Shown in pieces: positions 1-38,713 of a stretch of DNA of 38,713 nucleotides. The stretch is taken from NCBI GenBank assembly GCA_031409655.1, contig JANNXQ010000230.1, forward strand, positions 1-38,713. The letters run 5' to 3'. The position numbers and the translations under genes are program-made. This DNA is from Chthoniobacteraceae bacterium (GTDB lineage Bacteria > Verrucomicrobiota > Verrucomicrobiia > Chthoniobacterales > Chthoniobacteraceae). Positions within the stretch are counted from its first letter, which is position 1, and every line of letters begins with the position of its first letter. Below the pieces are notes generated by a model. That model was not told the origin of the DNA, ran no database searches, and worked only from the letters and a program-made list of their open reading frames with translations.

Positions 1-249
1 AGCAGCCAGCCGGTCCGCCTCGAGATCCTCGACCGAGTAATTCAACGGCACCTTGTGCTGCACCCGGAAATTCTCCGCCGACCAGTAGTCCCCGCCCACC
101 CCGGCCAGTTCACCCATCCGGCGCAGCGAGATTTTCCCCTCACGATAGAGATCGAGCGCCAGCGACTCGCGCGCCCGCCGCTCGCGCTCCTCGGTGGAAG
201 CGCCGAGCACCTCGGCAAATTCGTCCGGGAGCGAAATCGTGAGGCTCAT
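1..249 (-). CDS. UPF0175-family putative antitoxin (3' end runs off window)
   Basis: Not in the ORF track. Manual translation from ATG 249: MSLTISLPDEFAEVLGASTEERERRARESLALDLYREGKISLRRMGELAGV...HKVPLNYSVEDLEADRLAA. The 'ALxLYxxGxISL' and 'YSxEDLExD' motifs are typical of UPF0175, usually paired with DUF3368 PIN proteins. Confidence 0.8.
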   Translation of the reverse strand, partial: MSLTISLPDEFAEVLGASTEERERRARESLALDLYREGKISLRRMGELAGVGGDYWSAENFRVQHKVPLNYSVEDLEADRLAA

Positions 250-256
250 GGGCCGG

Positions 257-285
257 ATCCTAGCCAGTGCCGCGCTGGAGAGCAA
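257..285 (-). promoter_or_regulatory. Putative sigma70 promoter (leaderless type) for the UPF0175 gene
   Basis: TTGCTC-N17-TAGGAT, then 7 nt to ATG 249. Confidence 0.55.
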
Positions 286-397
286 GCCAGCCCCGTGGAT
301 CGAGCGGTCCGACGAGACCGAGTTGCGGGAGCAACTGCGTGGCTCCGATTTGATGGAGATGCAGCGGCGGCCCGGTATCGGCGACGAACAGCCTCAC
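260..397 (-). pseudogene. Truncated PIN-domain (DUF3368-like) toxin, N-terminal fragment only
   Basis: GTG at 397 overlaps the TGA of the RHH gene (GTGA). It translates MRLFVADTGPPLHLHQIGATQLLPQLG..., resembling the DUF3368/PIN start 'VxDTxPLxxLxxIGxxxLL', and ends after 45 aa. Confidence 0.65.
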
Positions 398-606
398 CGC
401 GGAGGCTGCGGTGGCTTGACCTCCGCGAGCGCCGCCGCGATGTCGTCCATCTGATGCCGCTCCTGCAAAGCAAACCGGCGATGGCTCAGATAATCCCGCA
501 AAGCCTCGCGGGCGACCTCCCCGGCATCCCGAAAGCCGCCATCCACCACCGCATCATCGAGCGCCGCGGCCAGCGGGTCGGGGAGTTCGAGAGCGAGCGT
601 TTTCAT
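394..606 (-). CDS. Ribbon-helix-helix (CopG/ParD-like) antitoxin, 70 aa
   Basis: MKTLALELPDPLAAALDDAVVDGGFRDAGEVAREALRDYL shows a beta-strand + two-helix RHH pattern. Start placed at ATG 606 rather than 714 because a promoter motif lies directly upstream. Confidence 0.75.
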   Translation of the reverse strand: MKTLALELPDPLAAALDDAVVDGGFRDAGEVAREALRDYLSHRRFALQERHQMDDIAAALAEVKPPQPPR

Positions 607-612
607 AGGGGC

Positions 613-642
613 AAAGTAGGCGCACCGCGACGGCTCCAGCAA
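613..642 (-). promoter_or_regulatory. Putative leaderless sigma70 promoter for the RHH gene
   Basis: TTGCTG-N18-TACTTT, then 6 nt to ATG 606. Confidence 0.5.
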
Positions 643-723
643 GCGGCAGCTCGAAGCGACCGGCTGGGGCATCGCTGCGCTGCGCTCCTCCTCGGGGAAG
701 AAATCGGTCTTCATCGTCGCAGC

Positions 724-752
724 TTTACCCCGCCGGGATCACGCCTTACGCT
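724..752 (+). promoter_or_regulatory. Putative leaderless sigma70 promoter for the DUF433/DUF5615 pair
   Basis: TTTACC-N17-TACGCT, then 6 nt to ATG 759. Confidence 0.55.
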
Positions 753-758
753 GCCGCC

Positions 759-977
759 ATGCTCGATTGGTCCACATGCAAATCTGTCGAACGCGTGCCC
801 GGGCGAGTCAGCGGCGCGTGGGTGTTCAAAGGCACGCGCCTGCCGGTGCGGTCGCTGTTTGAAAACATCGAGGCCGGCGCCACCGTGGATCAGTTCCTCG
901 CATGGTATGAAGGCGTCACTCGCGAGCAGGTGCTCGAAGTCCTGCGCCACGCCGAGCAGAGCCTCGCCGCCGCGTGA
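759..977 (+). CDS. DUF433-family antitoxin
   Basis: VERVPGRVSGAWVFKGTRLPVRSLFENIEAGATVDQFLAWYEGVTREQV matches the DUF433 pattern 'PxxxxGxPxxxGTRxPV...GxsxeEilxxYP.l'. Confidence 0.9.
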   Translation: MLDWSTCKSVERVPGRVSGAWVFKGTRLPVRSLFENIEAGATVDQFLAWYEGVTREQVLEVLRHAEQSLAAA

Positions 978-1294
978 TGCGGATCCTTTTCGACCAAGGC
1001 ACGCCCGTCCCGCTTCGGCGCTCGTTGCCCACGCACCACGTCGAGACCGCATGGCAGCGCGGATGGGCGGAACTCTCCAATGGCGATCTGCTTTCCGCCG
1101 CGGAGTCTGCCGGGTTTGACCTCCTGGTCACCACCGACCAAAACCTGCGCTACCAGCAAAATCTTTCCGCCCGCCAGATCGGCATCCTCGTTCTCACCGT
1201 CGCCAACTGGCCAACCCTCGAACCGCACGCCGCGGACATCGCCGTCACGGTCGATGCCATGCAGCCGGGTGCCTTCCGTGAGTGGTCCCCGTAA
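977..1294 (+). CDS. DUF5615 / VapC45-like PIN-domain toxin
   Basis: MRILFDQGTP...GWAELSNGDLLSAAESAGFDLLVTTDQNLRYQQNL; TGATG translational coupling to DUF433. Confidence 0.85.
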   Translation: MRILFDQGTPVPLRRSLPTHHVETAWQRGWAELSNGDLLSAAESAGFDLLVTTDQNLRYQQNLSARQIGILVLTVANWPTLEPHAADIAVTVDAMQPGAFREWSP

Positions 1295-1403
1295 CGCGGA
1301 CAGCCGGGGACAGGGCTAGGCAATCCTCCCGCGCTAAGCCGCGAGCGCCCGTGCGATGCGCGCCAGCGTCGGCGCGTACAAAGCGACAGGTCATTTATCG
1401 CTG

Positions 1404-2627
1404 TCAGGCAGGCGGAGCAGCGCGTTGTTTCGGCAGCTCATAAGAGGGGTCTTTGCGAAAATCACGCAGTTCGTCGCGAAGACACAAATGATCCCGGGTC
1501 GGTAGCTCCTTCAGAAGGTAGAGCACGTAATCGATTGCGAGTTTCTTTCCCTTCGGTTGAATCCTCTCGTTGACCCAAACGGTCCCGTCCAAAACTCCGC
1601 CCGGATTCTTCCATTCCAAGTTTTCCAGCGCCCACTTGAAGACGGGCAATTTGTCTTTGCTGAGAAAGTGAACATAGAGCCGGGCCAGCAATTCAAGGCC
1701 GATAGGGCGGAAAACGAGATTCCGATTCCCTTTTCGTTCCTTAGCAGGCGTCGTCTTGTGTTCGATGAAGTAACGATGCAAAGCAGGTTCGTGGACGATG
1801 ATGAAATCGAAGAACTCGGAAACGATCTTTTGAAAGCTGCTCACGTTCTCTGGGGCGGTTTCGGCACTCCCAGGCGGGCGCTTGAACAACCGCTTCAGCT
1901 TTTGGCAAACCGTGAAGATCGTAAGCAGGCTCGTGAAGTAGTCCTTCCCGCCTTTCGCCACGAATTCGATCTTTTCTGTCACCGCGATTTCGCTGCCTTT
2001 TTTGAAGCGAGGATATTCCGCGAACAGCCGCCGCGTGACGATGGCGCACAGATCGTCTTCATCAATAATGACCCTGTCGCCTTTTGAGACCGGCACAGCG
2101 TTTTTGTTGATGTCACAAAACAAGCGTCGAGTGCGCACTTTTCCCGGCGCAGTTTCGAGATGTGCGAGAAAAATCACCGGATACTGGTCGGTCTTAAGGC
2201 GGTCGCCGAAATCACTCTTACCTCTTCGAATTCCCTCCACGCGATGCTGCCCATCGATCGCAAATATCTTCTCCGAACCCGAGAAGGTCAGCAAGCCCAT
2301 GGAAGCCTTCGCAACGGACACATCGTCAAGGCCGAGCTTTTCCGCAACCGTGGACAAGTCGAACTCCGTCCAGTTAGGGGCAGCGTCGAATACTCCCAAC
2401 AGAATCGCGTTGAAGAAGCGTGACTCGCGAGCCTTGAGATACTTCACGATCTTCTCAACGCGAGGTTTGAGGTCGCGTTGGAGATAGTCATCCAGAGCTT
2501 TCGCTTCCCGGATGTCCTTCGATTTCATCACATAGTTGGCGATTTGCTCAGCGGACATCAGTGATGGGTAAAACACCCAATCGCCGAGAACGCCTCGAAG
2601 GGCTGCCGTGTGCCAAGGGGTCTTCAT
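1404..2627 (-). CDS. DGQHR-domain protein (DndB-like)
   Basis: YLQRDL, RFFNAILLGV, FAIDGQHRVEGI and RRLFCDINKNAVPV are DGQHR/DndB family motifs. Codon usage is less GC-biased than the backbone. Confidence 0.85.
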   Translation of the reverse strand: MKTPWHTAALRGVLGDWVFYPSLMSAEQIANYVMKSKDIREAKALDDYLQRDLKPRVEKIVKYLKARESRFFNAILLGVFDAAPNWTEFDLSTVAEKLGLDDVSVAKASMGLLTFSGSEKIFAIDGQHRVEGIRRGKSDFGDRLKTDQYPVIFLAHLETAPGKVRTRRLFCDINKNAVPVSKGDRVIIDEDDLCAIVTRRLFAEYPRFKKGSEIAVTEKIEFVAKGGKDYFTSLLTIFTVCQKLKRLFKRPPGSAETAPENVSSFQKIVSEFFDFIIVHEPALHRYFIEHKTTPAKERKGNRNLVFRPIGLELLARLYVHFLSKDKLPVFKWALENLEWKNPGGVLDGTVWVNERIQPKGKKLAIDYVLYLLKELPTRDHLCLRDELRDFRKDPSYELPKQRAAPPA

Positions 2628-3241
2628 ATCAGTCCAAACGCTTTCTGCTGTGTTTTGATGTCCACCGGCCAGTCTCGCCGGTCGTAACGGGGATAGATGA
2701 AGCCGTGAAGTGTTTCTTCCAGAGCTTCCAAATCAGCGCTTGAACGGTTGATGAGACTGTAAGCTACTCGCAAGACTCCGTAGTAGCGGCGGATCATGCT
2801 GTCGATTTGAGTTCGCTTCGCGAGGCCTGAGATTCTGCCCGGGAGATAATCTTTAAGGCGTTCGCGAAGGGGTCTGCTGCTCCCAGATTCATTGGAGATG
2901 CCGACATAGAGCGCGAAAGTCGGAAACCCGCTGAGCAACATCTCTGGCCGAATGTAAAAAATGTAGAGGCCCGGGTCTTTGCTTTTAATCACCCTGTCGA
3001 GAACTGCTGGCGTGCTGATGTCTGCGTACCGAAATTCCTCCCACTTGAGATCGAAAGCCCATTGCGGTGGCTGGTGTCGCTGCCAGAGAACGGGATCTGT
3101 GCAGAACTCCTCGCGATAGCTTTTGAAGCGCACTGCGTCGGGATACGACTGCCATGCGGTGAAGGCGTCAGGGATGTGAGCATCCAAGATATCGAGCGTC
3201 GCCGCGGGAATACTTGTGATTGGCCCCGTTCCGTTGCTCAT
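2624..3241 (-). CDS. GIY-YIG nuclease-family protein (about 205 aa)
   Basis: PGLYIF...LYVGIS...LRERLKDY...LEALEETL fits the GIY-YIG motif with conserved Arg and Glu. Likely start ATG 3241 (MSNGTG); ATGA overlap with the DGQHR gene. Confidence 0.7.
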   Translation of the reverse strand: MSNGTGPITSIPAATLDILDAHIPDAFTAWQSYPDAVRFKSYREEFCTDPVLWQRHQPPQWAFDLKWEEFRYADISTPAVLDRVIKSKDPGLYIFYIRPEMLLSGFPTFALYVGISNESGSSRPLRERLKDYLPGRISGLAKRTQIDSMIRRYYGVLRVAYSLINRSSADLEALEETLHGFIYPRYDRRDWPVDIKTQQKAFGLI

Positions 3242-3246
3242 TGGGT

Positions 3247-3495
3247 TTACTGATTCGCTTCCATGAAAATGCGCCGCACGTCGCGGTAGTGACTCGCGAA
3301 CGTCTCGCGATCCGCTTCGAGAATCGCCCACGCTTCATGTGCTTCGCGCTGCAACTCTGCCGCGCTCTGCCAGTCCAGCGTGCTGTGGAAAATGTGGTTG
3401 CGCATGATGTCTTCGACCATTTCCGCGTCCTCGCTTGAGCAACGTAGTTCGGCGATGATTTGTTTCTTATATGGGCCGATAAATGGCTCGGGCAT
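3247..3495 (-). CDS. Small hypothetical protein, 82 aa
   Basis: 3' part of track ORF 3247..3987, from ATG 3495: MPEPFIGPYKKQIIAELRCSSEDAEMVEDIMRNHIFHSTLDWQSAAELQREAHEAW... It fills the gap between neighbours with 11-bp and 5-bp spacers. Confidence 0.6.
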   Translation of the reverse strand: MPEPFIGPYKKQIIAELRCSSEDAEMVEDIMRNHIFHSTLDWQSAAELQREAHEAWAILEADRETFASHYRDVRRIFMEANQ

Positions 3496-3506
3496 GGCTT
3501 GCGGGT

Positions 3507-5054
3507 TCAGCTTCCCGGCTCCCAGCAGCGGATGCGCTCCGGGGTGTGGCCGGGAAGTTTTACGAAGGCGACGCCGGGTGGGAGGTAGGTGTCGCTGAAT
3601 TCGCTGGCTTGGAGCTTGCGGCCGAAGACGCCTTGCAGGGCGCCGAGGCCTTTCTGCGTCTGGGCGCAAGCGAAGGCGATCACGGCGCCGAGCTGCGTGG
3701 TGAAGTCGTCGGTCTGGCCCTCGAAGTCGCTCGGGTCTTGCGAGAGGAGCATGACCACGGAGCCTTTCGAGCGGCCCTGGCGCACGAGATCGACCAGCGA
3801 TTCGGAGCGGCGTTCCTTGAGCACCTTGCGCGCTTCGTCGAGCACGAGGAGATGGCGGAAGACGCGGAAGCCGCCCGTCACCGGGGTGTCGGCCTGATCG
3901 AGCAGGTAGGCGCTCACGGCATCGAGCAGCACGAGCGTGACGAGCCGCTTCAACTCCTCGGGCAGCCCCTTGAGGCTCACGATCCACGACTGGCTGAAGA
4001 ATTGCGCCGGCTGGAACTTCGCCTCGAAGCAGCTCAGGTGGGTCAGCTCGTTGAGCCGGCTGACAATACTGTCGTTCTCCTTCCCGGCGGCGCGGAGATC
4101 CTGCTCGTAGGCGTCGCGCACCGTTTCGAGGTTACGGTCGCCGCCGTCGGTGATCACGCGTTCGATGGCCGTGCGGAGGAGGTCCTTTTGCAAATCGCCG
4201 GGTGACTTGCAGCAGAGCACCAGCGTGTCGCGCAGGCGCATCGCTGCCCGGGCGATCTTGTTCTGCCCGGATTCGCGTCGCGGGAGAAAATCGAGCGGCA
4301 CAGGATCGGTGCCCGCTTCCACGGCGCCGACGTTGGGAAGCCCTGCGAAAGATCCGGTCGGACGCCCATCGGCGACGAATTCGCCCTTCGGATCGATGAA
4401 GAGAAACGGAATCTGCGCCTGCCGCGCGAGTTCGAGCGCGATCTGCACGCCTGTCGTCGTCTTGCCCCGACCGATCGCGCCCATGAGCGCGAGGTGCGGC
4501 GGGACACCGGGGCCATTGATGACGAAGTCGATCGGCTTGTCGCCGGGATGCGTGCGGCTGACGGAGCCAACCTTGAGTCGAATCTCCCCGGCCACGCCAC
4601 TGGTGGGCAGGAATGGTATGTCGATGGGCGAACCCGCTCCGGGCAGCCACTCCGCGAGCCGCTGCACGAGCTTGAGTTCATTGCCGCCACAGCGTTCCAG
4701 TTCCTCGCGGACGAGCATAAACCCACGAGCCCAGTGCGCCTCGGTGTGCGCGCGGAATTCTTCGACGGACGACTCCAGGGTCAGCTTGCCATCAAGGATG
4801 AGGGCGCTGAGCCATAGGTCATCGTCGCTGCCAAAGAGGTTTTCCCCGGGGATCGCCCGCGGATGATACTTCTTACCGGGCGGCAGCGGATCGGGCTGAG
4901 AGGGCTCGGCCAGCGAACGCCCAATGAGCAGACGCGCCGCTTCATAACGATACTGGAGGCCGTAAACGGTCCGCACTTTCTCCTCAAAGGCCGCAGACTC
5001 CTCCGTCGCCTTGAACTGCGCCTTCCACACCTGCTCCTTGAATTCGAGGTTCAT
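3507..5054 (-). CDS. DndE-like domain fused to a HerA/FtsK-superfamily ATPase
   Basis: N-terminal ~135 aa are DndE-like (ARLLIGRSLAE...GENLFG...AHWARG). C-terminus has PHLALMGAIGRGKTT (Walker A), FIDPKGEF, LLVLDEA (Walker B) and RQGRSKG...LLSQ (arginine finger region). It starts 3 nt after the dndD remnant. Confidence 0.75.
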   Translation of the reverse strand: MNLEFKEQVWKAQFKATEESAAFEEKVRTVYGLQYRYEAARLLIGRSLAEPSQPDPLPPGKKYHPRAIPGENLFGSDDDLWLSALILDGKLTLESSVEEFRAHTEAHWARGFMLVREELERCGGNELKLVQRLAEWLPGAGSPIDIPFLPTSGVAGEIRLKVGSVSRTHPGDKPIDFVINGPGVPPHLALMGAIGRGKTTTGVQIALELARQAQIPFLFIDPKGEFVADGRPTGSFAGLPNVGAVEAGTDPVPLDFLPRRESGQNKIARAAMRLRDTLVLCCKSPGDLQKDLLRTAIERVITDGGDRNLETVRDAYEQDLRAAGKENDSIVSRLNELTHLSCFEAKFQPAQFFSQSWIVSLKGLPEELKRLVTLVLLDAVSAYLLDQADTPVTGGFRVFRHLLVLDEARKVLKERRSESLVDLVRQGRSKGSVVMLLSQDPSDFEGQTDDFTTQLGAVIAFACAQTQKGLGALQGVFGRKLQASEFSDTYLPPGVAFVKLPGHTPERIRCWEPGS

Positions 5055-5057
5055 AAA

Positions 5058-5324
5058 TCAGCGGCCGAAGTATGCGTCCGCCTGCACCGACGATCCTTTG
5101 GCCGCGCCTTCAAAGGTCACGAGAAACGTCTGCAAGGTCGCGCTCCGGATCGTCTCGGCGAGCCGCGGGGTGACTTCTTCGTCGTGGGTGAGAATGATGA
5201 CCTGATCGAGGTCGAAATTCTTCAGGGCGTCCAAGGTGCGCGGCCGATACTCCGAGTCGGCATTGCCGAGCGGGGTGTCGATGACCAGTGGGATGCGGGG
5301 GCGCGTGATCTCCGCGAGGGCCAG
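5058..5324 (-). pseudogene. dndD: dndD C-terminal remnant (88 codons)
   Basis: Not in the ORF track. Translation: LALAEITRPRIPLVIDTPLGNADSEYRPRTLDALKNFDLDQVIILTHDEEV...AYFGR*, matching the DndD end (IDTPLG, QVIIL..DEE, terminal YF). An in-frame TAG lies immediately upstream (5325-5327); Walker A, coiled coil and signature motif are absent. Confidence 0.8.
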
Positions 5325-5365
5325 CTAGAACACGAGATAGCGCAGCGTCGTTACTCCAATCACAG

Positions 5366-6292
5366 CTAAGGCCCGCATTCCCAATCGCATTCCAAACACT
5401 CGTATCCAGCGAAAAGCTTCGTTGACTCTTCGGCTAGGTACCAGAAGTCGTGCAGGTAGAATTCGCCACAGAAATTCCCGCACCGTTGGCAGGTGTTCGC
5501 AAGGTATCGCTCCTTAACTACGTTGCTAAAACGTTCGCGCAAGATTGCACCATGCTGTCGCGCCACCGAGACGGCATGGGCGTTGAACTCGCCCGGCCCG
5601 GCCATTCCCCCTTCACCATACCCGAAAGCGATTTTCATCGCGGCTCGGCACTTCCAACACTCGCCATCGACAACGTGGATTTCGACGTCGAACAGCGGAG
5701 CTTTGCATTTGGGACACTTACTCCGCGTGCAAACACTGCCTACCTTCGCATCGAGTTTGGTGAGCGGTCGCAGTGTGTCGAGGCTGCTGTCGTCAGTGAT
5801 GTGATACTCAAGCATTCCGATTTTCTCCTGCGTGCAGAAATCGCGAACATGATCTTCCGGCGCGTGTGAAACCACCACCCCAATGATCGCAACGGGTCGC
5901 GCGTGTTCATCAAACAACGTCAGGTCGGGCCGACAGGTAGTGAACGAATGCTCAAGGCAGACGCTACGCGCCTTTTTCAAAAGATTGCCGCGGTGCCCGC
6001 TTCCGCATCGTGAGCACTCCCACGACACGGTGACCTCGCGTTGCTCTGCAATGGCGTGTTCAATCTCTTCGCAAAGGAGAATTTTCGCGGTCCGATGAAG
6101 CGCGGTTTCAGGGTTGCAGCTCACGTCAGGCCGATGAGCGAAATGGTGCCGCATCTTCATGCCTTTGCGCGCAATGAGCGGTGACAAACATGCCGGGCAG
6201 GCTCCGCCGTGCCCACTGCCGCTCGCTACTTCGGAAATGTGGACCAAACGGCCATCGCGAAGGGCGAAAGGAATCTTGAGCGTGGTTTTCAC
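5366..6292 (-). CDS. CoiA-like Zn-finger / PD-(D/E)XK nuclease-family protein
   Basis: FAL..GRLVHI..V...CPAC..PLIARKG...RHHFAH, ETALHRTAK and RPDLTL...AIIGVVVSH, plus several C-terminal CxxC pairs. Confidence 0.7.
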   Translation of the reverse strand: MKTTLKIPFALRDGRLVHISEVASGSGHGGACPACLSPLIARKGMKMRHHFAHRPDVSCNPETALHRTAKILLCEEIEHAIAEQREVTVSWECSRCGSGHRGNLLKKARSVCLEHSFTTCRPDLTLFDEHARPVAIIGVVVSHAPEDHVRDFCTQEKIGMLEYHITDDSSLDTLRPLTKLDAKVGSVCTRSKCPKCKAPLFDVEIHVVDGECWKCRAAMKIAFGYGEGGMAGPGEFNAHAVSVARQHGAILRERFSNVVKERYLANTCQRCGNFCGEFYLHDFWYLAEESTKLFAGYECLECDWECGP

Positions 6293-6298
6293 CGCAAG

Positions 6299-7222
6299 CT
6301 AGGCGCGAATGCCGGAACGGCTTCGATGCAGTCGGAGAGCTTCGCCAGAAGGCCGCAGTTTCGCTGCCGGATCGAATTGCAGGTGGCGTCCAGAGAAGCC
6401 GCTTAAGCGAAATGCTTCAGGTCCATGCTCTGTAAAAGCGCGAATGTTCACGATGATGCGGAGGTCTGAATCGGCGGACCAAAGCCCAGCGTCGAACATC
6501 CAGTGCGCGTTCTTCGAGAGGGCGAGGCCGTTAGTCGGGTCGTCATTCTGTGTGTCCGCCCATCCTTCAATGTGTGCGGCATCGACGATGGTGGAGCCGT
6601 CGCCAGTGACGCATCGGTAGCCAGTAAGCGCGCACGTATAGCGGTAGTCGGAGCACACGCGAACGGCAAAGCGGGCACTTCGACCTCTGCGCTTCGCTGC
6701 CTTCTCAGCTTCCTCCATCACCTGCCCAGTTGACGCTGAACTCCCATCACCGCCTTGAATGCCGAGACTCTCAAACAAAGCGACGCGCTCGACAGGATCG
6801 AAGTATTTCGTGATCACCACTACGCGCGCCTTTAAGCGGAAACCGGGATCGGAAAGCAGAGCGAACAACTCGGGATGCATCTCGCAAACAGTACAGGTGT
6901 CCGGCGAGCCCGCTGGCCGCATCTCCGCATCGAACGCCTCCCAAAATCCCTGCGTGTTCAGATGAAAGAAAGGCAGCCTCAGATCAAGGCGAGTAGGCCA
7001 GCGGTTGGTCACGAGTGCCCCGTAGCTGCGGAACCTGAGTACGAGTCCTGGACTGCGAGCGAAGGTGGAAGCCGGAAACTCGCCAGCCTCCACCATGTCC
7101 AATAGGCAGAGCAGTAGTAGTGGCTTGTGCGGAGCTTTCCCGCGGCATTCTCCGCGACCGTTCGCGGGATTCAGGCTCACGAGTTTTCCCAACCAACGTT
7201 TCGACTGCTCTTGCGCGCTCAC
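6299..7222 (-). CDS. SBD-HNH endonuclease (phosphorothioate-DNA-binding, type IV restriction-like)
   Basis: N-terminal KAPHKPLLLL...LPFFHL...GFW resembles the sulfur-binding domain of ScoMcrA-type proteins. C-terminal FAVRV...YRYTCALTG...VDAAHI...DDPTNGLALSKNAHWMFDAG is an HNH_2 domain. Confidence 0.8.
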   Translation of the reverse strand: MSAQEQSKRWLGKLVSLNPANGRGECRGKAPHKPLLLLCLLDMVEAGEFPASTFARSPGLVLRFRSYGALVTNRWPTRLDLRLPFFHLNTQGFWEAFDAEMRPAGSPDTCTVCEMHPELFALLSDPGFRLKARVVVITKYFDPVERVALFESLGIQGGDGSSASTGQVMEEAEKAAKRRGRSARFAVRVCSDYRYTCALTGYRCVTGDGSTIVDAAHIEGWADTQNDDPTNGLALSKNAHWMFDAGLWSADSDLRIIVNIRAFTEHGPEAFRLSGFSGRHLQFDPAAKLRPSGEALRLHRSRSGIRA

Positions 7223-7225
7223 CGC

Positions 7226-8341
7226 CTAAACTCCAGCAAGGGTGAACTGCGGAATCTTTCTCACGATCTCGGCAGTTCGATCCTGTGCCCATTGGTCGCG
7301 GATCAATCGCACTTCATGATCCGAAATCAGCGGCATCCCTGTCTCCTCGCGGATGGCCAGCAATTCCTCGAGCAGCATCCGGCGGGCTTCGTAGGTGAGC
7401 GGGCCGAGGCCGGGCTGGCCATTGCGGCGGACTTTGCTGCGGTAGTCGGGCGTGTCGGAGACGGTCTTCAGGCGCTTGCGGAAGTCGGCCAGCGGGATGA
7501 GTTCCTCGTGGCCGATGGTGATGAGCGATTCGAGGGAGTTGTCCTTTTCCACCACAGTACAAGTCCAGCAGCCGAAGCGCGCGGAATTGCTGCCGCAGGA
7601 GGGCGCATCGTCGTTGCTCACGACGAAGGGGCATTCGCCGCCGAGGGCGTTCTTATAGAGCGTGATGACGTCGTCGTAACGTCCACCCCACGGCGGACGG
7701 GCGCTGATGAGGGTGAGCCAGACTTCCTGAGTCGTGAGTTCCTGAATCGGGGAGAAGATCCAGACTCCCTGGTGGTCAGAGTGCTTGGTCAGCCGGCCTT
7801 CGGCGCTGCGCGCATGGCGGGTGATGCTGCCGGACCGGGTGGCAGATTCGTCGCGGCGGACGCCGAGCAGCAGGACCGCGCCGCCCCCGTGGCTGACCTG
7901 TTCGCGGATGAAGCGCGAGGTGGGGCGGATTTTCATCCGGTCCGTACACCAGCGGAAGGTGCGGTTCGGTGCCGGGTACCCGCGACCGAGCAAATTCACC
8001 CAGAAGGATTCTTCGGGTAGCGGATGCGTGCGGACGACGGTGACGGGGACATTGAGCGCGCCGATGTTTTCCTCGATGCGTGCGAGCATCTTCCCGACGA
8101 AACCGTGGAAGACGGGCGACTCGACGAGAGTGTCGTTGCAGACGAGATGGACGGGCCGGGTGCGCTGGTCCGGCGCGATGGCGAGCAGGGTTTCGACGAC
8201 GAGATGGGTGAGGAGCGTGGAGTCCTTGCCGCCGGAAAAGCCGATGCTCCACGGACGCCCGCCATCTTCCTCCAGATATTGCGCGCGAATTTCCCGGCGG
8301 ATGGAGCGGAGTTTGTCGGGCAGTTGATCCAGATCGAGCAC
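7226..8341 (-). CDS. dndC: DNA phosphorothioation sulfurtransferase DndC (PAPS-reductase fold)
   Basis: PWSIGFSGGKDST, FWVNLLGRGYPAPNRTFRWCTDRMKIRP, LLGVRRDES..R and ARFGCWTCTVV are DndC hallmark motifs. Confidence 0.93.
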   Translation of the reverse strand: MLDLDQLPDKLRSIRREIRAQYLEEDGGRPWSIGFSGGKDSTLLTHLVVETLLAIAPDQRTRPVHLVCNDTLVESPVFHGFVGKMLARIEENIGALNVPVTVVRTHPLPEESFWVNLLGRGYPAPNRTFRWCTDRMKIRPTSRFIREQVSHGGGAVLLLGVRRDESATRSGSITRHARSAEGRLTKHSDHQGVWIFSPIQELTTQEVWLTLISARPPWGGRYDDVITLYKNALGGECPFVVSNDDAPSCGSNSARFGCWTCTVVEKDNSLESLITIGHEELIPLADFRKRLKTVSDTPDYRSKVRRNGQPGLGPLTYEARRMLLEELLAIREETGMPLISDHEVRLIRDQWAQDRTAEIVRKIPQFTLAGV

Positions 8342-8346
8342 GCAGG

Positions 8347-8376
8347 AGCGTGTGCCCGGCTTGGCCCGAGCGGCAA
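8347..8376 (-). promoter_or_regulatory. Putative leaderless promoter of the dnd operon
   Basis: TTGCCG-N18-CACGCT, then 5 nt to GTG 8341. Confidence 0.4.
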
Positions 8377-8462
8377 GTGCTTTCCCATCCGGTTGACCCC
8401 TTTTCCGTCGTCCAACGTCGCCACTGACCGCACATCACCCCAGACGTCAGCGAGACGCGGTG

Positions 8463-9128
8463 CTACGGTGCGCCTGCGGCGGCCAGCGTTTTTCGCAGGA
8501 CGGTCCAGACGTTTTCCGCGATGCGCTTTTGGCCGTCGGAGGTGGGATGGATCAGGTCGGGTTGATTGAGGGCGGCGATGCCGCCGACGCCTTCGAGGAG
8601 GAAGGGGACCAACGCGGCGCCGCCGGCTTCGGCGACTCGGGGAAAGACGGCGCGGAATTGCGCGACGAAGTCGGGGCCCATGTTGGCGGGCATTTCCATG
8701 CCGGCGACGATGACTTTGATGGCGGGGAATTTCGCGCGGGCGCGCTGGACGATGCCGGTGAGGTTTTCCTCGGTCTGCTTCGGGGGGATGCCGCGGAGGC
8801 CGTCGTTGCCGCCGAGGGCGACGATGAGCACGGCGGTGGGGCGGCTGAGGGTCCAGTCGAGACGGCGCAGGCCGCCGGCGGTGGTGTCGCCGCTGACGCC
8901 GGCATTCACGACGGTGTAGGGCAGACCGGCGGCGGTGATTTTTTCCTGCAACAAGGCGGGGTAGGCCTGGCTCGGGTCGAGGCCGTAGCCGGCGGTGATG
9001 CTGTCGCCGAGGATGACGATCCGGCCGGGTGGAAGCGGAGCGGCGTTTGTCGGGGGAGCGTCCGCGGCCCAAAGTGCGCGGCTCGTCCACAGGAGCAGCG
9101 ATAGCGTATAGGTGCCCAATGCATTCAT
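8463..9128 (-). CDS. tesA: GDSL/SGNH arylesterase (TesA-like acyl-CoA thioesterase I)
   Basis: Signal peptide, GDSITAGYG, NAGVSGDTT, GGNDGLRG, DLIHP. Divergent and head-to-head with a ybbA-like gene, as in E. coli. Confidence 0.9.
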   Translation of the reverse strand: MNALGTYTLSLLLWTSRALWAADAPPTNAAPLPPGRIVILGDSITAGYGLDPSQAYPALLQEKITAAGLPYTVVNAGVSGDTTAGGLRRLDWTLSRPTAVLIVALGGNDGLRGIPPKQTEENLTGIVQRARAKFPAIKVIVAGMEMPANMGPDFVAQFRAVFPRVAEAGGAALVPFLLEGVGGIAALNQPDLIHPTSDGQKRIAENVWTVLRKTLAAAGAP

Positions 9129-9874
9129 CAGTTCCGGATCAGATAGAAAGAGCGTCGAGCGTCGAGCGCGGCGCGGAGGCTGTCAAACCGCCCATCCTCG
9201 AGATCCGCGGGCTCGGGAAAATCTACCGCAGCGCGGGGCACGAGTTGACGGTGCTGCGCGACATCCAACTCACGCTGAAGGCGGGCGACACCTGTGCGAT
9301 CATCGGTCCGTCGGGCAGCGGGAAGACGACGCTGCTCGGGCTCTGCGCGGGGCTCGATGATGCGACGACGGGCACGGTGCATCTCGACGGGCAGGAACTC
9401 GGCGCGCTCGACGAGGATGCGCGCGCGGCTTTGCGCAATCGCGCGGTCGGTTTCGTGTTTCAGAATTTCCAACTCATCCCGACGCTCACGGCGATCGAGA
9501 ACGTGCTCGTGCCGCTCGAACTCCGCGGCGAAAACGGGCGGCAGAAGGAAGCGGCGGACATCCTCGCGCAGGTCGGGCTCGCGGATCGGCTCGAACATTA
9601 TCCGCTCCAGCTCTCCGGCGGCGTACAGCAGCGCGTGGCTTTGGCGCGCGCGTTCATCCATCGGCCGAAGATCCTCTTCGCCGATGAGCCAACGGGGAAT
9701 CTCGACGCCGAGACGAGCGGGCCGATCGTGGAGATGCTCTTCCGGCTGAATCGCGAGGCGGGCACGGCGCTGGTGCTGGTGACGCACGATCCGGTGCTGG
9801 CGGCGCGGGCGCGGCGAGTGGTGAAGATGCGCGGTGGGGCGATCGTCGGTGAGGAGGAAAATGGGGCGCACTGA
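9119..9874 (+). CDS. ybbA: ABC transporter ATP-binding protein (YbbA/LolD-like)
   Basis: GPSGSGKTT, VFQNFQLIP, LSGGVQQRVALARA, LFADEPTGNLD, LVTHD. Start uncertain (ATG 9119 chosen). Confidence 0.88.
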   Translation: MHSSVPDQIERASSVERGAEAVKPPILEIRGLGKIYRSAGHELTVLRDIQLTLKAGDTCAIIGPSGSGKTTLLGLCAGLDDATTGTVHLDGQELGALDEDARAALRNRAVGFVFQNFQLIPTLTAIENVLVPLELRGENGRQKEAADILAQVGLADRLEHYPLQLSGGVQQRVALARAFIHRPKILFADEPTGNLDAETSGPIVEMLFRLNREAGTALVLVTHDPVLAARARRVVKMRGGAIVGEEENGAH

Positions 9875-12425
9875 CGCAGCGCTCCCGCGCGGACTTTTCG
9901 CGGCGCTATTTCATCCGTGGACGTGGCGGATGGCGTGGCGCGACAGCCGCACACAGCGGCAACGGCTGGCGATCTTTTCGCTCGCGATCGTGGCGGGTGT
10001 CGCGGCGCTGGTCGCGATTCATTCGCTGAAGGCTAGCGTGCAGAGTGGGATCGACGCGCAGGCGAAATCGCTGCTCGGCTCGGATGTGCAGGTGTCGTCG
10101 CGGCAGCCCTTCACGGCGGAGGAAGAGGCGAAGCTCGCGGCGCGGGCGCAGCGGGTGAGTCGCGAGACGGGCTTTTCCTCGATGCTCTATTTTTCCACCG
10201 CCGACGCCGCGCGGCTGGCGCAGGTGCGCGGGATCGAGGGCGACTATCCCTACTACGGCACGGTGCAGACGACGCCCGCGGACGCGTGGACGCGGCTGCG
10301 CTCGGAGCCGGGCATTCTGCTGGAGCCGGCGCTGCTCGATCAGTTCGGCGCGAAGGTCGGCGACCGGGTGAAGCTGGGTGCGATCGAACTGCCGATCCTC
10401 GGCGTGGTGAACAAACCCGCGCCGCGCAGCAGCCGCTTCAGCGGCTTCGCGCCGGAAGCCTACGTGCGCCTCGCGGACCTCGCGCGGACCGGGCTGCTGG
10501 GCAGCACGAGCCTGGCCTTTCACCACCTGCATCTCGAGTTGTCCGCCGACGCCGATCCGCGCGCGGCGAAGAAGGCGTTGCGTGAAGAATTTCGCGAGAC
10601 GACGTGGCGGATCGAGACTCCCGACGATCGTCGCGAAACGCTCGGCGATGCGCTGGATAACTTTCAGCAATTCCTCGGGATCATCGCGCTCGTCGCGCTG
10701 GTGCTCGGCGCGATCGGCGTGGCGGGCGCGGTCCACGCGCACGTGACGCGACGCGTGCCGACCGTGGCGATCCTGCGCTGTCTCGGATGTCCCGGGGATG
10801 TGGCGTTCGGCATCTACTTTGCGCAAGCCATCGCGCTCGGCGTGCTCGGCGCGGTGCTCGGGGCGGCGGTCGGCATCGCGCTGCACACGGGCGTGCTCAC
10901 GTTCTTTCGCGAGAGCCTGCCCATCGCCGTCGATCCCGCACCCGAGTGGCGCGTGGTCGCGCAGACCACCGCGGCGGGGTTTGCGGTGTGTTGTGGATTC
11001 GCGCTCATCCCGCTGCTGCGCGTCCGGCGCATCTCGCCCTCCGCGACATTGCGTGAAGGCGCGGCGCTGGCGGGCAGCCGGGCCGCGCTGCGGGCGTGGC
11101 CGGTGTATCTGCTGCTCGCGGCGTTGCTCGTCGGCGTGGCCCTGCTGAATTCCTCCGACTGGAAACGCGCGCTCGGCATGGTCGCCGCGCTCGGCGTGGC
11201 CTTTGGCATCCTCGTCGGCATCGCGCGCGGGCTCATCTTTGCGGCGCGCCGCGTCGTCCGGCCGGCGTGGCCGTATTTGTTGCGGCAGGGCATTTCGAAT
11301 CTGCACCGGCCGCACAATCAGACGCTGCTCTTCCTGCTCTCGCTCGGGCTCGGCACCTTCCTGCTGCTCACGATCTTGCTGACCGGCAATCTCCTCCGCC
11401 AGCGGCTCACGCTTTCGCAATTCGCCGAGAGCCCGAACATTTACCTCGTCGATGTGCAGCCCGATCAGGTGGCGGGCGTGAGCGCCGTGATCGCCGACCT
11501 CAAACTGCCGCGGCTGGAAAGTGCGCCGATGGTCACGATGCGGATCGAGTCGGTGCGCGGCACGCCGGTGCGCGAGCTGGAGAAAATGGGCGCGGTGCCG
11601 AAGTGGGTGCTGCGCCGGGAATTCCGCTCCACTTATCGCGCGGAACTGACCGCCACCGAGACGCTGGTCGCGGGGAAATGGTTCACCGCGGTGCCCGATC
11701 CGAACGGCCCGGTGCCGCTCTCGCTCGAAGCCGAGATCGCGAAGGATCTCGGCGTGGCGATCGGCGACGAGCTGACACTCGACGTGCAGGGCGTCCCGGT
11801 CCGCGCGCGCGTGACCAGCCTGCGCAAGGTGGACTGGAGCCGCTTCAACCTGAACTTCTTCATGATCTTCCCGCCCGGCGTGCTCGAAGGCGCGCCCGGC
11901 TTTCACGTCGTGACTACGCGCGTGCCCGCCGGCCTCACCTCCGGCGAACTGCAGCGCGCGCTCGTGCAGAAATTTCCCAACGTCTCCGCGATCGATCTCA
12001 CACTGATCCTCGAGAACGTGCGCGGCATCCTGGAGAAAATCTCGCGGGTGATCTCGGTGCTTGCCGGCTTCACCGTGCTGGCGGGCATCCCGATCCTCAT
12101 CGGCACGCTGCTCAATGGCCGCGATCAGCGCCAGTGCGAGAGCATCCTCCTGCGCACGCTCGGCGCCTCGGCGAAACAAGTGCGCACGATCCTCCTCATC
12201 GAATACGCCACCCTCGGGACGCTCTCCGCGCTCGCCGGACTGGTGCTCGCCATCGCCGCCAATTCCGCGCTCGCCGTCTTCGTCTTCAAGGCCCCGCCGT
12301 GGCCCGATCCCGTGCTCATCGCCGCAGCCTTCGCCGCCACCACGGGGCTCGCGATCCTCGGCGGCCTGGCGTTGAGCCGCGGTGTGTCGCGGCACCCGCC
12401 GCTGGCGATCCTGCGCGGCGCGTGA
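9861..12425 (+). CDS. ybbP: ABC transporter permease, YbbP/FtsX-MacB type (two FtsX domains)
   Basis: GAGGAGG RBS before ATG 9861; MAWRDSR...; AILRCLG and LLRTLGAS; LRKVDW...NFFMIF; multiple TM helices. Confidence 0.88.
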   Translation: MGRTDAALPRGLFAALFHPWTWRMAWRDSRTQRQRLAIFSLAIVAGVAALVAIHSLKASVQSGIDAQAKSLLGSDVQVSSRQPFTAEEEAKLAARAQRVSRETGFSSMLYFSTADAARLAQVRGIEGDYPYYGTVQTTPADAWTRLRSEPGILLEPALLDQFGAKVGDRVKLGAIELPILGVVNKPAPRSSRFSGFAPEAYVRLADLARTGLLGSTSLAFHHLHLELSADADPRAAKKALREEFRETTWRIETPDDRRETLGDALDNFQQFLGIIALVALVLGAIGVAGAVHAHVTRRVPTVAILRCLGCPGDVAFGIYFAQAIALGVLGAVLGAAVGIALHTGVLTFFRESLPIAVDPAPEWRVVAQTTAAGFAVCCGFALIPLLRVRRISPSATLREGAALAGSRAALRAWPVYLLLAALLVGVALLNSSDWKRALGMVAALGVAFGILVGIARGLIFAARRVVRPAWPYLLRQGISNLHRPHNQTLLFLLSLGLGTFLLLTILLTGNLLRQRLTLSQFAESPNIYLVDVQPDQVAGVSAVIADLKLPRLESAPMVTMRIESVRGTPVRELEKMGAVPKWVLRREFRSTYRAELTATETLVAGKWFTAVPDPNGPVPLSLEAEIAKDLGVAIGDELTLDVQGVPVRARVTSLRKVDWSRFNLNFFMIFPPGVLEGAPGFHVVTTRVPAGLTSGELQRALVQKFPNVSAIDLTLILENVRGILEKISRVISVLAGFTVLAGIPILIGTLLNGRDQRQCESILLRTLGASAKQVRTILLIEYATLGTLSALAGLVLAIAANSALAVFVFKAPPWPDPVLIAAAFAATTGLAILGGLALSRGVSRHPPLAILRGA

Positions 12426-12471
12426 ATCCGCGGCGCTCTTTCACGTAGAGGTAACGCCCATGGTGTTGCCT

Positions 12472-12691
12472 AACGCCAACGGCGTTTCATCGGTCAGCCC
12501 AGGGTTGGCGCGAGGAACGAGCGGCTACCCTGGGTCGCGTGATGGGAAGCGGCGCAAACCTGGAACGGGTTTCATCCGTAACGCGACGGTTCTGGATGCA
12601 CCTCTTTCAGAGTTGGCGCGCTCTTTCATTTCTTCCCAGGGTAGCTCGTGCCTCGCAACCCTGGGCTGGAGGATGGAACGCCGTTGGCGTT
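12472..12691. repeat. ~220-bp nested inverted repeat (REPIN/MITE-like)
   Basis: The left arm 12472-12534 (AACGCCAACGGCGTT...AGCCCAGGGTTG...GCTACCCTGGG) is near the reverse complement of 12635-12691, with an inner imperfect IR at about 12557-12614. It lies between convergent genes. Confidence 0.8.
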
Positions 12692-12723
12692 TGGGATCGC
12701 GCGAGACGAGGCGTTAAAATGGG

Positions 12724-14097
12724 TCATTTCGCCTTTGGCAAAAGCAGATCGAGGGCGTCTTTCAGGAGGCCTTTGCCAGCTTCGACGGGGTTCTTGATGA
12801 GCTCCTGCGCTTTCTCGATCACGGCTCCGGCAGCAGCCTCGGCGAGGCGCGGGGTGAGGTCGTCCACGGGTTTGCCCGCGGGGCCGGTGAGGCGCATCGG
12901 CGTCCAGAGATAGCCGTCGCGGGCCACGGTGAAGACGCGCGTTTGCGAGCCGGGCAGCCATTGCAGGCTCGCGGCGGTGACGCCGACTTGGAAGGTGCCG
13001 TCGATCATCCCCTGCTCGAGCGCGAAGCCGCCTTCGATGCGGATGAGGCGCTCGGCCTCGGCGATGAAATTACTCACGGTGAGTCGCGGGCCGGTCTGTT
13101 GAAAATCCGCGGAGGCGCGCGTGAGCTTGAGTCGGCGGAAGCTTTGCGTGCGGGTGAAGGCGGCGATTTCGTCGAGCATCGGGAGGGCTTCGAGTTCGCC
13201 ATTGGCGATCCGGAGCGAGCCGTGGATGTCCACCGGGCCGCGGGTGGGAAGCGGGGTGCGCACGTTGATTTCGCCGCTGGCCTGGCCGCGGAAACGCAGG
13301 CGCCAGTCGCCATCGAGGAAGGGGAAAAGCGTGATGCCATCGAGCTCGGCGCGGAGGTCGAGTGCCTCCGCGGTGTTCACGGTGCCGGTGACTTTCACGG
13401 AGCCGCCGCCGGGCTGGCGGAGCTCGGCACTTTGGACATAAAGCGAAGGCGGGCGATGGAGCAGGCGCAGGCTCTGGATGTCGAGCGGTGGGAGCCCGGC
13501 GTGCGCGAGCTTTCCGCCGGCGCCGGTGATTTTCCACCCGCCCTCCTGAGGCTCCATCTGCATGGCCATGGCAGTGACGCCACCGCCCGTCCAGCGCAGG
13601 TCCGTGTCGCGCACCGTGGCCTGGGTGATCTCCACGCGATTTGGCAGCCAGCCGCCGGTCCCGCCGCGCGCAGGTGGGGCCGCCGCAGTGACGGAGGGCG
13701 GCATTTCGGGAGCGTTGCTGCGGGGGCCGTCGAGGGTGAGTTGCAGGCGTTGCGCGGTCACGGAATCGACCTGCCAGACGCGTTCGGAAAAGCGCCGCAG
13801 GCTCAGCTCCGCGCGCACGCCATCGATCTGCAAATCGCTGAAGGCCGCGCGCTCGGAGCCCTGCGCGCGGAGGCCTTCAGCGTAAAGATTCATCCCGGTG
13901 AAACTGAGCGGCGCGACCGCGGCCTGCGCGTGCAGCGAGGTGCCGATGCGCCGCGCGAGGAATTCGCGGAAGCCTTCGCTACGTAGATAGGAAGCGATCG
14001 CCGCCTTGGCGATGAAGAGCCCGACGATCGCCAGCACGACCAGCACGGGCACGCTCCACGCGAGGATTCGGAGCCAGCGGCGCGCGGGTTTGGGCAT
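12724..14097 (-). CDS. Membrane-anchored AsmA-like (repeating beta-groove) protein
   Basis: ATG 14097 (MPKPARRWLR + TM helix), followed by a long beta-rich periplasmic region ending 'WTPMRLTGP..KPVDDL'. The family call is tentative. Confidence 0.55.
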   Translation of the reverse strand: MPKPARRWLRILAWSVPVLVVLAIVGLFIAKAAIASYLRSEGFREFLARRIGTSLHAQAAVAPLSFTGMNLYAEGLRAQGSERAAFSDLQIDGVRAELSLRRFSERVWQVDSVTAQRLQLTLDGPRSNAPEMPPSVTAAAPPARGGTGGWLPNRVEITQATVRDTDLRWTGGGVTAMAMQMEPQEGGWKITGAGGKLAHAGLPPLDIQSLRLLHRPPSLYVQSAELRQPGGGSVKVTGTVNTAEALDLRAELDGITLFPFLDGDWRLRFRGQASGEINVRTPLPTRGPVDIHGSLRIANGELEALPMLDEIAAFTRTQSFRRLKLTRASADFQQTGPRLTVSNFIAEAERLIRIEGGFALEQGMIDGTFQVGVTAASLQWLPGSQTRVFTVARDGYLWTPMRLTGPAGKPVDDLTPRLAEAAAGAVIEKAQELIKNPVEAGKGLLKDALDLLLPKAK

Positions 14098-14151
14098 GGG
14101 GCACTTTTGCCACTGACAAACCGGCGTCAATTCACAACGCTCTCCCCACCC

Positions 14152-15837
14152 ATGCTCGCCCTCCAGGATGTCTCGCTCCAGCTCGGTGCCGAGTCGGACG
14201 CGACGCGGCTCCTGACGGCGGCCTCGGCGCGGTTTCCGAGAAAACATTTTACGGCGATCGTCGGACCTTCGGGGTGCGGGAAAAGCACGCTGTTGAAAGT
14301 GATCGCTGGCCTGCGCGAGCCCACGGACGGGCACGTCGAATGGGATGGGCGCGATCTTTCCCGCGACGGTGATCTGGCGCCGCACGAGATCGGTTACGTG
14401 CCGCAATTCAGCATCGCCTCCGAGCTGCTGACGGTGGGGGAAAGCGTCGAGAGCGCGCTGCGGCTACGCGTCGCCGGGCTTTCCGAAACGGAGCGCCGCG
14501 AGCGCATCGGTAACATTCTCGCGCAAGTGGGTCTCCACGAAATCTCCGATCGCGAAGTGCGCGTCCTTTCCGGCGGACAAAAGCGCCGCCTCGCCCTGGC
14601 CCTTGAACTGGTCAGCGCGCCGCATCTACTGCTCTGCGATGAAGTGACCAGCGGCCTCGACCCGCAGGCCGAGGACGAACTCGCGCGGCTGCTCCATCAG
14701 CTCTCCCGCGCCGACGATCGGATCGTCCTCTCCGTCACCCACAGCCTCCGCCACCTCGCGCTCTACGACAGCGTGCTGGTGCTCTCCGGCGGCCACCTCG
14801 CGTATCACGGGCCGGCGGATTTTCTGCTGCACTACTTCGACGTGGCGACGCCCGACGCGCTCTTCCCGCGCCTCGCGGAACGCCCGCCGGAGGAGTGGCA
14901 CAGCTCCTGGGAAAAACATCGCGCCACCTACGCCACCGCCGCTCCCGCTCCGCCTCCACCGCGCGAATCCCGCGCCGTGGCAACGCCGTCGCTGATCGCG
15001 CAATTTTCCACGCTCCTCGCCCGCCGCTGGCGCATCTTCCTGCGCGACCGCGGCCAGCTCTGGCTGCAGCTCGCGCTGCTCGTGGGGTTCCCGATGCTCG
15101 TCGTCCTCTTCGCGCTGGAGGGGCTGCCGCAGATCAAAAACATGAACGGCGTGACGCAGGGAAATGCGGTGCAGCAGTTCCTCAACGAAGCCGCGCAGAA
15201 GGCGGAGCTGATGCACAATGGCAGCCTCGTCTCCGGGCTCGTGATGTTTCAGGTGATCCTGCTCGCGCTCATGGGTTCGAACAACGCCGCGAGAGAGATC
15301 GCCGGTGAGCGGCTGATCTTTGAGAAGGAAAAATTCGCCGGCGTGCGCGCGTCCGCTTACGTGGCGTCGAAGGCCGTCTTCCTCGGCGGGCTGGTCCTCG
15401 CGCAGTCCGTGTGGATGGGCGTCTTTGTGAATGTGATCGTCCGTTTCCCGGGCGATCTCGGCACGCAGATCCTGCTGCTCGCGCTGGTCAATGGCGCGCT
15501 CACCGCGACGTGTCTGGCCATTTCCAGCCTGCTGAAAAGCGCCGAGCAAGCGTCGCTGGTTTCCATCTATCTCGTCGGCTTTCAGCTTCCGCTGAGCGGC
15601 GCCGTGCTCGCGCTGCCGGGGGCGCTGGGCTGGATCACCCGGCCTTTCATCGCGTCGTATTGGGGCTGGAGTGGCTTCATCCAGACGTTGCGCGACACGC
15701 GCTTCTACGAAGCCATCCTCAGCGTCGCGGAGACAAAGCTCGCTGCCGCGCCGCTCTGCGTCTGGGTGCTCGCCTGCCACATTGGCCTCGGGGTGGTGCT
15801 GGCTTACACCGGGTGCAAAAATTCCCGATGGGACTGA
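14152..15837 (+). CDS. Fused ABC transporter ATPase + ABC-2-type permease (ABCG/Rv1747-like, no FHA)
   Basis: GPSGCGKST, IGYVPQF, LSGGQKRR, LCDEVTSGLDP, SVTH, followed by about six TM segments with AAREIAGERLIFEKE. Confidence 0.88.
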   Translation: MLALQDVSLQLGAESDATRLLTAASARFPRKHFTAIVGPSGCGKSTLLKVIAGLREPTDGHVEWDGRDLSRDGDLAPHEIGYVPQFSIASELLTVGESVESALRLRVAGLSETERRERIGNILAQVGLHEISDREVRVLSGGQKRRLALALELVSAPHLLLCDEVTSGLDPQAEDELARLLHQLSRADDRIVLSVTHSLRHLALYDSVLVLSGGHLAYHGPADFLLHYFDVATPDALFPRLAERPPEEWHSSWEKHRATYATAAPAPPPPRESRAVATPSLIAQFSTLLARRWRIFLRDRGQLWLQLALLVGFPMLVVLFALEGLPQIKNMNGVTQGNAVQQFLNEAAQKAELMHNGSLVSGLVMFQVILLALMGSNNAAREIAGERLIFEKEKFAGVRASAYVASKAVFLGGLVLAQSVWMGVFVNVIVRFPGDLGTQILLLALVNGALTATCLAISSLLKSAEQASLVSIYLVGFQLPLSGAVLALPGALGWITRPFIASYWGWSGFIQTLRDTRFYEAILSVAETKLAAAPLCVWVLACHIGLGVVLAYTGCKNSRWD

Positions 15838-16223
15838 CTTTTTGGGGCCGAGCCGCCGCCGCGGTTGCGATCACTTTGTGGCTATCGGGGTGTCTTGCTG
15901 GAGGAATTTTCGTCTCGCACGTTGCGCCGCCGTGTTTCGAGCCGGGAAAGGCCACGCACTTTGAACTGCTAGTCGAGGCAAATGCCGGAAATCTTCGCGG
16001 GAATGATGCTGCCTCAATTCACGTTCGGCACGTTGACGGTTCCGTCCGAACCCTCCCAATGACCCGAGGTACTGCTTCCAAGCTGAAGGTGCGGTGGTTC
16101 ATCGACCTTATTTTAGAGTCCAAGGTCACACCGCTCGATTTCTATTTTTCGTTCCGCAGCGACGGTAAGTGGTATGAACACGGTTCCAAAACGCAGATGA
16201 TGAGCATCCCGAAATGTCCCTGA
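15828..16223 (+). CDS. Hypothetical exported protein, possible lipoprotein (131 aa)
   Basis: ATG 15828 overlaps the upstream stop. MGLTFWGRAAAAVAITLWLSGC has a lipobox-like LSGC; lower GC than neighbours. Confidence 0.5.
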   Translation: MGLTFWGRAAAAVAITLWLSGCLAGGIFVSHVAPPCFEPGKATHFELLVEANAGNLRGNDAASIHVRHVDGSVRTLPMTRGTASKLKVRWFIDLILESKVTPLDFYFSFRSDGKWYEHGSKTQMMSIPKCP

Positions 16224-16242
16224 GGCGCATGACTCGACGGTG

Positions 16243-17202
16243 TTACTCGACCGCCACCGTGGCGATCACGGGGCGGTGATCGGAGAGCCACGACCAGCCG
16301 TGTTCGCAGCGCAGCACGCGGGTTTCGCGGCTGAGCCAGATGTGGTCGAGGCTGAGGACGGGCACAGGCAACGGCCACGTTTCGGCCCAGCCTCGGCCGG
16401 CGGTTTCAAAGGCGTCGTGGAGCTTTTCGCGGAGCGTAGAAGTGGCGGGGGCATCGGCGGGGGTATTGAAATCGCCCATGACGATGAGGCGCGGTCCGGC
16501 ATGGCGCGCGGCCACTTCCCGGATCATGTCGAAGGCCGGTTGCCGCGGGTACCAGGGATGCGCAAAGAGATCGACGATGATGACCTTCCACGCGACACCA
16601 TCGATCTCGACGGCGACCACGCTGTAGATGCCGGACTCGCGCAGCGGCCCACTTTCCAGCAACTCCGCGCTCCCGCGCGCAATCAGCATCATGCCACCGC
16701 GCAGCGGCACAATGGAGCGGTCGGCAAAACGCTCGCGCCAGCCGCGCGGGATGTAGCCGTAGGTCGCGCCCGTCTCGCCGAGGCCGAGGAGATCGGCCTG
16801 GAGGCTGGCGGCGAATTCCGACGTCTTCGGTGCGCGCGCCGGTGGGCGGTCGGCATTCCAGTAGGCGATGCGCAGTTCGGCGGGCGCGTGCTGTGGCGGG
16901 TGCGCGCGGTGGCTGTGCGACCACCATTGGGCGAGGCAGCCGGCGGTGCAGAAAGTGGCGAAATTTCTGACGAGTCCGGGCCTTCTCCAGCGCAGCACGA
17001 AGACGGCGAACGCCAGCGCCGCGAGGACAGGTAGCGGCGTCGCGTAGCGCACCGCCAGGAGTCGCGGATCGCCGTCGTAGCCGGACGCGCGCAGGGCGAC
17101 ACCGGCCGCAAAGAGGAGCGTCGCCGAGAGTGCCGCGGCGCCCGTGAGCCAGCGCCAGAGGGTGCCGCGCCAAGTCCGCTGGGAAGCTGGGAGCTCAGAC
17201 AC
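16243..17202 (-). CDS. Endonuclease/exonuclease/phosphatase (EEP) family membrane protein
   Basis: N-terminal TM helices, YWNA, ADLLGLGE, IVMGDFNTP, LDHIW, SDHRPV. GTG 17202 overlaps the stop of the upstream gene. Confidence 0.85.
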   Translation of the reverse strand: MSELPASQRTWRGTLWRWLTGAAALSATLLFAAGVALRASGYDGDPRLLAVRYATPLPVLAALAFAVFVLRWRRPGLVRNFATFCTAGCLAQWWSHSHRAHPPQHAPAELRIAYWNADRPPARAPKTSEFAASLQADLLGLGETGATYGYIPRGWRERFADRSIVPLRGGMMLIARGSAELLESGPLRESGIYSVVAVEIDGVAWKVIIVDLFAHPWYPRQPAFDMIREVAARHAGPRLIVMGDFNTPADAPATSTLREKLHDAFETAGRGWAETWPLPVPVLSLDHIWLSRETRVLRCEHGWSWLSDHRPVIATVAVE

Positions 17203-20146
17203 CGACGGGAGTGCCTGTCGGAGCGGGTTTCGGCTCGAGGGCTTCAGGTGGGAGGAAGAAGGCGCCGGCGACCAACTCGTGGTCTTCATTGATCAGCTCG
17301 GGGTGGCGGCAGTGCGGGAGCACGTGGACGGCGAAGACTTCGGTGACTGAGCCCGAGAAGCGCAGGAAGGCGACCGTCTGCCCGCTGCGGACATCGAGGA
17401 CCCACACGCCGCACTCACGCTGCCGTCCGGCTGCGCTGATCGCGATGCCGCTGAAGGCCGCGGTCTCGCGCACTTCCGAGAGGCCGATGAAGGCGAACTG
17501 CCCGTGAAAATCCAGACCGCGGGTGAAGCCGGGCAGTTCGGCGACCGTGGTCAGTTTTCCGCTGGCGAGATCCACTGTGCAGACGCGGCCGGCGCCACTT
17601 TCCAGCACCCAGAGACGTCCGTCGTAAAAGCGCGGCGAGTGCGGCATGGAGAGGCCGCGCGCGATGGTCTCGCCGCTGGCCACGTCGAGCAGCACGCCGC
17701 CGTCGGCTTTGTGCGCGCGCCAGCTTTCGGCGCCATCGGTCGCGGCGTGGCAGGTGACGTAGGCGGGCGCGCCTTCGACGAGCGCCATGCCGTTGAGGTG
17801 GCAGCGGTCGTCGGCCGCGAGCGCGGTGATGAAGGGCGGGCGCCAGCGCGGGACGAAATTGTGGTAGCCATCGAAGGTGCAGAGGCAGGAGAAGCGCGTA
17901 TTCACGGCCCACAGCTCGCGGCCCTCGGGCCCGCCCCAGGCGATCTCGTGGATGCGGATGTCGCCGGTGACGTAGCGCACGCTGGGCAGGAAGACGGCGT
18001 CGTTCACGCCGACTGGTGGGAGCTGCGCGGCGCCTTCGCGGAAGGCGCGGAAGGTCCAGACATCGTGCCGCGAGCCGACGGCGAACTGGCCGTCGCGATA
18101 GGCGAGGCCCATGGGACTTTGAAAGTCACGGAAGTGCGTATTCAGCACACCTTCGTGCGCGCGCAGGAGGATGAGTTTCCCCGCCTGATACGTGGAGACG
18201 GCGATGGAGATGCCGAGGGCGTCGAGCACTTCGGGGAAGCTCGTGGTGTGTTCGCTGGAGAAATCGAGCGATGCGACGGGAGCGATCGAGGCGACGGCGG
18301 GAGCGGTAGTCATGGGCTTGGGCGGATGCGCGCGCACGGCGTCGGCGGCGCGGGTGGCGACTTCGGCGGTGAGTGGGACCACGAGGGCGAGATCGGCTTC
18401 GTTGCGCCGCCATTTCTCAGGATCGGGCGGCGTGAGCGTGTGGCGCGAATGCGGGAGCGGTGCGTCGAGTTTCACGTCCCAACGCCAGCCGGCCCACGCG
18501 CTGAGGCGCTCGGCGGCGGCTTGCGGATCGGCGCACACGTCTTCGTAGGAAAGCGCGCACCAATTTTCCGGCGGGAGCGCGGCGAGGTCGTCGAGGATCG
18601 CGGTGTTCGCGTCGCTCCACTGGCGCGCGGCGATCTCGGGCAACGGGGTTTTCGCGAGCTTGCGCCAGTCGGGCGTGAGGAGCAGCGACCACTTTTCCTC
18701 GCGCGGCCAGTCGGGCAGCTCGGGATAAGTGATGAACTGCTGCGAGCGCCAAGCGTCGAGGATCGACGACACATTTCCCCGCGGCTCGCGGTAGAGGAAG
18801 ATGAAGCGCGCGCCGGGGAAGGCGGCGGCGAGGAAGGGGATGCGCAGGGCGTTCTTCGGCGTCTTCTCCAGCATCCGCACGGAGCCGCGCGCGGCGGAGA
18901 CGAGGCGTCCGTCGCGATCGCGCAGGCGTTGGAAAAAGGAGATCTGCAACTCGGCGACGGTCTCCGGTTCGGCGTCGTCTGCGGTGAGGCGATTCGAGTC
19001 GTAGCCGCGGCGAGCGGGGTCGAGTTTCGGGAGACTTTCGATCACGAGATGGCTCTCGCCGCCGATCGTCCACACATCCGGCGAACGCGCGAGCAGCTCG
19101 AAGAGCATGCTGCTGCCGGAACGTGGGGCGGCGACGATGAAGACGGGGCGGTCGAGCGGGGCGGCAAGGAGTAGGGGCGCCCGCGCCCCGTGTCTCAAAC
19201 ACGGGGCGGGGGCGCCCCTACTCCTTGCGGCCGCCACCTCGGGATTCACCGCGGGCCGCACGATGGTCTGGCGCAGGGCTTCGAGGAGGGGGACACCATT
19301 CACGAGGCGCAGGTCGGTGGCGAGTTCGGGGAGGCGGGCGTCGAAGGCGGCGATGGTCTCACGATAGATGGGCCACGCGGCTTCGGCTTCGCGGTGTTCG
19401 GTCCAGAGGGCGTGCCATTGCTGGTGCAGGCGGTCGAGCGCGATGCGGAGGGCGGGCGGACGCGCGCTCTCGGGGAGGTGCTGCCACATGCGCTGGGCGA
19501 GGGCTTGCTGCTCCCAAGGGGTCATCACCAGGGGGAAGTTTTCGTCTTCCAGGGAGAGGACGGGATGGACGGAAGGGACGTAGTGGACTTCGCGGGGCGG
19601 AGCGCCGGTGTGCTCGACCAAGTCCCAGAAATGCGCGCTGCCCACGGTGTCGGCCACGAGGTGGATGCGCGGGGCCGTGACCGGGTTCACCACGTTGTGC
19701 GTCTTCCACGAATCGAAGATCCACGCTTCGCCCGCGGCCATGTGGACGCTCTTGTCGAGACACAGGAAGCGCACCTCGGGATACGTCACCGCCGGGACGT
19801 GGATGCGGACGTGGTGCATCCAGTAGTAGTTCGTGTCGATGTGCGGCGTCGCGTCGCTCTGGCCGGCGATGCGCATGAGCCGCGCACGGCCGATCACTGT
19901 GCCGAAGGACGCCAGCACCTGCTGGATGTAGGGACAGCGCGCGAGGTAAGGCGTGGGCCGCATCGGGCCTTTCACGTCGTCATTGATCCCGCCGCCCACG
20001 GAGACCAGCGGGAGCGCGGTATTGCCGGCGTGCCTCTGCGGATGCGCGCGCCATTCCTCCTCGGAAAACTGGAGCACCTCCGCCGCGAGCCGTGCGGCAT
20101 CGAAGCGCAGCGGCAGCTTATAAAATTCGGCGTCGAGCGTGAACAT
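17195..20146 (-). CDS. Tri-domain protein: Asp/Asn beta-hydroxylase (2OG-Fe(II)) + sulfotransferase + TIGR03032/DUF4915 domain
   Basis: Hydroxylase: PHIDTNYYW..HVRIHVP...GEAWIFDSWKTHNV..RIHLVAD. Sulfotransferase: FIVAAPRSGSSML...LEKTPKN...FIFLYREP..NVSS. TIGR03032: STYQAGKL, HEIAW, VNTRFSCL, FVPRWRPPFI, DRCHLNG, LSMPHSPR, PGFTRGL. Start ATG 20146. Confidence 0.88.
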   Translation of the reverse strand: MFTLDAEFYKLPLRFDAARLAAEVLQFSEEEWRAHPQRHAGNTALPLVSVGGGINDDVKGPMRPTPYLARCPYIQQVLASFGTVIGRARLMRIAGQSDATPHIDTNYYWMHHVRIHVPAVTYPEVRFLCLDKSVHMAAGEAWIFDSWKTHNVVNPVTAPRIHLVADTVGSAHFWDLVEHTGAPPREVHYVPSVHPVLSLEDENFPLVMTPWEQQALAQRMWQHLPESARPPALRIALDRLHQQWHALWTEHREAEAAWPIYRETIAAFDARLPELATDLRLVNGVPLLEALRQTIVRPAVNPEVAAARSRGAPAPCLRHGARAPLLLAAPLDRPVFIVAAPRSGSSMLFELLARSPDVWTIGGESHLVIESLPKLDPARRGYDSNRLTADDAEPETVAELQISFFQRLRDRDGRLVSAARGSVRMLEKTPKNALRIPFLAAAFPGARFIFLYREPRGNVSSILDAWRSQQFITYPELPDWPREEKWSLLLTPDWRKLAKTPLPEIAARQWSDANTAILDDLAALPPENWCALSYEDVCADPQAAAERLSAWAGWRWDVKLDAPLPHSRHTLTPPDPEKWRRNEADLALVVPLTAEVATRAADAVRAHPPKPMTTAPAVASIAPVASLDFSSEHTTSFPEVLDALGISIAVSTYQAGKLILLRAHEGVLNTHFRDFQSPMGLAYRDGQFAVGSRHDVWTFRAFREGAAQLPPVGVNDAVFLPSVRYVTGDIRIHEIAWGGPEGRELWAVNTRFSCLCTFDGYHNFVPRWRPPFITALAADDRCHLNGMALVEGAPAYVTCHAATDGAESWRAHKADGGVLLDVASGETIARGLSMPHSPRFYDGRLWVLESGAGRVCTVDLASGKLTTVAELPGFTRGLDFHGQFAFIGLSEVRETAAFSGIAISAAGRQRECGVWVLDVRSGQTVAFLRFSGSVTEVFAVHVLPHCRHPELINEDHELVAGAFFLPPEALEPKPAPTGTPVGV
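19164..19228. repeat. GTAG-type REP doublet palindrome inside a coding sequence
   Basis: GCAAGGAGTAGGGGCGCCCGCGCCCCGTGT-ctcaa-ACACGGGGCGGGGGCGCCCCTACTCCTTGC: 30-bp arms with one mismatch. Confidence 0.8.
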
Positions 20147-20261
20147 GGGAGCGCGATGGAGATTGCCCACGGAGACGGTCGCCGCTACCCCTAGGGCTCC
20201 GCGATGCAACCGCAGGCGACGCGGAATCACAATCGGAAACCCCCTCGGCCCCTTCCTCTCC

Positions 20262-22097
20262 ATGAAAACCAAACGCTTCTCCCGCGGGCTCTACGCCCCC
20301 GAACTCCTTGAGGCCCGGATCGCCCCGGCGAACTTCACCGTGACCAGCCTGCTCGACGATGGCGGCGGCGCGGACCGGACCCTGCGCGAGGCCATCGTCG
20401 AAGCGAACAACCGCCCCGGCGCGGACACCATCACCTTCGCCGCCGCGCTCTTCCCTGGCGGACTCCCCGGCACCATCACCCTCGCCGGCGCTGCGGAAAT
20501 CCTCATCACCGACAGCCTCACCATCAAGGGCCCCGGGGTGGACAAGCTCACGATCAGCGGGAACAACGCCTCGCGCATCTTCAACATCAATGACGCCGAC
20601 CCCACCAAACTGCATCCCACCGCGATCAGCGGGCTCGCGCTGCGCGACGGCAATGCCGCGGCGGGCGGCGGGGCCATCGTCTCGACGGAGTCCCTTTCGC
20701 TGACCAATGTCGTCATCCATTCCAGCGTCGCTGCCACCTCTGGCGGAGGCGTGAGCGTGGACACTGCCGGGAAGGTGGTCATGACCAATGTGAAGTTCAC
20801 GGACAACACTGCGACCGCGAATTTCGGCGGTGGATTGGATGCGCGGGCCGGCGGCGGGATCGTCATCACCCGGAGCCTCGTCTCGGACAATAGCGCGGGC
20901 GTCATCGGCGGCGGCATGCACCTGCGCTCGGGCAATGCCGCGGCGTCGATCGTCGTCGATGGCAGCACTTTCCTCGGCAACAGTGTGGGCCCCAGCGGGA
21001 GCGGCGGCGGGATCTTCCTCGAGAACTTAGGCACGGGAAAGTCGATCGTCCGCAACAGCACCTTTACTGGCAATGTGGCCGGCGCCAATGGCGGCGCGAT
21101 CCACCTCTACGATGGCCAACTCAGCGCCGAGCGCACCGTCTTTGCGCACAATCGCGCGGGCGTCGATGGCGGCGCGATCTCCAGCTTTGGGAGCGACGTG
21201 CTGAAGATCGCCAGCTCGCGCTTCGACCACAATATCGTGGGCCAGGATGGCGGCGCCCTCAATCTCGTCAACGCCACCGCGGCGAGCATCACTGGCAGCC
21301 TCTTCACCGGCAACCAGAGCACCGCGCGCGGTGGCGCCATCGAGGCCGCGGGCACCAGCGCGCTCTCGATCAAGACGTCCACCTTCAGCGGCAACCGCGC
21401 GACGACCGATGGCGGGGCCATCCACATCGCGGGGGCGGGCTCCCAGCTGCTGCTCACCTCCAGCGTGCTCAGCGGCAATACGGGCATGAATGGCGGCGGC
21501 GTCTTTGCCACCGGCGGAGCGAAGCTCACGGTCGCCGGGGGATCGTTCTTCAGCAACTACGCCAGCGACGACGGCGGCGCCATCGCGACCACCGGCACGG
21601 GGGCCGGCGCCGTCCCCTTGAGCATCACGGGGACGCACTTCCGAGACAATCGGGCGGACACCAATGGCGGCGCGGTCAGCGCCGCGGGCGACGGCACCGT
21701 GCTCGTCAAGGGCGCGCGGGTGCTCGGCAATTTCTCCGACCACAACGGCGGCGGAATGTATCTGCGCACGTCCACCAGCGTGGTCATCCAGAGCACGCTG
21801 TTTCAACACAACTTTGCCTCCAGCGACGGCGGGGGGCTGGCGCTCCGGCTCAATCTGGCGACCGCCGTGGGCACCATCACCGGCGGCAAATTCCTCGACA
21901 ATGCTGCGAGCCCGGGCGGTGGCATCTTCAGCGCCGGCGTCGCGGGCGCCGTGCTCACCGTCAAGAGCAGCCTCATCTCGGGAAATGCCGCCACGAGCGT
22001 CGGCGGCGGCATCGCCAATTTCAATCTCACGCTCAAGCTGGTCGGCAGCATCGTGAGTGGCAACTGGGCGCCGACCGGGCCGAACGTCTTTCCTTGA
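20262..22097 (+). CDS. Pmp-like right-handed beta-helix repeat protein with PVC-type leader, copy 1 (611 aa)
   Basis: Leader MKTKRFSRGLYAPELLEARIAPA, CSLREA-like 'TLREAIVEAN...GADTITF', many FxxN...GGAI repeats, no beta-barrel. Confidence 0.85.
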   Translation: MKTKRFSRGLYAPELLEARIAPANFTVTSLLDDGGGADRTLREAIVEANNRPGADTITFAAALFPGGLPGTITLAGAAEILITDSLTIKGPGVDKLTISGNNASRIFNINDADPTKLHPTAISGLALRDGNAAAGGGAIVSTESLSLTNVVIHSSVAATSGGGVSVDTAGKVVMTNVKFTDNTATANFGGGLDARAGGGIVITRSLVSDNSAGVIGGGMHLRSGNAAASIVVDGSTFLGNSVGPSGSGGGIFLENLGTGKSIVRNSTFTGNVAGANGGAIHLYDGQLSAERTVFAHNRAGVDGGAISSFGSDVLKIASSRFDHNIVGQDGGALNLVNATAASITGSLFTGNQSTARGGAIEAAGTSALSIKTSTFSGNRATTDGGAIHIAGAGSQLLLTSSVLSGNTGMNGGGVFATGGAKLTVAGGSFFSNYASDDGGAIATTGTGAGAVPLSITGTHFRDNRADTNGGAVSAAGDGTVLVKGARVLGNFSDHNGGGMYLRTSTSVVIQSTLFQHNFASSDGGGLALRLNLATAVGTITGGKFLDNAASPGGGIFSAGVAGAVLTVKSSLISGNAATSVGGGIANFNLTLKLVGSIVSGNWAPTGPNVFP

Positions 22098-22137
22098 GCG
22101 CGAGGAGCGGCGATTTGCAAATCGCCACTCCTTGCGC
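22098..22137. repeat. REP-like palindrome / hairpin between copies 1 and 2
   Basis: GCGCGAGGAGCGGCGATTTGCAAATCGCCACTCCTTGCGC is a near-perfect 40-bp palindrome starting right after the stop codon. Confidence 0.7.
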
Positions 22138-22168
22138 AGTCGCGCCCTGGCGGTCAGCATCCGCGGGT

Positions 22169-24007
22169 ATGAAAACCAAACGCTTTCCCCGCGGGCTCTA
22201 CGCTCCCGAACTCCTTGAGGCCCGGATCGCTCCGGCGACGATCATCGTCACCAGCCTCGCCGACGACGGCAGCGGCGGCACCACGCTGCGCGAAGCCATC
22301 GTCGCGGCGAATCTCACCGCCGCTGCGGATACCATCACCTTCGACCCCGCGATCCTGCCCGGCATCATCACGCTCAATGGCACCGAGATCGATATCACCA
22401 GCACTCTCACGATCAAAGGCCCCGGCGTGGACCGGCTCACGATCAGCGGCGCCGACGCCTCGCGCATCTTCGCCATCGACGACGCAGACACCACGAAACT
22501 GCACCCCACGACGATCAGCGGACTGACCCTGCGCGATGGCAACGCCGCGGACGAAGGCGGCGCGATCAATTCCAAGGAATCGCTCTCCCTCACCAACGTC
22601 GTCATCCACTCCAACACCGCTGCCAATGCCGGTGGCGGGGTGTATGTGGCCACCGTCGGCAAAGTGGTCGTCAACAACGTGAAATTCACCGACAACACTG
22701 CCACCGCAAAAGCCGGCGGCGGCCTGTATGCGGTGACCAGCGGCGGCATCCTCGTCACCAGGAGCCTGGTCTCCGGCAACAGCGCGGCCTTCGGCGGTGG
22801 CGGCCTCTATCTGCGCTCGCGGGATGCCAGGGCCGCCATCGTCGTCGATGGTTCCTCCTTCATCGGGAATAGTGCCGGTCAAAACGGCAGCGGACTCCAT
22901 CTCCGGAATGAGGACACCGAGAAGATGACGGTCAAAAACAGCACCTTCACTGGCAACACCGCAGGCGAGAACGGAGGCGGCCTCTATCTTAGCAACGGTC
23001 TGCTCACCGTGGATCGCACCGTCTTCTCCCACAACTCCGCGACCGAAGACGGCGGAGCAATCGCCGGCAGCGGCGGCGACAGCCTGAAAATCACCAACTC
23101 GCGCTTCGACCGCAATATCGCCGCCGAGGAGGGCGGCGCCCTCGACCTCGCTAGCGGAAACACCGTGAGCATCACCGGCAGCGTTTTCACCGGCAACCAG
23201 AGCACCACCGCCGGCGGCGCCATCTCCGCGCGGGCCACCGTGCTCACCGTGAAGACCTCCACCTTCGCCAGCAACTCCGCGACGACCAATGGCGGCGCCA
23301 TCAGCCTCAGTGGCGCCGGCACCTCCCTCGTGCTCGCCTCCAGCACCGTGAGCGGCAATGCCGCCGTCGATGGCGGTGGCGTCTTTGCCGACACTGGCGC
23401 GAAGCTCACCGTCACCGGCGGGGTCTTCACCGGCAACTTTGCGAGCGACGACGGTGGCGGCATCCATACCACCGGGACGGGAGTCAACGCCGTCAAGCTC
23501 AGCGTCACCGGCACGCTCTTCCAAGGCAACCGCGCCGCGAGCGATGGCGGCGGCGTCTTTGCCAGCGGCGATGGGACGGTGCTCATCAAGAGCGCGCGGG
23601 CTCTCGGGAATCAGGCGATCACCGGCGATGGCGGCGGGATGTATCTGCTCAGCAACGCCGCAGGAGCCGGCATCGTCGGGGTGGTCGTGCAGAGCAGCCT
23701 CTTCCAACACAACGTCGCCGGCGATGCTGGGGGCGGGCTCTCGATCACCCTCCTTGCGACGGGGACAGCGTCGATCACCGGCACCAAAATCCTCGACAAC
23801 CTGGCCTCCAGCACCGCCGATGGTGGCGGCGGCCTCGTGAACTTCTCGAGTGCGGGCGCCGTGCTCACCATCAAGAGCAGCCTCATCTCCGGCAATGTGG
23901 CCGCGACCGCGGGCGGCGGCCTGCTCAAAGGTTCCGGCACCGTGACTCTGATCGCCACCGTGATCAGCGGTAACTGGGCGCCGAGCGGGCCGGACATCTT
24001 CCCGTAG
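22169..24007 (+). CDS. Pmp-like beta-helix repeat protein, copy 2 (612 aa)
   Basis: MKTKRFPRGLYAPELLEARIAPA, TLREAIVAAN, FxxN/GGAI repeats; collinear with copy 1 through to GNWAPSGPDIFP. Confidence 0.85.
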   Translation: MKTKRFPRGLYAPELLEARIAPATIIVTSLADDGSGGTTLREAIVAANLTAAADTITFDPAILPGIITLNGTEIDITSTLTIKGPGVDRLTISGADASRIFAIDDADTTKLHPTTISGLTLRDGNAADEGGAINSKESLSLTNVVIHSNTAANAGGGVYVATVGKVVVNNVKFTDNTATAKAGGGLYAVTSGGILVTRSLVSGNSAAFGGGGLYLRSRDARAAIVVDGSSFIGNSAGQNGSGLHLRNEDTEKMTVKNSTFTGNTAGENGGGLYLSNGLLTVDRTVFSHNSATEDGGAIAGSGGDSLKITNSRFDRNIAAEEGGALDLASGNTVSITGSVFTGNQSTTAGGAISARATVLTVKTSTFASNSATTNGGAISLSGAGTSLVLASSTVSGNAAVDGGGVFADTGAKLTVTGGVFTGNFASDDGGGIHTTGTGVNAVKLSVTGTLFQGNRAASDGGGVFASGDGTVLIKSARALGNQAITGDGGGMYLLSNAAGAGIVGVVVQSSLFQHNVAGDAGGGLSITLLATGTASITGTKILDNLASSTADGGGGLVNFSSAGAVLTIKSSLISGNVAATAGGGLLKGSGTVTLIATVISGNWAPSGPDIFP

Positions 24008-24009
24008 GC

Positions 24010-24027
24010 GCCGCTTCGGGCGGCTTT
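24010..24027 (+). terminator. Possible weak intrinsic terminator
   Basis: GCCGC-TTCGG-GCGGC-TTT just after the stop of copy 2; both stem and U tract are short. Confidence 0.3.
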
Positions 24028-24107
24028 CCAATTGCCCGCGGGGACCGGCCTCGCTAGGCCTTGTGGTGCGCCGATGCAGTCGTACTGGCGCGTTCGGACT
24101 CCAAACC

Positions 24108-25901
24108 ATGATCACCAAACGCTTCCCCCGCGGTCTCTACTCCCCTGAAGCCCTCGAACCCCGCATCGCTCCCGCGACCATCATTGTGGACAGCCTGCTC
24201 GATGACAACGGCGCCGGAACCACCCTGCGCGAGGCCATCGTCCAGGCCAATGGCACGCCCGCCGCCGACACCATCATCTTCAAAGGCGCGGCCCTCGAAG
24301 GCGAGATCGCCCTCGCGCTGGGCGAGTTGGTCATCACCGAAAGCCTGACCATCAAAGGCCCCGGCGCCGGCAAGCTCATCATCGACGCGGGCGATACCTC
24401 GCGCATTTTCAAGATCGACGACGGCAACAGCAACCTGGTCAAGACCGTGAGCATCAGCGGGCTGAGCATGGTCGAGGGCCATGGTGTCGGCGCGGAGAGC
24501 GGTGGCGGCATCCACAGCCGCGAGTCGCTCACGCTGACCAATGTGGTCGTCTCCGGTTGCGTCGCTGCGGCGGGCGGGGGCGGCATCGACGTTTCCACGG
24601 CGGGCAAGCTCGTCATCAAGAACAGTATCATCAGCGGCAACAGCACCACTGGCGGCGGCATCTACCACAGCGGCGGCGGGCTCTACGCGGTAGCCGGGGC
24701 CGGCATCCAGATCGTCGGCTCCACCATTTTCGGCAACACCGCGGATAAGCGCGGCGGTGGAGTCAACGCGAGCATCCCGGCGGGCGGCACGGGCGACATC
24801 CTCATCGACGCCTCGACCATCGTGGGCAATACCGGCACCGACGGCGGCGGCCTCTCGCTCTCCAATCTGCGCAATCCCAGCGGCACGCTCGTGGTCGGCA
24901 AGGTCACCGTGAAAAACTGCCGCCTCTCGGGCAACAGTGCCGCGACGGAAGGCGGCGGCCTCTTCCTCGACGATGGCGTCGTGACGCTCGACCGCGTGAC
25001 CCTCAGCAACAACACCGCGGCGATCACTGGCGGCGGCGCGGCCAGCAAGTCCGTCGAGTCGCTCACCATCAAGAGCAGCACCGTCACCCACAATCGCACC
25101 ACCAACGGCGCCGCCCCCGGGGGCGGTGGGATTTATGTCCAGACCGTCGGCAAGGTCGTCATCCAGAGCAGCATCATCTCGGGCAATACCTCCGCCAGCG
25201 ACGGCGGCGGGATCGCCAGCTACAACAGCACCGTGCTCCTCAAGAGCACGACCGTCTCCGGCAATACGGCCAGCGACGACGGTGGCGGTCTCTTCGGCAC
25301 CGGCGGAGGCGCCTTCACGGTGGAAAGTTCGCTCTTCTTCGCCAACCTGGCCGATCAAGGCGGCGGCCTGCACACCGAGGGCACCATCGCCGACGCCGTG
25401 CAGCTCACGATCAAGAGCAGCACCTTCCGCGGCAACCGCGCGGCCAGCAGCGGCGGCGGCATGGATACCGCGGGCGACGGCGCGGTCTCGATTTCCCGCA
25501 GCATTTTCATCGGGAACGCGACGGTCGGGGACGCTGGCGGAGCGATGTATCTGCGCAGTTCGGCGGCGATCGTCATCACCAGTTCGACCATCGTGCAAAA
25601 CGCCGGCGGCATCGGCGCCGGCGGTGTGGCCCTCGCCGGCACCGGCCCCAAGAGCATCGTGGGCACCCTTATCCGGGACAACTTCGCCATCACCGGCGAC
25701 GGCGGCGGCATCGGACTCTTTGGCACCGGCATCCTCACCCTCAGCAAGACCACCAGCGTGATGTACAATGCCGCGCTCGGGCAGGGCGGCGGCGTCTTCA
25801 ACGGCACCGCCGATGCTGCCAAGCTCCTCCTCAACGGCTCGAAAGTTCTCTCGAACACCGCCCCGACCGACCCGCAGATCTCCGGCCCCTCCACGCCGTA
25901 A
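24108..25901 (+). CDS. Pmp-like beta-helix repeat protein, copy 3 (597 aa)
   Basis: MITKRFPRGLYSPEALEPRIAPA, TLREAIVQAN, xxxN..GGG repeats. Upstream TTGCCC-N17-TAGGCC at 24032-24060. Confidence 0.85.
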   Translation: MITKRFPRGLYSPEALEPRIAPATIIVDSLLDDNGAGTTLREAIVQANGTPAADTIIFKGAALEGEIALALGELVITESLTIKGPGAGKLIIDAGDTSRIFKIDDGNSNLVKTVSISGLSMVEGHGVGAESGGGIHSRESLTLTNVVVSGCVAAAGGGGIDVSTAGKLVIKNSIISGNSTTGGGIYHSGGGLYAVAGAGIQIVGSTIFGNTADKRGGGVNASIPAGGTGDILIDASTIVGNTGTDGGGLSLSNLRNPSGTLVVGKVTVKNCRLSGNSAATEGGGLFLDDGVVTLDRVTLSNNTAAITGGGAASKSVESLTIKSSTVTHNRTTNGAAPGGGGIYVQTVGKVVIQSSIISGNTSASDGGGIASYNSTVLLKSTTVSGNTASDDGGGLFGTGGGAFTVESSLFFANLADQGGGLHTEGTIADAVQLTIKSSTFRGNRAASSGGGMDTAGDGAVSISRSIFIGNATVGDAGGAMYLRSSAAIVITSSTIVQNAGGIGAGGVALAGTGPKSIVGTLIRDNFAITGDGGGIGLFGTGILTLSKTTSVMYNAALGQGGGVFNGTADAAKLLLNGSKVLSNTAPTDPQISGPSTP

Positions 25902-25916
25902 CCACACGACCCTCTT

Positions 25917-27671
25917 ATGATCACCAAACGCTTCCCGCGCGGGCTCTACGCCCCGGAAATCCTCGAACCCCGGATCGCTCCCGCGACCATCATCGTCAAC
26001 AGCCTGCTCGACAACGGCGACGGCAACAACACCACGCTGCGTGAAGCCATCGTGCAGGCCAATGGGACGCCCGTCGCGGACACCATCGTCTTCGACAAGG
26101 CCCTCTTCCCGGCGGGCGCCACCGGCGAGATCGCGCTTAATGGCTTCGTCCTGTCCATCACCGAAAGTCTCACCATCAAGGGGCCCGGCGCCGGCAAGCT
26201 GATCATCGACGCCGGCAATCTCTCCCGCATTTTCAATATCACCGACGGCACCACGACGGTGAAGACCGTGAGCATCAGCGGGCTAAGCATGGTCGAGGGC
26301 AATGGCGTCGGGCTCTATGGCGGCGGCATCTATTGCCAGGAGTCGCTCGCGCTCAGCAATGTGGTCGTCTCCGGCTGCACCACCACCGGAGTCGGCGGGG
26401 GCATCTTCGTCAATACGCCCGGCAAGGTCGTCATCAAGGCCAGCATCATCAGCGGCAACAGCGCGACCGCCAATGGGGGCGGGCTCTATGCGAGCACCGG
26501 AGCCGGGCTCCAGATCGTCGGTTCCACCATTTCGGGCAATACGGGCAGCGACGGCGGCGGAATCTTTGCCGGCACGCGGGCGCCCGACAGCGGCGACATC
26601 CTCATCGACAAATGTGTGGTGGTGGGTAACACCGCGACCTCTGACGGCGGCGGATTGCGCCTGGATCACGGTCGCGTTAGCGGCAAGATCATCGTGCGCG
26701 GCAGCCTCGTCTCTGGCAATACCGCGACTGACAATGGCGGCGGCGTGTATGCCCGGCATGGGCTGGTGCTCCTAGATCGCGCCACCCTCAGCAACAACTC
26801 CGCCGCGGCCGGCGGCGGCATCCTGGGCTTCGAGAGCGATGGGCTCACCATCAAGAACAGCACGCTCGCGCATAATCGCAGCACCAGCGACGGAGGCGGC
26901 GTCTTCGTCAATGACGTGGTCGCCACCAGCATCGTGAGCAGCTTTATCTATGGCAATGCGGCTGGAGGCGATGGCGGCGGCATCCGCGACAACGAATCGC
27001 CGCTGACCCTCAAGAGTTCGACCCTGCAGGCCAATCTCTCGGACGACGACGGCGGCGGGCTCTTCGTCGATGGCAGCCGCACTGTGACGGTGCTCAGCAC
27101 CAAGTTTCTCGACAATCGCGCGGGCAACTCGGGGGCGGGGAGCCTCGGCGGCGGCATCGCCACGACCGACAGCGTCGCCCTCAGCGTCACCGGCAGCCTC
27201 TTCTCAGGTAACAAATCCACCGAGCACGGCGGCGGGATCGCAGTCCGCTTCAGCAGCGGCGCTCTCACTTTGAAGAGCACGAAATTCATCGGCAACAGCA
27301 CCGGCGGCAACGGCGGCGGCCTTTTCCTCGCCACGACCGGGCTCACCACCGCAACCGGCCTCACCGTCGTGCAAAACTTTGCCGGTGCCAGTGGCGGCGG
27401 CGCAGACTTTGGCGACACCGGCGACAAGAATGTGTTTGGCTCGCTCTTCCGCGACAACATTGCCACCGCCGACGGCGGCGGCATCCAGCACTCCGCCGGT
27501 AAACTCACGCTGAGCAAGACCACCAGTGTGATGTACAATGCCGCCCTCGTGCGCGGCGGCGGCATCCGCAACCTCTCCAGCGTTCCGGCGAACCTCGTGC
27601 TCGGCGGGGCCACGGTGAACATGAATACCTCGCCGGACATCCTGCAAATCTCCGGCGGCTCCACGCCGTAG
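25917..27671 (+). CDS. Pmp-like beta-helix repeat protein, copy 4 (584 aa)
   Basis: MITKRFPRGLYAPEILEPRIAPA; shares KTVSISGLSMVEG and TLSKTTSVMYNAAL with copy 3; begins 15 bp after copy 3. Confidence 0.85.
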   Translation: MITKRFPRGLYAPEILEPRIAPATIIVNSLLDNGDGNNTTLREAIVQANGTPVADTIVFDKALFPAGATGEIALNGFVLSITESLTIKGPGAGKLIIDAGNLSRIFNITDGTTTVKTVSISGLSMVEGNGVGLYGGGIYCQESLALSNVVVSGCTTTGVGGGIFVNTPGKVVIKASIISGNSATANGGGLYASTGAGLQIVGSTISGNTGSDGGGIFAGTRAPDSGDILIDKCVVVGNTATSDGGGLRLDHGRVSGKIIVRGSLVSGNTATDNGGGVYARHGLVLLDRATLSNNSAAAGGGILGFESDGLTIKNSTLAHNRSTSDGGGVFVNDVVATSIVSSFIYGNAAGGDGGGIRDNESPLTLKSSTLQANLSDDDGGGLFVDGSRTVTVLSTKFLDNRAGNSGAGSLGGGIATTDSVALSVTGSLFSGNKSTEHGGGIAVRFSSGALTLKSTKFIGNSTGGNGGGLFLATTGLTTATGLTVVQNFAGASGGGADFGDTGDKNVFGSLFRDNIATADGGGIQHSAGKLTLSKTTSVMYNAALVRGGGIRNLSSVPANLVLGGATVNMNTSPDILQISGGSTP

Positions 27672-27675
27672 CGGT

Positions 27676-27726
27676 GGAGGGCGCGCTCGCGCCGCAATTT
27701 CGCATGGCGCTCGGAGCCCGCCATCC
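27676..27726. repeat. Degenerate REP-like hairpin
   Basis: GGAGGGCGCGCTCGCGCC...GGCGCTCGGAGCCCGCCATCC imperfect inverted repeat after the copy 4 stop. Confidence 0.4.
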
Positions 27727-27771
27727 CCCTTCGTGCTTGCCATCCCGTGGGATAGGTACCCGGTCCCGAAC

Positions 27772-28070
27772 ATGATCTCGAAACGCTTCCCCCGCGGTCT
27801 CTAGCCCCCCGAACTGCTCGAGGCCCGCATTGCCCCGGCGACACCTTCCTCGTCACCAGTCTGCTCGACGGTGGCCTCGACGGCACCCTGCGCAAAGAAA
27901 TCGCCGACGCCAATGCGCGCCCCGGCGCGGACACCATCGTCTTCAATAAGGCGCTCTCGGGCACGATCGTCCTCGGGGGCACCGAGATCCCCATCACCGC
28001 CGCCACGACCGCCCACCTCAGCGGAAATCTCTTCCAGGTAAACGTGGCGGCAACAGGCAGCTGCGGCGCA
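27772..28070 (+). pseudogene. Degraded sixth copy of the beta-helix paralog
   Basis: MISKRFPRGL*PPELLEARIAPA, with TAG at 27802 where paralogs have TAC. A 2-nt insertion at about 27841 precedes TFLVTSLLDGGLDGTLRKEIADANARPGADTIVF...GTEIPIT, which jumps to an internal-like 'HLSGNLFQVNVA'. Confidence 0.85.
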
Positions 28071-28219
28071 GGTAGAGCTCGCCGCCGCGCCGGTGGCAGC
28101 GGTGTCCACACCGCCCTCGCTCGAGCCCCCGCTTGCTGGAAGGCAAGCGCCAATCGGCTTGCTCCTGCGCCTCGTCCCTCTCTAGGGTCCGCGCCGCGCA
28201 AGCACTGCGCCCTTCTTCC

Positions 28220-30217
28220 ATGCGATCCCACACTGACTCCTCCACCATCGAAATCCTCGAAGCCCGCATCGCCCCGGCGACCTTCACGGTGCTGAATCTC
28301 AACGACGCCGGTGTGGGCAGTCTGCGCCAGGCGGTGCTCGATGCGAATGCCACCACCGCGGCGGATACCATCGTCTTCAAGACGGGGCTCGCGGGGACGA
28401 TCACGATCGGCGCGGCCGCGGGGCAAATGGTCATCGAGGAAAAACTCACCATCAAAGGTCCCGGCGCGGACCGGGTGCTGATCGACGCGGGCAACCTTTC
28501 CCGGATCTTCGACATCACCGACGGCACCGCGACGGTGAAGAGCGTCGCGATCTCCGGGCTCGGGCTGATCAATGGGAATTCGGACGGCGGGGGCGCCATC
28601 CGCAGTACCGAAAGCCTCGCGCTGAGCCGGATGTATTTTCAGGGAAATGAAGCCACCGGGCCCGGCGGAGCCGTGTGTGTGGATACGGCCGGGAAGTTTT
28701 CCATGACGGCGAGTCAGGTCTTCGGGAATGCCACCACGGACAATGGCGGCGGACTTTTCATCCTCGCCTCGCAAAGCATCACGGTCTCGAAAAGCATCAT
28801 CGCCAACAACCAGGCGGAGATCGGCGGCGGCTTGTATCTCGATGCGAGTGGCCCGGCCGCAAAGGCGGCGACGGTGCGGATCGACGCGACGACGGTGGCC
28901 GGCAATCGCGCGACGGCAGGCAACGGCGGCGGCGCCTTTTTGGACAATGACACCGCGGGTGCTTCGGGGCGCGTAATCGTGAGTGCGTCCACCTTCACGG
29001 CCAATAGCGCCACGGATTCCGGCGGCGGTCTGTCGCTCGAGAGCGGGCACTATTTTCTGCAGAAGCTGAGCGTTGCGAGCAATACCGCGGCGGGTCTCGG
29101 CGGCGGAGTCGGCGATACGGGAAGCGCGTTGCTGACCATCAAGGGCGGAAAATTCATCGGCAATGAAACCACGCAGGCCTCGGCAATCGGGGGCGGCGCG
29201 CTGCATGCCGCCGGCTTGGGCAAGGTGGACATCACGGGCGCCCTTTTCGCCAGCAATCGCTCGGCATCCGAGGGCGGCGCGATCGTGCTCGGGGCCACGA
29301 CGGTGGAGGCGAAACTCAGCGGCAATACCCTCTCCGGGAACGCTTCGACGACCACGGGGGGCGCACTGGCCGCGCTCAGCGATAGCGGGCTGACGGTCGT
29401 CAGCGGCCTCTTCTCGGGCAACCGTGCGGGCACCGAAGGCGGTGCGATCTTCGGCGGGACGACGGAAGGAATCGTCATCAAGCGCGCGACCTTTTCGAGC
29501 AACGCGAGCCTGGGCGATGGCGTCCTCACCTCGGGGGATGGTGGCGCGATCTCGGTGGGCAATGACACCGACCTCACGCTCGCCGGCACGAAGTTTCTGC
29601 AGAACACCGCGGGCGATAATGGCGGCGCGGTGTCCGTGGGCGGCACCGGCGTGCTGCTCGCGAAAGGCGCGATCTTCACCGACAACGTCGCGACTAACGC
29701 GGGCGGCGGCATCTTCCGTTTCGGCTCCGGCGCGCTGACGCTCGAGAGCAGCAAACTCACCGCAAATCACGCTGCGACGGGCGGCGGCATCGACAGCAAC
29801 GGCAGCGGCGCCTTCCTCGTGAAATCGTCACGGATCATCGGCAACAGCTCCGTGATCGCGGACGGTGGCGGCATCGAGTTGATCCTGAGTTCGGGCAATG
29901 TGGACATCATCGCCTCGGTCATCTCGCAGAACACCGCGGCGACCAATGGCGGCGGTCTCGCACTCGGCACGGGCGGCGTGAAGAAGATCACTAAATCGAC
30001 GATCAGCGACAATGTGGCCGCGACCGGCGACGGCGGCGGCGTCTTCACCACGACCGGGCCGGCGCTCATCGTCACGAGCACGAAGATCACCGGCAACAGC
30101 GCCGCCGACCAGGGCGGTGGCATCCGCAATGGCACCGGCGCGCCCGGCGGCTTCACGCTGGTGGGTGGCACCGTTACGGGAAACATCGCGCCGCTCGATC
30201 CGAACGAATCGCCGTAG
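28220..30217 (+). CDS. Pmp-like beta-helix repeat protein, copy 5 (665 aa, divergent leader)
   Basis: MRSHTDSSTIEILEARIAPA, GSLRQAVLDAN, FxxN/GGAI repeats. Upstream TTGCTC-N18-TAGGGT at 28159-28188. Confidence 0.85.
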   Translation: MRSHTDSSTIEILEARIAPATFTVLNLNDAGVGSLRQAVLDANATTAADTIVFKTGLAGTITIGAAAGQMVIEEKLTIKGPGADRVLIDAGNLSRIFDITDGTATVKSVAISGLGLINGNSDGGGAIRSTESLALSRMYFQGNEATGPGGAVCVDTAGKFSMTASQVFGNATTDNGGGLFILASQSITVSKSIIANNQAEIGGGLYLDASGPAAKAATVRIDATTVAGNRATAGNGGGAFLDNDTAGASGRVIVSASTFTANSATDSGGGLSLESGHYFLQKLSVASNTAAGLGGGVGDTGSALLTIKGGKFIGNETTQASAIGGGALHAAGLGKVDITGALFASNRSASEGGAIVLGATTVEAKLSGNTLSGNASTTTGGALAALSDSGLTVVSGLFSGNRAGTEGGAIFGGTTEGIVIKRATFSSNASLGDGVLTSGDGGAISVGNDTDLTLAGTKFLQNTAGDNGGAVSVGGTGVLLAKGAIFTDNVATNAGGGIFRFGSGALTLESSKLTANHAATGGGIDSNGSGAFLVKSSRIIGNSSVIADGGGIELILSSGNVDIIASVISQNTAATNGGGLALGTGGVKKITKSTISDNVAATGDGGGVFTTTGPALIVTSTKITGNSAADQGGGIRNGTGAPGGFTLVGGTVTGNIAPLDPNESP

Positions 30218-30335
30218 GAGATCTGCCCAGGGCAGGGTGGGTGCCCCCCGGGCGGCGGAAAACCAGCGCGGGCTTGTCGTGTCTGGAGGTGAACGGGTAG
30301 GAAGAGGGTCTTTGTTTCGGCAAACTGCGCCCTCC

Positions 30336-33300
30336 ATGAACACTCCTTCCCCTCTGCTCCGTCGCGTTTCTCCTCCGACCGGCCCGGACGTATCCTCCGC
30401 GGTGAAGTCGCGTTTGGGGCGGGTTGGTCTGCCGCTCTGGAAAGGCGTGCGGCTGGCCCTCTTGCTGGCCAGCGCAGGTCCGGCGGCGCGGGCCCAGTTC
30501 CTCGTCTTGCCGGGGGTTGGCGAGCAGGGCAGCAACACGAATACTCCCGTGCAGGTTGGCGAACGGAGCATCCAATTCGTCTATGACGCGGCGCAGTTGG
30601 CCGGGCTCCCGCTCGGCGCCCGGCTCACCGGGATGGCGTATCGCCTGAATACGGCCCAGCCCACCGGTCCCGCGACCGATCGCACTTTCGCCAGCTACGA
30701 CGTGCAACTTGCCACGTCTTCCCGGGTACGTCCTGGCCTGCTCTCGCCGGCTTACGCGAGTAACATGGGAGCCGACCTCGCGACCGTGCGTAGTGGTCCG
30801 CTCACGATCGCGGCGAACAGCTTTCCCGGTGGCACTGGGCCAAATGCCTTCGGTCCGGAGATTCCGTTTTCGACGCCATTCTCTTACGCTGGCGGCCATC
30901 TCGTGGTTCTCGTGCGGCACACCGGGAATGGCGTCGATGCCCCGATCCTCGACGCTGCGAGCGATCTGCCCGGTTCGGTGCAGGCCCGGATCGCCACGGC
31001 GGCCGGAGCGTACACGGCCACCACTTCCACCGGAGGTGGAGTCACGCCGGTCGTACGGTGGACCTGGCAGCCGCCTTCCGGCCCGCAGGAAATTGCGATT
31101 TTCAACGGCCCCACGGCGACCCATCCGCAACTCGCGGATCTGCAAACGACCGCCATCACTTTTGGCACCGTGCCCGGTGGCACCACCGGCCAGCCGCGCA
31201 CCTTTACCGTCGGAAATCTGGGCGGATCACTGCTCGCAGGGCTCTCGGTGTTCGTCGATGGTCCGGACGCGGGCGATTTCACCGTGCAGCAGCCGGCTGC
31301 GGACAGCGTCCTTAGCGGCGGCGCCGTCACTTTCAAGGTCACCTTTCATCCTTCCGGCATCGCCACGCGTGCGGCCACCCTCCACGTGCTGAGCAACGAT
31401 GTGGACGAAGCTTCGTTCGACGTGCCCCTGCGCGGCACGGGCTCCTTTGCGCTACAGGCGAGCTTCCGGGAAGCGAACGTCGTGGTCGGACAGGCGAACT
31501 TCCTCGACGTGACCGGCGTGCCGGGTGCGGCGCGTCTCGCGGGGCCCACGGCCATCGCCCTCAGTGTGGACGGCAAGCTCGCCGTGACCGAGCAGCACGC
31601 GAGGCGCACGCTCCTTTGGAATCAGATTCCCACGAGCAGCGGACAACCGGCGGATGTGGTCGTGGGCAAGGCGAACTTCTCGGAAACCGCAGCGGGAACG
31701 ACGCAAAGCCTGACGAGCGACTCCAACGGCGTGGCCTTTTCACCCGATGGCAGCAAGCTCATTGTCTGCGACAGTTCGAACAACCGTGTCCTCATCTGGA
31801 ACACCGTGCCAACGACCAACGGTGCGCCGGCCAGCGTGGTCATCGGCCAGACGGATTTCGTCACTGCCACCTCTGGCGTCTCTGCCACGAAGCTCCTGCG
31901 CCCGGTGGCGGCGCTGGCGGCGCCGGATGGCCGGCTGATCATCGACGACCAGAACAATCACCGCCTGCTCGTTTACAACTCGATCCCCACCGCCAACGGT
32001 GCGGCGGCGGATTTGGTCATTGGCCAGCCTGACATGGAGAGCAACACGCTCGGCACGACCGCGGACAGGCTGAACTTCCCGTGGGCGCTCGCCCTGAGCA
32101 GCGACGGCCGGTTGATCGTCGCCGATCAATCCAACCAGCGCGTCCTCATTTTCAACTCGATCCCCACGTCAAACGGCGTCGCCGCGGACGTGGTCATCGG
32201 GCAGACCAATTTCACGTCCAACTCGTCGGGCACGAGTGTGAGCAAATTCAGCGCGCCGCTCGGCCTCGCCCTCTCGCCCAGTGGAAAGCTCGCCGTTACC
32301 GATGCGAATAACGACCGCGTGCTGATCTTCAATGCCATCCCCACGGCCAATGGCGCGGCTGCGGACCTGGTCCTCGGCCAGCCAAACTTCACAACGAACT
32401 CAAGATTCACCGGCGGGATGAGTGCATCCTCGATGTCCAGCCCTTACGCCGCAGCCTTCACCGAGGACGGCCGAATCCTGGTGGCCGGGCGTCCGATGTG
32501 CCGGCTGATGATTTTTCATCCCGCCGTCGCCGCGCTCACTGCACCTGCCACAGGTTCGCTCACGCGCAGTCCGGTGCAGGTGAGCTTTGCCTTGCAGGAG
32601 TCGGTGCAGCCGGGCCTGACGCAGTTGATCTTCGACGAAGGAGTCGGACCGGTAGCGCTCTCGCTGGCCAATACCCAGGAGTCCGCCGGGCCGCACAGTT
32701 TCACCTTCGACCCCGCCCAGCCCACGGCTTCTCCGGCCATCGCCGCAGGACCGGCGATTCCCGACGGACTCTACGCCATCACGCTTTCCTACGTGGACTT
32801 TGCGAGTGAAGCGGTCTCCTCGCCGGTCGCGACGAACGTGCGCATCGACACCACGGCGCCAACCTTCGCTCTCCCTGCGGCGATCACGGTGCAAGCGGCG
32901 TCTCCCTCCGGTGCGGTGGTCAGCTATGCCGCGAGTGTGAGCGATGGCGGCAGCGGGGTGGCCACGGGGAACTTCGTCCCGGCCAGCGGCAGCCTCTTTC
33001 CGCTCGGGACGACCACGGTGCAAGCCACGGCGACGGACTTTGCTGGCAACGCGGCGACCGGAAGCTTCACCGTCCGCGTGCTCGCGGCGCTGGAGTTTTG
33101 GAAATTCACCCAGTTGGGCGATGCCAATGCGCCGGATCTCGGCGACCCGGATGCGGACGGGCTCCAGACGCTGGCGGAGTATGCGCTGGTCCTGCCGCCC
33201 GCCGTGCCGTCGTCGGGCTCCATGGTCACGCGCGCGACCTATGCCGAGGGCGAGCGTTTGCGGATGACTCTGACGCGCGATCCGGCGCGCAGTGACGTGA

Positions 33301-33500
33301 CGGTGGAGGTACAGGCGGCGGCGAGCCTCGCCGGCCCGTGGACGAGTGTGGCCACGAGCACGCTCGGCGCGCCGTTCACGGGTCCCGGCTACGTGAGTGG
33401 CGACGCAGCGACGGCCGGCGTGAAGACCGTGGAAGTGCGCGACACGGTGAACATCCCCGCGGCGACGCCGCGCTTCATGCGGGTGAAGGTGACGCACTGA
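30336..33500 (+). CDS. Large secreted multidomain surface protein (Ig-like ASH/choice-of-anchor D, six NHL-like repeats, HYR domain, verrucomicrobial-type C-terminal domain)
   Basis: Signal-like ...VRLALLLASAGPAARA/QF; ITFGTV...RTFTVGN...SNDVDE..F; six 'A(D/N/S)xVxG(Q/K)xxF...NxRVLI(F/W)N' repeats; SGSLFPLGTTTVQATATDFAGN (HYR); DPDADG...EYAL...RFMRVKVTH. Start uncertain. Confidence 0.8.
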   Translation: MNTPSPLLRRVSPPTGPDVSSAVKSRLGRVGLPLWKGVRLALLLASAGPAARAQFLVLPGVGEQGSNTNTPVQVGERSIQFVYDAAQLAGLPLGARLTGMAYRLNTAQPTGPATDRTFASYDVQLATSSRVRPGLLSPAYASNMGADLATVRSGPLTIAANSFPGGTGPNAFGPEIPFSTPFSYAGGHLVVLVRHTGNGVDAPILDAASDLPGSVQARIATAAGAYTATTSTGGGVTPVVRWTWQPPSGPQEIAIFNGPTATHPQLADLQTTAITFGTVPGGTTGQPRTFTVGNLGGSLLAGLSVFVDGPDAGDFTVQQPAADSVLSGGAVTFKVTFHPSGIATRAATLHVLSNDVDEASFDVPLRGTGSFALQASFREANVVVGQANFLDVTGVPGAARLAGPTAIALSVDGKLAVTEQHARRTLLWNQIPTSSGQPADVVVGKANFSETAAGTTQSLTSDSNGVAFSPDGSKLIVCDSSNNRVLIWNTVPTTNGAPASVVIGQTDFVTATSGVSATKLLRPVAALAAPDGRLIIDDQNNHRLLVYNSIPTANGAAADLVIGQPDMESNTLGTTADRLNFPWALALSSDGRLIVADQSNQRVLIFNSIPTSNGVAADVVIGQTNFTSNSSGTSVSKFSAPLGLALSPSGKLAVTDANNDRVLIFNAIPTANGAAADLVLGQPNFTTNSRFTGGMSASSMSSPYAAAFTEDGRILVAGRPMCRLMIFHPAVAALTAPATGSLTRSPVQVSFALQESVQPGLTQLIFDEGVGPVALSLANTQESAGPHSFTFDPAQPTASPAIAAGPAIPDGLYAITLSYVDFASEAVSSPVATNVRIDTTAPTFALPAAITVQAASPSGAVVSYAASVSDGGSGVATGNFVPASGSLFPLGTTTVQATATDFAGNAATGSFTVRVLAALEFWKFTQLGDANAPDLGDPDADGLQTLAEYALVLPPAVPSSGSMVTRATYAEGERLRMTLTRDPARSDVTVEVQAAASLAGPWTSVATSTLGAPFTGPGYVSGDAATAGVKTVEVRDTVNIPAATPRFMRVKVTH

Positions 33501-33555
33501 TTCCCACCAATATCCGGGCTGCATTTGCCGCCCGGCCTGGCTACCTGTGCTGCCG

Positions 33556-34851
33556 ATGAAAATCTTCCACGCCGCCGATATCCACCTGGGCCGGCGCCGG
33601 CTCGAGGGGCGGCTTCCGGATGCGGATCTGGCGGATGCGTTCGAGCATGTGGTGCGCGCGGCGATCGCGGCGCGCGCGGATGTCTTCTTGCTTGCGGGTG
33701 ATCTTTTCGATCGGCCGCAAGTCGAGCCGCCGCACTTGCGCCAGGCCCAGCGCATCCTTTCACTCTTGCACGCCGCCGGCATCCCGGTGGTGGGCATCGA
33801 AGGGAATCACGACAAGGCCTTCCTCTCCGCCGAGGCCCCGACGTGGCTCGACTATCTCGCGCAGGACGATCTGCTCATCCTGCTCCGACCAGCCTTTGAC
33901 GCCGCCGGCGCGATCCTCGCCCCGTGGGATCCCGCAACGAAGCGCGGCGCGTGGATCGATCTCGGCGGCGTGCGTTTCACCGGCGCGGGTTATCTCGGCG
34001 CGGCCACGCCGCACAAGGTCCGGCAGATCGTCGAGCGCCTGGAGCCGGGCCGGTCGCATGTGCTGCTGCTCCATGCGGGGCCGGATTATTTTGTCGGTGA
34101 AGGTGGCGGTTTTTCCGGGGACGATCTCCGCGGCATTCAGGAAAAGGTGCGCTACCTCGCGCTCGGCCACATTCACAAGCCGATGCGCCACGGCGGCTGG
34201 GCCTGCAATCCCGGCTCGCCGGAAAACTGCGAGCTGCGCGAGGCGCTCTACGCTGGCGACCGCGGCTACGCGATCGTCGAGTTCGATCCCGCCGACACCA
34301 CCCAGCCGATCTCGCTGCAGATCGCCAGCAATCCGCGCCGACCGTGCTTGCACCTTGAGCTGGATGGCACGCCCTACGGCAACAAACTGAAGGATGGCGT
34401 CGCCGCGATCGAGAAAGCCGCGCTCAAGCTCATCGCCGCGCACCTCGCGCCACCGAAGGCCGTGATCGAACTGCGCCTAACCGGCCGCATCAATCTCAAC
34501 CGCCTCGCGCTCGACGCAGCGGAACTCGGCCGCCGCCTCGAAGCCGCCGCGGGCGTGGCCGTGGTCTCGGTGAATCCCGCGGCGATCAATCTCGACGACC
34601 CGCTGCGGCTCGGTCCGCACGATGCGGAAACGTCCCGCGAGGATCTCGAGCGCGCGGCGCTGCGCGAGCTGGTCGATGCGGAAAATCTCTGGGGCCTCGA
34701 TGGTGAGCAGGAGACGGTGGCGCGGCTGCTCTTTGATCTGAAGGAAGCCATCCGCACCGGCCAGCCGGCGCGCGGCCTGGCCGAGACCATCCGCACCCAT
34801 GCGCTGGTGGAGAAAATTCGCACCGCGGAAATCCCCGCCCCCGTCTCGTGA
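33556..34851 (+). CDS. sbcD: SbcD/Mre11-family DNA repair exonuclease
   Basis: HAADIHLG, LLAGDLFD, EGNHD, ALGHIH and NPGS metallophosphoesterase motifs; coupled to sbcC. Confidence 0.9.
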   Translation: MKIFHAADIHLGRRRLEGRLPDADLADAFEHVVRAAIAARADVFLLAGDLFDRPQVEPPHLRQAQRILSLLHAAGIPVVGIEGNHDKAFLSAEAPTWLDYLAQDDLLILLRPAFDAAGAILAPWDPATKRGAWIDLGGVRFTGAGYLGAATPHKVRQIVERLEPGRSHVLLLHAGPDYFVGEGGGFSGDDLRGIQEKVRYLALGHIHKPMRHGGWACNPGSPENCELREALYAGDRGYAIVEFDPADTTQPISLQIASNPRRPCLHLELDGTPYGNKLKDGVAAIEKAALKLIAAHLAPPKAVIELRLTGRINLNRLALDAAELGRRLEAAAGVAVVSVNPAAINLDDPLRLGPHDAETSREDLERAALRELVDAENLWGLDGEQETVARLLFDLKEAIRTGQPARGLAETIRTHALVEKIRTAEIPAPVS

Positions 34852-37304
34852 TCCTGCGCTCGCTGCGGCTCTGGAACATCAAGTCGTATGGCGAAGGCGC
34901 GGACGGCTCTGGCGTCACCGTGACCTTCGCCCCCGGCATCAACCGCATCGCGGGCCGCAATGGCCACGGCAAGACCACGCTCATCGAGGCGCTCGGTTAC
35001 GCGCTCTTTCTCACGAAGCCGGTCTTCGAGGAAAATTTCGACTCCGCGACCTACCTCTTGCGCGGGGGGAAGAAGGCCGGAGAGATCGACGTCACTTTCG
35101 AACACGAGGGCGAGGACTACCGCCTGGAGCGCGGCCTCGGCGGGCAGAATCGCCGCCGCGCGAAAGTGGTCCAGCTCAGCGACGGGAGCATCGCCGCGGA
35201 GAACGATGACGGCGTGGCGGCATTCCTCTGCCGGCTCTTCGGCGTGGCGGAAGCCGCGCGGCTCGCGGAACTTTTTGCGAAGCTCATCGGAGTGAAACAG
35301 GGCCGGCTCACCTGGCCCTTTGACTCCAAGGCGGCCGAGGCCCGCCGCCATTTCGAGCCGCTGCTCGACGTGGAGATTTTCCGGCAATGCTTCGATCGCC
35401 TAAAGCCGGTGGTGGATGAATTTGAAGAGCTGCGACGCGGTGAGGAGATGAAGCTGGCGACGCTCGACGAGCGCATCCGCGAGCGCGCCGACAGCGCGGC
35501 GAAGGTGGAATCCGTGACGGCCCAGGTGACGGCGCTCGACAGAAAGGCGCAGGCCGCTCAGGAGCAAAAAGCGCGGGCCGCCGCACTCGTCGCAGCGCAG
35601 GAGACGAAGGAGAAAGCGCATCGCGAGGCGGAGCGCGTGCGGACCGAGTCCGTCGGCCGGCGGGATCTCGCGAAGCATCGCCACGAGACCGCTGCGCAGC
35701 GGATGCGCGAATCACGCGAAGCCGTGGAGGCGGTGCTGAAAGCAAAGCCCGCGCACGATGCTTATGCCGCGGCGGACGAAGCGGCGAAGGCGCTCCAGCA
35801 GCGGCAGGAGCAGCGCGCCAAAGGCCGCGAGGAAGTCGCCGCCCGGCAGCGGACGCACGCGCAACTCGAAGAGCAAGCCGCCGCCGCGAAACGCCGCGCC
35901 GCCGAACTCCGGGAGGACGCGAAGAAAAAAACGGCGGAGATCGGAAAGCGGCGGGAGCAACTCGCGAAAGAGACGGCGGCCTGCGCGGGAGATCGCGCTC
36001 TGGAACTGGAAGCCGAGGCCGCGAAGTATCTCGAAGGCAGGGCGGCGAAGCTCACGGAAACGGAGCAACAACGGAAGACTCTCGCCGCCCAGATGGAGCA
36101 GATCGCCGGCGGGGTGTGTCCGTTCCTGAAGGAGACTTGCCGCCAGTTTGACGCCGCCAAAGTGCAGGCCGACCTCACCACTTTTGACGACGCACTACCG
36201 CCGCTCCGCCGCGAACTCGAAGCGGCCCGCACAGCGCACAAGAACAGCCAGACCGCTGTGCGGGTGCTGACGACGCGGCGGGCGCAGCTGGACGTGGAGA
36301 CGAAGGCGATCGCGGCGCTGGCGGGAGAGATTGCGCAACTCGGTGAACGGGCGGCGCGCGAGCTGATCGTCGTGGAGGAGCGGGCGAAAAGCGGGGCCGC
36401 CGCCAAGGTGGAGATCGAGCTGCGACAAGCGGCGGTGGCGGCATTCGGCGACCTCGACGCGGAGTCGCGCCGCCTCCAGCAGACCAAGGATGCGAATAGC
36501 ACCAGGCATCGCACTTTCCTCGCCGAGAAGGCGAAAGCGGACGACCTCGCGCCGCGCGAACAGACGCTGACGGAAGCGAAGTCGGCGCTCGAGGCGCAGG
36601 AGAAAGCAGTCGGCGCAGCGGACGCGGCGCTGGTGACGGCGCGGGAGGGCTTCGACGCCGCGGCGGTGGCCGCCGCGCGCCGGGAGCTGGAGGAAGCCAC
36701 CGCTGCCGCCGCAACGTGCCTCGCGCAAGCCGCCGCCGCCAAAGCCGAGCTGGCCCGCGAGCGGCAGCGCCTCCAGGAATACGAAGCCGCGGTGAAAACC
36801 CGGGGCACGCACGAATGCGAGATCGGCCATCTGCGCGCCGCGCTCGAACTCACCCACAAAGCGCGCACTCTTCTCCCCAAAGCCGCGCCGCACGTCGCCC
36901 AGCACATCTGCCGCCGCATCGCCAGCCGCGCGCAGCAGCTCTTTAATCAGATCAACCACGACCCGGTGGAACTCGAGTGGGACGCGAAGGCGTACAGCCT
37001 GCGCGTGCAGCCCGGCGATCGCCGCTTTGCGATGCTCTCCGGTGGCGAGCAGACCAAGCTCGCGCTGGCCATGACGCTGACGATGATCGAGGACTTCAGC
37101 CGCTTGAAATTCTGCGTCTTCGACGAGCCGACTTATGGCGTGGATGCCGACAGCCGCGAAAAACTCGCCGCCGCGATCGTGGAAGCCCAAGCGGCGGCGG
37201 GCCTCGATCAGCTCCTGCTCGTCTCGCATGACGATGCCTTTGACGGGAAAATCGAGCACGTCGTGCTGCTCCAGAAAACCGCCGCGGGCACGCAGGTCGG
37301 GTGA
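34848..37304 (+). CDS. sbcC: SbcC/Rad50 SMC-family ATPase
   Basis: GRNGHGKTT, Q-loop VKQG, long coiled coil with central CPFLKETC, LSGGEQ, VFDEPT, VSHD; GTGA overlap with sbcD. Confidence 0.9.
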   Translation: MILRSLRLWNIKSYGEGADGSGVTVTFAPGINRIAGRNGHGKTTLIEALGYALFLTKPVFEENFDSATYLLRGGKKAGEIDVTFEHEGEDYRLERGLGGQNRRRAKVVQLSDGSIAAENDDGVAAFLCRLFGVAEAARLAELFAKLIGVKQGRLTWPFDSKAAEARRHFEPLLDVEIFRQCFDRLKPVVDEFEELRRGEEMKLATLDERIRERADSAAKVESVTAQVTALDRKAQAAQEQKARAAALVAAQETKEKAHREAERVRTESVGRRDLAKHRHETAAQRMRESREAVEAVLKAKPAHDAYAAADEAAKALQQRQEQRAKGREEVAARQRTHAQLEEQAAAAKRRAAELREDAKKKTAEIGKRREQLAKETAACAGDRALELEAEAAKYLEGRAAKLTETEQQRKTLAAQMEQIAGGVCPFLKETCRQFDAAKVQADLTTFDDALPPLRRELEAARTAHKNSQTAVRVLTTRRAQLDVETKAIAALAGEIAQLGERAARELIVVEERAKSGAAAKVEIELRQAAVAAFGDLDAESRRLQQTKDANSTRHRTFLAEKAKADDLAPREQTLTEAKSALEAQEKAVGAADAALVTAREGFDAAAVAAARRELEEATAAAATCLAQAAAAKAELARERQRLQEYEAAVKTRGTHECEIGHLRAALELTHKARTLLPKAAPHVAQHICRRIASRAQQLFNQINHDPVELEWDAKAYSLRVQPGDRRFAMLSGGEQTKLALAMTLTMIEDFSRLKFCVFDEPTYGVDADSREKLAAAIVEAQAAAGLDQLLLVSHDDAFDGKIEHVVLLQKTAAGTQVG

Positions 37305-37326
37305 ACTTGGATGCGGGGATGGGGCG

Positions 37327-37458
37327 ACCACCGATTTCACCGATGACACAGATGGCGAGAGATGGATGCGTCGCAGAGTCATCGGTGTACCGGCGGGAAT
37401 CGGATGATGCGGGCCACACCATCCTTCTTTGATCTGTGCCATCTGTGTCATCTGTGGT
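37327..37458. repeat. Intergenic inverted repeat built from 9-bp (G)ACACAGAT-type units
   Basis: ACCACCGATTTCACCGATGACACAGAT (37327-37353) versus ATCTGTGCCATCTGTGTCATCTGTGGT (37432-37458). Confidence 0.75.
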
Positions 37459-37495
37459 TCCAACTCCCATCCCAGTGCCCGCTGACCCTGCCCCA

Positions 37496-38713
37496 ATGAC
37501 GACGAAGCGAATCGCCGGTGGAATTCTCGTCGCCACGATTTTCGCCGCGCTGGCCTTCGGGCTCTTTACGCGGCACGCGGACTTTGCCTTTTTCTATCAC
37601 TCGGATGAGTCGGCGAAAGTAGAGCAGGTCATGGCTCGGAAGTACAATTTTCACCACCCGATGCTCCTGCTCACGGCGACGGAACTCTGGCTCGGCGATG
37701 CGGCGCGCACGGCCGACGCGCAGCACACGGTGGAGGCCGGGCGGCGGGTCTCGGCCGTGTTTTCGGCGCTGGCGGTCGGGGTGCTGGTGCTGCTCGCGTT
37801 GGTGCGTTCCGGCTGGCTCGCGGCGACGACGACGGGCCTGCTCCTGGCGGGGCATCAGCAGCTGTTCGAGCTGGCCCACTACATGAAGGAAGACCCCGCG
37901 CTGCTCCTCGGCATCGCACTCACTTTCCTCGCGCTCGCCTTCTATCAGCGACGGCCGCACTGGCTGCTCGCGCTTTGCTGCGGGGCCGCGTGTGGGGTGG
38001 CGGTCTCCGGAAAATATCTCGGCGCCGTATCGCTGGCCTGTGCGGTGCCGGTGATCTGGCGCGCGGGAAGATCGCGCGGGCCGCACCTCGCTCTGCTGGC
38101 TGTGGGCGCGGTCGCGGTTTTTGCGTTGGTGAATGTGCCGCTGCTCCACGATCTCGGGGCGTTTCGGGCGTCGTTCGATCGCGAGATGGGCCTGGTGGTC
38201 GAGGGCTCGAAAGGCGTGAGCCGCCGGGTGCCGCACGCCATTTACCTGAACATCTTCGCCGACAACACGACACCGGCGGTGTGGCTGCTACTCGGCGTTT
38301 TCTACTGGAGCTTCTGGCGGCGACGGCGCGAGCAGGACACGCTCGGGTGGGTCATCGCGCTCTTCCCGCTGGTGCTCACGGTGGTCTTTTCCTTTTCGCC
38401 GAAGACGAATGACCGCTATTATCTCCCGCTCACCGCGACTTTCTACTATCTCGCCGCGCTCGGGCTCCGCGATCTCGCCGCACTGGTGCCGCCCGCGCGA
38501 TCGACGCTCACGGTGGTGGCGGCGCTGGTCTTGGCGCTCAGTCTGGAGGTGCCGAAATCATGGGCCGTGGTGCAGGCCTTTCAGCACGACGATCGGCGGG
38601 AACTGGCGGAGTTCATCCAGGCGAATTTACCGGCGGACGCGAAGATCGTGCAGGACGAGCGGGTGATGCTGCCGAGCCCGCGCAATCGCAAACGCGGCCG
38701 GGTGATCCTCGAT
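37496..38713 (+). CDS. GT-C fold membrane glycosyltransferase (ArnT/PMT-like), runs off window
   Basis: Not in the ORF track because it has no stop in the window. MTTKRIAGGILVATIFAALAFGLFTRHADFAFFYHSDESAKV...NFHHPMLL...AHYMKEDP...SGKYLG; TM-rich, with the HxDE motif after TM1. Confidence 0.75.
   Translation, partial: MTTKRIAGGILVATIFAALAFGLFTRHADFAFFYHSDESAKVEQVMARKYNFHHPMLLLTATELWLGDAARTADAQHTVEAGRRVSAVFSALAVGVLVLLALVRSGWLAATTTGLLLAGHQQLFELAHYMKEDPALLLGIALTFLALAFYQRRPHWLLALCCGAACGVAVSGKYLGAVSLACAVPVIWRAGRSRGPHLALLAVGAVAVFALVNVPLLHDLGAFRASFDREMGLVVEGSKGVSRRVPHAIYLNIFADNTTPAVWLLLGVFYWSFWRRRREQDTLGWVIALFPLVLTVVFSFSPKTNDRYYLPLTATFYYLAALGLRDLAALVPPARSTLTVVAALVLALSLEVPKSWAVVQAFQHDDRRELAEFIQANLPADAKIVQDERVMLPSPRNRKRGRVILD

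What the first reader, a model, noticed from the sequence alone, without database searches (positions are those of the whole stretch)
3507..5054. DndE-like domain fused to a HerA/FtsK-type motor ATPase
Seen: the gene in the dndE position is 515 aa, with a DndE-like N-terminus (~135 aa) and a complete P-loop ATPase (GAIGRGKTT, LLVLDEA, RQGRSKG). Known: canonical DndE is a small stand-alone nicked-DNA-binding protein, and related ATPase domains occur in the restriction subunit DndH. Inference: a non-canonical dnd subtype that couples the modification complex to a translocase, possibly driving the downstream GIY-YIG nuclease in place of DndFGH, which is absent from this window.
Basis: partly seen in the sequence, partly recalled or inferred. 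Interest (0 to 1): 0.7.

Follow-up and report, generated by a model that had tools for sequence, protein, structure and literature searches.

The report
Known DndEi gene in hijacked operon
The fused protein is a known type (DndEi, a helicase-bearing subunit of the machinery that writes sulfur marks on DNA), but here its operon has lost an essential partner gene, and a nuclease of the kind that cuts sulfur-marked DNA sits in the gap, a swap that recurs in related bacteria.

Summary
The fusion is real: residues 7-128 fold like DndE (Z 12.6 and 11.2) and residues 156-515 form a HerA/FtsK ATPase closest to the DndH C-terminal domain. It is not new. It is the DndEi architecture, described in Riemerella as a helicase needed for phosphorothioate (PT) modification (review passage) and catalogued by Rakesh 2024. 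It is therefore most likely a writer subunit, not a replacement for DndFGH; only 12 of 34 intact loci have a GIY-YIG-like gene downstream.

dndD survives only as an 88-codon 3' stub. An SBD-HNH nuclease, the class that cuts PT-DNA, and a CoiA-like gene fill the gap behind dndC. Of 57 loci with the whole interval visible, 0 of 44 intact and 9 of 13 broken ones carry SBD-HNH there, needing at least 5 independent changes on the trees. In the genome's family, 11 of 14 genomes with this dndC have it. Verdict: a known protein in a locus that has probably switched from writing PT marks to cutting them. The recurrent swap is the more interesting part.

The parts
7226..8341 (-). dndC core (371 aa PP-loop sulfurtransferase). 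In this subtype DndC is split: its C-terminal part is a separate 67-aa ORF, missing here
   Evidence: TIGR03183 320 bits > cut-off 290; the 67-aa ORF of intact loci matches TIGR03183 positions 398-445 weakly (E 0.003-0.008) and is not found in this genome
6299..7222 (-). SBD-HNH nuclease (307 aa), PT-dependent type IV restriction endonuclease type; starts 3 nt after the dndC stop, where the small ORF starts in intact loci
   Evidence: PF13391; NF045808 E 1.6e-20 but below cut-off; hit to SBDHga 8h0l E 1.8e-4; H32/K33/L83/P84/H87 align to the cavity residues H25/K26/L75/P76/H79
5366..6292 (-). CoiA_N-containing Cys-rich protein (308 aa), cargo of the replacing segment
   Evidence: PF25164 E 2.7e-9; also follows the SBD-HNH in G022 and precedes the same dndD stub in L029
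5058..5324 (-). dndD 3' stub: 88 codons behind an in-frame TAG, without the N-terminal Walker A half or the coiled coil
   Evidence: translation; TIGR03185 positions 566-650 of 650, the only match in the genome; 74% to residues 604-699 of an intact DndD
3507..5054 (-). DndEi: DndE domain (aa ~7-128), flexible linker (138-151), HerA/FtsK ATPase (156-515)
3247..3495 (-). 82-aa ORF, found behind dndEi in several relatives; no family assigned
2624..3241 (-). GIY-YIG-like nuclease (205 aa from the ATG at 3241); accessory, usually paired with the DGQHR gene
   Evidence: no Pfam hit for the window protein; 6 of 13 aligned homologs hit GIY_YIG_2, best E 1.7e-5
1404..2627 (-). DGQHR/DndB-like ParB-superfamily protein (407 aa)
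   Evidence: PF14072 E 4.8e-20; TIGR03187 above cut-off

Best explanation
The 515-aa protein is a DndEi. In intact relatives the operon dndC + DndC-tail ORF + dndD + dndEi, with a cysteine desulfurase often nearby, writes phosphorothioate marks. The DndE domain binds DNA with DndD, and the fused HerA/FtsK motor moves along or unwinds DNA for sulfur incorporation. Shown here: architecture, fold, motifs and gene order. Taken from the characterised Riemerella protein via a review: the helicase is needed for modification. In this genome the writer is dead. A segment carrying an SBD-HNH nuclease and a CoiA-like gene has replaced the DndC-tail ORF and all but 88 codons of dndD (shown). The nuclease start takes over the slot behind the dndC stop, so it probably uses the operon's promoter and translational coupling (inferred). 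It most likely cuts incoming PT-modified DNA, which is safe only because the host no longer writes PT at this locus (inferred). The intact dndEi is a leftover of a recent break; older broken loci lose it piecemeal.
For: Architecture and fold. HerA/FtsK sensor Q and arginine finger as defined by Rakesh 2024 are conserved. The window family aligns over 429 columns, both domains, to Bacteroidota 'DndE family' proteins (hhalign 99.9%, E 4.9e-31); that clade includes Chryseobacterium, Flavobacterium and Prevotellaceae entries. DndEi function: PMC6435447 passage. Broken state. Contigs of two public runs cross the nuclease/CoiA/dndD-stub/dndEi junctions with 0 differences (records 2, 9, 10; one study, possibly the source). 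Pattern: SBD-HNH in 0 of 44 intact vs 9 of 13 broken loci; 6 changes on the DndC tree (5 forced) and 9 on the DndEi tree (6 forced); nuclease and DndC trees disagree. In the family, 11 of 14 genomes with this dndC type have SBD-HNH directly behind it, and no full-length dndD of this subtype was found in 151 genomes. 8 of 13 broken loci also lost part of dndEi. dndC shrinks to in-frame mini-leaders in G544 and G041 and ends on a TGA overlapping the nuclease ATG in G053. SBD nucleases restrict dnd-carrying plasmids (PMC6224610 passages), and a mutated dnd cluster was one predicted explanation for co-location (PMC7461809 passages).
Against: The Riemerella DndEi sequence was never compared directly and the primary paper could not be read, so the functional transfer rests on architecture and a 21%-identity profile link. 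Exclusion is not genome-wide: 2 of 16 genomes chosen for intact-looking loci hold a full SBD-HNH elsewhere (G582; G593, whose dnd genes are frameshifted). G041 holds a second, canonical-looking dndC/dndD pair besides its SBD-HNH, and G265 has distant SBD-HNH-like genes upstream of a dndC. The nuclease scores below the NF045808 cut-off and its PT-dependence is untested. The window's dndC and dndEi show low dN/dS and no decay, which fits a recent break but also continued selection. Loci are partly redundant, many genomes are fragmented MAGs, and 4 of the 44 'intact' loci carry frameshifts (L020, L022, L099, L100).
Confidence: 0.75

Rival explanations
1. One reading: the fused motor is a restriction translocase that drives the downstream GIY-YIG nuclease and replaces DndFGH.
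For: The ATPase is closest to the DndH C-domain; HerA motors pair with nucleases in HerA-NurA and TdpAB (fold neighbours); no DndH apart from the fusion itself in this genome or in 16 others.
Against: A GIY-YIG-like gene lies within 1.5 kb in only 12 of 34 intact loci. It travels with the DGQHR gene, sometimes on the opposite strand (L097), and stays when dndEi is truncated (L026). The characterised DndEi helicase is required for modification. Rakesh 2024 treats such nucleases as back-up effectors at the edges of the systems.
Confidence: 0.08
2. The window locus is a functional remodelled system: DndC (with a housekeeping cysteine desulfurase) still marks DNA without DndD, DndEi still serves it, and SBD-HNH reads self marks and spares or is regulated by them.
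For: dndC, SBD-HNH and dndEi are all open with low dN/dS; dndC-HNH is the commonest arrangement in the family (11 of 14); IscS-like genes exist elsewhere in the genome; Rakesh 2024 proposes SBD-bearing HNH enzymes as cognate restriction partners.
Against: What follows the nuclease is not constant: dndD remnants start at residue 62, 282, 547 or 604, or are absent, and dndEi is often cut. dndC itself is deleted, truncated or frameshifted in G544, G041, G053, G006 and L064 while the nuclease gene stays in place. The DndC-tail ORF is absent in 9 of 9 HNH loci.
Confidence: 0.1
3. No writer/cutter conflict: the slot behind dndC is simply a defence-cassette hotspot, and SBD-HNH is one of many cargos that happen to delete dndD.
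For: Other cargos also replace dndD without an SBD-HNH (L012, L027, L113; plain deletion in L043); SBD-HNH co-exists with dnd genes elsewhere in G582, G593 and G041; it also occurs with no dnd remnant nearby (7 loci, L157-L159 and L161-L164).
Against: When present, SBD-HNH is the first gene behind dndC (behind the DndC-tail-like ORF in G529), several unrelated nuclease lineages occupy that slot, and none sits in an intact operon (0 of 44). L012's DndC is sister to an HNH-bearing one, so it may be a secondary loss.
Confidence: 0.2

Closest known systems
DndEi of Riemerella anatipestifer (Zheng et al. 2016, PMID 26631733; seen only through passages of PMC6435447 and PMC7464106)
   Same: DndE domain plus an extra helicase/ATPase domain in one polypeptide, in a dnd modification cluster. 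The window family is colinear with Bacteroidota DndE-family proteins of 516-531 aa.
   Different: A divergent Verrucomicrobiota/Planctomycetota clade (21% identity to that Bacteroidota set); DndC is split; target motif unknown; the window copy has lost dndD.
DndE-fused clade-3 HerA/FtsK ATPases next to a DndD-related ABC ATPase (Rakesh, Aravind, Krishnan 2024, PMC10853773, section 22)
   Same: Exactly this fusion and gene linkage; the ATPase is related to DndH (best PDB match 7es4).
   Different: The sections I read (16, 17, 21, 22, 24 and passages) do not describe SBD-HNH replacing dndD; they treat a three-domain wHTH+SAD+HNH as a cognate restriction partner. The supplement could not be read.
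Two-domain SBD-HNH PT-dependent restriction endonucleases (SprMcrA, EcoWI; SBD of Hga; NF045808)
   Same: SBD with the five sulfur-cavity residues of SBDHga, followed by an HNH domain; about 300 aa.
   Different: Below the NF045808 cut-off. It sits inside a dnd operon, which Lutz 2020 found for under 3.6% of homologs, and repeatedly in one fixed slot.
DndFGH and IscS-DndBCDE-DndI restriction modules
   Same: DndH shares the HerA/FtsK domain.
   Different: No DndF/G/H match in the genome beyond the fusion's own ATPase. DndI (PMC11662687, abstract only) is a separate PT-sensing ATPase/nickase and was not compared.

Membership tests
DndEi / DndE-HerA fusion | N-terminal DndE domain | tested here: met
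   Structural match to 7x4e Z 12.6 and 5wtu Z 11.2; PF08870 in 31 of 39 and 52 of 75 homologs; no direct Pfam hit for the window protein
DndEi / DndE-HerA fusion | C-terminal HerA/FtsK ATPase with Walker A/B, arginine finger and sensor Q | tested here: met
   PF01935 above cut-off; 7es4 Z 35.8; motifs conserved in 38-39 of 39
DndEi / DndE-HerA fusion | Encoded directly behind dndD in a dndC-dndD cluster | tested here: met
   44 of 57 loci complete; in the window the position is kept but dndD is a stub
DndEi / DndE-HerA fusion | Sequence relationship to the characterised Riemerella protein | tested here: inconclusive
   Full-length profile match to Bacteroidota DndE-family proteins; no Riemerella-named sequence among the rows listed
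DndEi / DndE-HerA fusion | Helicase and DNA-stimulated ATPase activity needed for PT modification | not testable with these tools
   Needs biochemistry
Functional Dnd PT modification system (this window) | Full-length DndD ABC ATPase | tested here: not met
   88-codon stub is the only match in a 94.9%-complete genome
Functional Dnd PT modification system (this window) | DndC and a cysteine desulfurase | tested here: inconclusive
   DndC core present, its C-terminal ORF not found; desulfurases elsewhere in the genome
DndFGH restriction module | dndF, dndG and full-length dndH | tested here: inconclusive
   The DndH profile hits only the fusion; TIGR03236/7/8 found nothing but also rang in no control genome
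SBD-HNH PT-dependent endonuclease (6299-7222) | Sulfur-binding cavity residues | tested here: met
   H32, K33, L83, P84, H87 align to SBDHga H25, K26, L75, P76, H79
SBD-HNH PT-dependent endonuclease (6299-7222) | HNH domain | tested here: met
   PF13391 37.9 bits > 21; motifs intact
SBD-HNH PT-dependent endonuclease (6299-7222) | NF045808 curated cut-off (180 bits) | tested here: not met
   73 bits; relatives 105 and 115 bits
SBD-HNH PT-dependent endonuclease (6299-7222) | Cleavage that depends on PT | not testable with these tools
   Needs biochemistry

The most novel reading that the evidence does not exclude
SBD-HNH cassettes spread among DndEi-type writer operons by replacement recombination, with dndC as the left arm and dndD or dndEi as the right arm. 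One step disables the sulfur writer and installs a sulfur cutter under the writer's promoter. Because the incoming nuclease attacks PT-marked chromosomes, replacement would be the favoured outcome, making this a homing-like, epigenetically targeted conversion that has nearly removed intact operons of this subtype from the genome's family. Supporting hints: a fixed left junction with variable right junctions; nuclease and DndC trees that disagree; and the same CoiA/dndD junction codon in the window and L029 on stubs that are only 78% identical, with L029's stub 93% identical to another lineage.
Probability: 0.2. Interest if true: 0.7.

Novelty: new member of a known kind. Interest (0 to 1): 0.33.

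Why it matters
The fusion itself only extends DndEi to Verrucomicrobiota and Planctomycetota, where the DndE domain is too divergent for Pfam to call. The locus state matters more. It gives a concrete, repeated answer to why PT-binding HNH nucleases turn up inside dnd clusters: here they replace the writer rather than partner it, which fits one of Lutz 2020's explanations and cuts against reading every such nuclease as the cognate restriction arm. It also warns that annotation from dndC + dndE + nuclease alone will call dead writers 'new PT defence systems'. Matched intact and converted loci make the writer/cutter conflict directly testable in a laboratory strain.

Tried and rejected
A single-sequence fold of residues 1-140 had pLDDT 49 and was not used. 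Foldseek on the full model listed only ATPase matches; the DndE match needed the VIA-align wide search. The PADLOC mad8 hit (E 7e-19, aa 185-450) covers only the ATPase; no other MADS profile hit the 9 window proteins scanned, and a paper search returned three papers with MADS and mad8 but without DndE (listing only), so I did not pursue it. An assembly chimera was rejected as far as contigs allow. No RNA holder was listed. The promoter/terminator scan gave nothing above shuffles. dN/dS and lineage-unique changes could not separate a recent break from continued selection on dndEi. TIGR03236/7/8 searches had no positive control. A phylum sample of 401 genomes held only one other dndC of this subtype (G295, intact operon, no SBD-HNH at E<=1e-25), too few to test exclusion. 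The primary DndEi paper was not held and the Rakesh supplement could not be read; either may bear on the novelty of the swap. Searches for a printed account of SBD-HNH replacing dndD showed none, judged from listings plus passages of PMC7461809, PMC6224610 and PMC10602919. No complex prediction was sent.

Full report
Observation. Pfam calls only HerA-type domains on it. The DndE domain shows through homologs: 31 of 39 close ones match PF08870 at E<=0.1, and 52 of 75 near-full-length distant ones, chosen from the 150 listed, pass its cut-off. The AlphaFold model built on the 39-sequence alignment (pLDDT 84) matches solved DndE structures over residues 7-128 (7x4e Z 12.6; 5wtu Z 11.2) and the DndH C-domain over 156-515 (7es4 Z 35.8), with a disordered linker at 138-151. 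The Walker motifs, arginine finger and sensor glutamine that Rakesh 2024 uses to define HerA/FtsK are conserved in 38-39 of 39 sequences.

What the protein is. This architecture is in print. [quoted passage not shown] PMC7464106 (passage) reports it in Prevotella and Bacteroides. Rakesh 2024 (PMC10853773; sections 16, 17, 21, 22, 24 and passages read) lists HerA/FtsK domains fused to DndE next to a DndD-related ATPase. I could not read the primary paper or obtain the named Riemerella sequence. The window family does align over both domains (429 columns, 21% identity, E 4.9e-31) to a large Bacteroidota 'DndE family' clade (985 proteins at E<=1e-50 among 7999 scored). Named close relatives are Verrucomicrobiota and Planctomycetota.

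The normal operon. I classed 108 stretches: 104 loci, three regions, and the window. In 57 the whole dndC-to-dndEi interval is visible; 51 were set aside (40 at contig edges, 9 unclear, 2 without dndC in view). Of the 57, 44 read dndC, a 67-aa ORF, full dndD, dndEi. Four of these 44 carry frameshifts and several are near-duplicates. The small ORF corresponds weakly to the C-terminus of canonical DndC. A cysteine desulfurase lies within the fetched DNA in 25 of 44. A GIY-YIG-like gene follows within 1.5 kb in only 12 of the 34 intact loci with at least 2.5 kb of flank, and a DGQHR gene within 6 kb in 14 of 34. The DndH profile finds only the fusion's own ATPase in the window genome and in 14 of 16 genomes chosen for intact-looking loci, and nothing in the other 2. 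DndFGH does seem absent, but the constant unit is the writer, and the nuclease is optional.

The window's operon is broken. Between dndC and dndEi lie an SBD-HNH gene, a CoiA-like gene and 88 codons of dndD behind an in-frame stop. That stub is the only DndD match in a 94.9%-complete genome, and the small ORF is not found. Contigs from two public runs of one study, possibly the source, cross the nuclease/CoiA/stub/dndEi junctions without a difference. The nuclease keeps all five sulfur-cavity residues of SBDHga but scores below the NF045808 cut-off.

The swap recurs. SBD-HNH sits behind dndC in 9 of 13 broken loci and 0 of 44 intact ones. The label needs 6 changes on a DndC tree of 49 rows (5 forced by strong branches) and 9 on a DndEi tree of 56 rows (6 forced). 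In 151 genomes of the window's family, 14 have this dndC type (60% identity or more, fragments included) and 11 of them have the nuclease directly behind it. None of the 151 showed a full-length dndD of this subtype, though two have pieces cut by contig ends. Of 15 genomes with a DndEi match, 3 are full length. The left junction is fixed: the nuclease starts where the small ORF would. The right junction varies, with dndD remnants starting at residue 62, 282, 547 or 604 or absent, and 8 of 13 broken loci also losing part of dndEi. At least two well-supported nuclease clades and four further distant sequences fill the slot, and one well-supported DndC clade carries both nuclease clades.

How it most likely works. 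In intact relatives DndEi is a writer subunit whose motor moves along or opens DNA for sulfur incorporation (transferred from the characterised protein; about 0.85). In the window the writer is dead and the locus expresses a nuclease against PT-marked DNA (inferred; about 0.75 overall). SBD nucleases are known to restrict dnd-carrying plasmids (PMC6224610 passages), and Lutz 2020 named mutated dnd clusters as one explanation for the rare co-location (passages).

Results against this reading. A full SBD-HNH occurs elsewhere in 2 of 16 genomes chosen for intact-looking loci. G041 has a second, canonical-looking dndC/dndD pair. G265 has distant SBD-HNH-like genes upstream of a dndC. Four broken loci have other cargo or none. 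The window's dndC, dndEi and even the dndD stub show no clear decay, so continued selection cannot be excluded, although the equally undecayed stub points to a recent break. Kin are not independent, so the Fisher P of 8e-8 overstates the case; the tree counts are the fairer measure.

Novelty. The fusion is a new member of a known kind. I found no printed account of SBD-HNH genes repeatedly replacing dndD, but the Rakesh supplement and the primary DndEi paper were not available. Unchecked notes of this scan report similar cases in other genomes; they are leads, not support. Interest 0.33: low for the fusion, moderate for the recurrent writer-to-cutter switch.

Noticed in passing
window 5058-5324 (-): 88-codon dndD stub missed by ORF calling; it starts at the same codon as the stub in L029, which also follows a CoiA-like gene, although the two stubs are only 78% identical.
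   Followed up: yes
L006:4247-4450 and all 44 intact loci: Conserved 67-aa ORF between dndC and dndD that looks like the split-off C-terminal part of DndC.
   Followed up: partly
window 1404-3241 (-); L003, L007, L023, L049, L056, L082, L099 and others: A divergent GIY-YIG gene and a DGQHR gene form a recurring two-gene module behind dndEi, inverted in L097; in other loci a membrane-protein-like gene replaces the GIY-YIG gene before a different DGQHR (L002, L019, L104).
   Followed up: partly
window 3247-3495 (-): 82-aa ORF of no known family, conserved behind dndEi in several relatives (45-70% identity).
   Followed up: partly
L012:2576-5326, L113:4560-6226 (reversed), L026:1544-2723, L114:8288-10081, L075:1737-3197, L027:5567-7825: Other defence-like cargos in the same interval: C5 methyltransferase with Vsr-like and Mrr-like genes (read from the translations), a TcmP pair (TIGR04474), and others unassigned.
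   Followed up: partly
L166 (Methylorubrum extorquens AM1 megaplasmid NC_012811.1, 1009307-1026827): A dndC-dndD-dndEi cluster (31% to the window DndEi) in a cultured laboratory alphaproteobacterium; a convenient strain in which to test this subtype.
   Followed up: partly
L156 (G529:C243): An SBD-HNH 73% identical to the window's follows a distant dndC (45%) and its small ORF, with only a dndEi fragment downstream: the same swap in another dnd subtype.
   Followed up: partly
window 1-285 (-), 394-714 (-), 974-1294 (+): Small UPF0175, ribbon-helix-helix and DUF5615-like genes, resembling toxin-antitoxin parts, at the island's edge; GC falls to 53-59% over the accessory genes against about 67% outside.
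   Followed up: no
P0140 (704 aa): A DndEi homolog with about 200 extra N-terminal residues.
   Followed up: no
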